In this document: piece after piece, positions 1 through 64,000 of the stretch
How positions within the stretch are numbered: the stretch's first letter is position 1
How the letters are laid out: the number at the start of each line of letters is the position of its first letter
Assembly: GCF_018977255.1 (NCBI RefSeq)
Contig: NW_024704743.1
Coordinates: 11,038,001 to 11,102,000 of the forward strand
Reading direction: 5' to 3'
Source of the DNA: Callorhinchus milii
Lineage: Eukaryota
Length of the DNA stretch: 64,000 bases
Program-made: the position numbers and the translations under genes
The notes under the pieces: model-generated
What the model saw: the letters and a program-made list of their open reading frames with translations, nothing else
Told to the model about the DNA's origin: nothing
Databases searched by the model: none

Positions 1-282
1 CTAGCTTGCAAACTTGGAAATTGTACTCCCTGTGCCCAAATGCATTATATTGCCTGTTGAGACGTCCTCTCGATGTGAAAGGTGCTACATCAAACATAAG
101 GATTGCCTCATGCCTCAACAAATTTGTTTGTTCATCTGGTGATGCTGCTGCTGCTGCATCTTTTTGGAAAAATTCTTCTTGTCAGGAGAATGTCTAAAAG
201 TGCTTCACAGGATATATTGTGAAGTTTAGGGAATTGTGCCAGCCAACTCACATACAAAAAAGTCACATAAAAAAACCATGAA

Positions 283-526
283 GAGAATGACCAATCTTAC
301 CTGGGAAAATGCTGGCCAGGACATTGGGGATAGTACCATGGGATCTGTAACTTCCACTTGAACAGACAAATGGGATCTTGGTTTAATATCCAAAGGAGCG
401 CACCTCCAACAAGGTAGCACACACTCAGAGTTGGAGTATCATTGGAGTATCATTCCTAGACCAATTCCTAATGTGGGATCATAACTTACAAGCTTCTATC
501 GCAGAGAGGAGAGTGCTACCTGTTGA
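283..526 (-). mobile_element. Old Deu-domain SINE fragment (SacSINE1/AmnSINE-like)
   Basis: Reverse complement of the Deu core (ccatgggatc...ccacttgaacagaca...cttggtttaat) and of the tRNA-like head; homologous to the + copies at 12983 and 56041. Confidence 0.65.
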
Positions 527-1309
527 ATATCCTTTTAGAAAATAAAGACCATTTAACTAGGACTAATGAAAGGGGATCAGGAGGTAGAAAAGGAGGTAGC
601 AGGGAGAACTGACTAGAGGGATTTTGGTTGGATTCTTTGATTTGTAACTTGTGAGCTGAGAATAAAAGAGATAAAAGATTTTGAGATGAGGAGGAAATTT
701 TTTTAGAAAAAGGGATCTGATATCAAGGTAAGCCTGAAAGGAAATTAAGAAAAGGACAGGCAAAAGCCTAGGTTTTTCCCTGTTTAGGGAAACTCAGATA
801 AATATTTTTTTGGCTAGACATGGGGGGAAATAAATAGGAGTGGAAAGGGGAAGGAGAGGAGAGAGAAGGTCACCAGTGTGAAAGTAGGAGAAATAGTTGA
901 GGATATGGTGTAGGAAAGCACCAATGGATATACTGGGTATAGAATGAGAAATACAAGTGAAAATGTCAGGGAAGCTGAAAGAAGAGTGGGGCAAAAGTAA
1001 TGGTAGCAGTGAGAGGAGAAATTGTGGTGGAAAAAAGAGAAGTGCAATCAGACGAGAAGGGCAAAGGAGAGGAAAGTGAGACTGAAAAAGTGGTGAGGAA
1101 AAGAGAATTGGAGAAAAGTGAGAAAGCTGCAGCGAAGCAGTGTGGGGAAATAGCAGAGAAGAATAGATGGGGGAGTGGAAATAAGATGGCGGCAAGTGGA
1201 GTGAAAAGTGGATGATGGCGAAGATGCAGCAGGAAGCCACGATGATGTGGTGGGAAGCTGTGAGGCTACGGCAGGAAGTCGTGAGGCCGATAAGGCAGGA
1301 CATGGCGGA

Positions 1310-2020
1310 AACAAGAAGAAGAACAACAACAACCTCAAGATTGCAGTTGTATAGTGCCTTTCACATCAGGAGGATGTCCCAAGGTGCTGGACAGTGCACA
1401 GCATTTCAGATCCGAGTTGGGATTAGGGGGTAGAAGGGCAGGGAGGGGAAGGGGGATGGCTGAAGAGGAGGGTTTTAAGGCGGGACTTGAAGGAGGCTAA
1501 GGAGGGGGTGAGGTGGAGTGATTGGGGGATGGAATTCCAGAAGTTGAGAGCAGAGTGGCTGAAGGCTCTCCTGCCAATGGTGGGGCAGGTGTGACGGGGG
1601 ACGCAGAGCAGGCCAGAGCCAGCTGAGCGGAGAGAATGGGTGGGTTGGTAGGGGGTTAGGAGGGCGCAGAGGTAGGGTGGGGCGAGGCCATGGAGGGCTT
1701 TGTAGGTGAGGACCAGGATGTTGAACTGGATCGTCTGAAGGATAGGGAGCCAATGGAGTCATGCGAGAATCGGGGGATGGGGTCATGGAGTTTGGTGCGG
1801 GAGAGGACACGGGCTGCAGAGTTCTGGATTATCTGCAGCCTGTGGAGGGAGGAGTTGGGAAGGCAGACAAGCAGGGTGTTTGCATAGTCGAGCCTGGAGG
1901 TGATGAAGGCATGAACAAGAGTTTTAGCAGCCTGAGGGGTGAGGTAGTGGTGGAGTCGGGCAATGTTACGGAGGTGAGGGAAGGCAGAGCGGGTCATGGC
2001 TTGGATGTGGGGAAGAAAAG
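1310..2020 (-). mobile_element. L2 LINE 3' fragment inserted in Tx1 copy A
   Basis: Minus ORF 1656-2204 contains HLRNIARLHHYLTPQAAKTLVHAFITSRLDYAN...LQIIQNSAARVL (L2 ORF2 C-terminus); (CAA)n on + is the (TTG)n tail. Confidence 0.92.
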
Positions 2021-2699
2021 ACAGTTGACGGAAAACCGTGAGGATGCGGCAGGAAGCCACGAGAACATGGTGGAAAAAACCATTAGACCAAATAAGGTAG
2101 GACCCAAAGCTGCGGCATGAGGCAGAGAAGGCAGGGCCCAAAGTAGTGGCAGAAAACCATGAGGACATGATGGGAAGCCGTGAGGCAGTGAAGGTAGGGC
2201 CCAAAACTACAATGGAAAGTTATGGAGGGAGGGAAAATGATGAAACAGGAAACAGTGAGACCACGGAGTTAAGCCACAAAGCCGCGGGGGAAATTGCTGA
2301 GGCAGAACAGGCAGGACCCTAAGGTGCAGTGGAAAGCAAGAAGGCAGTGAATGAGAGCGGGGAAGGTGAAGCCGGGGCGGTGGAGAGGAGAACAGCACTC
2401 GGAGAATGAGAAGGGGACACCCTTGAAAGCGGGGTGGAAGAACCCCCAGCACCAAGGCCAGCAGAGGGTGGAGAACACCTACTGGAGAGGAGACTTTCTG
2501 CAACCAAATGGGGGCACAGAAGGAAAAGAAATGAAGAAAGAATTGAGCAGAGCCATGGGGTAGTGCAAGCCCAACCCTCTGGAAATGAAGGGTGATGGAA
2601 CTGAGGGACCAGGTAAGGAAGCAGCAAAAGCACTGGAAGCTGTAGCTTGAGGTGATGAGGTGACCTCCAGCCAGGGGTAGCCAAAGGCCACCCCCCAAC

Positions 2700-3993
2700 C
2701 CCATATCATATGTGTCTGCGGTCAGGGGACAAGCAAGCACAAAAAAAGGAGAAAAGTGGAGGACTTATATATAAAAGACTTCATCCTTTTCGAGGTCCGG
2801 TAAGATGTGTCATATAATATGGACAGAATAGCCTTTGTAAAGAAGGCTTTGATGGGATTCTGTGCTGTATAAAAGGATCAAATGATCCTGACCCTATATG
2901 AGATTATGGCCCTGTTCCAAGAGAGGTTAAGACAGGAGAGGAAACCCCTTGTAAGAATGAATGACCCCCCAAGTGCCGGAGCCCGACATCCGGGATTTTT
3001 TGGAGAGGCACTGTGAGGAGGTGCTCAATATAAGGGAGACAAAGAGGAGGTGGGGATTTGGGAGTGGGAGGTGTGGCTGAAGCTGTATCAGAGAGGTGAG
3101 GGTAGTGTTGCTCACATTCTCTCCTGATTTAGCATTGGGAACTGTGCTATCCTGGACAGCCCCAAGCATGCCTGAGATGTAAACAGGTTACATTGCAGCC
3201 TGCACGCAGAATGTGTGTTGGAACTACAAAAGTTTTGTCAAAAGACTGCCCGACAGCCAAAAGGTGTGACATGTGCAGTGAAACGGGACACCTTTACAAC
3301 ACTTGCCCAAAGAGGTTGCCACCCCGGAATCCAGATGAGGCAGCAGATGTTGAAGGGAAAGCAGGTGGTCACACAAAAGGGTCACACAACAGGAAGAGAG
3401 GAAAAAAGGGAAGCAAAGGAGAAGGAGGTCGTGCTGCTCATGGAGGAAAAGGTAATACCCGGGCAGGCAAACATGGAATCGTCTTTGGACGATACCTCCT
3501 CCGAGGAAGAAATAGAGTCAAGCGAGAAGGAAGACCGCGAGGAAGAGATGGAGGTAAACCGAGAAAAACTTATAAAACCTCCAAGCCAGAACAGGAAGAG
3601 AGACAAATAAAAAGGTCTGGAAAAGAGGGACTGCAGGTGGCTGGCAAAAGGGCACAAGAAAAAAAGAAGAGGGTGAAAACCCAACAGAAGGGAATATGGA
3701 CATGGACCGTGAAGGAGCAGGGTGACAGCTATATGGGGGAAAGAAAGGCGGGAACCCCAAAAAAGTATGGACAATTGGATGAGGTTTCTGCCAGACACCC
3801 CCAACAACAATGGGGAGTAAAAGCAGGAAGGGGACTGGAGATGGAGAGACAAAGAAATTGGAAAACCCCCAGACTACAGGAAAAAGTGGGGAGTTTTCTG
3901 CCAGCTGCCCCAACATTATCCTTGGGATTAAAAACAGGCAGAGGACTTGTGATATGGGGAATATGGGAAACCGGAAATAGAAGGAAAGAATGA
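2700..3993 (+). pseudogene. Tx1 ORF1 (gag-like, ZCCHC3-like zinc-knuckle protein), disrupted
   Basis: SYVSAVRG, MDRIAFVKKALMGFC, YPGQPQACLRC and CDMCSETGHLYNTC (C-x2-C-x4-H-x4-C, ~3265-3306); stops and frameshifts; true start is probably further upstream. Confidence 0.8.
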
Positions 3994-4149
3994 AGTTTTG
4001 GTCAAGGGTCCTGCCAGCTCTCCCAAAGATGTTTGGAAGAGATCCGACCAGGAGTTGGGAAAAGAAGGGGACAAGGAAAAGGTGGTAAATATAGGGTAAA
4101 ATGTCATTGAGGATAGGTATCCTGAATTTGAGCAGCGTATATGATAAAA

Positions 4150-6690
4150 CACATTGTGTTGTGACACTCCAGTACCTGTCCAGGGTAAAGTCCGATGTTG
4201 TGTTCCTGCAGGAGTGCTGGATCCCGCACTACGACAGCTATGGAGCCTGGTCCAAGTGGTAGGATTCCTTTGGACCCTCTGTGTGGTCCAGCGGTAATGA
4301 CAGCTGCAGCCCTGGAGTGGCAGTCCTACTTCGGAAGAAAAACCTCACTATCACTGACTGTAACAAGGTGGTGGGTGGGGGAGACTCTTCGTGGTGGACA
4401 GATTGTATAACGGAGCTCCGATCAGGCTTATTAATGTGTATGCCCCAACAGGGAAGAACGAATGCCTGGCCCTGATCCAGATGCTTTCTGCGCTGTTGCT
4501 CACACCCAGACCAGTCAGTCTAGGAGGAGATTTCAATTATATATTGGAGAGAGATGGGAGATCTACCAAATCTGATGGGAAAATGGACGTCATGACCAAG
4601 CTGCTCCAAAGATGGATGCGCAGTAGCGTGACATTTTCAACATTTTCAAGGCCGCTGCAGATGGTGCACCAAAGCTTTTCCAGGCCAAATGTGTCATTTT
4701 TTTCACGCATAGATTTCCTGTTTGTTTTGAGAGGTCTCGAGGTTAAGAGTACAGATGTCCAACCGGCGTTCTTTACTGACCACTGCCTCCTGCTGGCTAA
4801 TCTGCAAGTGCAGGAAAGTCATAGGACAGGTAAGGGGACATGGAAATTAAACATGAAATTAATGACCCGGGAAAATATTGAGGAGTTGCAGAAGGAGTAT
4901 TGAGGGTGGAAGTCCTTGAGGGATTTCTGCGACTCCTCGACTGAATGGTGGGGAATGGTAAAGATAAGAATTAAGAAATTCTTTGTTCAGAAAGGGGTAA
5001 GGTTAGCTCTAGCTAGGCATAAGAAAATGGCTAGACTGTAGACCAGGGCCTCCTGCGGCAGCAATTGGAAAGCACAGAGGTTAGGGAGGAACTTGAGGAG
5101 ATGAGAGTCCCAACAAACCTTGCTCTTTGCCTCCAGGTGTACAACAGTCAGGAGGGGATTATGGCGGACTCAATGAGAAAAGGCAACATCATCCTGATAT
5201 TTAAAAATTAATGGGAGAGGGAAAAGATGAAAAACTGGAGGCCGATTTCACTGCTAAATGTAAGATCTTAGTTTCTGAGAGGATTAAGACTGTGCTGGAT
5301 AAGGTGATACACCCTGACCAGACCTGTGCAATTCCAGGCCAGAGGATCTCTGACAACCTTGCATTGCTCAGGGATACCATCACCTACATGCAGGACAGTG
5401 GAGTGGAGACTTGCCTAATCAGTCTGGATCAGGAGAAAGCCTTTGACAGAGTATCTCATGACTACATGTTGGGCATCTGCGACTGTTTCGAATGGGCTTT
5501 GGCACCAGGGTAAATAGACAAAAAGATGAGGTGATGTATTTCGTCAACTGGCGAGAACCCAAATGTATACCATTTGTAGTCATGCTGGATTACATCAAAA
5601 TCCTAGGCATCTGGTTTGGGGCTGTCGGGGCATGCAAGAAAAACTGGGACAAACGGATAATGCAAGAAGAAACTGGTAGGTGGCAACAGCACTCACTGTC
5701 AATCACTGGGAAAAATCTGGTGATCCAGTGCTAGGTGATCTCTGTTCAATCACCAGAGCCATTTTTCAATTTATCTGGAGATCTGGGAAGGATCGCGTCA
5801 GCAGAGCCACAATGCATAAGACTCCAGATAATGGAGGTAAGGGCGTCCCAGATGCAGCCCAGATTATCATGGCCACTTTCATGTGCAGCTGCGTGAGAAT
5901 ATGCCTGGAGTCCTGCTATGTAGGCTCTGTGTACTGATACATGCTGGGCTTTTATCTGTATTCAGTATTAAGAAGGATGGGGCTGGCGGACGCACCGCAG
6001 AACACTTCTTTCAGTTGGCGTGTCCCAAGGTATTAGGCGAAATAGAAAAATTCCTGTCCAGGAATATTGTGGACCCTGTGGGATTACCAAGTGGTCAGCA
6101 CAGGAGGTGATAGGCATTATCCGAGAGAGAGAGGTGAGGGAAATGATAGTCGGGTACCCTTCGGCAACTGTCAGCCAGATCTGGAAGAACGTCTCGTAAC
6201 CAGCCCTGTTCAACAAACACCAAGATGTGGCCTCGATGGCAGTCAAAAGATCCCTCCCTCTCCAGGCTTTTATGCACTACAGAGGCTTGGGCCCGACTGC
6301 ATGCTGCTCTCGGGAAGTTTGCGGAAGTAAGGAGAGTGTGGAGCACTTTTTCCTGCAGTGCACATACACCAAGGAGGTGTGGAAAAGGACACCGTGGCTA
6401 CTCTCACGTTTCGTCACAGAAGTTCTGCTGTCATGGCACCCTGTGCTGTATGGCCTCTTCCCAGGGACGCATGGAGAGACATACATCGAATGTGCATTAA
6501 GGGTCATCAACTCGGTGAAGGAAGCCCTGTGGGACTGCCGAAACTGGATGGTCTTCAGGCATGGAGATGGGGGTCATTAAAGGCCTGCTACAGGCGAGAT
6601 TCAGGGAATACGTCATGAGGGACCCGCTAAAGCTGGGGCTAAACACAGATGGGGCCTGACCCAGGCCAGAGGATCTCCATGATGCTTTAG
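4150..6690 (+). pseudogene. Tx1 ORF2 (APE endonuclease/reverse transcriptase), disrupted, RT core partly deleted
   Basis: VVFLQEC, INVYAP, GGDFN, SRIDF, FTDH, GKGTWKLN; WRPISLLN, IHPDQTCAIPGQRISDN, SLDQEKAFDRVSHDY; C-terminal CCSREVCGSKESVEHFFLQC; no YADD segment seen (jump near 5490). Confidence 0.9.
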
Positions 6691-7695
6691 TGCCACCTCC
6701 CCACACGGCAGGGTATCTATGCTCAGCGAAGGTTTGTAGAGAGGGACACCTGACCTGTAAGCAGAGAATGTCCCAAGATGTGATGTGTGTGGGTGGGTTG
6801 AAAAAAGTCTCTCCCCATGAAGGGGGGAGAAACAAAGTGGGAATTTTGGCTTGCCATCCATAAGGGAAGGAAGGCAGAGCTGGGAATAGCCCAAAGTGTA
6901 ACTGCTCCATGAAAATAAAGGCAGCAGAATAGAGAAGCGAGGAGGCCCTGGTCCCTCCGCTCGAGGAGAGTGGGAGACAGTAGCGGCCGACACAAGATAA
7001 GGGGCACTTCTTTCAAAATATCGAATTTGAAGTGGATGGGTTTTATTTTTTTATGGCTGTGTTTTCTTTCCACGAGGAATGTATTGTTTGTATAATTGCT
7101 TAGTGAACAAAAGGGCGATTTCTTACAGTTTTGAAATGTGTTCTTTTTCGTGAATGTTTCTTTGTTTCTGTGATGGGTGTGTTTTAATATTAATATATGT
7201 GGAAAGTTGAATATATTTTTTATATATACTAAATAAATATATATTTGTTTTAAAAAAAAGGAGCTGAGAATAAAAGGGTTTTTGAAGTGAAGGAAAAAAA
7301 TAGAGAGGGTCCTTTATCAGGCTCCTGAGAGGAGACTGGAGAAAAGACGAGCAAAAGCCTGGGTTTTTCCCCTGTTTAGGGAAAACTGGGTTTAAATTTT
7401 TGCCTAATCATGTGGAAAAAGAATAGGAGTGGGAAGGTGAATGAGTGGAGGGAGATGACAGGGATTGGTTTGGAAGAAGAAGAATTAGAAAGTAAAGTGT
7501 ATAAAAACACCAGGAGGCATAGAACAAGAAGTAGGAACAAAAATGGCAGGGAAGCTGAAAGCAGAGAGAGGGGGAAAAGTAATAGTAGAAATAAGAAGAG
7601 AAATGGTGGTGGAGACAAGAGAAGTAGAGGAAGGGAGGAGAAAGGGAAAGGAGAGAAAAATGGGACGGAGAAAGTGGTAAGGAAAAGAGAGGAGA

Positions 7696-7985
7696 AAACA
7701 ACAACAACAACAAGATTCCATTTATAGAGCGCCTTTCACATCAGGAGGATGTCCCAAGGCGCTGTACAGTTGGGTCAGGACCCAAGGGAGGGAGCGAGGA
7801 GGGGGTAGAGAGTCGAGAGGGGAGCTGAAGGCACGGTCAAAGAGAAAGGTCTTGAGACCGGCCTTGAAGGAGGAAAGGGAGGAAGGCCAGCGAGGAGAGA
7901 GTTCCCATAGTCCAGCTTTGAGGTGATAAAGGCGTGGACCAGAGTTTCAGCAGCGTGAGGGGTGAGGTAGTGCCGTAGTCTGGCG
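7696..7985 (-). mobile_element. L2 3' fragment (internally deleted) inserted in Tx1 copy B
   Basis: (CAA)n then gattccatttatagagcgcctttcacatcaggaggatgtcccaaggcgctgtac, same family as 37916-38481. Confidence 0.85.
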
Positions 7986-8690
7986 AAGTGAGAAAGCTTC
8001 CGTGAAGCAAAATGGGGTAAAAAGCAAAGAAGGATACAGTGTGGAGTGGAAATAAGATGGCGGGGCTGAGAGGGTCATGGAAGTGGAAACAGGCGGATGA
8101 AGACGTGGCGGAAAGCTGACACAGGAAGCTGGGAGTCCAAGGAGGTGGGACCCAAAGGCACGGCGGAAAGCAGAAAAGCCATGAAGGAGAGCAGTGAAGG
8201 TGAAGCCGGGGCGGTGGAATGGAGAGCAGCGCTAGGAGAACGAGCCCTGAAGACCAACGAGAGCAGAGGGGAGAGAATCCGTAACACCGAGGAGAGCAGA
8301 AGGGAGAGAATCTCTAATACTGAGGATCCTGTGGAGGAGAGATTTTCTGTGACCAAACAGGGTGCAGAAGCAAAGGAAATGAGGAAAGATGTGGGCTGAG
8401 CTACTGGGCAGTGCAAACCCAACCCCAGGAAACGAAGGGTGATGGACGTGAGGGGTCAGGTCAGGGAGCAACAAAGGCACCAGATACTGCAGCTCCCTCT
8501 AGGGGTGATGAGGCGACCTCCAGCCAGGAGCACCTGAGGCCCTCCACCCCAACCCCATATCATATGCGTCTGTGGTCGGAGGACAAACAAATGGACGTAA
8601 AAATAGAAACGAGGAGGACTTATACATGAAGAACTCCATCCTTTTCAAGGTCCAGGACGATGTGCCATATAATATGGACAGAACATATGT

Positions 8691-8996
8691 GCTCAGTGGT
8701 TAGAGCACTCGCTTTGCAAGCGAGAGATCTGGGTTCGATTCCCGGCAGGGCGAAACCTTGGGCAAGTTTCCTTACTCCATACGCCCAATAATAATCCCTC
8801 CAAAAAAACAAAACAATAATAAATTGGTCATTTTGAATCCATGACTGTTTGTGGGACATTGCTGTGCGCAATTGGCTGCCGCGTTCGCCCACAAATATAC
8901 GGTCAATTCACTTTACAGTGTGTTCTGTGAAGCGCTTTTGGACGTCCTCCCGACGTGAAAAGCGCTATATCAAATGCAAGGATTATTATTATTATT
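8691..8996 (+). mobile_element. tRNA-derived SINE (short form; partial CORE + Deu + L2 tail)
   Basis: A-box gctcagtggttagagc, anticodon-like arm ctcgc-tttgcaa-gcgag, B-box gggttcgattcc, Deu block, L2 stem-loop, (TTA)n tail. Confidence 0.93.
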
Positions 8997-9172
8997 TTAT
9001 ATTCTATGCCCAGGATTAAGAACAGCCTTCATAAAGTTTTATTTGCCTGTCCTGCCACCTTAAGGGCTTTGATGGGATGAACCCCAGGTCTCTCTGTCCC
9101 TGCAGCTCAATAAAGATTGTACCATCAGCTTATAAAGCCTCTCTTTATTCTTCCTCCCAAACTGCATCTCTG
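8997..9172 (-). mobile_element. CR1 LINE ORF2 internal fragment
   Basis: Reverse complement matches the CR1 at ~21500-21670 (gatggtacaatc...gacctggggttcat...aaggtggcaggacagg). Confidence 0.75.
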
Positions 9173-9464
9173 CAGACAACAACAAAATTACATTTTTATA
9201 GCATCTCTCACGTCGGGAGGATGTCCCAAGGCGCTGATAAAGGAACGAGGTGACATGCATCTCATTTGAGGAGGTGATGAAGTTGAAGGAGATCACCCTC
9301 CAGAATCAAGGGGAGGAGTTCCTGAGTCCGCATGAGTTTAGGGCTCTCTTCCAAGTGAGATTAAGGCAGTAGAGGAAAGATCTTCTAAGAATGAGTGATC
9401 CCCAACTGCCAGAGTCCAATATCCGCATTTTATTAGTAGAAGCACTGTGAGGACGTGCTTAATA

Positions 9465-9967
9465 TAATAATAATAATAATAATCCTTGCATTTGATATAG
9501 CGCTTTTCACATTTTCTAGACGTCTCAAAGCGCTTCACAGAATATACTGTAAAGTGAATTGACTGTATATTTGTGGGCGAAACGCGGCAGCCAATTGTGC
9601 ATAGCAGTGTCCCACAACCAGTCGTGGATTGAGAATGACCAATTTATTATTGTTTTGTTTTTTGGAGGGATTATTTTTAGGCGTGTGGAGTAAGGAAACT
9701 TGCCCAAAGTTTTGCCATCATGAGGTGAAAAGCCAATTTGAGGCATGTAAGTGTTGGCGAGGTCAATCTCTCTTTTCCAAGGACTGAAGACTCCAAGAAT
9801 TCCTCATTGACTAACAAACGGTTTCCTACTTACTGCTGGTAAACAGAGGCATGTGTGAGGAGTAAGGAAACTTGCCCAACGTTTCGTCCTGTCTTGCCTG
9901 GGAATCTAACCCAAGTCCGCTCGCTTGTGAGGCGAGGGCTCTAACCACTGAGCTACAGAGGACTCCA
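9465..9967 (-). mobile_element. SINE pieces: short-form body (9465-9716) plus long-form head (9805-9967)
   Basis: (TAA)n, tail and Deu block, then cctacttactgctggtaaacagaggca and ctaaccactgagctac...ggactcca. Confidence 0.85.
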
Positions 9968-10586
9968 GTCCTATGTTTCTAAGCAACTCCATGTGACACT
10001 CCAAACAGCTCAGTAACTATTTTTTCCAATGAAGTTAATAAATTAAATAAATCAATGAAGTTAAACAAGGGAGATAAAGGAGGTAGAGGTCTGGGCATCC
10101 AAGTGGGATGTGTGGCTGAAGCCACTGGAAAGGTGAAGTTGCTCACATCCCTCTCCAGATATAACATTGGGAGCTTCAGGGGGACCCTGTATTATCCTGG
10201 ACAGCCACGAGCATGCCTGAGATGTGGACAGGTGGGGGACTACTTTGCAGCCTGCACAAAAACTGTGTTGGAACTGCAGAAGTTTCGTCCACTTGGCAAA
10301 AAACTGCCCTACGGGAAAAAGATTTGACTTGTTTGGGGAAACTGGACACCTTTACTGTACTTGCACAAGTGGGCAGAAACCAGTCCTGATCCGTCAACCT
10401 ACAGCCCAAGTAAGGCAGCAGGTGACAGAGGTAAAGCAGGCCATCAACAAAAAGGGCCGCAACAGGAAGCTAAGAAATAAGGACAGCAACAGGAGGCGGA
10501 GGTCGTGCTGCTCGTGGAGGATATTTTGATACCCAGGCAGGTGAACATGGATGATACCTCCTCCGGGGAAGACATAGTATATAGTT

Positions 10587-10908
10587 GTGAAGTCCTGTAG
10601 CTCAGTGGTTAGAGCGCTCGCTTTGCAAGCGAGAGACCTGAGTTCAATTCCAGGCAGGGCGAAACCTTGGGCAAGTTTCCTTACTCCACACAGAGCCTAA
10701 TAATAATCCCTCCAAAACCCAAAACAATAATAAATTGGTCATTTTCAATCTACGACTGTCTGTGGGACATTGCTGTGGGCAATTGGATGCCGCGTTTGCC
10801 CACAAATATACAGTAAATTCACTTTACAGTGTGTTCTGTGAAACGCTTTGGGACGTCCTCCCGACGTGAAAAGCACTATATCAAATGCAAGGATTATTAT
10901 TATTATTA
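10587..10908 (+). mobile_element. Young tRNA-SINE inserted in ORF1 of Tx1 copy B
   Basis: Full head agtcctgtagctcagtggttagagc through (TTA)n; ORF1 sequence resumes at gactcaagtgaggag. Confidence 0.95.
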
Positions 10909-12626
10909 TAGACTCAAGTGAGGAGGAAGTCAGGAGGAAGAGATGGAGGTCACACTGCACCAACTTCCAAAACCTCCAAACCAGAACATTGATGAACAAA
11001 TGGAGTCCAGAAAAGAGGGACAGTGGCAGCTGGCTGGCAAAAAGGCACAAGAAAGAAAGGAGAAGAGGGTGAAAAAACAACAAAAAAAGGAGACAGAGAC
11101 CAGGGACAGTGAAAGCTTTAGGACGACAGCGCAAAAGAAAGAAAAGACGGGAACCCCCAATAAGCATGGACATTTGGGTGAGGTTTCTGCCAGCCCCCCC
11201 AACAACAGTAAGACTAAAACCGTCAATGGGACTGGAGACAGAGAGACTAAGCGAAAGGTGAAAAACCCCAGGTTAGGCCCTGACCCCTCCATTCGAGAAG
11301 AGTGTGAGAAAGTAGTGGCCCCCGCAAGAAAACAGACTATATTGAAGTAAATGCTTTTTCTTTTTTCTGTTATGGATGTGATTTCTTCCTCGAGGCAAGT
11401 GGAATGTATTGAGTTAGATGTTTGTTTGAGAAACAAAAGGATGGGGCCGTAGTGCATTATCACGGGATTGAAGCGTATTTTCGAATGTCTTTTTTCTCTT
11501 AGGGGTGTGTGTTTTATGAGAAAACTTGATTACTTATTTATTTTTAATATACCAATGAATATATATTTCTTTATATTAAAAAAAGTGAGCTGAGAATATC
11601 GAGCGTTGAGAACATAACACTGAGCCAGGCTGACACATAAATGAATAGGCACACAAGACCTTGGTTTAATGTCGCACCTGAATGACAACACCTCTAAGAA
11701 TGCAGATCACCCCAGCCTAGACTGTGTGAGTTCAAAGGTCTGCATGGGATCTGAACCTACAGGATTTTTATTTAAAGATGAGATTGCTCCCATTTGAGCT
11801 AGGATGTTGAAATCCCTCTCTCTACCCCAATGTTGGCCAACCTTTATGGTCAGCCAAAAAAATATATTTTCTTGATTGAATATTTTTGATTCTTACCGTA
11901 GAATGTTTATTTATTGAATATGTCTTGATTTTTGTGATTGAACACAAGCTTACCCAGACTCATGCAAATGTCAGGGGCTTCTTGACGCCCCCCATGGACC
12001 ACTTCAGGCCCGCAGGCTACACCTCTCCATCGACCTGACTTTAAATTCAGCTAAAGTCCTACCTCTTTGACCATATCTATTGTTATTGTACCCCTTTCCT
12101 CTACTCCTTCTTCAGTTCTCGGGGACTGACCCCATTATTGTGAAGCACTCCGAGACAGTATTGTATGTGAAGGGCATGATATCAATGTAGGCTGTTGTTC
12201 AATTTGCCTTCAAAGTAATTCTTTTTGTGAAGTGCTTTGAGAAGTTCTGATACAGGAACTATATAAAACGTAGATATTGTAGCACCGCTGAACATTTATG
12301 TTTCTCATGGTTTTTGATCATTTGCTTAAATGATATTAAAAAATTTTAAACTTAATTTCTTCTTCCCCCCCAATTCCTTTGGTTCTATCACATGGGACCT
12401 GTGCTGTCCCCAATTATATTTTCTCTGGGATTTGTTTCCAATTATTTCTTGTTTCTTTGACTATGTTCACCTGCAAAATACAGTCTCTACACTTCACAAT
12501 AAATCCTGTGAAAGGTTTTGAGATGTCCTCCTGACATAAATTTGAAGAACATCTTCAAATACCATGAGAAGAATGGTGTGGGGGCTCTGTAAAACAAAAG
12601 TACAATTACATCTTGTAATTGAGTCA

Positions 12627-12950
12627 TGGAGTCCTGTAGCTCAGTGGTTAGAGCACTCGCTTTGCAAGCAAGAGACCCGAGTTCAATTCCAGGCAGGGCG
12701 AAAGCTTGGGCAAGTTTCCTTACTCCACACGCCTAATAATAATCCCTCCAAAACCAAAAACAATAATAAATTGGTCATTTTCAATCTACGACTGTTTGTG
12801 GGACATTGCTGTGCGCAATTGGCTGCCGCGTTCGCCCACAAATATGCAGTCAATTCACTTTACAGTGTCTTCTGTGAAGCGCTTTGGGACGTCCTCCCGA
12901 CATGAAAAGCGCCATATCAAATGCAAGGATTATTATTATTATTATTATTA
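12627..12950 (+). mobile_element. Young tRNA-SINE, full length
   Basis: tggagtcctgtagctcagtggttagagcactcgc...gggacgtcctcccgacatgaaaagcg...(TTA)n. Confidence 0.95.
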
Positions 12951-12982
12951 TAAAAGGTGCCAAATGTTAGCATTGTTATTTT

Positions 12983-13325
12983 GTGTCAGCTTGATTCAGT
13001 GGTAGCACTCTTGCCTCTGAGTCAGAAGGCTGGAGGTTCAAATCCCATGTCGGAACTTGAACTCTCGTGTTCTAAGGTAACACTCCAATGCAGTGCTGGT
13101 GATGCGTTGCATTGTCTGAGGTCCCGTCTGCCTGTTCAGGTGGACATTAAAGAGCCCATGGCACTGTTTGGTCACTCACTACATGGGACATTGCTGTGTG
13201 CAACTGGCTGCTGTGTTCCCTCACAAAATACACAGTTACAGTCAATCTACTTGACAGTAAATCCTTTGAAGTGCTTTGAAACGTCTCGATGAAGTGTTAA
13301 AAGTATCAAATATAAGGATGATTAT
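12983..13325 (+). mobile_element. Old Deu-domain SINE (different tRNA head, ctctgagtc arm)
   Basis: gtgtcagcttgattcagtggtagcactcttgcctctgagtcagaagg...gtctgcctgttcaggtggacattaaagagcccatggcact. Confidence 0.8.
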
Positions 13326-13924
13326 TGTCTGCATGATTTTGCCAGATTGGTATTTTTGCGCAGCATTGTTTGTGGAGGAATTGTGATAGTCACTGCCTAG
13401 AATCACCAGCAGCTTCAGGGAAGGAGAGATCATTGGATGGGTGGGGCTTGACAGAAATGTTCTGTATTGTTCAGACCTGCCAGTGGTTTAAACTGTTTAA
13501 ACAGTGACACTTCAAGTGGGGTGCAGTTACTCTCTTGTTCTCTGCCCTCTGCCTATGGTTGTTAAAGTGTTCATGGCATGGCATTGTCCATGTCCCAGAG
13601 AGAAGCCCTGGCTTCCTGACCTCTCACCACATTCAGGCAATGGCCAACCATCACCCTGTGTGCCTGTTATGAAGGACACATTGATAGACACATTGATAGA
13701 TAGATTAAGCCCCATTTTACTTTACTGATTTGTCTGAGGAGACAAGTTAGTCATCGGAGGCAATTAGCAATGCATGACAACCAGTTTTCCTGACTCCATG
13801 TCTCCGGATCTGGCAAGAGCAGACTCAGAACCAAATCATCTACTGACACTGGATACAAATGACAAACCAGGGCCTTTTCTTTTCCACTGCATGCCCAGAT
13901 TCCAAGATCAGTAATATCACTAAG

Positions 13925-14240
13925 AATGAACCTTTATTTGATATAGCGTCTCATGTCATCAAAACATCTCAAAGCACTTCACAAGATTTACCGCAAAGTT
14001 TGGTGACTCTGTATTTGCAGGCAAACACGGCAGCCAATTTTCACACAGCAATGTCCTACAAACCAACCATGGAGTGGATGATCAAATTTATCGGAGGGGA
14101 TTGTTAGGCAGCACACCAGGAGAAATTATTTTCTCTTACTCAGTAGTGCCATGGGATCTTTAACATCCACCAGGTAAAGGAGACTTCAGTTCAAGGTCTC
14201 ACTCCAAGCATTTAATTGGAGTGTCAGCCAGACTGTGTGA
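13925..14240 (-). mobile_element. Old Deu-domain SINE
   Basis: Reverse complement of L2-type tail, gcagccaattt...cagcaatgtcc and gtgccatgggatctttaacatccacc. Confidence 0.7.
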
Positions 14241-15169
14241 CTTCCAAGTCTCAACCTAGACTTGCTTGAATCAAGTTATAAGTCCTCAGGACCATAATTG
14301 AAAGGTCAAATCCCTCCTTTCAGGGCTTGCTGCGTGTATACAGGGATGACAGCAAGTGCACTTATAGCAAGCGCACTCATTAGCCAAAATGTTCCGTGTT
14401 ACTTCAGGAAGTTCTTCAAGAGTAATCCCAGCCCTCAACAGTTGCATGACAATAATAATAATAATCCTTACATTTGATATAGTTCTCATTCATAGAATGA
14501 ATTGAGAAAATTTTGTTTTTGAGGCATTATTATCCCCTGGAATGTGATTCGCCAATCAACTAACAACCGGGTTCCTACTTACTGCTAGGTAAACAGAGGC
14601 ATATGGAGTAAGGAAACTTGCCAAATGTTTTGAAAACAACAATCTTGCACAGGTGTAAGGGATGGCATCCTACACCTTACACAACGTTGAAACAGGAAAA
14701 CTGAAGAAATGTGCACAAGTGAATGTAATACTGAAAAGTCAAATGCTGGTGGTACAAGCCCTAATGGAAGAAAAGCAAACCTAGTGTCAACACAGCAAAT
14801 GCATAGTCTTGTGTTGAAATGAAAGGATTCTAAATTTGGCTGGGCATTTTGGTAAGATACTCGCCCATTAATTTAGATCATGCAAGGAGATTCTCGTTGA
14901 TCTCAGCATTGTTTGGACAGTTTGAAGTTTGTAGCTTTCACAGGAAGCATTGTTCTGCAGTTTAGGTAGTTAAAAAGTTTATTGGATAAATGGACAGTGG
15001 TGTTTCCCATGGACTGCCTGGAGACTTGGTAACAGATATTTTTAAAACTGATGGGAGGGTAAAAATGGTTAATCTATTTTCCATGAGATTAAAGAAACAT
15101 TTTGAGGCAGTGAGTGTCATTGAATTTAAAAATATACGGAATTTAGAGTTGCAGTAACTGGGCAGTCAG

Positions 15170-15640
15170 CAACAGCAACAACTTGAATTTTATAGCGCCC
15201 TTCACACATAGGATATCTTCTCGGAGTACTTCACAGTGGCATGGTTGGACTATGAGCAAGGGAGAAAGGAGAGGTGACAATAGGCATGATCGAAGAGGTA
15301 AGTTTTAAGGTGGGATTGAAAGATAAGTAAAGGAGCAAGGCGAAGGGAAAGAGGCAGGGGGCTCCAGAGGCTAGGAGCATAATGACTTAAGGTTTGGGCA
15401 CTATGGTAGTATGAAGGGTCGGGGTATGTGCAGCAGGCTGTGTTAATTGAGGGGAGGAGGCAGAGGAGTAGGGAGGCACTAGGGAGTTTCTCTTTCACAT
15501 CCTTATGATGGAACAGAAAGGCTGAAGGCCCGACGACCAAGGGTGGGGCAGGTAGGGCAGGGTCATGGAGAAGGCTAGTTCCAGCTGAGCAGAGGGGGCA
15601 GGGTGGTAAGATTTTAGCAGGTTGCAGAGGTAGGGTTTCA
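15170..15640 (-). mobile_element. Old L2 3' fragment(s)
   Basis: (CAA)-type tail, minus ORF ending SLWSPLPLSLRLAP...HLKTYLFDHAY. Confidence 0.7.
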
Positions 15641-16912
15641 TTAAAACAGTATGACATTGGAGTATCACCTAAGACTGTCAGTTCAACATTCTGATGCGAG
15701 GCCTGAACCCAGAACCATTCGTTATTTTTTTATATATTTTGTGCTCCAATGTTCCTCTTGTGTATTCGCTTTTGATAGTCTCGTGTCTTTAATTCAATTT
15801 AAATTTTCTTCTATTCTTCGTTCTTGGCCTCCTCTAACTGGATTTATTTTCCCTTATCATACTTGTTTTGTTAGGCTTTCTAATTTTATATTTAATCGAA
15901 TGTAACCTCCCTCGTAGTCTGTGTGAATTACATTCTGCTTCCTTCATTCAATTCACTTAAGTCCATTTATTTTACCTTAACATAATTTTCCTCTCTCTCA
16001 TTGTATTAGTCTCCTCTTTCTCCAATGATATTTATTCAATTTTCCTATCTTGTGTTCATGTTGCGCATCATTTTTTAATTCTATTTTTCCTTTGGTGGTT
16101 ATTTTGTTTTACAGGTCTCCTAGAACGTATCCTGTTCCTCCTGACTGAGAGACTGTCTTTGCCTCCTATCATTCTTGCAAAGTTGCATTGGGACCAATAG
16201 CTGGAAGATGAACAATTGATAATTAAGGCTCACTTGACACAGAGCCTGGAGGAACTGAGACTTTTTTCCATGGGAACAAAAAAGTTTGAGGGGGGATTTA
16301 ATAGAGTTCTTTAAAATTCTGAATGGTTTTGATATAATAATAATAATCCTTGCATTTGATATAGCACCTTATTGCATCTTCAAGATGTCTCAAAACGCTT
16401 CACAGAATATAAAGTAAAATGAATTGACTGTATTTTGTGAGCGAAACGCAGCAGTCAATTGCGTACAGCAGTGTCCCACAAACAGTCATGGATTGAGTGA
16501 CCAAACTATTATTCATAGAATCAGATTATTATACAGAACAGAAAGGAGGCCATTCAGCCCATCATGCCCATGCTGGCTTTTTGAAAGAGATATCCAAATT
16601 AATCCCACTCTCCCCCATAGCCTATAGAATCAAACCTGTGGAGATGCTGGGGATATTATTTTTATTATTTATTTTTGAAGACATTATTACCCCCCAAAAA
16701 GTGACTAACAACTGAGTTCCTATTATGTTTCATCCTGCCCAGGAATCAAACCCAGATTCTGTCATTTGCGAGGCAAGTGCCTTAACCAATGTGCTGCAGG
16801 TCTCATAGAATCAATAGGGAGAATTTATTGCAACTGGTCAGTGAGTCAGTTGTTAGAGAACATCTATTGAAGATAGCAAACAAGCAAATAAGGAGCAAAT
16901 GAGCAATTAAGG

Positions 16913-17222
16913 AGTGGTTAGAGCACTCGCTTTGCAAGCAAGAGACCTGAGTTCAATTCCAGGCAGGGCAAAACCTTGGGCAAGTTTCCTTACTCCACAC
17001 ACCTAATAATAATCCCTCCAAAAACCAAAAACAATAATTAAATTGGTCATTTTCAATCTACGACTGTTTGTGGGACATTGCTGTATGCAATTGGCTGCCA
17101 CGTTCACCCACAAATATACAGTCAATTCACTTTACAGTGTGTTCTGTGAAGCGCTTTGGGACGTCCTCCCAACGTGAAAAGCACTATATCAAATGCATGG
17201 AATATTATTATTATTATTATTA
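16913..17222 (+). mobile_element. Young tRNA-SINE (5'-clipped) inserted in an old CR1 3' end
   Basis: SINE body and (TTA)n; CR1 sequence FFTQWV...STSVFKRKLEKY resumes at 17223 and ends with a ttctatg tail at ~17455. Confidence 0.92.
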
Positions 17223-18843
17223 GAATTTTTTTCACACAATGGGTACTCAAGATTTTGAATGCCTTATGGGGAGCAGTGGTTGAGGCAGAATCTACATCAG
17301 TTTTCAAAAGGAAACTAGAAAAATACATAAAAAAGAGTTAACTACAAGGGTTTGGGTAAAGGATGGGTAAATAGGACTGAAAGGATTGCTCTTCAAAGAG
17401 CCAGCACAGACACGAAGGACTGAATGTCCTTCTGTGCTGTCAATTTCTATGGTTCTGCATGTAGGAAACTTTAATAATGAAAGAATGTTTGTCACTAGTG
17501 CAACTACAATTCACATTGCCTTGAAATGCATTATTTTTGCTTCTGCAATCTACAGCAACAACAACAATTAACATTTATATAGCACCTTCATATCAGAAGG
17601 ATCTCTTAAAGCATTTCACACAACTAACTGGTAGCCTGAGCTTTGGGGAGGAGAGAAATGGTGGCTGAAAGCATGGATGAAAAAATAGGTCACAATACAG
17701 GTTTTGAAGACAAGGAGGGAGGGGCTCTGTAATACAAAATGGCTGAAAGTTCGCCCACCGATGGTTGGATGAAATGGGTGGGGGAAATAAAGCAGCCTGG
17801 TGCTTGCTTGCCCAACTCCACTGGCTTCCCATCACACAGAGCTTTTAGTCTCCCTGCTTCCCTCCCTGACCTCCCCCTTCCCCCACCACAACCCTCAGCT
17901 TGTCTGTAAAGGCGCTATACAAATGTAATTTTGTTGTTGTTGCTGAGTGAAGTCTAAGTGGGTACAAAACGATTGTGTTTTCTATAACGTTGCATCAAGC
18001 TTAGATCTGGGACATTATATAACTTCTTTTCCACATGCCTGTTGCTCTTGACTTTAAGGTTAGAGTTTGTGAGCTGTACACCCATTAGTCAAGTAGATAA
18101 CAAAGGGTTAGACTCAGAAACAAGCCACTATTGCAACTAACAAAATGTGGAACAGAATGAAAGGATAGTATAGCAATGGAGAGAGTACAGTGTAGATCTA
18201 CAAAGATGTTTCCTGGGATAAGTGGATACAGCAATCAAGAAAGATTGGAGAGTTTTTAGTTTTTCTCCAGAGATGATTGGAGGGAACCAGATAGAGAGGT
18301 TTACAATTAGAAAAGGACTCAATGAGATGGACATCTTATTTATTTGTTGGTGAGTACTAAACAATATAAGACAATCAATAGCAGACCTTAAAGGGATTTT
18401 AGGAGGAACTTCTTTAAACAGAGGGTGGTGAGAATGTGGAATTCAGTGTTGGAAGCTGTGATTGAAGCAAATAGCATCAATATATTTAAGAAGAAACTTA
18501 ATGCAGACAAGAGGGAGAAGGGAATAGAGGATATGGGGAGGGGGCAGTGGAGAGGGTTCCAGGTGCACGTGGAGTATTAAGGATATAGAGTAGTTATAAT
18601 ACATTTGTACAGCAGCTTTTATATTAGATGAACATAGGCTGAATGGACTGTTTTTATGTATTTTATGTTTTTTTGATTGAAATCTTGGCACGTGTCAAGA
18701 GTATCCAAAGCAATGATACCAAGTTCATCCAGTTCTTGAATGCATATTTATTCAATAAACATTAACGGATACATGAGCTGCTGAATTTCAGATTGTGCAA
18801 ACAGTCTTCTCATATATCGACATTGCGCAGAAATTAATTGTGG

Positions 18844-19170
18844 ATAATAATAATAATAATAATCCTTGCATTTGATATAGCGCTTTTCACGTTGGGAGGA
18901 CGTCCCAAAGCGCTTCACGGAACACACTGTAAAGTGAATTGACTGTATATTTGTGGACGAACACGGCAGCCAATTGCGCACAGCAATGTCCCACAAACAG
19001 TCGTAGATTGAAAATGACCAATTTTTATTATTGTTTTTGGTTTTGGAGGGATTATTATTAGGCGTGTGGAGTAAGGAAACTTGCCCAAGGTTTCGCCCTC
19101 TGCCTGGAATTGAACTCAGGTCTCTCACTTGCAAAGCGAGTGCTCTAACCACTGAGCTACAGGACTCCAC
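18844..19170 (-). mobile_element. Young tRNA-SINE, full length
   Basis: Reverse complement of the family from (TAA)n to gagctacaggactccac. Confidence 0.95.
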
Positions 19171-20473
19171 ATGTATTCAATAACAGCAGGTCTAAGTTAC
19201 CAGCCAGCCTGCTAAAGCAGAACTAGGTATGTACCCCCATGATCAAGTCCCTGACTTTCCCTATTACCTCTTCTAACGCCTTGTTGTTTGATACAATGGT
19301 GCAATTTGCATCGAGAATTGAAAAACTATCCCGTTTTTGAAGGATTATGTTTTATCCCTGCTTTTGCTGTATCAATGCAATATATTACTTGATATGTACC
19401 TGCAAAATGTATTTTGTTACCAATGTGGTTAAGGTATGTGAGTTTAGGAACACACAGCGAGAACCCTTTGTGTAACTTGGAAACAAAATTGACCTGGATT
19501 CATAGTCGTGTGCAAAGTAGTTCATTTCCATTTACAGGTGGAGTAAAAGAATTGTGGACGACACAGCCAAGAAAATACAAAGAATTCATACACCTGGTAA
19601 ATGAAATTTAATGCAAGTAAGAAAAGTACTGCAGATAGGAGGAAAGAAATGAAAAAAATATTTTTTGTTATACCTTATCATGTCAAAACACCTTAAAATA
19701 CTTCACAAGTGGAGTCACTGTTTCTGTAAAGCAAACCATTTGCACCAGAAAGGTAACACATACAACCATGAATTGAAAAATAATCCGGGAGGATTATTGA
19801 TCAGGACAAGGTCCTTTCACTTTTCAGATTGAATCCATGTAATTTTATGAAATTGGAGTAGGTGAATTGGCCCATCCAAACCTGCTCAAGGCAGCTCCAT
19901 TTATCTTTCTAATCCCATTTCCTTGCTTCATATCCCTTAATTCCCTAAGTTCCCAATATTTATCTTTGTCATCTACACCACAATTAATTCTGCATCTATA
20001 GCATTGGTTTAAGTCATTTCATTATCATTCTGAAGATGAAACAATATGGTCAACAATTTCAGAAATGGGTCAGAAATGCAAAAGTGTCCGCTATCACTAA
20101 CATACTGGCCACAACTGGTAACACTCTCATCTCTCAGTTAGAACGTTGTTTGTTCAATCCCCTTATTGCCACTTTCAGCTCATGGTCTCAATTTGACTCA
20201 CAGTCTAATGCACCATTGAATGTGCACTGCATTGTCAGAGGTGACGGCCTTCAAATTAAATGTTAAAGTGAGGTCCTTTCTGTCTGTTCAGATGGGCATT
20301 AAAGATCCCATGGCACTATTTGAAAAGAGAAGAAGAGTTGCAAAGGGAAATTTCAGGACAGGCACCACCAAGTTTTTGTTCACACAGAAGGTAAATAACT
20401 GGTACAGATTGCCAGGAGAGGTGGTTTAAGACAGGATACTGGGACTCATTTTGAAAAGCAGCTTGATTTTGTG

Positions 20474-22490
20474 ATAATAATAATAATAATAATCCTTCCA
20501 TTTGATATAGTGCCTTATCACATCTTCAAGATATCTCAAAGTGCTTCAAAGAATATCCTGTAAAGTGAATTGCCTCTATATTTTGTGGGCAAAACACAGC
20601 AGCTAATTGTGCACAGCGGTATCCCACAAACAGCAGTGTCCCAGAAATTGGATAAGATAAGAATAAACAGAGAGGAGGTACTAAAAAGGTTTGTTGGTGC
20701 TCAAGTTAGATAAGTCACCCGGACCGGATGGGATGCATCCTAGGTTATTGAGGGAAGTCGGGTGGAAATAACGAAGGTTCTGGGAACAATCTTTCAATCC
20801 TCCTTGGACACCGGGTGGTACCAGAGGACTGGAGGTTGTAAATGTTACTCCTCTGTACAAAAAGGGGCAGAAGGATAAACCTGGGAACTACAGTCCAGTC
20901 AGCCTAATGTCAGTAGTTGGGAAACTTCTAGACTACAATCCAGGACAAAATAAATTTTCACTTAGAAAATTATAGGTTAATAAAGGATAGCCAACACGGA
21001 TTTGCTAAAGACAAATCATGTCTAACAAACCTGATAGAGTTTTTTGCTGAAGTAATGGAGAGGGTGGATGAAGGTAGTGCAGTTGATGTAATTTATATGG
21101 ATTTTGAAAAGGCATTTGATAAAGTGCCACATTTTGACTTGTAAGCAAAATAGACGCCCACAGTATTCAAGGGACAGTGGAAACATAGATACAGAACTGG
21201 CTGGGAGACAGAAAGCAGAGAATGGTGGTGAATGGTTGATTTCCTGACTGGTGAGAAGTGTGTGTAGTGGTGTCCCCCAGAGATCAGTATTGGGACAACT
21301 GCTGTTTTTGATCTATATAAATGATCTGGACTTGGGTATAGGGAGTACAATTTCCAAGTTTACAGATGATACTAAGATAGGAAAAGTATTAAACAGTGAG
21401 GAAAATAGCAGCAGATAGCAAACGGATATAGATAGACTGGTAAAGTGGGCAGACACGTGGCAGACAAAGTTTAATGTGGAGAAATGCAAAGTGATGCATT
21501 TTGGGAGGAAGAATGAGGAGAGGCAATATAAGATGATGGTACAATCTTAAAGGGGGTGAAGGAACAGAGTGACCTGGGGTTCATGTAAGTAAATCTTTGA
21601 AGGTGGCAGGACAGGTAGATAAAGCTGTTAATAAAGCATTCAGGTTACTAGGCTTTATAAATAGGGGCATAGAATACAAATGTCAGGAAATTATGATGAA
21701 CCTTTATAAACCACTGGTTAGGCCTCAGCGAGAGTACTGTGTTCAGTTCTGGGCACTACAGTTTAGGAAGGATGTCCAGGCACTGGAGAGGGTGCAAAGG
21801 AGATTTACCAGGAATGAGGGACTTCAGTTATCAGGAGAGGCCAGAGAAGCTAAGATTATTCTCCTTGGAGCAGAGAAGGTTAAGAGGAGACTTAACAGAA
21901 ATTTTTTAAATTATGAGGTGGTTCGATAGGGTGAACAAGAAGGAACTACTTCCACTGGCGGGTTGGTCGATAACCCCAGGACACTGATTAAAATAGTTGT
22001 TAAAAGTAACAGAGGGGAGGTGAGAAGAATTTTTTTCACACAGCACATCTGGAATGCATTGCCTGAAAGGGTGGTGGATGCCGATTCGATAACAACTTTT
22101 AAGAGAGAAGTGGATAATTATTTGGGGAGGACAAGTTTGCAGGGCTATGGGGAGATAGCAATGGAGTTGGATTGAATTGGATAGCTCTTTTCAAAGAGCC
22201 GGCACAGACACAATGGACTGAATGGCCCCTTTCTGTGCTGTATGATTCTATGATGTTATGATTCTATGAAACAGTCATGGATTCAGTGACCAATTTATTA
22301 TTCTTTGTTTTAGGAATAATTACTCCTGGAAAACCGATCTGCCAGTTGACTAGGGTACTCATCAATAATGCTGGGTAAACAGAGACATGTGGAGTAAGGA
22401 AACTTAATCAATGTTTCACCCTGCTGGGAATCGAACCCAGGCCTCTAGCTAGCGAATCGAGTGCTCTAACCACTGAGCTATAGGACTCCA
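20474..22490 (-). mobile_element. Long-form (older) tRNA-CORE-Deu SINE split by a CR1 insertion
   Basis: Tail half at 20474-20640; head half at 22269-22490 (aaacagtcatggattcagtgacc...ctaaccactgagctataggactcca). Confidence 0.8.
20645..22268 (+). mobile_element. CR1 LINE, 5'-truncated, decayed ORF2 (RT)
   Basis: KSPGPDGMHPRLL, NYSPVSL, QHGF, YMDFEKAFDKVPH, KFTDDTK, LYKPLVRPQREYCVQFW; (ATTCTATG)-type tail at ~22245-22268. Confidence 0.95.
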
Positions 22491-23015
22491 CAAAGGAGGG
22501 ATGGGAGGGAGGGTGTTCTGGAAGGATTAGATTGGATGGGCTGAAGCGCCTTCTTCATCTGAACCAAACTTTTGATCTTGCAGGTCAATGAAATGACTCA
22601 AACAAAATGAGAGAATAGGGGATAATTATTACTACTTGAATCTTATGCAGCTCTTCAATAAAACAACAACTTGCATTTATATAGCACCCTTCAAGTAGGG
22701 TAACATCTTGGAGCACCTCACAGGGATGTGGTTGGCGCGATGGGGTTGGACAATGAGCAAGGGATGTGGTCATATGCATGTTGAAAGAGGTGGATTTGAA
22801 ATATTACCACAACTTCATTTATATAGCCCCCTTCAAGCAGAGTATCATCTCAAAGTGCTTAACAAGCAGACCTTGAAACTAAAAACTGTAATTATTTTGT
22901 ACCTCTATGTTGAAACTTTCATGATGCTTCACAGAGCAAGGCAAATTATATTATCCTAGACTGCTGTATGGCTCAATGGATACTGCAAATCTGTCAACAA
23001 CACAGTGAATTACTT

Positions 23016-23290
23016 GAAAAACTCAAGTACAGAGCATCCAAGGTGGTGATCTCTGGGTTACTCCCGGTACCTCGGGCAACAAGGCACCATAATGAAAGGA
23101 TCAGGCGCATGAATGATTGGCTGGAGAAATGGTCCGGAAAAGAAGGTTTCCGTTTTCTGGACAATTGGGACCACTACTGGGGAAGGTGGGATCTTTACCT
23201 TGAGGATGGTAGCACTTAAGCAAGGCAGGGGTGAGCTTCCTTGCCAAGAGATTATCAAATGCTGTAGGGGCGGATTTAAACAAGTGTTGA
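23016..23290 (+). pseudogene. CR1 ORF1 C-terminus (SGNH/GDSL esterase-like), truncated
   Basis: KVVISGLLPVPRA...IRRMNDWLEKWSGKEGFRFLDNWDHYWGRWDLYLEDG. Confidence 0.85.
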
Positions 23291-23379
23291 GGGGGGATGG
23301 GTATCCAAGGATAAACAATGGATTAGAGATTAGAGGAAAAAGACAAGTGGGAAGTGTAGAGCAGGTACAAGCGGACAAT

Positions 23380-26167
23380 TTCTTCAAATGCATGTGCCTA
23401 AATGCACGTAGCTTAGGGAATAAGGTTGATGAGCTGCAGGTTCAACTGCCCGTAGGGGTTTACGATGTGGTGGCAGTAACCGAGACATGGCTCAAGCCAG
23501 GACAGGAATGGGAGTTAAATATTCCAGGATATAATGTGTTCAGGAAGGATAGAGAAGGAAGAAACGGAGGAGGGGTGGCAATATTAGTTAAGGATACAAT
23601 TATAGCTGTAGAAAGGAATGAGGCTCTGGAGGGCCCGACAACAGAATCCATCTGGTTAGAGATAAGAAATAAGAAAGGAGTGGTTACACTGATAGGGGTT
23701 TATTATAGACCACCAGACAGCGGGAAGGAGATAGAGGAGCAGATCTGCAACCAGATCGCGGATACATGTAAGGCGAACAGAGTTGTGATAATGGGAGATT
23801 TCAATTATCTCAATATAGACTGGCAAAATATCAGCGCTAAGGGCAAGGCAGGAGCAAGATTCATAGACTGTGTACAGGAAAATTTTCTTGAGCAGTGTGT
23901 CTCCAGCCCTACGAGGAAGAAAGCATTGCTGGATCTAGTCCCTGGGAATGAAATAGGTCAGGTTGAACAGGTTTCGGTAGGGGAGCATCCAGGTAACAGT
24001 GACCATAATATTATTAGATTTAGATTACTCATGAACAGGGACAAAGTACAGTCAAGGGTGAAAATGCTTGACTGGAAAAGGGCTAATTTTGATGGGCTAA
24101 AAAGGGACCTAGAGTTGGTGGACTGGCAAGTAAGACTAGCAGGTAAAACGACTCATGAGCAATGGGAGATCTTCAAAGGTATGATAGTTCAGGGTCTAAA
24201 TAGATATACTCCCACAAAAGGGAAATGTGCGAGAACCAAGCCAGCCTGGATGACCAGGGATATTCTGTCTAGGATGAAAAAGAAGAAGACAGCGTACGAC
24301 AGTTGGAAGACACAAGATACTGAGGATAGCAAAGTGCATTATAGAGAATGCTGGAGTGATCTTAAAAGAGTGATAAGACAGGCTAAAAGATCGCATGAGA
24401 AGAGGTTAGCGGGTAACATAAAGGGGAATCCTAAAATATTTTACAAGCACATAAAGGAAAAAAGGTTAGTTAAAGGTAGGGTGGGGCCAATCAAAGACAA
24501 TGACGGCAATCTTGTTGTGGAGGCAGAGGGCATGGCTGATGTACTGAACGAGTACTTTGCATCTGTCTTCACAACGGAAATGGATGCCCCAAATGCCGCA
24601 GTATTGGATGAGAGGGTAGAGGAAATAGATCAGATTACTATAGACAGAGAGGAAGTTCTGAAAAGATTGACTGGGCTCAAAATTGATAAGTCACCAGGAC
24701 CAGATGGGTTTCACCCAAGGTTGCTGTGGGAGATACGGGTTCAAATAGCGGAGGCTTTGGCCATTATATTTCAATCTTCATTGGACACAGGAGTGGTGCC
24801 AAGAGACTGGAGAGTGGCTAATGTTACCCCCACTACAAAAAGGGGCAGAAAGACAAACCCGGAAATTACAGGCCAGTCAGCCTAACTTCGGTAATAGGAA
24901 AACTACTGGAGACCATAATCCGGGACAGAATAAATCTCTACTTAGAGGAACACAAGGTAATTAGAGACAGCCAACATGGATTTGTTAAAGGCAAATCTTG
25001 CCTAACAAATCTAATAGAATTTTTTGAAGAGGTGACGGCGAGGGTTGATGAGGGAAATGCGGTGGAGATTATTTACATGGATTTCAAGAAGGCTTTTGAC
25101 ATAGTACCGCATAAGAGATTAATCCAAACATTAGAGGCCCACGGTATTAAGGGGACAGTGGCAGTTTGGATTAAGAACTGGCTGAGTGACAGAAAGCAGA
25201 GGGTGGTGGTTAATGGGTGTTTCTCGAAATGGAAGGAGGTGTGCAGCGGTGTCCCCCAGGGATCGGTATTGGGACCACTGCTCTTTCTAATATATATTAA
25301 TGATCTGGACTTGGGCATAAAGAGCACTATTTCCAAGTTTGCAGATGATACAAAGTTAGGTAGGGTAGTAAATAGTGAGGAGGACTGTAACCAACTGCAA
25401 GCAGACATACACAGAATGGTGGAATGGGCTGACATGTGGCAGATGGATTTCAATGTGGATAAGTGTGAGGTGATATACCTAGGTAGGAAAAATTATAGGA
25501 GGCAATATAGACTTGGTAGCTCAATCTTAAGGGGTTGAATGTACAGAGAGATCTGGGTGTTCAAAAAACCAAATCATTAAAGGTAGCGGGGCAGGTAGAT
25601 AAGGCAGTAAAAAAGGCATTTGGTGTACTGAGCTTTATTAGTAGGGGCATAGAGTATAAGAGTAGGTAGGTTATGGTTAATCTATACAAAACACTGGTTA
25701 GGCCTCAGCTGGAGGACTTCGTCCAGTTCTGGGCACCTTACTTCAGGAAGGACATTAAGGCACTGGAAAGGGTGCAGAGGAGATTCACGAGAATGATACC
25801 AGGAATGGGGAGCCTTAGCTATGAGAACAGGCTGGAGAAGTTAGGACTTTTCCCATTAGAGCAGAGAAGGTTACACGGGGATCTGATAGAGGTCTTCAAG
25901 ATCATGAAAGGTTTCGACAGCTAGATAAGGAAAAGCTGTTTCCGCTGGTAGGTGTGTCTGTGACCCGTGGTCACAGTCTTAAGATATCTACCAAAAGAAG
26001 CAGAGGGGAGGTTAGAAGAAATGTTTTCACTCAGCGAGTTGTTTGAATTTGGAATGATCTGCCTGAAAGGGCAGTGAAGTCCAATTCGATAACAATTTTT
26101 AAGAGAGAACTGGATAGGTATCTGGGGAAGATGGGTTTGCAGGGTTATGGGGAGAAAGCTGGTTAGT
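23380..26167 (+). pseudogene. CR1 ORF2 endonuclease-reverse transcriptase, few disablements
   Basis: [67 protein letters not shown]; frameshift at ~24830, stops at ~25536 and ~25668, further shift at ~25920. Confidence 0.95.
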
Positions 26168-27362
26168 GAAAGTGACTTGCTCTGTCAAAGAGCCGGCACA
26201 GACTCGATGGGCTGAATGGCCTCCTTCTGTGCCGTAGCATTCTATGAATCTATGAATCTATGAATTACTTAAGAGATGTTTGTGTATATAAAAGGAATGT
26301 TTTGTTCTCTAATTGCAGGTAATTCCTATCCATCAGAAGAATAATGCTAATCCTTGCAATTTGATACACCATCCATAATGTCAAAATGATGCAAAGGCTT
26401 TTGGAGATAATTGCTATCAGGTGTAGTGACTCTTTGCTATTTGTGCATAGCAATGAGCCACAGAGCAGCTATCAAATCAAAGATCCGTGATCAAAGTGAC
26501 TGTTGAAATGATTTGGATCAAAAGGCAGGGAAACTGCAGAAATTTTAACAAAAACAATTACATATAGGAGTAACATTTATTATTGGTCATTTAAAAAATG
26601 GAATGTGGCCATTCTTCTTGCTCAAATTCTGTCAAAGAAATATCGGTTTTAATCCTAAACCATATAGATCAAGAAGTTCTATACCCAGTCAATGTTGCAC
26701 TAACTGATCTCCTAACTGATCTCTACAGAGGTAATGGAACACTACAACACAATATTGCTTCAGGTATGGGAGGAGAAAATCCCAGGGTTTTCACTACTTT
26801 CAAGATCTTCTTCTTTGACCATGCTTTCGGACATTTTTACCCCCCACCCTACCTCTCGTGACCCCACCCCCATCCCCATCCCCATCCATAGATTATTTGC
26901 AAACTTTGGACTGTCCAGTGGCTTTTTCACTGATGTGAAAGATAGATACATATCTGATGTGAAAGACATATACATAACTTACATTACAATTTACATTTAT
27001 ATAGTGGTTTTCCCCTTGGGAGGATGTCTCAAAGCACTTCACCCAGCTGACTGAGGATTTGAGGTGTGGGGGAAGGGGGCACGCAGGGAAGATTATTGGA
27101 AGCTTGATGCCATCATGGAAAGATAGCAGGTGGGGTATTCTGAAAGGATATAATTAATCAGAAAAGGGTCTTATTCATCTGTGATCTTTTGAGATGAACA
27201 AAAATATCTTTAGCTCATCCTATAACATCTCTATCTGCGCATTCGCTTACAAAATACACAGTCTACGTCATTACTACACTTTACAGTATATCCTGTGAAG
27301 GGCTTTGAGATGTTGGCCTGACATGAACGGTGTGATATCAAATGTAAGGATTATTGTTATTA

Positions 27363-27683
27363 TGGAGTCCTGTAGCTCAGTGGTTAGAGCACTCGCTTTG
27401 CAAGCGAGAGACCTGAGTTCAATTCCAGGCAGGGCGAAACCTTGGGCAAGTTTCCTTACTCCACACTCCTAATAGTAATCCCTCCAAAAACAAAAACAAT
27501 AATATATTGATCATTTTCAATCTACGACTGTTTGTGGGACATTGCTGTGCGCAATTGGCTGCCGCGTTCGCCCACAAATATACAGTCAATTCACTTTACA
27601 GTGTGTTCTGTGAAGCGCTTTGGGACGTCCTCCTGACGTGAAAAGCGCTATATCAAATGCAAGGATTATTAATATTATTATTA
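27363..27683 (+). mobile_element. Young tRNA-SINE, full length
   Basis: Family consensus from head to (TTA)n. Confidence 0.95.
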
Positions 27684-27990
27684 TCTCGGTTTGATTCCTG
27701 GCAGGGCGAAATATTGGGCAAGTTTCCTTACTCCACATGCCTCTGTTTACCTAGCAGTAAGTAGGAACCCAGTTGTTAGTCGATCAGCGGATCGCTTTTA
27801 CCAGGGTAATAATTCCTTAAAAAAGATAAAAAATAATATAACTTGGTCACTCATTGCTGTGAGTAATTGGCTACCACATTTTGCCCATGAAATATACAGT
27901 CAATTCACTTTACGTATTCTTCGAGATGTCTCAAAGAAGTAATCAAGTCTCAGGCACTATATGAAATGCAAGGATTATTACTATTATTAT
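27684..27990 (+). mobile_element. Long-form SINE (5'-clipped) retaining the full CORE-like segment
   Basis: ttgggcaagtttccttactccacatgcctctgtttacctagcagtaagtaggaacccag followed by Deu remnant and tail. Confidence 0.85.
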
Positions 27991-29805
27991 GAGGAATTGC
28001 TGTTGACCAGACACCACTTGATCATAAGATCGGTCTGGATGAAGACGGCCCTTCCACCCATACAATCTCATCCCTTCGGACACCCACTCTACCGTTCCCC
28101 CATCGCAGCATCAAGCTGCTCTTTAAATGAGTCCAGTATTCTGGCTTCTGCCACCAGTAAGTAAAACAACAGTTGCAATGGTGCTAAGCAACCAGACCTT
28201 TTAGGATATAATATTTCCAATAATTCATAAGATTTTATATTATTTTTCATACTCTAACACAGACTGAAATGGGCTGATCCTAGTGTTAAGCTATTTTGAT
28301 AACACAGTGGCTTGGCATGTCGCAGCAATCTGATACATTCAGCTCTGAAGACGCAATCAGTCCTTCCTGATAATGTTTGGAATCTCATTGCAGTGTAAAG
28401 GAAGCATGAAGTAGTAATTTCATTAAACAACCACTTACTTGAATCCAGAGTCCTACTTTATGGTCACTTATCAATAAAACAATACAGCAGGGACATTTTT
28501 GCAATTCTCTTGAAGTTAACATATTAATCCCAACTGGTTCTGCCAATGCCTGTACTTGGAACTCAGTGGCTTTCATCCAACAGTACTGTTGAGTACCTTA
28601 ATGATTTTGCAATACATGTTGAACATGCTCTCACTCTGATGGTTGTCTTTGATCAGCATATTCCTTAACTCTTGCTGAAATGGCTTGTTAACCCAGTCAA
28701 TCTTTTAAAATACTAATTAGCCAGCTCCGGTCATTTCTTCATTGAAACGAAGTCCACAGTTTGCAGATTTTTTTTAACAAGGGGTTTCCTGTGTTGTGGA
28801 CTGCTGAAGTTTCCACGCAGAAAACAACAAATTGTCAGGAAGGAAACATGGAATAACCCACGTAAATTTTAATTCATGGAGCAGGGAGCTCAAAAGAGGT
28901 GTGTTATGTACAGTAAACAAGATTACATTGTCAGCATGGCTCAGTTAGTAGCATTCCTGCCTCTGAAGGTTGTAGGTTCAAACCCACATTTAAACACCAC
29001 ATTTGACTGCTGAGTTTGCTCACTAATACACAGTCACTACACTTAAAAGCAATTACTGTAACATGATTTGAGATGTTACAACAACAACAACTTGCATTTA
29101 TATAGCACCCTCCATGCAGGGCAGTGTCTCAGAGCATTTAACGGCGAGTGGGCGTATAGGGGCACAAGGTGACCGTAAGCACGGTCGAAAAGGAAGGTTT
29201 TCAGGCGACATAATAGTAGCTGTCATAAATGCAAGAACTATTACAACAGGAATGCCAGGTTGTTGTTGACATATTAGAGTGTTTTTTNAGTAGGTTATTT
29301 TATGTACAATGCTTTCTCACTTTGTTTCCTCACACAGTCTCTTGCAAAGAGAATGAGCAGTCCAGCAGCCCTGTTAATAACTGATTCCATTAAAGTGTGT
29401 ACCAAAGGCTTGAGGGGACTTTCACTTTACTCTTGCTGCCTTTGCCCTCTATTCCCCGCTTCCTCATAATCATGCAGCTGATACTTTACTGGGAGCTTCA
29501 AGAATGTGCCACCACATTGGTTACGAACAATTCTGCTTGGCTTTAAAGGCTGAGAGGAATTGATAACATGGATAAATTGGTTGCTCAATTTGGACTTTGA
29601 GCACATAATCAGAGTGGGTGGATATAAAATTAATAAACCAGCAAGACTTGAATTTAGAAGAATTTTTTTCTTAGAGCAGTGGAGGTGTGTAATCGAATAG
29701 CATCTCAATGAAAGCATTTAATGTGCGAATTAACATTTCAAAACAGATAAAGAACTGGATGGATATCTGGTAAGGAGGGCAGGTTTTACGAAGTGCAGAT
29801 AGAGA

Positions 29806-30228
29806 TAATACTTCTTGCATTTTAGATAGTGCCTTATCACGTCATCAAAATGTCTCCAAGTGCTTCACAGGAATTACTGTAAAGTGTATTTTGTAAGGTG
29901 GCTGTAGATTTTGAAGCAATTATGGCAGCCAATTTGTGTACAGCAATGTCCCACAAACAGCCATGAAGTCAATGCCCAATATCATCTGGGGATTGTTGGT
30001 CAGGACACCAAAAAATATTCTCTTCTCTTAATAATGCCATGGGATCTTTAATGTCCACCTGAACAGGATTAATGTCTCATCCAAAGGACAGCACCTCCAA
30101 CAATGCAGCACGTTCCCAGCACTGTACTGGAGTGTCAACCTAAATTATGGGAGTTCAAAGTTTCAATGGAAACCCACAAGCAATTCTGACTCAGAGGCAA
30201 AGGAGTACCAACTGAACCAGGCTGATGT
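29806..30228 (-). mobile_element. Old Deu-domain SINE, near full length
   Basis: Tail, gcagccaatttg...cccacaaacagcc, tgccatgggatctttaatgtccacctgaacagg, ttctgactcagaggc head. Confidence 0.8.
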
Positions 30229-30569
30229 GTGAAACACATTTTGAACTATGTGAAATGGGCATTTTGACAAATATTTGAAAAGAGAAACATTAAGGAGTAT
30301 GGGACAAGTGTGAATACTAAAGGACTAAGGAAAAATTGTGGATAATTTTCGACAGGTAGAGAGAGGACCATTAAAATTGAGTTGGTAATAAGACAATATA
30401 AATTGAGGTTTATCACGAGAAGATAAAAAGGGCAAGTTGAAATAATGGGGTTTAATTTGCAGTATTTCTTAACAAGATTACTTAATAAAGAATCTCATTT
30501 GACTTCCCATTGATAATGGCGTGATTTGCTTTGTAATTTACAGACCAGGAGCTCACTAGTTCTCATTGT

Positions 30570-30850
30570 AATCCTGGTGAGGTTGCTGGTCGCTGCTGGG
30601 ATTGAATGAGGAGCTTCCTTCCCCAGGTTAGGAAGGTTACAGTAAACCAGGTTTCCAGCTCCTAGCCCTGCTCTCTCATCAGCACCATCTACTGGCAGTG
30701 GATGTGTGTGGCAGCTGGATGGGGACAGGTAGGTTTGGCTGTAACGCCCTCTACAGTTGAATGACACTGACTGTCAATACTCACACAAGATTAATAGCTA
30801 CTTAGGTGCAGTGTGATAAACTCCATTGACTGTAAGAACTCTGCACTGGT
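30570..30850 (+). mobile_element. MER131-like ancient repeat fragment
   Basis: ccccaggttaggaagg...ccaggtttccagctcct...gtgtgtgg...ggggacagg...ttggctgtaacgccctctacagttgaat...gacactgactgtc resembles the MER131 consensus as I recall it. Confidence 0.55.
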
Positions 30851-31134
30851 ATTGTGTCAGAGAGGACTTCCCAAGGGTCGATGTGATGTATTTCCACTCT
30901 GGAAGGATACACGGTTTTGAGCAACTCAGATTAAAGGAATTTCATTCAGAAACACTCTAAATTGAACCTCTCTATATCAACAACAACAACATGGATTTAT
31001 ATAGCGCCCTCCACGCCGGACGGCGTCTCAGAGCACTTCACAATAACGGATCCCAGGGCCGAGCCAGGGGAGGGGGAAGAAGGTGACCAAAGGCGCGGTC
31101 GAAAAGAAAGGTCTTCAGTCGAGACCCAGAAGTA

Positions 31135-31452
31135 ACAATAATAATAATCCTTGCATTTGATATTGCACTATTCACGTCTTCTAGACATCTCAAAGCGCTT
31201 CACAGAATACGCTGTAAAGTGAATTGACTGTATATTTGTGGGCGAAACGCAGCAGCCAATTGCACACAGCAATGTCCCACAAACAGTCGTGGATTGAAAA
31301 TGACCAATTTATTATTGTTTTATTTTTTGGAGGGATTATCATTAGGTGTGTGGAGTAAGGAAACTTGCCCAAGGTTTCGCCCTGCCTGGAATTGAACCCA
31401 GGTGTCTCGCTTGCAAGGCGAGTGCTCTAACCACTGAGCTACAGGACTCCAC
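31135..31452 (-). mobile_element. tRNA-SINE (short body, older tail loop) in L2
   Basis: Family sequence; short direct repeat AAGTA at 31130-31134 and 31453-31457. Confidence 0.93.
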
Positions 31453-32407
31453 AAGTAGGAAAAGAGGGGGCGAGGTGAAGGGAGTGAGGAAGGAAGTTCC
31501 AGAGCCTCAGGGCGTAGTTGCTGAAGGCACGGCCGGTGATGGTGGAGTGGAAGATTTGGGGGACAAGGAGGAGGCCAAACACAGTGGAGCGAAGACAACG
31601 GGCACTGTTGTGAGGGGAGAGGAGGTCAGAGGGTAGGGAGGTGCAGAGGAGTGGAGGGATTTGAAGACAAGAGTGAGGATCTTGAAGTTGATCCTCTCTG
31701 GGACAGGCAGCCGGTGCAGTCTGGCAAGGACTGGGGTAATCGGGGAGTGGAGTTTGGTGCAGATAAGAATGTGGGTGGCAGAATTCTGGATGACCTGGAT
31801 TTTATGAATGGTAGTGGAGGGGAAGGCATTTGAATAGTCCATCCGAGAGGTGACAAAGGCATGGACCAGTGTTTCAGCGGCTTTTGGGGTGAGATATTGG
31901 CAGAATAGACGGGCGGTGCATTGGAGGTGGAAGAAAGCGGTGCTGGTGAGGGAGGAAGGATAAATGGGGGTCAAACCTGACGCCTACGTTGTGTACGGGT
32001 TCGGAGAGTTTTAGGGGCAAGTCGGGTAGGTAGAGGAGGTGAGAACCGTGCGGTTGAAGACATTGACGAGAGCCAAAGAGCATGGATTTCGTCTTGTCAA
32101 CATTTAGCTGGAGGAAATTCACTCTCATCCAGCTCCTGATGTCTCATAGGTAGGCTGACAGAACATCAGCGGACTGGGGGTCCCAAAGTGAGTTGGAAAA
32201 ATAGAGTTGGGTGTCATCCGCATACATGTGGAAGTGTACCCCATGGCTGCGGATGACATTCCCAAGAGGGAGCTATAGATTAGGAAGAGGAGGTGGCCAA
32301 GGATGGATCCTTGGGGTACTCCACAGGTAGAGGTTTGTGAACTCGAACCAGGCGAGTGCGGTCCCACTGAGGTGGATGACGGAGGAAAAGCGGTGGAGGA
32401 GGATGGT

Positions 32408-32737
32408 GTGGAGTCCTGTAGCTCAGTGGTTAGAGCACTCGCTTTGCAAGTGAGAGACCTGAGTTCAATTCCAGGCAGGGCGAAACCTTGGGCAAGTTTC
32501 CTTACTCCACACGCCTAATAATAATCCCTCCAAAACAAAAACAATAATAAAAAATTGGTCATTTTCAATCTACGACTGTTTGTGGGACATTGCTGTGCGC
32601 AATTGGCTGCCGCGTTCGCCCACAAATATACAGTCAATTCACTTTACAGTCTATTCTGTGAAGCGCTTTGGGACGTCCTCCCGACGTGAAAAGCGCTATA
32701 TCAAATGCAAGGATTATTATTATTATTATTATTATTA
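32408..32737 (+). mobile_element. Young tRNA-SINE in the L2 RT domain
   Basis: Full head to (TTA)n. Confidence 0.95.
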
Positions 32738-34325
32738 TAATCGACTGTGTCGAAAGTGGCGGAGAGGTCCAGGAGGACAAGGAGGCAGAGGCAGTCCTGG
32801 TCACAGATAGAGAGGATGTCGTTTGAGACTTTCACAACCGCAGTCTCTGTACTGTGGGCAGGGCGGAAACCAGACTGGAGGGGTTCGAAGAGTGAGTGGG
32901 TGTGTGCAGAGTTGATTGGTAACAACGTGTTCTAGGACTTTGGCGAGGAAGGGCAAGTTTGAAATAGGGCAATAGTGGCTAGGGCTTGAGGGATCCAGGG
33001 AAGGTTTTTTGAGGAGGCGGGTGATGACAGCAGTTTTGAGCGAGGCAGGGACTGATCCAGAGGAGAGGGACTGATTGATGACATTAGCCAGTAGTGGGCA
33101 GAGGAGGGGGAGCTGGGTGACCAGCAAATTGGTGGGGAGGGGGTCGAGGCAACAGGTGGTGGGTTTCATCAAAGTGATGGTGGGTAAGAGAGAGGAAGGA
33201 GAGATGGGGAGGAAGGAATGTAGGATGGGGGTTATGGTATAAGCTGATGATGGGGAGGGTGAGGGGGACAGAGAGGGGGTGGTGGTAGGTGTCAAAAGTA
33301 TGAGGCTGCCTGGCGGATATTATTTATTTTTGTTGAAGAGAAGTCCATGACCTCCTCGTACTTGGCATTTGATATGAAAATTGAGGAGGCCTGAGGGGGC
33401 GCACAGAGGAGGTAGTGAGTGGTGGAAAGAAGGCCTTTAGGTTTGTTTTTTGAGTCCAAGATGATGTTCAAGTAAAAGGTCGTTTTCGCACGGGTCAAAG
33501 AACGGCAGTAACTGTGGAGATGCTCGAGCCACAGTTGGTGGTGAACTTTCAAGCCAGTTTTCTACCCCTTCTGAGAGGGATGTGAGAGGAGAAGGAGATG
33601 CGGAAGTGGTCCGAGATGGCTTTGTCCATTATGCTCAGGTCAGAAATGTCAAGGCATGGCCACGGTTGTGGGTCGGTGAATTTATGTGAAGGGTGAAGTT
33701 TAGGGAGGAGAGCAGGGCAGTGAAGTCAGAAGAAGTAGTGCAAGGGGAGTTTAGGTAGAGGTTGAAATCACCCATTATGAGCAGGTGTTCGGAGCAGAGG
33801 GACAGGGAAGAGAGGAGAGTAGGGATGTCAGAGAGGAAGGAGCCAGGGGGCTTAGGGGACGGTAGACTATAAGGATTTTCAGTGGGAGAGAGGGCTGGAA
33901 GAGGGTGAGGTGCTCAAAAGAGAGGAAACAGCCAGAGGAATAGGGGGAAAGACCAAGGGAAGCTTTGGAGATGAGGGCCACCCTGGCGCCACATTGGTTT
34001 GGACGGGGGGTGTGGTGGAAGGTGTAGCCTGGAGGGGAGGCTTCAACTAAGGGGATGGAGTCATTGGGGGAGAGCCAGGTTTCTGTAAGCCCAAGAATGT
34101 CGAGGTGCTCATCCAGGATGAGACCATGGATGGTGAAGGCTTTGTTTGAGAGGGAATGGACATTTTGAAGGGAAATGCAGGTGGGTTTGCTGGTGGGAGG
34201 AGAGGGAGGAGAGAGTGATACGGAGAGGATTATAGGGTATACAGAAGAGATGGTTGTGGAGAATGGTGAGAGTGGAGAGTTGGGAAGGGCACTTATGAGG
34301 GAGGGGGAAGTTGTGTTTGCCCTAA

Positions 34326-34641
34326 TAATAATAATAATCCTTGCATTTGATATAGCGCTTTTCACGTCGGGAGGACGTCCCAAAGCGCTTCACAGAACAC
34401 ACTGTAAAGTGAATTGACTGTATATTTGTGGGCGAACGCGGCAGCCAATTGCGCACAGCAATGTCCCACAAACAGTCGTAGATTGAAAATGACCAATTTA
34501 ATTATTGTTTTTAGTTTTGGAGGGATTATTATTAGGCGTGTGGAGTAAGGAAACTTGCCCAAGGTTTCGCCCTGCCTGTAATTGAACTCAGGTCTCTCAC
34601 TTGCAAAGCGAGTGCTCTAACCACTGAGCTACAGGACTCCA
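34326..34641 (-). mobile_element. Young tRNA-SINE in the L2 ORF N-terminus
   Basis: Flanked by CCTAA (34321-34325 and 34642-34646); excision restores the L2 frame ...SNRLLR|ANTTSP. Confidence 0.95.
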
Positions 34642-34972
34642 CCTAAGGAGGCGGTTTGAGCGGAGGGCGTGAATGATGGGACACTGGGGGTTGCTGCTCT
34701 ACGACAGCCAGTGCCTGGAGCCACGATGAGCCCGGGGGAAGATGCCCAGACTGAAGCAGAGGGAAGTGGTGATGGGGTTGAGGAGAGAGAGAAGGCGGGG
34801 GGGGCGGTGGGGGAGAAGGACAGAGGGGGAGTAGCGGATAGAGGGCGGTGAGAGGAGAGACATTTAGAGTGGAGGGGGAGGCTCAGGTCGGGTAGGCAGC
34901 CGCACACAGAGTCCGGGAGCGAGCGATCAGCGAGACGGCATCAGCCCGCAAGCTATGTGGTCATGTGTTAGC

Positions 34973-35698
34973 GTCCAGAGGGACTTGGCTGTCCTTGTAC
35001 ACCAATCACAGAAAGGTAGTCTACAGGTGCAGCTGCAATTAGGAAGGCAAATGGTATGTTAGCATTCATTATGAAAGGAATAGAGTATAAGAGTAGGGAA
35101 GTCTTGCTGCAACTGTATAGGGCCCTGGTGAGACCACACCTGGAATACTGTGTGCAGTTTTGGTCTCCTTATTTAAGGAAGGATGTACTTGCCTTGGAGG
35201 GGGTGCAGCGTAGATTTACTAGGTTAGCACCAGGGATGAAGGGGATGAGTTACGAGGATAGGCTGACTAATTTGGGCCTATATTCTCTAGAATATAGAAG
35301 AATTAGAGGGGATCTTATAGAAACCTATAAGATCATCAAAGGGCATGATAGAGTAGATAGTGGGAGATTGTTTCCCCTGGTTGGAGAAACTAAAACCAGG
35401 GGTCACAACCTTAAAATCAAAGGCCAGCCCTTTCGCACTGAGTTGAGGAAGAACTTCTTCATTCAAAGGGTGGTGAATGTATGGAACTCACTACCCAAAG
35501 GGCTGTTGATGCTCAGTCCTTGAACATATTCATGACTGAGATAGATAGATTTCTTATTGCAAAAGGGATTAAGGGATATGGGGATAAGGCAGGGTTAGGT
35601 TATTAGATTAGAAGATCAGCCGTGATTGAATGGCGGGGCAGGCTCGAAGGGCTGAATGGCCTACTCCTGCTCCTACATGTTATATTATGTTATGTTAT
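34973..35698 (+). mobile_element. CR1 3' fragment
   Basis: ORF 35056-35523 LYRALVRPHLEYCVQFWSP...RKNFFIQRVVNVWNSLP; 3' motif gctgaatggcctactcc and (TTATG)n tail. Confidence 0.95.
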
Positions 35699-37735
35699 AA
35701 CCACGAGGAGAGTCTAAAGGTGTGATTTGAAAATGATGCCAGCAGTGACTTGATAACTCAGAAGTCAATCATCCTTTCAGCATGAGAAAACGTGGCTTGC
35801 TATATTTTATGGATTTTAAGGATCCCAGCAAAGCTTCACTATATAATAATCCTTGCATTTGCCATATTGAAGAATAATGGGAAAAGATTAGGGATATAAG
35901 AGTAATATATAATAATTGAATATAATAAGAATAATCTTTGCATTTGATATAGCGCCTTATCACGTCATTGAGATGTCTCACAGAATATACTGTAAAACAA
36001 CCACTAGACTCTCAGAAGTTTGACAGCCTTTGCTGCGCTGATTCTTTGATTTGCTCCAGGTTTTTGAGGATACAGCTCTAAATCACTTTTGATGCTTATT
36101 ACAAATGAATTGACATTGTTTGGCTTTCTCTCTGAAACACTCATTCCAGCAACTCAAATCATAAACCTTATCATGGTTCATTGACTTTGCTTTGCACAAC
36201 TGGCATTGTAACTGCTACATTTAGAAATATTAATTTTCCCACCCCCTCCTTAAGGATCAAATTCCAGGTCTAGGAAACAAGCCACTCTATTGAATTGCTT
36301 ACATAACAGGGAAAGTCTGAGAATAACAGTCTTTACAGTAATGCTGCCTGTCGACTCAAAAATTTACATGCAAATTGCAGTGGGTGCATTGAAGTGGGAA
36401 AGCCTCCGCGTCTGAATACTCTACACTTCTTTAAAGGTCTACCAGTGTCAATGTAAGACCCAGATCCATTTTAGGTATAATTATTTGTAAAAGTCTCATA
36501 ATTACAGGGGGATGCAAAGCAGCTGTATTTCATTACAAAAGCTCTTCCACAAATACAGAATATTCTTCAACGGACGCTATGGTTTTAGTAGAAACAATTT
36601 TCAAACGAATATGCAAAAGCTGTTCTGATACCATTGCAAACCATGTTGATTACGTGAGGAAAAACAGGAAAACCAGGTTGAGTTTGATAATAATAATTAT
36701 TGCGTTTGATATGACGTTATCCAGACATCTCAAAGTGCTTCATAGGATGTGTTACAAAAGGATGTAACAATGTGTATTGCTGGGCGAATGAGACCGACAA
36801 TTTGTGCACAGCAACGTCCCACAAACAGCCATAGAGAGAGTGACTACCTTTATGTGGTGGGTTGTCAGCCGGCACACCGATTATATAGAGGAATGAATGA
36901 AAATGAAGACAATTTCAATTAACATGCAGTTACATTCACATGAATATGAATTAACATCAATTAACATGACTGGCACAATCTGTCTCCAACAATTCTTTCC
37001 TTATGTTTCAGTAGAGTTCAATCACTTGACGGATGCACCTATGTGAAATTTATTGCAAGGATAGTTTCCCTTTTGTTGCTATATCATTGCTTGTCACAAC
37101 TTTAAGACTATTGTAAATCCATCTGAGATAGTATTCCTGTTCTCTTATCTCAGTCTTGTCACAAGGTTCAAGGTGTTGTAAATATGTTTTCACTTGAGAT
37201 GGCAATTTTACTGCAGTCTCTATTGCTGCACATTCCCATGTTACATCAGAGCTCATGAGTGCTCATGCATGTCTTTTTTCTCTCTCACAATTTCCACCCT
37301 CATGTAATTATATTTTGCCAGCAGCTCTACCAACAGAGACCATGAGCAACCCAGGACCCAGGCCCCCAAAGCACTAATTCTTCGCTCATGTTGGTGAGAG
37401 CCAATAGACTGTTTAACCATGAGGCTTGCTTTAGGTTCTTTGCCTAAACACACCCCATTGATGGATGAGCTTTCAGCCATTCTGCCCCCATTTTCTGGAA
37501 CTCCATCTCGGAGCCTATCCAAGTTGCCACCTTCCTCTCCAATATTAAAACCCATCTTAAGACCTCTTTGCCCCCCCCTCCCCCGTACCCTCTTCCCTCT
37601 TCCCCCCACCCTGGCTTGGATGTCCAGCTAGCTGTGTAAATCACTTTGAGATGTACTCCTGAGTACTGTGAATTGTACTGAATTGCAAATGCTCTCACCG
37701 AATATCCGAACACTTTTTTTTAACAAGGCTGCCAG

Positions 37736-37841
37736 GATCAGGATTGGGAATGCTGGCTGATTTTTCACTGGGCTATTTTGGGATATTTCGTCTAGTGTGC
37801 ATCTCGAGTGTCAGCCCATCTGAGATCAGCTGACTCAGCAT
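37736..37841 (-). mobile_element. MER131-like fragment
   Basis: Reverse complement tgctgagtcagctgatctcag...gaaaaatcagccagcattcccaatcctgatc. Confidence 0.55.
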
Positions 37842-37915
37842 GATAAAATAACAGTAATCCTTGAATATGACATAGCCTATAAAGTTGAAAAATCTTAAAA
37901 CAGGTAATTGACTTT

Positions 37916-38481
37916 AACAACAACAACAACAACAAGATTCCATTTATTGAGCGCCTTTCACGTCGGGAGGACGTCCCAAGGCGCTGTACAGTTGGGTCAG
38001 GACCCGAGCAGGGGGCAAATGGTCAGGGTGAGGGGAGGGAAGGGAGGGAGCGAGGAGGGGGTTGAGAGTCGAGAAGGGAGCTGAAGGCACGGTCAAAGAG
38101 AAAGGTCTTGAGACCGGCCTTGAAGGAGGAAAGGGAGGAAGCAGCGAAGGCACTGGGGGATAGAGTTCCAGAGCCTAGGGGCTGAGAGGCTGAAGACCCA
38201 GCCACTGATAGTTAGGGCGGTTGGGGCGGGGGATGTGGAGCAGACCGGAGCCAGAGGAACGGAGGGTACGGGCGGGTAGGTAGGGGGATAGTAGGTCGGA
38301 GAGGTAGGAGGGAGCAAGGCCGTGAATGGCCTTGTAGGTGAGGGTGAGGATCTTGAATTCGATCCTCTGGGGGATGGGGAGCCAGTGGAGGCGAGCGAGA
38401 GTGGGAGTGATGTGTTCCCGAAGCCTGGTGCGGGACAGTACACGAGCTGCAGAGTTCTGAATGACCTGCAGCTTGTGGAGG
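37916..38481 (-). mobile_element. L2 3' fragment (family with CTCCC-loop tail)
   Basis: APRLWNSIP, FKAGLKTFLFDRAF; tail ttgggacgtcctcccgacgtgaaaggcgctcaataaatgg...(TTG)n on the minus strand. Confidence 0.92.
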
Positions 38482-41400
38482 GAGTGTATTTACTGTGTAT
38501 TTGAAGGTCAATGTGGCAGCCAATATTCACATAGCAAGATCCAACACACAGCCATGAAGTGATTGGAAGATTGTTGGCCAGGACATCAAGAGAAACTCTC
38601 TTCTCTTTTCAAGTAGGGCTATGGTATTTTAACGTCCACTAGGGGAGCACCTCCAACAAACCTGGACTCAAGTGTCATTTTGGACTGTAAGATCAAGTGC
38701 CAATGTAGGGATTGAGTCCACAAATGTCTCACCCAGAAACTAGACAGCAGACACATTCATATCATAGGCTCTTAGGATTGGATGCACCCGGTCCACCCAA
38801 ACTTGTTCCTCAAAGATCTGATGATGACCTATTATCCACCAGAGATTAAATGACCATCTCTAGTCCATGATGAATTAGGCATTCGGGGATTCACTGGTTA
38901 CCTCGAGTCCATTGGAGTTAGATAATCTATCCAATCATGTAATCGTTTGCATATGTCAAATCATTGTTTAGGTCACAACTGGAGTAAAGCAGTCAATTTG
39001 GGGCATCTCACTTGAGGAAAAATGTTAACGCCTCGGAGGGGGTGCAGAGGAGATTTACAGGAGTGAAAAAGGGGATGAGTTATGTGTAGAAGAGAAGTTT
39101 GAGAAGGGACCAGATCGAGATTCATAGGTTCATAAGAGGTACAGATCTGAAACAGCCATTTAACCCATGCAGTCTGGTTGGTGTTTATACTCCTAGATCC
39201 TAATCCTATTCTCATATCCTGGCTCATCCCCATATCTCTCAACTTTACCCTCTCTTAACCATCTGGCCAATCTTTTTATCAAAGTGCACAAAGTTGCTGC
39301 CCCAACAACTGCCTGCGACAGAGAATTCAACAATCCTATCACTCTGAAAACCAAATTTCTTAATCTATGGTTTTACATAATTCTGAGGAGTTTTGACAAG
39401 GTAAATTGAAAGAAACTATTTCCATTGGTAGGAGAATTAGTGACTAGAGGACATATAAGAACGAAAGGACGTCCATGTGGCTCAGTTGCTCCTCCATCTC
39501 CTCGCCCTCTTCATTGCTGGAGAAGTCATACACAAGATAGAGGCTTGAAGGCATATGGGAATAAGGCAGGGTAGCGGGGTTGATTGAACTGTTGCAAACT
39601 TGATAGCTGAATGGCCTCCTTCTGTGTTGTAAATTTCTATGATTTCATACATACTGTGGCTATGGCTTCAGCTATGGGATCTGTACTTTTTGGCCTCCCT
39701 GACTCCTCCCTCATTCGGCTGCAGATCATCCAGAACTCTGCAGCCTATGTCTAATACCCCCATATATGTCTCGGCTCATAATATGGTCCAGTTGTAGTAT
39801 TTCTAGAAGAATCCATAAATATTGAAGGATGTGTGTGTCTGAGTGTTTAATGCTGACCCATTAGAACTCCGCTCAGAGTTCATCTCAGCCTAGCTAAACC
39901 AGTAGCACTCTCATCTCTGAGTCAGAAGATTGTGGCTTTGCATTCAAGCATCATGTTGGGACTTGGAACTCACATGCTGACCACCAATGCAATGCTTGGG
40001 GTGCTGCTGCATACTTCAGATGAGATGCTAAACTGAAGTCCTGTCTGCCTGTTCAGCTGGACGGTAACAATCCCTTAGAACGATTCAGAAAGAGAAGGGG
40101 TTATCTCCTGGTGGCATGACCAACAATTCCCCAAATAAAAGTGGTCATTGCATAAATTGTCTGCCTCATTCACCCATAAAACTCACAGTCACCATAATGT
40201 ACAGCATATGCTCTGAAGCTCTTTGGGGCATCCTTCTAACATAAAAGATTCTATACCAAATATAAGGATTAATCTCCTATCTCTTATCAGAAAAGTTGGA
40301 AATGGAGTTGGTTTCCAAGCGGAATTCTGCCTTGTTGCAAAATCACAAGGGAGATTGGGATGAAGAAGGTCCTTCAGCCCATTTAATTTCACCCGTCTAG
40401 AATGTTGACCCCATTGTCTTCCTATCACAGCACCAACAACAACTCGCATTTATATAGCGCACTTCATGCAGGGTAGCGTCACGGAACACTTGAAAAAACC
40501 CAATACAATTTACATTTATACAGCACCTTTCTGTGGAGAGGATGTCTCAACGCACTTGACACTGCTGGCTGCGCATCCAAGTTAGAGGTGAGAGCCAAGG
40601 TGGGTGGATGGGAAAGATGACCAAAAGTGCAGTCAAAGAGGTAAGTTTTGAGGTGGCTCTTGAATGAAGGGAGGGGAGAGAGAGAGTCGGAAGAATTTCA
40701 GAATTGGAGTTCCAGAGAGTGGGGCCAGAATGACTGATAGTTCTCCCACGGATGGTGAGGTGGGTATGACAAGGATATGAAGTAGCCTCTTAGCTCAGTC
40801 CAAGATTCTGGCCTCAACCATGCTTCTTAATAATTTCTTTCTTGTCGTTAATTAGCCACTAATTTTCAGATGTCTGTTCTGGAATTTCCTCAAATTTGCA
40901 CCCTCACATTCTGCTGCCTCTGAAGGTATTGTTTTAGGTTTACTTTCTCAACCAGGCTTAAACACATTGGAGCAGACACAGAAATCTATATATACAAACA
41001 GATGTCCTGGTCAAAAATCCTTGATTGTGTAAAATGGCTGCTGCTTTTGCCGACCCAAAATGGTCACTACACTTGAAGTTTAGTGCATGTGAAGCACTTT
41101 GAAATGTTTCAATGTTCTAAGGCCCTGTAAAAATATTATTATTTCTTTCTCATTATCTGTAATTCACTTGTGAAGTAAACTCAAGATTCCCTAAATATTG
41201 ATTGATATCTCCAGCAGTGCTCATTATCAGAATTGGATTGTCTAATTTATTTGGTACAGCATGTGGCAGTGTAGTGGAAGAATTGCTGAGAAAATTGTGA
41301 CTTCCTGTGCGCTGCATATGCCCAGTGCTCAGGAAATGATGTCGGCAGCCAAATGGTGACCCGGAAGGTGGCCATTTTGTGGCACACAAAAAGCCAGCCA

Positions 41401-41827
41401 GCATTTTGAAGTTTGACTTTCTAGGGGCCTTTTTGTATTTTCACACCCCAAACTATAGTGAATCCAGGTCATAATAAATCATGTTATAACAGGGTTCTGC
41501 TGATAAACATTAGGTGTTCTGAATGACCTGCTGGGAGCGGTAGTTGAGGGAGAATTGACATTCACGAGGGAACTAGACAGATACCTTAATAGGAGTCAGC
41601 TACTGGGGTATAGAGAAAAGATAAGTAAGTGGGACTGAAAGGCTTGTTCTTTAGTCAGTCAGCACAGATATGATGGGCCGAATGACCTTCCTCCGTGCTG
41701 TAAATTTCTATGCCTCTATTGCCTCAAACAATTGCATAGAATCCACACAAACCTCCATCTCTCCTATACTGCCCTCCTGTACTCCTATTCCCTTCTCCAT
41801 GAAGTATGCATCAACTTTCCTCTTAAA

Positions 41828-42229
41828 TAATAATAATGTTAATAATCCTTGCATTTGATATAACGTCTTGTCACATCTTTGAGACATCTCAAAGCCCTTC
41901 ATAAAATATACTGTACAATGAATTGACTACATATTTTGTGGGCAAAATGTGGCAGCCAATTGCGCACAGCTGTGTCCCACAAATAATCATGGATTGAGCG
42001 ACCAAATTATTATTAGTTTAAATTTTTAAAATTTATTTATTTATATATTTTGAAGGGATTATTACCCCCAGAAAAGCAATCCACCAATCAACTAACAACC
42101 AGATTCCTACTTACTGCTATGTAAACAGAGGTGTGTGTGAAGTAAGGAAACTTGCATGACGTTTCACCCTGCCCAGGAATCACATTATTTATGAATTGCA
42201 CCTCTAACCAATGCGATAAAGAACTCCAC
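41828..42229 (-). mobile_element. Long-form older tRNA-CORE-Deu SINE
   Basis: Tail, Deu block, attcctacttactgctatgtaaacagagg, agtaaggaaacttgc, degenerate head. Confidence 0.8.
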
Positions 42230-42291
42230 AATCTCCTATTGATCAATACATTGATATTCCTTTGCTTCAATCACTGCTTTGGCAGTGAGCT

Positions 42292-42860
42292 CCACATTAG
42301 AGTACATTAGAATACATTAGAATATACAACGCAGAAACAGACCATTCGGGCTAACTGGTCTATGCCGGTGTTTATACTCCACATGAGCCTCCTCAACAAC
42401 AACAACAACAAAATTACATTTATATAGCACCTTTCACGTTGGGAGGATGTCCCAAAGCGCTTTTTTCTCCTGTCATTCCTCAGCTAAGCCTTCAAGCATA
42501 ACCTTCTATTCCTTTCTCCCTCATGCTCATGTACCTATCCAGCTTCCTCTTAAATACATCTATGCTATTTGCCTCAACAACTCCTTGTGGTAACATGTTC
42601 CACATTCCCACTACTCTCTGTGTGAAGAAATTTCTTCTAACTTCCCTATTTGATCTATTTGTGACTATTTTATACTGATGGCCCCTGGTATTCATCTCCC
42701 TCACAAGTGGAAACATCTTCCCTATGTCTACCCTATCAAAACCTTTCATCATTTTAAAGTCCTCTTTCAGGTCACCCTTTACCCTCCTCTGTTGAAGAGA
42801 AAAGAATCCAAGCAAGTTCAGCCTTTCCTGACCTAACCTCTCAGTTCTGGGATCATCCTT
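42292..42860 (-). mobile_element. CR1 3' fragment with a small L2 tail inserted at ~42395-42462
   Basis: Minus ORF FSLQQRRVKGDL...RRNFFTQRVVGMWNMLP...FKRKLDRYM; (TATTCTAATG) tail. Confidence 0.9.
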
Positions 42861-45469
42861 GTGATCACCCCCTGCATAATAGGTCACCCTCTGCATAATG
42901 AAGTTCCTCCTAAACTCCCTTTTAGATATGCCTCAGGTTATTTATGTCCTCTAGTTTGGGATTCACCAAGAAATGGAAACAGCCTATCAATGGACCATCT
43001 TAGCGAAACTATAAAACAACACTAATCCAGGAAAAATGGTCTAACAATATTCTCATTACATGAACGTGAAATTGGAGAACTTGTTTTTTTAAATTCTCCT
43101 ATTGATAAGTATTCACAGTAAAGGTAATGACAGGTCTGCAGAGGAAGGTAATAAAATCTGTTTCAAACCAGCTTCTCTGTGACTGTTCAATTCAGCCCAT
43201 GATACTTATCTGCAGCTATCAAAGTATCAAATTTAATTGCGTGGAAGAAAAATAAATTCACAATACAGCATTTCTTTAACATGTTGAGAGGAATTCTGTG
43301 ATTTAATCCATGAAAGCTGAATACCAAAGATTCTTCATAGTTCACTGAAACAAAATGCCAGCCATCAAATAAATTGAAATGCTACCACCATAATCCACAA
43401 GCAGAGACTGATCAGAGTGTGTAGAATTGTGGAATTGCACTGCTAAAACATCAGCTCAAACCAGCTGCTTCAAATGGGTTTTGAGATGGTCTATTTCTGG
43501 TCAATTTAATGATGAGCAGACACGCTATGTGTCGCTCATTAGCTATCAAACAACTCGTTTCGGATTAAAAAACGTGCATTTTAGTACATGTCAATTTCAA
43601 AAGCAAGCACAGCTCCAAGTGTTTAAATAGGTTTGAAAGCTAGGCTTCTCCTATTAGTCTAAAGTGTCACTCTTTCATTTGATAACTCTGAATTCAGAAA
43701 AATATCTTGTTGCCATTTACACCATAAGTGATTCAGCAAGGTATATCAATATTTCTTGCTTTCAGTTAATACCGCAGGCAGATCAATATTCTTGTTTTTT
43801 TCCCAGAGTTTTCTCTGCATTAGCGATTGCACTGCATTCTATATACATTTTAGTTTCTATTGTTTTGTTTGGAAGCCTCTTCAATACACAGAGTTAAATA
43901 ATAAAATAAAGATCCTTCACAGCTTGAACTGAGTGTGTCCACCATCACACACAGTATGTTTTACAAAACTGAATCTACACAACCTCTAGTTCCATTTCAA
44001 ATATTATCCCCAGGCTGACCTTTGATTCACTGTAAAAAGATTTTAAAAGAGTTACTTGCTGCTCTGATCAACTGTCACCAGTTCTTACCAGTTGTAATGG
44101 TTTTTTTCTGTCTCTTTACATTAACAGATGTTCAGAGCTCACAAATGCAGACTGAATATAATATAATTATAATATATAATATAATAATCCATGTATTTGA
44201 TGTAATGCTTCATCACATTGATAAAGATGAGCTTCACAGGAATTAAGTGTGAAAGGTTCCAAACAAATGCAATTTATTGCACAACCTTTACCTATTACAG
44301 TATTAGGCATCTGTTGACATTTGGCCAAAATAATTAATTGTATTGGAATTCGAAAGACGCTCATTGATAAAGATAACGACTGCAGGGTGCAGTTCCTCTA
44401 TGTGGTTAGTCAACCCCATCAGGTTGTTAAAGTCCATTTTTAGTTTTCAATGCATCCACCTATTGTGTAATATCTGCAAAGGTGCTGCTTGGAGGCACTG
44501 TTTTGATTTGCCACATGACCTGCTGTTGAATATTAGAACATGGATTTGTATTTTGGCTTTTACACAATAGATGCCAGACTCAGTTAAACTATTCAAGCCC
44601 TGGACAAAATGATAAGTGAGTTCAAAGTTCCGATGTGGGGCTTCAACCCGCAACCTTTTGACTCAGAGAGTGCATCAGGCTGAGCTAGCCTGACACTTGC
44701 AGGGTTCTGTGTAGATGAAGAAAAATAGGTGGAGTCCTGTAGCTCAGTGGTTAGAGACCTGGGTATGATTCCTGGCAGGGCAAAATGCAAGTAATTAGCT
44801 GAAAATTGCCTCACAGTAAATGACCAATTTTGTCAGATTTTGTATGCAACAGGCTGTTGCATTTGACTACCAAAAACAACAATCAGTATACAAGACAATA
44901 ATTACTGTAGTTGCCTCAATTATTTGACAAGCTGTAAAACGCTTTGCGGTGTAAGGTGCTATTAAAATACAAGTTATTTCTTTCGGTCATTTTTTTCTCT
45001 TACATACAAAAGAAAATATCATTCAATATTCAAATCCTATGGAGCTCACTTTGGTTCAGCATATGTGGTATCAACATATTCTAACTTCAAGTCTTAATGG
45101 ATCCAATCAGACTTTCATTGGCACTTTTGGGAGCAATAGAGTGAGCACCAAGTCTAAATATATCCTCTTGGGGATGGGAGAAAGTGATTGGAGAGAAAAG
45201 GCCCTAAAAGCATCACAATTATTGTTCACCCGCTGGAAATAGTCATCCTGAGTTCATTCAGCTAATTCAATTTGATGGTGTCTGATACAAATTGTCCGCT
45301 AACTCGAGCAAGCTTCTTCTGACATTGTTTATAATGTGATTTCCCAAATAAACTGAGTTACGTGACTATCATGGTCTTGACTCACTGACTGGTATTGGTT
45401 GGTCCACTTCTGGTTCTAACCAAGGTTCTTGTAGTGGACACAATAGTGACACAAAAGATCACTTAATTG

Positions 45470-46125
45470 GAAGCCACTTACTTGGCTTTATGTCCAGAGA
45501 AATAGAATATAAATGCAAACAAGCAATGTTAAACTTACATAAACCATGGTTAGATTGCATTCAGAGTACAGTTCTGGTCTCCATACTATAGGAGAAATAT
45601 TGTAGCAATGGAACAATTCAGTGTAGTACAGTCTAGATTTACAAGGATTTTACAAGTGATGAGTGGGTACAGCTATCCAGGAAGACGGGACAGGTTGGAG
45701 CTCTTCTCTCTCTCTAGAGGGAACCAGATAGATGTATTTTTGCTTATGAAAGGATTTGATAAGGTGGATGTTGATACGTTATTTTCAATTGTTGACGAGT
45801 CCAAAACTAGAAGGGTAAGCTAGCTAACAGTAGATCTAATAGGAGGAACCACCTTATCCAGAGGATGGTGAGATGAGGAGCTCACTGCTGCAAGCTGTGG
45901 TAAAGTAAAAAGCATCAATGTATTTAAGAAAAAAACCTGATGGAAACCCACCCTCCTACCCCCGACATGAAAGGTGCTTTACAAATATAATTTTGTTGTT
46001 GCTTTGTTGTTGTATATATGAGGGAGATGGGACTAGAAGTGATGGAAATTTGTGTGGAGTACAAACACTGGTATAGACTAGTTCAGCCGAATGGCCTGTT
46101 TCTATGCCGTACTACTCTACGTAAC
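45470..46125 (+). mobile_element. Old CR1 3' fragment
   Basis: VQSRFTRIL...RLELFSL...LMKGFDKVD; gccgaatggcctgtttct 3' motif. Confidence 0.75.
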
Positions 46126-48120
46126 TCTTTCCTGCATTTGTGTATCTTCCAGAAAAGCACCAGTGGGTGAAGAAGTGGTGCTGGCTAGCTGCTCACCGTG
46201 TTGGTGGGGGAATGATATGTGGAGCAAGGCAGGCCGAAAAGAGACACAAATCTCTTACAAATTGACCCGGTGCAGTTCAAACAAGAAAAACGATAGTAAA
46301 CCATTTACAGCATGAGTCACATGCATCTATCTTTAATATCCAATGCACTTCACGGACCAGAGGAAAGTAGAACCAGGATAGATTTATCTTGTCTACTTTA
46401 TCTTGATTGATACTTTATTGGAAGTGCTTTATTTATGGATTACATCCTTTTCCCAGTGGGAAATGGATTGTTACACCAGGACTACAAAAGAACCCAGTAG
46501 ATCATCAGTGTCAATCTTTATGCCATTTTAAATGCTTAGCATGTTGGTACAATTGGCTATATGTCAACCCAAATCCATCTAATAGTCCAATAAATGTGAT
46601 GTTGGCAATGATGATTCAGCTCTTAATATTGCTGTTTTCATTTAATCTAATCTTTCTGAGGTATTCTTGTTCAGTGAGTGCTTTTGATACTCAGTTCGCT
46701 GCACTCAGCAGGATGTTGATTTAAATTCTGATTTACCTCTTGCACAGCACACAAAACCATAACATTTTATAGAATGCTATTCTGTCCATCATATCTGTGT
46801 TTGCTCTTTTAAAGGCGCTATATCAAATACAAGAATTATTATTAGACTTATAGAGGAAAGAAACAACTGTCAAGTGTAGACAAATGTGACAGCATGATTC
46901 CAGAAACAGTCATGTGTTCAACGAACAATCTAAAAGATGGATTCCCAGGACATCGAGAGGCACTTCCTTCTTTTTTTTCCAATAGTGCCAGGAGATCTTT
47001 AACATTTGGCGGAGCAGGCAGACTGAGCTCAATTTTATTGCTTTCTATGTAATATTTATCTGAAGCAGATACACATAGGCTATCAAAGAGCATATTTGAA
47101 AGCCTATGTGTATCTATTTCGGAGCTTTCTGCTCCAGGGTTATTTCATTCCTGGGACATTTATAATTGGCTGCTGCGTTTTGCCCACACAAATATATAGT
47201 CAATTCACTTTACAGTATATACAGGAAGCTTGTCAGCCAATACTTTCAAGGCAAGCTATGTGGTTTTACCTGGTTCTACTCCAGCAGTACATCAATAAAC
47301 ATTCTGGGATCCCCAAGTCTTGGCTCTGGCAAACCTGCATGTAATACTCTCCAAATTAGGGAGTGTGCATTCCATTTCAGACATTGGGAAACTTCTATGT
47401 GTAGGTAATAAACATATGTGGAATTCCCAGTGGCCTGGCAAACAATTCCCCAAATAAAAAAAATTAATCATTCACTTTAAGGCTGTTTATCTCCATGCAA
47501 AAAGTGTCTGCCACGTTCACCTAAATACAGAGTCACTACAATTTACAGTGAAGCACTTTGAGATGTCCTCCTAATGTGAAAGATCTATTTTTATGATCGT
47601 GCTTCTGTCAGGCGTTATATAAAGGCAAATTGTCATTGCTATTACTTAACATGCTCAAATCATATTTATTAACTCAAAACTGCATTGAGATGTCTTTCCG
47701 AGATGACAAAATATTGCCATGTAGATCAGTACTGACACAATGCAAAGTCAAGTATATGTAGCAGATGATCTCCAAGCCCCAGAAAATTATCACTAATTAA
47801 TTAATCTAAATCAGTTTCTGGCATGTTTTCATTTACAGCTGCAGTGTGCCATGGAGGAAGTGGCCTCAGTGATGTTTAATCATTTGATTTCAGACACATT
47901 TAGCCTCAGTTATTCGTGTAGAATATTTCAGCAAGAACAACAAATTATATTTCTATAGTGCCAAAGCGCTGGACGGTCAAAGATGGGCACCCGAGCTGGG
48001 GGTTCGTATCAGAAGGGGTGAAGGGAGGGGGTAGGAGGGTGACTCAAGCCAATGGTTTAATGTCTTCAGGCAGGCCTTGAAGGAGGCAAGGGAGGGGGCG
48101 TGGTGAAGGGACTGTGAGAT

Positions 48121-48980
48121 AAGAACATAAGAATTTGCTAGGCGAAAGAAGATCAAGGTCCATCTAATTTGCCTTCCACCATCCTGGTAGTCGCTTGACA
48201 CGTCATGCCCCAAATTATGCACTGTATCCTGAGATATTATTTTCTAGCAGAAATATATCTAACTTGTTCTTGTATTAAAACTGTCTTCCTAGGAGCCTGT
48301 TCCATAAGTTTACTACTCGTTCACTGAAGTAGCGTTTCCACAGATTACTTCTGAATTTGCCCCCCTTTAGTCATAGGCCATGTCCGCTGGTTCTACTGTT
48401 CAGTACAAGATAAAACAGTTTGCCATGGGCTACATTATCTATTTCCTTCAAAATCTTAAAGACCATAATCATATCGGCCCTCAACCTCCCTTCTCCAATG
48501 TGAACATCCCCAGTTTATCTACAACAACAACATTACATTTATATAGCGCCTTTCACGTCGAGAGGACGTCCCAAGGCACTGGACAGACAGAGTTTCGGAC
48601 CCGAGCTGAGAGTTTGGGTGGGGGAGGACAGGGAGATTGAAAGCACACTCCTTGTAGTCCAGTCCCTCCATCTCTCAGTCATTTTCATTGTTCTCCTCTG
48701 TATTCTCTCAATCACTGCAATATCCTTTTTATATCCTTCTTATATTGTGGTGACCAGAAATGCACACAATATTCCAAGTCCAGTCACACCAGTGATTTGT
48801 AAAGTGGCAGGATTACCCCACTATTTTGGCTCAATATTGTCCTTGTAATACAACATTACATCTGGTTTGCCTTACTTACTGCTATTGAGCATTGTTGGGA
48901 TAGCTTTAATTTATTATCAATCAGGATCCCCAGGTCCTTTTCGTTTTCTGTACAGATTATTTTCTTACCGTTTAAATAAT
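48121..48980 (-). mobile_element. Old CR1 3' fragment interleaved with L2 pieces (48520-48640; more at 48985-49205)
   Basis: aagaacataagaa tail, gaccagaaatgcacacaatattccaagt (reverse complement LEYCVHFW). Confidence 0.75.
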
Positions 48981-49347
48981 AAATAGACTTCCAAAGGGTG
49001 GGGGCAGAAAGGCTGAAAGCCCAACCACCGATGGTGGGTGGGTAGGGCAGGGAATGTGGAGCAGACCAGAGTCCGCTAAGCGGAGAGAGCAGACAGTCTG
49101 TTATGGGGTTAGCAGGTCACAGAGGTAGGGAGGAGCAAGGCCATTGAGGGCTTTGAAGGCGAAGACGAGGATTTTGACCTCGATCTTCTGAGGGACGGGG
49201 AGACAGTTGTAAGGTATGTTTTGACAAATGCAACGATTATTATTATTATACGCAGTGAATGTTGGACATGCTCTATTCATGTCCTTTCACTAACTGCCAA
49301 ATAGCATTCTTCTGTGCCATAATTTTGTATGGTTCTATGTTCCAAAT

Positions 49348-49521
49348 CAGCATGGTCCAACAGGCCACCAGTGGCCTGATAGGTGATTTTATGCGGCCCG
49401 AGACCATTTCCACCATTTCAACTTCCACTCCCTCCCTGGTAAACGTCTCCCCGGGCAGCGGCAGAGGCCGGCGGTTAGGAGGACACAGCATGTAGAGCGT
49501 TTATTGCAGTCTGTCAGGAAG
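49348..49521 (+). mobile_element. hAT-Charlie-like DNA transposon end, copy 1
   Basis: cagcatggtccaac...ggtgattttatgcggcccg resembles Charlie-type termini (CAG...TCCAAC plus GCGGCCC subterminal motifs); homologous to 52495-52684. Confidence 0.55.
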
Positions 49522-50139
49522 TCTCTTACCAACCCAACCAATGGCTCCGGCCCATGCTTGGGATTCATGTCATCTCACCACCTGCTCACAAATCGTTGTC
49601 TCTTTCTCCTCTCTAAACGACTGAACTAACATCAAATACTCCCTGGTTGACCTGGTCTCTCAGCTGCAGATTTTTATATGCATTCCTTCTTCGTGAACGC
49701 TTTAAAAAAAGTCTGAACAAGCTCAGTAAACATGTTTAATAGGTGTGTTTTTTCCTTTGAATTTGAAGACGAGGAATATTCGTCGCAGATTTAAACCTTT
49801 TTTGTAGGAATGAAAATCTTTCCATAAAAGGTCAAGGTCACCTTTAGGCCTAAACTTGTTTGTCCTGATGTGAAAGGCACTATATAAATGTACATTTGCT
49901 CAACCAATAGCTGATGCAACTTCAATTTCATTATTCCAATTGCACAGTAAATTTGTTGCATGTAGTTACTTTGCTTTGCAATGATTGCTACAATCATGTT
50001 ATAGTATTTCTCCTAGTTGAGATTACATGGAAATTTAAGAATACATGTAGTTCTTTCAACAGAGTGCAATATAGCCATTACCACACAAGTAATTCCTCTT
50101 GTATTAAAAGGAAAACATGTCCTCGTCATTGGGATAGGA

Positions 50140-50455
50140 CAACAACAACAACAACAATAACAAAATTACATTTATAGATTGCCTTTAACATCTGGAGGAC
50201 GTCCCAAAGCACTGAACACTCAGGTATCGGGGCCCGAGCATGGGGGAGGGGTGGGGTAGGGGTGAGGGAAGGCAGAGAGGTGAGAGGGAGACCAAAGGCA
50301 CGATGGAAGAGAAAGGTCTTGAAACCGACCTTGAAGGAGGCAAGGGAGGAAGCAAGGCGAAGGGATCGTGGGATGGAGTTCCAGAGTGTGGGAGCAGAGA
50401 GGCTGAAAGCCCATCAGGTCGGGAGAGAGACATGGAGCAGGCCGGAGCCCAATGA
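50140..50455 (-). mobile_element. L2 3' fragment
   Basis: (CAA)n, aggacgtcccaaagcactg, gcacgatggaagagaaaggtcttga. Confidence 0.85.
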
Positions 50456-51025
50456 TGGGACAGACACACAAATTCTTTGAGGCAGTGGCATCCCACGTAA
50501 GAGATACCAAGACAGTCCTTGGGACGTCCTCCTGACATGAAAGACGCTATATGAATACAATTTTTTGTTGTTATTTTTATTAATTAGCCGGGTATCCTGA
50601 CAAATGTGGAAACCTATCACCAGGCTTAAAAGTATCCAAACCAAGTTGAGAGTTCCATGTGTGTCACCTACACATGAAAATTCCCATGTTTAGAATGGAA
50701 TGGCCACTCTCTCCCTGGAAAGATGCATCCTGCTTACCTAATTCCAGAGAGTAGTAGGTACAGCTTAGCAAGAACCAATGCTTGGGAACCCTAGAGTGTG
50801 CTTTGAGGTATTGCTGAAACTTAACCAACAAAACCACATAGTTTGCCAATAAAAACAATCTCTGACAAACTTCCTGCTGCTTGTTCAGCTAGGACCACCC
50901 TGCAAGTTAGGGCTTTGGCTTGCAGGAGCTGAGTGGGAAGAATCCCTGCCCCCAGTGTGTGGTCTGCCCTTCCAGGTCCTGCCGATAAGCCTGTGCTGGT
51001 AACAGCAGTGCTCTGGAATACTGCA

Positions 51026-51134
51026 GACCCGCCTGGCTCAGGAAGTGGATTACTGAGACTGCCCTAGAGGATTGGCTTGATTCTGACATTCCGTTGCCAG
51101 GCACGTCACCGTGGAGCAAGGTTACCTAGCATGG
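51026..51134. promoter_or_regulatory. Candidate promoter/enhancer motif cluster
   Basis: CCCGCC 51028, CAGGAAGTG 51039, ATTGG 51071, GTTGCCAGGCAC 51093, ACGTCA 51103, GTTACCTAGCA 51121 in non-repeat-looking DNA. Confidence 0.3.
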
Positions 51135-51169
51135 CATATTGGTGTTACAATGATATAATAATTCAATAC

Positions 51170-51590
51170 TATTTACACTTATACAGCACCTTTCAAGATG
51201 GGAGGACATCCCAAAGTGCTTTATAATTCTGGCTGGGTATTTATAATTCAGAGCCGAGGGTGGGAGCTGAGAGGATGGAGAGGGGAAAAATGACTGAAAG
51301 CACAGTAAATGAGGTACGTTTTGAGGCATATCTTGAAAGAACGGAAGGAGGGAGGGAGTCAGAGGAACTTGGAAACATTGCATCACTTGTGTCCCACATT
51401 CAGCAAAATCTGTCGAGCGGGAGACCAGAGCCCGCTGAACGGAGGGAGCGGGCAGGTAGGTAGGGAGTCAGCAGGTCAGAGAGGTAGGAGGGAGCAAGGC
51501 CATGGATGGCCTTGAAAGTGAGGATGAGGATCTTGAATTCCATCCTCTGACGGATGGGCAGCCAGTAGAATCGGGCGAACCAGTGGAAAC
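51170..51590 (-). mobile_element. L2 3' fragments
   Basis: Minus ORF WLPIRQRMEFKILILTFKAIHGLAPSYLSDLL. Confidence 0.85.
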
Positions 51591-51925
51591 AAGCCTCCTG
51601 TGTTGACATTGCTACTTTCCCATGTATCTCAGCGAGCAGCGCTTGCTAGCAATTTCTGTGAATTAGTTGAAACTACTTTTTACTGCACAGATGGAATGAT
51701 GGAAATTAATTGGTGCCCGAATATTGGGGGAGTGTTCTGTTCTGTATATTAAATGGAGGCTGATTGGAATCTGCTGAATTTTTTTAAGCAGAGTAAACTT
51801 CTTAAAAGCAAAAGGAGACTATTCTTTCACCTTATTACCTATGCTGTCTCTATGATATTCTTACCTGTGCAGTGTACCCTGTGAGTCTATAAGAGAAAGC
51901 CACATAAAATTGGTGATACTTAAGT

Positions 51926-52350
51926 GTGTCAGTCTGGCTTAGTTGATTGTACTCTTGCCTCTGAGTCAGAAGGCGGTGGGTTCAAGACCCACCCCTGGCA
52001 CTAGGAACTCAAATAGGCTAATTCAGTGCTGGGGCTGTGATACATTATTGGAGGTGCTGCCGTTCAGACGTAACATTAAACCGAGGTCCCACCTGCGTAT
52101 TCAGGTGGATCTTATAAAGATTCTATGGCATTATTTGAAAAAATAAAGGAATTCTCCTGGCTTCCTAGCCAACAATCCCCCTAATGAATTGCATCAATTC
52201 ACTTCATGGCAGTTTGTGTGGCACTGCTGTGTGCAAGTGGTTGCCATGTTCACCTATAAAATAGAGTCACTAGACTTTATAGTATATCCTGTGAAGTGTT
52301 TTGAAACATCCTGCTGATTTGAAAGATGCTAACCAAATGTAAGAATTAAT
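51926..52350 (+). mobile_element. Old Deu-domain SINE, near full length
   Basis: gtgtcagtctggcttagttg...ctctgagtcagaagg head; attaaaccgaggtcccacctgc...ttcaggtgga core; L2-type tail. Confidence 0.8.
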
Positions 52351-52494
52351 ATAAATTGATAAACTGAGTTCACCATTTTGAATTGTGTTAGTTCAGAAAT
52401 ATTGGCGGTCAGAGCCACAGAAATCTGGCACAGACACAATGAGCTAAATAGCCTTCTTCTGTGCCATAAATTTCTAAGGTTCTCTATTCTAAAT

Positions 52495-52684
52495 CAACAT
52501 GGTCCAACAGGCAGCACGTGGGGCACGTGGCCCGGCGGGTGATTTTTTGCGGCCCGAGACTATTTCCACCATTCCAACTTTCACTCCTTCCCTCCCTCCT
52601 GGTGAATGTCTCCGAGTGCAGCAGCAGGGGCCGGCGGTTGGGAGGACCCAGCTCGCAGAGCCTTTACTGCAGTCTGTCAGGAAG
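52495..52684 (+). mobile_element. hAT-Charlie-like end, copy 2
   Basis: caacatggtccaacaggcagc...gggtgattttttgcggcccgaga. Confidence 0.55.
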
Positions 52685-52702
52685 GCAAACACCATCTCTT
52701 GG

Positions 52703-53262
52703 GGTAGAGAGAGTGGGGTAGAGAGAGGAGGGGCGAGAGAGTGGCGGGGAGAGAGTGGCGGGGAGAGAGGAGGGGGCGAGAGAGAGGGGAGAGAGAAAGG
52801 GGGAGAGAGAGCAGAGGGAGAAAGTGGGGGCTGGGAGAGAGGGGGGAGAGAGAGAGAGAGAGAGAGGGGGGGAGAGAGAGGAGGGAGGGGGGAGAGGGGG
52901 GAGACAGGGAGAGAGGAGGAAGGAGAGAGGTGGGGAGGAAGAGATGAAAGAGAGGAGTGAGAGACTGAGAGTGATTGCGAGAGGGAGAGCTGAGAAAGGG
53001 TGATGGGGGAATGTGAGAGGCAGAGAGAGTGAGAGAGGGTGAGGTGGGAGGGAGTGAATGTGAGGAGGAGAAAAAGAAACAGAGAGTGGGAAGATTGAGA
53101 GAGGGTGATTGAGAAACATTGTGTGTGGGACTGAGTATGTGTGAGAGAGAAAAGGAGAGGAAGGAAGAGAGGAGAGGGGGAGAAAGTGATTGAGAGGGGG
53201 CAGGTGGAGTGTGAGAGGGTAGAGAGAGTGTGAGAGGGTGTGATAAGGGGAGTGAGAGAGAG
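52703..53262. repeat. Polypurine (GA-rich) low-complexity tract
   Basis: Almost only G/A with GGG runs. Confidence 0.95.
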
Positions 53263-53269
53263 TAATTTG

Positions 53270-55023
53270 TACCCCACCCCCACACTCTCTCCCCCATCTC
53301 TCTCCTCCCTCTCTCCACCCCTCTTACACCCTCCCCCTCTCTCCAACTCCCTCCCCCACTTCTTCCAAATGTTCTCTCTCCCCCACTCTCTCTCCTCTCT
53401 CTCTCCACACTCTCTCTCACCTTTCTTTCACCCTTCTCTATCTCCACCCTTCTCTCTCTCTCCCCTCTCTCCCCATTCTCTCTCACCCCTCCATCTCACT
53501 CCCGGCCCTCTCTCTCTTCCCCCTCTCTCACCCTCCAGCTCCCCTCTCTTCCCCCACCCTCCCCCACCCCCACTTCACCGGCCTCTCCTTCTCCCTTCTC
53601 TCCCCCGCGCTCTCTCTCCCGCCTCCTCTCTCCCCCACTCTCTCACCCTTCCTCTCTTTCTCCCCCTCTCTCCCACCCCTCTCGCTCAACCTCTCTCCAA
53701 ATCTATCTCCCAATCTCTCTTGCTTCTCTCTCCCCCTCTCTCTCTGCCCCTTCTCTATCCCAATCTTTCACTCCCAATCTTTCTCTCCCCGCTCTCTTTC
53801 TCCCAATCTTTCACTCCCAATCTTTCTCTCCCCGCTCTCTTTCTCCCAATCTTTCACTCCCAATCTTTCTCTCCCCGCTCTCTTTCTCCCAATCTCTCTT
53901 ACTCTCTCCTAATCTCTCTCCCGCTTCTCTATCCATCCTCTAACCCTTCCTCTCCCCCTTCTCACTTCCCCGTCTTTCTCCCCCATCTCTCCCTCCCAAT
54001 CTCTCTCTCCCGCATCTTCTCTCCCCAATTTTTCTCTCCCCCCCTCTCTCCCAATCCCTCACTCCTAATCTCTCTCTCCCCACTCTATCTGACCCCTCTC
54101 TCTCCCAATCTCTCTCTCCCACTTCTCTATCCACCCTCTCCCCACTCTCTCTTCCCCCCCTCTCTCTCCCATCTCTCCGCCCCTCTCTCTCTGCCTCTCT
54201 CTTCCAATATCTTTCTCCCCTCTCTCTTTCCCCTCCCTCTCTTTTCCTTCTTTCTCTCACCCTGCCCTCTCTCTCTCCCAAATTCTCTCTCCCCCCTCTT
54301 TCTCTCCTTATTCTCTCTTCCCCCTCTCTCTGCCCCCTCTCTCTCCACCATCTCTCTCCCCTCTCTTTTTTCCTTGCTCGCTTCTCCCTCTCTCTCTCCC
54401 CGCCCTCTCTCTCTCTCCGCCTGGTCTCATCCTCCCCCTGCTCTCAACCTCCCTCTCTCATCTCTTCAGCCCCTTTCACCCTCTTTTGCTACCCCCACTC
54501 TCCCCAATCTCTCTCCCCCCTCTCTCTCCCTCCTCTCTCTGCCCCCTCTCTCCCCACCTTCTCTCTCTCCGCCATATCTCTCTCCCTCCCCTCTCTCTCC
54601 ACTACCTCTCCCAATCTCTCTCTCTCCCAATTTTTCTCTCCCCCCTCCTCTCCCACCTCCCTCTCCCCTTTCTCTTTCCCCTCTCCCCACTCTCTCCCTC
54701 TCTCTCTTCCTGCTCTCTCTCTGCCCCTCGCTCACCCTCTCTCTGCTCTCACTCTCTCTCACCCCAACTTTCTCCCCCTCTCTCTCACCCCTCTCTCACT
54801 CCCCTCTCTCCCCACTCTCCCTCTCACCTTTCTCTCTCACTCCTCTCTCTCCCTCTCTCTCTCCCACTTTCTTTCCCAATTTTTCTCCCCCAATCTCTTT
54901 CTGCCCATCCCCTCACCCTCTCTCCCCCTCCCTTTATCACCCTTCTCTCACTCCCCCCTTTCTCTCCCCCTTTCTCCAAATCTCTTTCTCCCAATCTCTC
55001 TCTCCTAATCTCTCTCTCCCCTC
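53270..55023. repeat. Polypyrimidine (CT-rich) low-complexity tract, ~1.75 kb
   Basis: Almost only C/T with recurring CCCAATCT. Confidence 0.95.
53759..53887 (+). repeat. Minisatellite, 3 perfect copies of 43 bp
   Basis: cccaatctttcactcccaatctttctctccccgctctctttct at 53759, 53802 and 53845. Confidence 0.92.
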
Positions 55024-55494
55024 ATCAAATGCAGGGATTATTATTAATGCAGTGTTGGGGATGTGCTGCATTATCAGATGCGGTGATAAACTGAGCTGCC
55101 TGTTCAAGTAAACATTAAGGATCGCAGGGCACTATTCAAAAAGAGAAGGGAGTTTCTCCTGGTGTCCTACTTAACAATCGCACAAATAAAATTGTCATTC
55201 ACTTCATGGCTGTTTGTGAGAGATAAAAAGTTCCATAGGTTAGTGGTATAGTGACTGAAGGTTTGGTCATTGATGGTAGAGCGCAGGGGGTGGGCGGACA
55301 TACAGCAAGCTCATATTAGCTGAGTGTAGAGGGTAGAAACAGATGAGTAACATACAAGAAGATCAGAAGGATTGAGAGAGGTCCTAAGATGTAAAGGGAT
55401 TTATACACTCTCCTGTTTGGCCCTTCCACTCGACAAACTCAGACTTGCTACACATACCTCCCCCCTCCTTCCCACCATGTGTCTTTAGACACTA

Positions 55495-55815
55495 TAATAA
55501 TAATCCTTGCGTTTGATGTAGTGCCTTATCACATCTTCGAGATGTCTCAAAGTGCTTCACTGAATGTAATGTAAAGTGAATTGACTGTATATTTTGTGGG
55601 CAGTCGTGGATTGAGTGACCAAACTATTATTATTTTTTTTTGAAGGGATTATTTCCCCCGAAAAGCGATTTGCAATTGACGAACAACTGGGTTCCTACTT
55701 ACTGCTACTTAAACAAAGACGTGTGTAGTAAGGAAATTTGCCAAATTATTTCGCCCTGCCCGGGAATCGAACCCAGGTCCTCTCGCTTGGAAGGCGAGGG
55801 CCCAGACTATGCCGC
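55495..55815 (-). mobile_element. Long-form older tRNA-CORE-Deu SINE
   Basis: Tail, gggttcctacttactgct, gtaaggaaatttgccc, gggaatcgaacccaggtcc. Confidence 0.8.
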
Positions 55816-56040
55816 TACACTCTGGAACTCATCCCTACATAATGTGAAAATCTTTCTCAAGAAGTTAATTGGCACTGACTTTTTGGATTTCAACCAACAG
55901 CCATTGTAAACTCTCTTTGTTCCTAATTTATCGCGAGCAATACCACACAAAACATTCAAAAGATAGCAAAGTGTTTATACCTGAAAGGAATGCCCGGGAT
56001 ATGTCCATTTGCATTGAAACTGCCATGGCACAAGTCATGT

Positions 56041-56442
56041 GTGTCAGCCTGGCTCAGTTGGTGGCACTTTCACTTTTGAGTCCGAAGGTTGTGGGTTCAA
56101 CTCCATGTCAGGCCTTCGAGCTCAGCGTCTAGGCTGATACTCCAATACTATGCTCCATTGGATGGGTCGTCCTTCGGATGAGACATTAAACCAAAGTCCT
56201 GTCTGCCGGTTCAGGTTGATGAAAGTATAAGTGAGTTACTCTGAAACAACAATCACTCCCCACGTCCCAAAATAAATGTAGATTATTCACTTCATGGCTG
56301 TACACGGGACATTGATGTGTGCAAATTGGCTGTTCCGTTGGCCTACAAAATACACAGTATAATACAATATATCCCGTGAAGCGCTCCAACACATTCTCCT
56401 GACGTGAAAGGCCCTATATCAAATTTAAGGAATATTATTATT
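56041..56442 (+). mobile_element. Old Deu-domain SINE, near full length
   Basis: gtgtcagcctggctcagttggtggcact head; ttcggatgagacattaaacc...gtctgcc core; caaattggctg; tail. Confidence 0.82.
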
Positions 56443-56653
56443 GAAGTGCTTGCTTGATGACCTGTTATATTGCACAAATACAAACCTGAAATACCTCAAT
56501 TGATGTTCAGAATTATCTCTGTAAAATGTGCAGTAAAAGCTGACAGGCTGGATCAGAGGGAGATAAGTCTGTTAGGAGGTTGGGGCATTCTGCTCTGCAT
56601 AGTGAATGCCAGTCAGCATTCTCTTTTAAACGCAACACTTTTGCCCACATGTA

Positions 56654-57480
56654 CAACAACAAGAAGAACAAAATTACATTTATAGAACGCCTTTCATGTC
56701 GGGAGGATGTCCCAAAGCGCTGAACGGTTAGGAGTTTGGGCCCAAGCATGGGGGAGGGGTGGGGTAGGGGTGAGGGAAGGCAGAGAGATGGGAGGGAGAC
56801 CAAAGGCACGGTCAAAGAGAAGGGTCTTGAGACCGGCCTTGAAGGATGCAAGGGAGGAAGCGAGGCGAAGGGACCATGAGATGGAGATCCAGAGTGTGGG
56901 GGCAGAGAGGCTGAAAACCCGGCCACCAATGGTAGGGCGGGTCGGGCGGGAGACATGGAGGAGACCGGAGCCCGATGAATGGAGGGAACGGGCAGGTTGG
57001 TAGGGAGTCAGCAGGTCAGTGAGGAAGGAGGGGGCAAGGCCATGGATGGCCTTCAAGGTGAGGACGAGGATCTTGAACTCGATCCTCTGGGGGATGGGGA
57101 GCCAGTGGAGTCGGGTGAGGGTGGAAGTGATGGGGTCACAGAGCCTGGTGCGTGCGAGTACACGAGCTGCAGAGTTTTGGATGATCTGCAGCTTGTGAAG
57201 GGAAGAGTTGGAAAGGCCGATGAGGAGGGAGTTCCCGTAATCAAGTCTTGAATGACGAATGCGTGGGTGAGGGTTTTGGCAGCCTGAGGGGTGAGGCAGT
57301 GGCGGAGTCTGGCAATGTTGCGGAGGTGGCGGTAGGCAGTGCCCGTCATGGCGCGGATGTGGAGGAGAAAGGACAGTTCAGGGTCAAACAAGATATTCAG
57401 GTTTCTGACTGGTTTAGTGAGGTTGAGTGTGCAGCCATGGAGCCTGATGCTGCCAACGACTGAGGTGCGGAGGCGCTGGG
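56654..57480 (-). mobile_element. L2 3' fragment (~830 bp)
   Basis: FDPELSFLLHI...HLRNIARLRHCLTPQAAKTL; KAIHGLAPS...FKAGLKTLLFDRAF. Confidence 0.93.
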
Positions 57481-57754
57481 GCTATATAGAGGGCATTTCA
57501 ATCCCAATATTGTGTTTAAATAAACATCTGCACAAATGAGGTAGGCTGGACTACTCATAAGTTATGAATATCAAATTTCTTTCTTCTGACTAAGCTATTC
57601 CTAAACTAATGACACAAAGACAAATTGTTTCAGGGGATATTTTTTTTTCTGGCAGTTCTAAAAAGCCCACGATGATCAGTTTCTTTAGTTTAGTTACTTC
57701 TTGGCTGTTTGTGGTACATTGCTGTATGTAAATTGGCCGTAGTAAGGAAACACT

Positions 57755-58005
57755 ATAACAATAATCATTGCATTTGATATAGTTTCTTATCACATCTTTG
57801 AGACATCTCAAAGTGTTTCACAGAATATACTGTAAAGTGAGTTGACTGTATATTTTATGGGCAAAACACGGCAGCCAATTGCGCACAGCAGTGTCCCACA
57901 AAGAGTCGTGGATTGGGTCACCAATTTTTTTGGGGTGGGATTATTACCCATGGAGAGCGATCTGACAATCGACTAACAAACAGATTCTTACTTACTACTA
58001 GGTAA
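57755..58005 (-). mobile_element. Long-form SINE, headless
   Basis: Tail, gcagccaattgcgcacagc, ttcttacttactactaggtaaa. Confidence 0.75.
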
Positions 58006-59656
58006 ATAAATTCCATCTGGGTCGAGATTTACTCCGTTTATATAGATTTTACAACATCTGGAGTTCAATTCAATTTTAGCTTTTGAAGTTTCATAGAATC
58101 TTACAGCACAGAAGGAGGCCATTTGGCCCATCCATGAGCCTGTGCCGGCTCTTTGGAGGAGTTTCTCAGAAAAGAGGGGTTTCTCCCAGTATACTGGCCA
58201 ACACTATTCCAGATAAATTAAACATTCTCTTTCTGGGACCATGCTGTGTGTGTATAAGATGTCTGCCACTTTTGCTTACAAATGCAGTGACTACACCAGA
58301 CAGACAGCATTTTCTTGTGAAGATATTTTGATGTTTATAGGAGCTATATTAAATGCAACAATTATGTTATTAACTGCACAAATCCCACAACATATGACAA
58401 AAATACTCTGGGATTTTCTCCAGTGCTGAAGTGACAATTCACTGTCTAAAATATTCTCCCATGACCCTTGATCACAGCATTCCATTAGAGTTCACAGACT
58501 TCTCACAATCTTGCCAGACTTTCAAATTCACAGTATGGTTTGAGACGTCAACACAGTGCCGAGGGCTGGGTTGGACTGAGATGGCAATCTTCCAATGAGA
58601 AATTAAACCAGGGTCCTATCTACCTTTTCAGGTGGATGTTAAAGATCGCATGACACTACTTGACAAGATAATGATGTTTCTCCTAATGTCATGGCCAGCA
58701 ATCTCAAAATAAACATAGTCATTCATTTCACAGCTGTTTATTGGACATTGCTGTACTCAAAATTGGCTGCCCCGTGGGCATACAAGATACACAGTCACTG
58801 CTCTTTACAGTGAATCTTGTGAAACACTTTGAGACATTCCCCCACCAAAGCAAAAGGCACTATATAAAATGCAAGCATTATTATTCTAAACAAAATCTCT
58901 TCAGGCTCTCTTAAAAGCCAGTTATAAGGTGATATGGAGCGGAAAACAATAGTCTGAAGCAGTATTTAATAATGCAGGCTTGGAGTTGTTTGCAGGGACT
59001 CTTGTTGGTAACCATCAGTGCAGCATGGTCAACTTCTAGGGATCTTACAATTTCTGTTGCTTTGTAGCAGGGATTGTGCCATCGAGATAACAATGCTGTA
59101 TACATTTGCATTTATATAGCGTCTTTCATATTGGGAGGACATCCCAAGGCACTTAATGGTGTTGGCAGCCGTGGTGGGGAGGGAGTTGGGGGGGGGTTAG
59201 TGCTGGAGGGGTGTTGGGAGGAGAAAGAAAACTGAAAGCGCAGTTGAAGAGGTAGGTCTTGAGATGGACCTTGAATGTACAAAGTGGGGGGGGAAACAAG
59301 CTGAAAGGAGGATGGAGCTCCAGCTAAGGCTGTATCTTGAGAAACAGCAGCCAAATGCTGTGCTCTGGGAGTGCAGCAATAACAATAACCAGGCTGCCTA
59401 AGTGGGGATGCGGAGTGTGGAGAGTGATAATTATTGACTAGTTATGGTTCGCAGTGTTTGGCAATGTGATAATTATCATTGATTCCCACCCCAATAATAC
59501 TGTATGTGACCCCAACCCTCCCACCCACACAGGCAAGTGAGTGTTACATGCATAAAAAACAGCTGCCCAGACAATCAGGGATTTCCCTCCCCTCAAGGTC
59601 CTTCCAGTACACAAAGGGTTAAGAACAATTATTTTCATCCTCTTTCTGTTTCTCAG

Positions 59657-59734
59657 TGGCTGTTGAGGAGGACGCAGGGCTCAGAGTTTGCACATAAGTG
59701 AAACAGAAAATCAAGTACCGACATAACACTAAAC
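59657..59734 (+). other. Candidate non-coding exon (78 nt)
   Basis: Acceptor ttttcatcctctttctgtttctcag and donor AAC/GTAAGT; a stop in every frame. Confidence 0.25.
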
Positions 59735-59852
59735 GTAAGTCCAATGAATTACAATTACACACAGAAGGCAGGAGACAGCAGCATTAAAGCCAAACATTGA
59801 AGCCGAGCATCTGGTTTCCACAGCAACAGTCCTGGACAGCTCCTTGTGGTAT

Positions 59853-60090
59853 GGAGTGGAGGGCAGGGGGAGGGGAAAAGGGAGAGGGAAAAGGGGGAGA
59901 GGGAGGAGAGAGAAAATGGGAGGGAGCTGGGGGTGAGTAGGAGGGGGAGATGGAAAGGGGAGAGGGAAAGAGAAAGGAGGACAGAAAGCGGAGTGGGGAG
60001 AGGATAAGGAGGATGGAAAGGGAAAAGGAGAGGGAAGAACAAGGGGGAAGAGAGGGAGAAATGGGGGAAGGGGAGGTGGAGGAGGGGTGC
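59853..60090. repeat. GA-rich low-complexity tract
   Basis: Polypurine with many G-runs. Confidence 0.9.
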
Positions 60091-61773
60091 TGGGATTGAA
60101 AATAAAAGCTGTCTGTTTCCTTCGGTGTTTGTGTATATATGTGACTTGGACCCATTTTTCAATGTAAACAGCACCGTAAAATCCTTAGCAAAACGTGAAC
60201 TAGGCATTGCCACTTTAAGAGCGTGGAATGTGAGTGGTTGCATTTGGTGGGTTGTTATGAATTGGGTTGTTTTCAACTGAATAATTTGACTTGGATGGAC
60301 TCCAGCCTGCACTGTGAACAGTTGCAGAGCCTTATTATTGTCGATATAACAAACAAGATAACCTGGTATTAAATTTCTGTCCAGACTTGCAGTGGCCCTG
60401 AATGGATTCTTTTGTTTAGCCAAGTGCAGAGCTCCTCACAGTTAACCAGACACCTGAAAATATAACCTGAATGGCTCACTTTACTCCACTGACAGAATAA
60501 TGTCTGCAAATTCTAGTCGAGCCTGTCCATTTAAAAGCCTTGGTTTTTTTCTTGTCATTATTCTTGTGCAACTGAGAATGCTGTGCATTCCTGAGTCACT
60601 ATTTGGTGCACCAAAGGAATCTGTTTACAAGAGCTCCTCTGCCATATAATATCTCTAAAAAGTGGCCTACAGGAAAGATAGATAGATTCTTGTGTGGTTT
60701 ATCAGTGTTGAATCTCCTGATAGCACTGTAAACAGAAAAAGCTGGTTTACCCATACATGTTGATCTCCGAACTGTTGGAATGACTTGTGAATAGCTCAGC
60801 TGAGCAACTTGTTTTGCACAATCTCAATTGTGGTGGCTTTGCTCCTGGTCAGAGTTTCACAGAATGTGCCACAAAATGGGTGATGTCACTGCACTCAGCA
60901 ATGTACACTGAATCCTTTGTGCTGGGTGGAATTCGGACAATTTGATGAGATACCAGGTATTGCTATGAGCTTTAACCATAGGCAATCCGGAGTTTTAAAG
61001 TGTGGGGAGTGAGTATTATTGTGGCGAGCCTTCCCACGGAATAACTAAAAGTGGAGTCAAATAGAAAGGGGCAAACTATGCAGTTTGCTGGTTAGACTCC
61101 AGTAGTACCCCAACACACACTCTGGGGTCCCCAATCCTTGCCTCTTATTAACCTGCCCCAAATACTTTCCGAAATTAGGTAAGCAGAATGTGTTCCTCCA
61201 GGGAATTAGTGCTCATTCCATTCCAACAATTTGACTCAGGAAATTTTTGGATACTCTTAAGCATAATGATGGGTTTCTTCATGTATCAGTCATGGATCTG
61301 ACCCCCAAAAATACAAAGGGGCTGATGAGTGGGAGTTTGGGGAGTGAGAATTGTTATTCTCCACGTAGCAAATTCATTGCTATGTCTAAACTATCTGCCA
61401 CTTTTAGTAAGTATTAGTAATTTCTCCCTGTGTACTCTTACATAAATGCTGAATTATTTTTAACACGGGTTTTACACAAATCACATAATAGACCTCTTTG
61501 TAAATGTCAAATCAAATTATACTTTTAAAATGCCTGTTGTATTTATATTATAAATCAGAAGTAAATTCACTAAACTTACCAAACTGAACAGGCTAGCGCT
61601 TAGCCTACATTAACAAATTTGCTAAATGGAACGCAAAGAATGATAAATAATAACACTTGTATATGTCTTAAGGTCTCAAAGCATGTCACAACATTTTTTT
61701 NAACGTAAAAGGTGGTATCAGCCTATGGTTAGTCGGTAGTACTCTTGACTCTGAGTTAGAAGGTTGTGAGTTC

Positions 61774-63020
61774 AACAACAACAACAACAAAATTACATTT
61801 GTATAGTGCTGTTCAACATCAGGAGGCAGTCCCAAGGCACTGGACAGTCAGTGTTTTGGACTCGAACTAAGGGTCGGGATTGGGGAGGGTGGAGGGCAGT
61901 GGGTGGAAGCAGGGTGATCGAAGGCATGGTCAAAGAGAACGGTCTTGAGATGGGTCTTGAAGGAGGCAAGGGAGAGGCAGGGATGGAGTTCCAGAGGGTG
62001 GGGACAGTGTGGCAGAAGGCCTACCATCAATGATGCGGTGGGCGTGGCGGGAGGCATAAAGCAGGTCTGAGCCCGCTGAGCGGAGGGAGTCGGCAGTATA
62101 GTAAGGGCTTAGGAGGTCGCAGAGGTAGGTAGGAGCAAGGCTATGGAGGGTTTTGAAGGTGAGGACCAGGATCTTGAACTGTATCCTCTGTGTGATGGGA
62201 AGCCAGTGGAGTCGGGTGAGGATGGGGGTGATAGGGTCACGGAGCCTGGTGCGGGCGAGGACACGGGTTGCAGAGTTCTGGATGATCTGCAGCCTATAGA
62301 GGGAGGAGTTGGGGAGGCCGACAAGCAAGGAGTCTGAATAGTCAAGCCTTGATGTTATGAATGCATGTATGAGGGTTTCGGCGGACTGCGGTGTGAGACA
62401 GTGGTGGAGCCGGATAATGTTGTGGATTGGGGGGGAAGCCAAAGCAGGTCATGGCACGGATGTGGGGTAGAAAAGATAGTTGAGGGTCAAACAAGATGCC
62501 AAGGTTCCAGACTGGCTTAGTAAGGTGGAGTGTGATGGTGATGCTGTCAGCTCCTGAGCTGTGGAGGCGCTGACAGGAGCAAATCAGGAGAGCCTCGGTC
62601 TTGCTGACATTCAACTGAAGAAAGTTAGCTCTCAGGTGGACTTAATGTCTGACAGACATTCTGTCAGCACAGCAGTGGTTCTGGAGTCAAGGGTGGAGGG
62701 AGAGAGGTACAGTTGGGTGTCATCTGAATACATGTGGAAGTTGACCCCATGTCTGTGGATGATGTCACCAAGAGGAAGCATATAGATGTTGAAGAGGAGG
62801 GGACCAAGGACAGAGCCCTGAGGAATGCTGCACGAGACAGTGCAGGGGCTAGAGGAGAAACCATTTGTGGAGATAAAGTGGAGGCGGTATGAGAGGTACG
62901 ATATGAACCATTCAACCAGTGAATGTTGAGGTGGTGGATGAGGATGAGGAGCGGTCAATGGTTTCGAAGGCGCAGAGAGGTCAAGGAGAATGAGGAGGCA
63001 GAGGGAGTCCTGTTGCAGAT
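61774..63020 (-). mobile_element. L2 3' half (~1.25 kb) including the RT core
   Basis: [20 protein letters not shown]...[25 protein letters not shown]...LHWLPITQRIQFK; (TTG)n tail. Confidence 0.95.
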
Positions 63021-63494
63021 GGACAGAATTCCTACTTACTGCTAGTTAAACAGATGTGTGTGGAGTAAGGAAACTTGCCCAACGTTTCACTCTGCCGAGA
63101 ATCAAACTCACATCTCTCACTTGCAAGGTAAGTGATCTAACCACTAAGCTACAGGACTTCATTGAAGGGATTGTCATTTGCATGAAGCATTAAACTAAGT
63201 TCCTATTGCCTCTTCAGGTGGCTTTTGAAGACCTCTTGGCACTATATATACATAAATATATATATACAACGCAGCATACCCTCAGCACTTAGAATGTCAG
63301 TCTAGAATATAAGCTCCAAATTGCTGGTGTGATGCTTCAACCCACAACTTTCTTATTTGGAGGCACAAGTGCTATGAACTGAGCTAGACTGACACATACA
63401 CAATTGCATTTGTTAGCCAAATATTGCTATTTACATCTAAATATTAAAAATACAGGATTACTAAGACATATCCAAATGTTTTTCATTGAGATCA

Positions 63495-63741
63495 GCGAGA
63501 GACCTGGGTTCGATTCTTGGAAGAAAAAAAACACATGCCTGATAATAATTCCTCAAGAAAAGAAAAGAAAATTAATAGTTTATTCACTCAATCCACGACT
63601 GTTTGTGGGACACTGCTGTACCAATTTTGCCCACAAATGTACAATCAATTCACTTTACACTATATTCTGTGAAGAGCTTTGAGACGTCTTGAAGACGTGA
63701 AAAGCGCTATATCAAATGCAAGGATTATTATTATTATTATT
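63495..63741 (+). mobile_element. tRNA-SINE, short body, older tail loop
   Basis: gcgagagacctgggttcgatt...ctgtttgtgggacactgctgt...gagacgtcttgaagacgtgaaaagcgct...(TTA)n. Confidence 0.8.
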
Positions 63742-64000
63742 CAAAAAGAGAATGAAGTTTCTTCTGGTGTTCTGGTCAACAATTACCCAAATAAAATTGA
63801 TTATTGATTTTATGGTTGTTTTTGGGACATCGCAATGTGCAAATTGGCTGCCATGTTCACTTCCAAATATACAATCACTATACTTTCCAGTAAATCCTGC
63901 AAAGCAGGTTGAGATGTTTCGATGGCGTGATAAGGAGTTGTATGAAATGGTATTGTCAATGATATGAAAGGACTATTATGATAACAAAGGGTACCTGATC

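What the first reader, a model, noticed from the sequence alone, without database searches (positions are those of the whole stretch)
651..11598. Two diverged Tx1 retrotransposons stacked head-to-tail on one 14-bp site: candidate sequence-specific family with target GTGAGCTGAGAATA
Seen: GTGAGCTGAGAATA occurs at 651-664 (before copy A), at 7260-7272 (one T missing; directly after A's poly(A) and before B) and at 11585-11598 (directly after B's poly(A), where unrelated sequence resumes). A and B differ by many substitutions and indels and carry different nested insertions, so this is not a recent tandem duplication. Established: many Tx1-clade elements are site-specific (Keno at U2 snRNA, Dewa at tRNA arrays, Mutsu at 5S, Kibi/Koshi at microsatellites, Xenopus Tx1L in Tx1D) and can form such arrays. 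Inference: two independent insertions into the same target. The rebuilt empty site (gatttgtaactt-GTGAGCTGAGAATA-tcgagcgttgag) matches no RNA gene or microsatellite I recognise, so the target may be undescribed.
Basis: partly seen in the sequence, partly recalled or inferred. Interest (0 to 1): 0.72.

Follow-up and report, generated by a model that had tools for sequence, protein, structure and literature searches.

The report
Two LINEs stacked inside probable LTR
Two related, long-dead jumping genes of a shark-type fish sit head-to-tail at exactly the same spot inside a small piece of another jumping gene, most likely because they aimed at that spot, a habit already described in crocodilians and frogs.

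Summary
Observation confirmed: the 14-mer lies at all three junctions (exact, 13/14, exact) and behaves as a target-site duplication. Two corrections. B is not a second whole element: it has the 5' end, ORF1 and 3' tail but no ORF2 (HAL1-like). And the target is not anonymous DNA: it lies 16 bp from the end of a 160-bp TGTT..AACA element with a 4-bp duplication that splits an old SINE, probably a solo LTR. Independent insertion is favoured over tandem duplication: A and B differ by K2P 0.22-0.30, but stop codons (9 of 1450 codons) date their decay at about 0.05 each, and other genomic copies lie closer to A than B does. Against: A/B changes show no codon-position bias. Family-wide specificity is unproven: no genome was held and no other copy's flank was seen. 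Tx1-clade LINEs inserting into LTR elements, and tandem insertions sandwiching a duplication, are published for crocodilians; this scan noted the same pattern on other genomes (unchecked notes). New member of a known kind.

The parts
359..520 (-). Left piece of an old SINE (Deu/SacSINE1 type by recall); lacks its head tip; ends in TACC (517-520), left copy of a 4-bp duplication
   Evidence: Matches other window copies; upstream 40 nt fit 7 other copies (1 of 2000 random pieces scored as well), the next 18 nt do not (72% did)
521..650 (.). Left part of the 160-bp host element (starts TGTT); candidate solo LTR
   Evidence: no second copy in the window; no Rfam match at threshold
651..664 (+). 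14-bp target-site duplication, copy 1 (exact)
665..7259 (+). Copy A: decayed two-ORF LINE of Tx1-type architecture with poly(A); 6595 bp
1307..2031 (-). L2-like 3' fragment nested in A; frames still largely open
   Evidence: L2 label by recall
2691..4050 (+). ORF1 remnant of A (RNA-binding domain and CCHC knuckles, charged tail); frameshifted; limits approximate
4101..6660 (+). ORF2 remnant of A: APE endonuclease, part of RT, zf-RVT; two large internal deletions (about 160 and 105 residues, the second in the RT core), 7 stops in 797 codons; 3' limit approximate
   Evidence: loose ends at 5470
7260..7272 (+). Target-site duplication, copy 2 (one T missing)
7273..11584 (+). Copy B: 5' end + ORF1 + 3' tail + poly(A), no ORF2; about 2.8 kb without nested repeats
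7690..7985 (-). L2-like fragment nested in B, at a different position from the one in A
8691..10909 (.). Zone of B's ORF1 interrupted by tRNA-headed SINEs and other repeats (8691-9000, 9035-9236, 9461-9716, 9803-9967, 10585-10909)
11271..11275 (+). Junction in B where ORF1 (A 3872) joins the 3' tail (A 6943); frame open from 10922 to a stop at 11348-11350
11585..11598 (+). Target-site duplication, copy 3 (exact)
11599..11614 (.). Right 16 bp of the host element (ends AACA)
11615..11637 (-). TAAC (right copy of the 4-bp duplication, 3 of 4 match) and the missing head tip of the SINE
   Evidence: 19 of 19 identical to the copy at 56058-56040; tip fits 7 other copies (0 of 2000 random pieces as well), upstream does not

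Best explanation
Order of events: (1) a short TG..CA element, most likely an LTR retrotransposon later reduced to a 160-bp solo LTR, inserted into an old SINE with a 4-bp duplication; (2) a Tx1-type LINE inserted into it by target-primed reverse transcription, nicking at the left edge of the 14-mer and 14 bp further on, so duplicating the 14-mer; (3) a second, already diverged relative inserted at the regenerated site with the same stagger, giving TSD-A-TSD-B-TSD. B had no ORF2, or lost it, so if it moved in that form it borrowed the endonuclease/RT of an A-type element. The family probably prefers this site in the host repeat, a safe harbour. Shown: anatomy, junctions, split SINE, missing ORF2. 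Inferred: independence of the two events (about 0.8), host = solo LTR (about 0.7), family-wide preference (about 0.6), which copy came first (undecided; B first fits the intact left flank and B's heavier load of nested repeats, the stop counts do not).
For: Three 14-mers at the junctions, same 5' start. A-B identity 0.75-0.81, K2P 0.22-0.30 in 8 segments, so a duplication needs 0.11-0.15 decay per copy; 9 stops in 1450 in-frame codons give about 0.05 (P(<=9) = 0.013 at 0.11, 0.0015 at 0.135). One change in 42 TSD bases: P 0.017 at 0.135, 0.20 at 0.07. Pieces of other genomic copies differ from A at 11-14% of places in 5 of the 6 distinct non-self pieces I read in table 8 (20% in the sixth), e.g. 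83 letters over 3322-3953, where B differs by 19-23%. At 13 places where most other copies differ from A or B, the partner shares the odd letter once. Only 7-11 other contigs per place, as many at B's 5' end as along A (run X1): a rare family, apparently rich in full-length copies. Host termini plus 4-bp duplication arise in 0.14-0.33% of random boundary pairs. Precedent: Kojima 2015, PMC4494074.
Against: A/B substitutions in the structured part of ORF1 fall 31/31/37 on codon positions 1/2/3, as for neutral decay; 3n indels are not clearly enriched (11 of 39 in ORF1). The ORF2-only stop count, where frames are fixed by homology, does not exclude 0.135 (P 0.08-0.13); ORF1 segments were partly chosen by openness, and short compensating frameshifts can hide stops. 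Copies were filtered at 80% likeness, which favours close ones; the 4 runs are one study and may include the source animal. No flank of any other copy was seen. The host has no second copy in the window, is short for an LTR, and no internal region or clear TATA box was found.
Confidence: 0.6

Rival explanations
1. One insertion, duplicated in tandem soon afterwards by unequal exchange between its two TSDs; B then lost ORF2 by a local deletion and both copies decayed neutrally. No target specificity needed.
For: Gives the same TSD-A-TSD-B-TSD layout and the same 5' start. No codon-position bias between A and B. ORF2-only stop count compatible with 0.135 decay at P about 0.1. B's junction was not among the 15 of 139 joints shown.
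Against: Pooled stop clock, TSD conservation and closer copies elsewhere in the genome all put the age at about half of what the A-B distance needs; 1 of 13 private sites shared.
Confidence: 0.15
2. Two independent insertions at a favoured nicking site of a loosely specific endonuclease; most copies lie elsewhere and the host repeat is not a dedicated target.
For: Crocodilian Tx1/SINEU preferences run from 13% to 90% of copies. The endonuclease hairpin of the shark relatives has 9 residues between its anchors, against eleven reported for Tx1L. No other flank seen.
Against: A family of some ten copies hitting one base twice by loose preference is improbable; the site is not the TT/AAAA consensus of L1 quoted.
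Confidence: 0.15
3. The 14-mer belongs to the element's own ends, or A+14-mer+B moved as one read-through transcript from an array elsewhere.
For: Both 5' ends start at the same base. In one search the farthest-reaching contig of another copy ends about 7249-7253 in all 4 runs, just upstream of B's start (letters not shown; a hint only).
Against: After the third 14-mer the host element resumes for 16 bp and closes with AACA and the SINE tip, as a true duplication of host DNA requires.
Confidence: 0.07

Closest known systems
Crocodilian Tx1-8_Crp and Tx1-4_AMi (Kojima 2015, PMC4494074; parts 2-4 of 5 read, supplements not available)
   Same: [quoted passage not shown]
   Different: Other host lineage; their target letters are in supplements I could not see, so sameness of the site is untested; preference there is counted over many copies, here over two at one locus.
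Tandem SINEU-3 insertions in Mariner-N4_AMi (same paper)
   Same: [quoted passage not shown]
   Different: SINEU is snRNA-derived and the target a DNA transposon with a 16-base duplication; here the passenger is an ORF1-only LINE derivative.
Xenopus Tx1L in Tx1D (passages of PMC1950540)
   Same: APE-type LINE whose endonuclease nicks one site inside another transposon.
   Different: Target is an apparent DNA transposon; specificity shown in vitro; longer endonuclease hairpin.
HAL1 (half-L1) of mammals (passage of PMC5753468; Bao and Jurka 2010 not held)
   Same: Non-autonomous LINE derivative that encodes only ORF1.
   Different: HAL1 are L1-clade, mammalian, multi-copy families; B is Tx1-type and not shown to have moved without ORF2.

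Membership tests
Tx1 clade of non-LTR retrotransposons | ORF2 with APE endonuclease, RT and C-terminal zinc-binding domain | tested here: met
   RVT_1 E 2e-07, zf-RVT E 1.1e-06, Exo_endo_phos E 0.044; collinear with 1100-1200 aa relatives; copy A only
Tx1 clade of non-LTR retrotransposons | ORF1 with CCHC knuckles and RNA-binding domains (that this separates Tx1 from vertebrate L1 is recalled) | tested here: met
   Weak zf-CCHC hits in A and B (E 0.0006-0.04); tblastn E 8e-07 to 2e-06 to ORF1 of relatives, one bearing RBD_ZCCHC3 domains
Tx1 clade of non-LTR retrotransposons | Poly(A) tail and target-site duplication | tested here: met
Tx1 clade of non-LTR retrotransposons | RT phylogeny groups with named Tx1 members (Tx1L, Keno, Kibi, Koshi) | not testable with these tools
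   None of the 30 relatives looked up carries a Tx1 name; A's RT core is deleted
Target-specific Tx1 families | Most copies share one target at independent loci | tested here: inconclusive
   Two copies at one site; other copies exist but their junction letters were not among the 24 of 1100 loose ends shown; no genome; metagenome scans gave no close locus
HAL1-like ORF1-only elements | 5' end, ORF1 and 3' tail kept, ORF2 absent | tested here: met
HAL1-like ORF1-only elements | Several copies share the same deletion junction | tested here: inconclusive
   B's junction not among 15 of 139 joints shown; a different joint 3800->7203 in 3 of 4 runs rests on 21 letters
Solo LTR (host element) | TG..CA termini and 4-6 bp duplication (passages of bioRxiv 10.1101/137141) | tested here: met
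   TGTT..AACA, TACC/TAAC; 0.14-0.33% by chance, 2-5% for TG..CA alone
Solo LTR (host element) | Multi-copy, and paired around an internal region elsewhere | not testable with these tools
   No second copy in the window; no genome held
RNA-gene or microsatellite target (Keno, Dewa, Mutsu, Kibi, Koshi types) | Flanks are an RNA gene or simple repeat | tested here: not met
   No Rfam match at gathering score in either flank, best E 0.42 and 1.2; no tandem repeat there

The most novel reading that the evidence does not exclude
A cartilaginous-fish Tx1 family and its own ORF1-only (HAL1-like) non-autonomous partner both aim at one nucleotide of a short LTR, exist almost only as full-length copies in that LTR, and use the LTR as promoter; B would be a target-specific half-LINE of the Tx1 clade, which I did not find in print (searches; open-licence library only, Repbase entries not visible).
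Probability: 0.25. Interest if true: 0.6.

Novelty: new member of a known kind. Interest (0 to 1): 0.4.

Why it matters
It would add a cartilaginous-fish case, and a defined 14-bp site, to the short list of LINEs that use other mobile elements as safe landing places. APE endonucleases with natural sequence preference are of interest for targeted insertion, but both copies here are dead and specificity is not yet shown. An ORF1-only partner with the same target would be the newer part. It does not bear on host gene function as far as tested.

Tried and rejected
Whole-genome search: no genome held. RNA gene or microsatellite target: rejected. Target inside a LINE coding region: no long frame in the flank translations. 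Host as a DNA transposon with long terminal inverted repeats: only 4 bp of inverted match seen by eye. Host piece as a decayed 5' end of the same LINE: p 0.05 against A, 0.28 against B, 10 comparisons, not supported. Structured RNA at the 5' ends or in the host: z -0.64, 0.09, 0.17. Metagenome scans: 0 of 44 stretches confirmed; 2 of 226, at 23-28% identity, not used. C-terminal homolog search: 0 of 9 candidates. Earlier-finding look-ups by sequence: nothing. One search pooled one A segment in the wrong frame (13 stops); corrected (9 stops). The contig-end hint at 7249-7253 is not counted as evidence. Supplements of PMC4494074, which list the crocodilian targets, could not be read.

Full report
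Observation. The 14-mer is exact at 651-664 and 11585-11598 and lacks one T at 7260-7272. These are the only 3 matches with up to 2 mismatches (shuffle mean 0.60; 2 of 100 shuffles reached 3). A (665-7259) and B (7273-11584) begin at the same base after it and end in poly(A) before it. This is the layout of a target-site duplication shared by two stacked elements.

Copy A. ORF2 runs from 4101 to about 6660 with endonuclease, RT and zf-RVT, broken by frameshifts, 7 stops in 797 codons and two large deletions, one in the RT core (loose ends at 5470). ORF1 has CCHC knuckles and matches the ORF1 of relatives that carry ZCCHC3-type RNA-binding domains. Of the 20 best-ranked or longest relatives looked up first, 8 are whale-shark gene models and others come from a newt and a teleost, so the host is probably a cartilaginous fish. 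None of 30 relatives looked up is named Tx1; clade membership rests on architecture and on my recall that vertebrate L1 ORF1 lacks such knuckles.

Copy B. Self-comparison shows B matching A over the 5' end and ORF1 and then jumping from A 3872 to A 6943 at B 11271/11275. B has no ORF2. That is the structure of HAL1, 'a non-autonomous derivative of L1 [that] encodes only ORF1p' (passage of PMC5753468). Whether B moved in this form or lost ORF2 in place is open: its junction is not among the 15 of 139 joints shown.

The target. No Rfam family or tandem repeat lies in either flank. But an old SINE at 359-520 lacks its head tip, and the tip appears at 11619-11637. Against 7 other copies in the window, the left piece fits upstream (1 of 2000 random pieces as good) and not downstream (72%), the right piece fits downstream (0 of 2000) and not upstream (76%). 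So 521-11614 is one insertion into the SINE. Without A, B and two of the 14-mers it is 160 bp long, starts TGTT, ends AACA and is flanked by TACC/TAAC. Such ends arise in 0.14-0.33% of random boundary pairs, or 2-5% if only TG..CA is asked; the pattern was found after the fact. TG..CA with a 4-6 bp duplication is the mark of LTR elements (passages of bioRxiv 10.1101/137141). The host has no second copy in the window, is short, and its orientation is unknown, so 'solo LTR' is an inference (about 0.7). The SINE's name (Deu/SacSINE1 type) is recalled; passages of PMC5499810 confirm only that such SINEs are old and common in cartilaginous fishes.

Two insertions or one duplication? For two insertions: A and B are 75-81% identical, K2P 0.22-0.30, which a duplication must split into 0.11-0.15 per copy. 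In-frame stops number 9 in 1450 codons (A ORF2 7/797, A ORF1 1/294, B ORF1 1/359); simulation puts the best fit at 0.05, with P(<=9) 0.013 at 0.11 and 0.0015 at 0.135 (one search had one segment in the wrong frame). One change in 42 TSD bases has P 0.017 at 0.135. Contigs of four runs of one study, laid at 80% likeness on 2040-7680, show other copies that differ from A at 11-14% of places in 5 of 6 distinct non-self pieces (20% in one; 32 of 1939 pieces were shown), including 13% over 3322-3953 where B differs by 19-23%. At 13 of the 40 shown variant places that fall in A/B-aligned DNA, the partner shares the odd letter once. Against: substitutions in the structured part of ORF1 fall 31/31/37 on codon positions, with no sign of selection; the ORF2-only clock does not exclude 0.135 (P 0.08-0.13); ORF1 frames were partly picked by openness; the 80% filter favours close copies. 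I put independence at about 0.8.

Is the family specific? In run X1, 7-11 other contigs cover each of the listed places along A and at B's 5' end alike, suggesting a rare family without the usual excess of 3' ends. A rare family hitting one base twice points to targeting. But the junction letters of other copies were not among the 24 of 1100 loose ends shown, no genome was held and both metagenome scans gave nothing close. The claim stays a candidate.

Mechanism (inferred from established target-primed reverse transcription): a nick at the left edge of the 14-mer primes copying from the poly(A); a second nick 14 bp along gives the duplication; the site is regenerated and hit again. If B moved without ORF2 it needed an A-type protein in trans. 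The order of A and B is undecided.

Comparison. Kojima 2015 (PMC4494074; parts 2-4 of 5 read; supplements unavailable) reports crocodilian Tx1 families that prefer Mariner, Harbinger or LTR elements, and tandem SINEU-3 copies sandwiching a TSD, read as sequential insertions. Tx1L targets Tx1D (passages of PMC1950540). Searches for a shark case returned no paper holding all terms, and none of 5 listed describes an ORF1-only Tx1 by title or abstract start; Repbase entries and subscription papers are not visible. This scan's notes describe the same pattern in other genomes (e1-8019870, shark or ray; e1-7858677); I reached the LTR reading before seeing them (note) and did not check them.

Verdict. 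Real feature, partly re-interpreted; new member of a known kind; interest 0.40.

Noticed in passing
P0047/P0154/P0155 and P0062/P0159-P0165: Teleost relatives of ORF2 carry consecutive or nearby locus tags (three in a row in Coilia; several close together in Metynnis), which hints at clustered or tandem arrays of related elements in fishes.
   Followed up: no
window 7314-7643: 7 of the 8 shown places where B differs from both A and most other copies are G to A changes; may reflect the G-rich strand or editing.
   Followed up: no
window 3800 and 7203: One contig in 3 of 4 runs joins ORF1 to the 3' tail (3402 skipped, 21 letters on the short side): possibly a second ORF2-less copy with another junction.
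   Followed up: no
window 24334-25535, + strand: Separate decayed LINE reverse-transcriptase fragment, 25-32% identical to the same relatives.
   Followed up: no
window 8691-63158: The 11 Rfam 'tRNA' hits coincide, where checked, with heads of a roughly 310-bp SINE whose best copies are 89-95% alike, not with tRNA genes.
   Followed up: partly
window 775-793 and 7362-7390 (approximate): A short hairpin near the 5' end is kept in both A and B, but the regions fold no better than shuffles.
   Followed up: partly
window 52701-55026: Long GA-rich then TC-rich low-complexity block.
   Followed up: no
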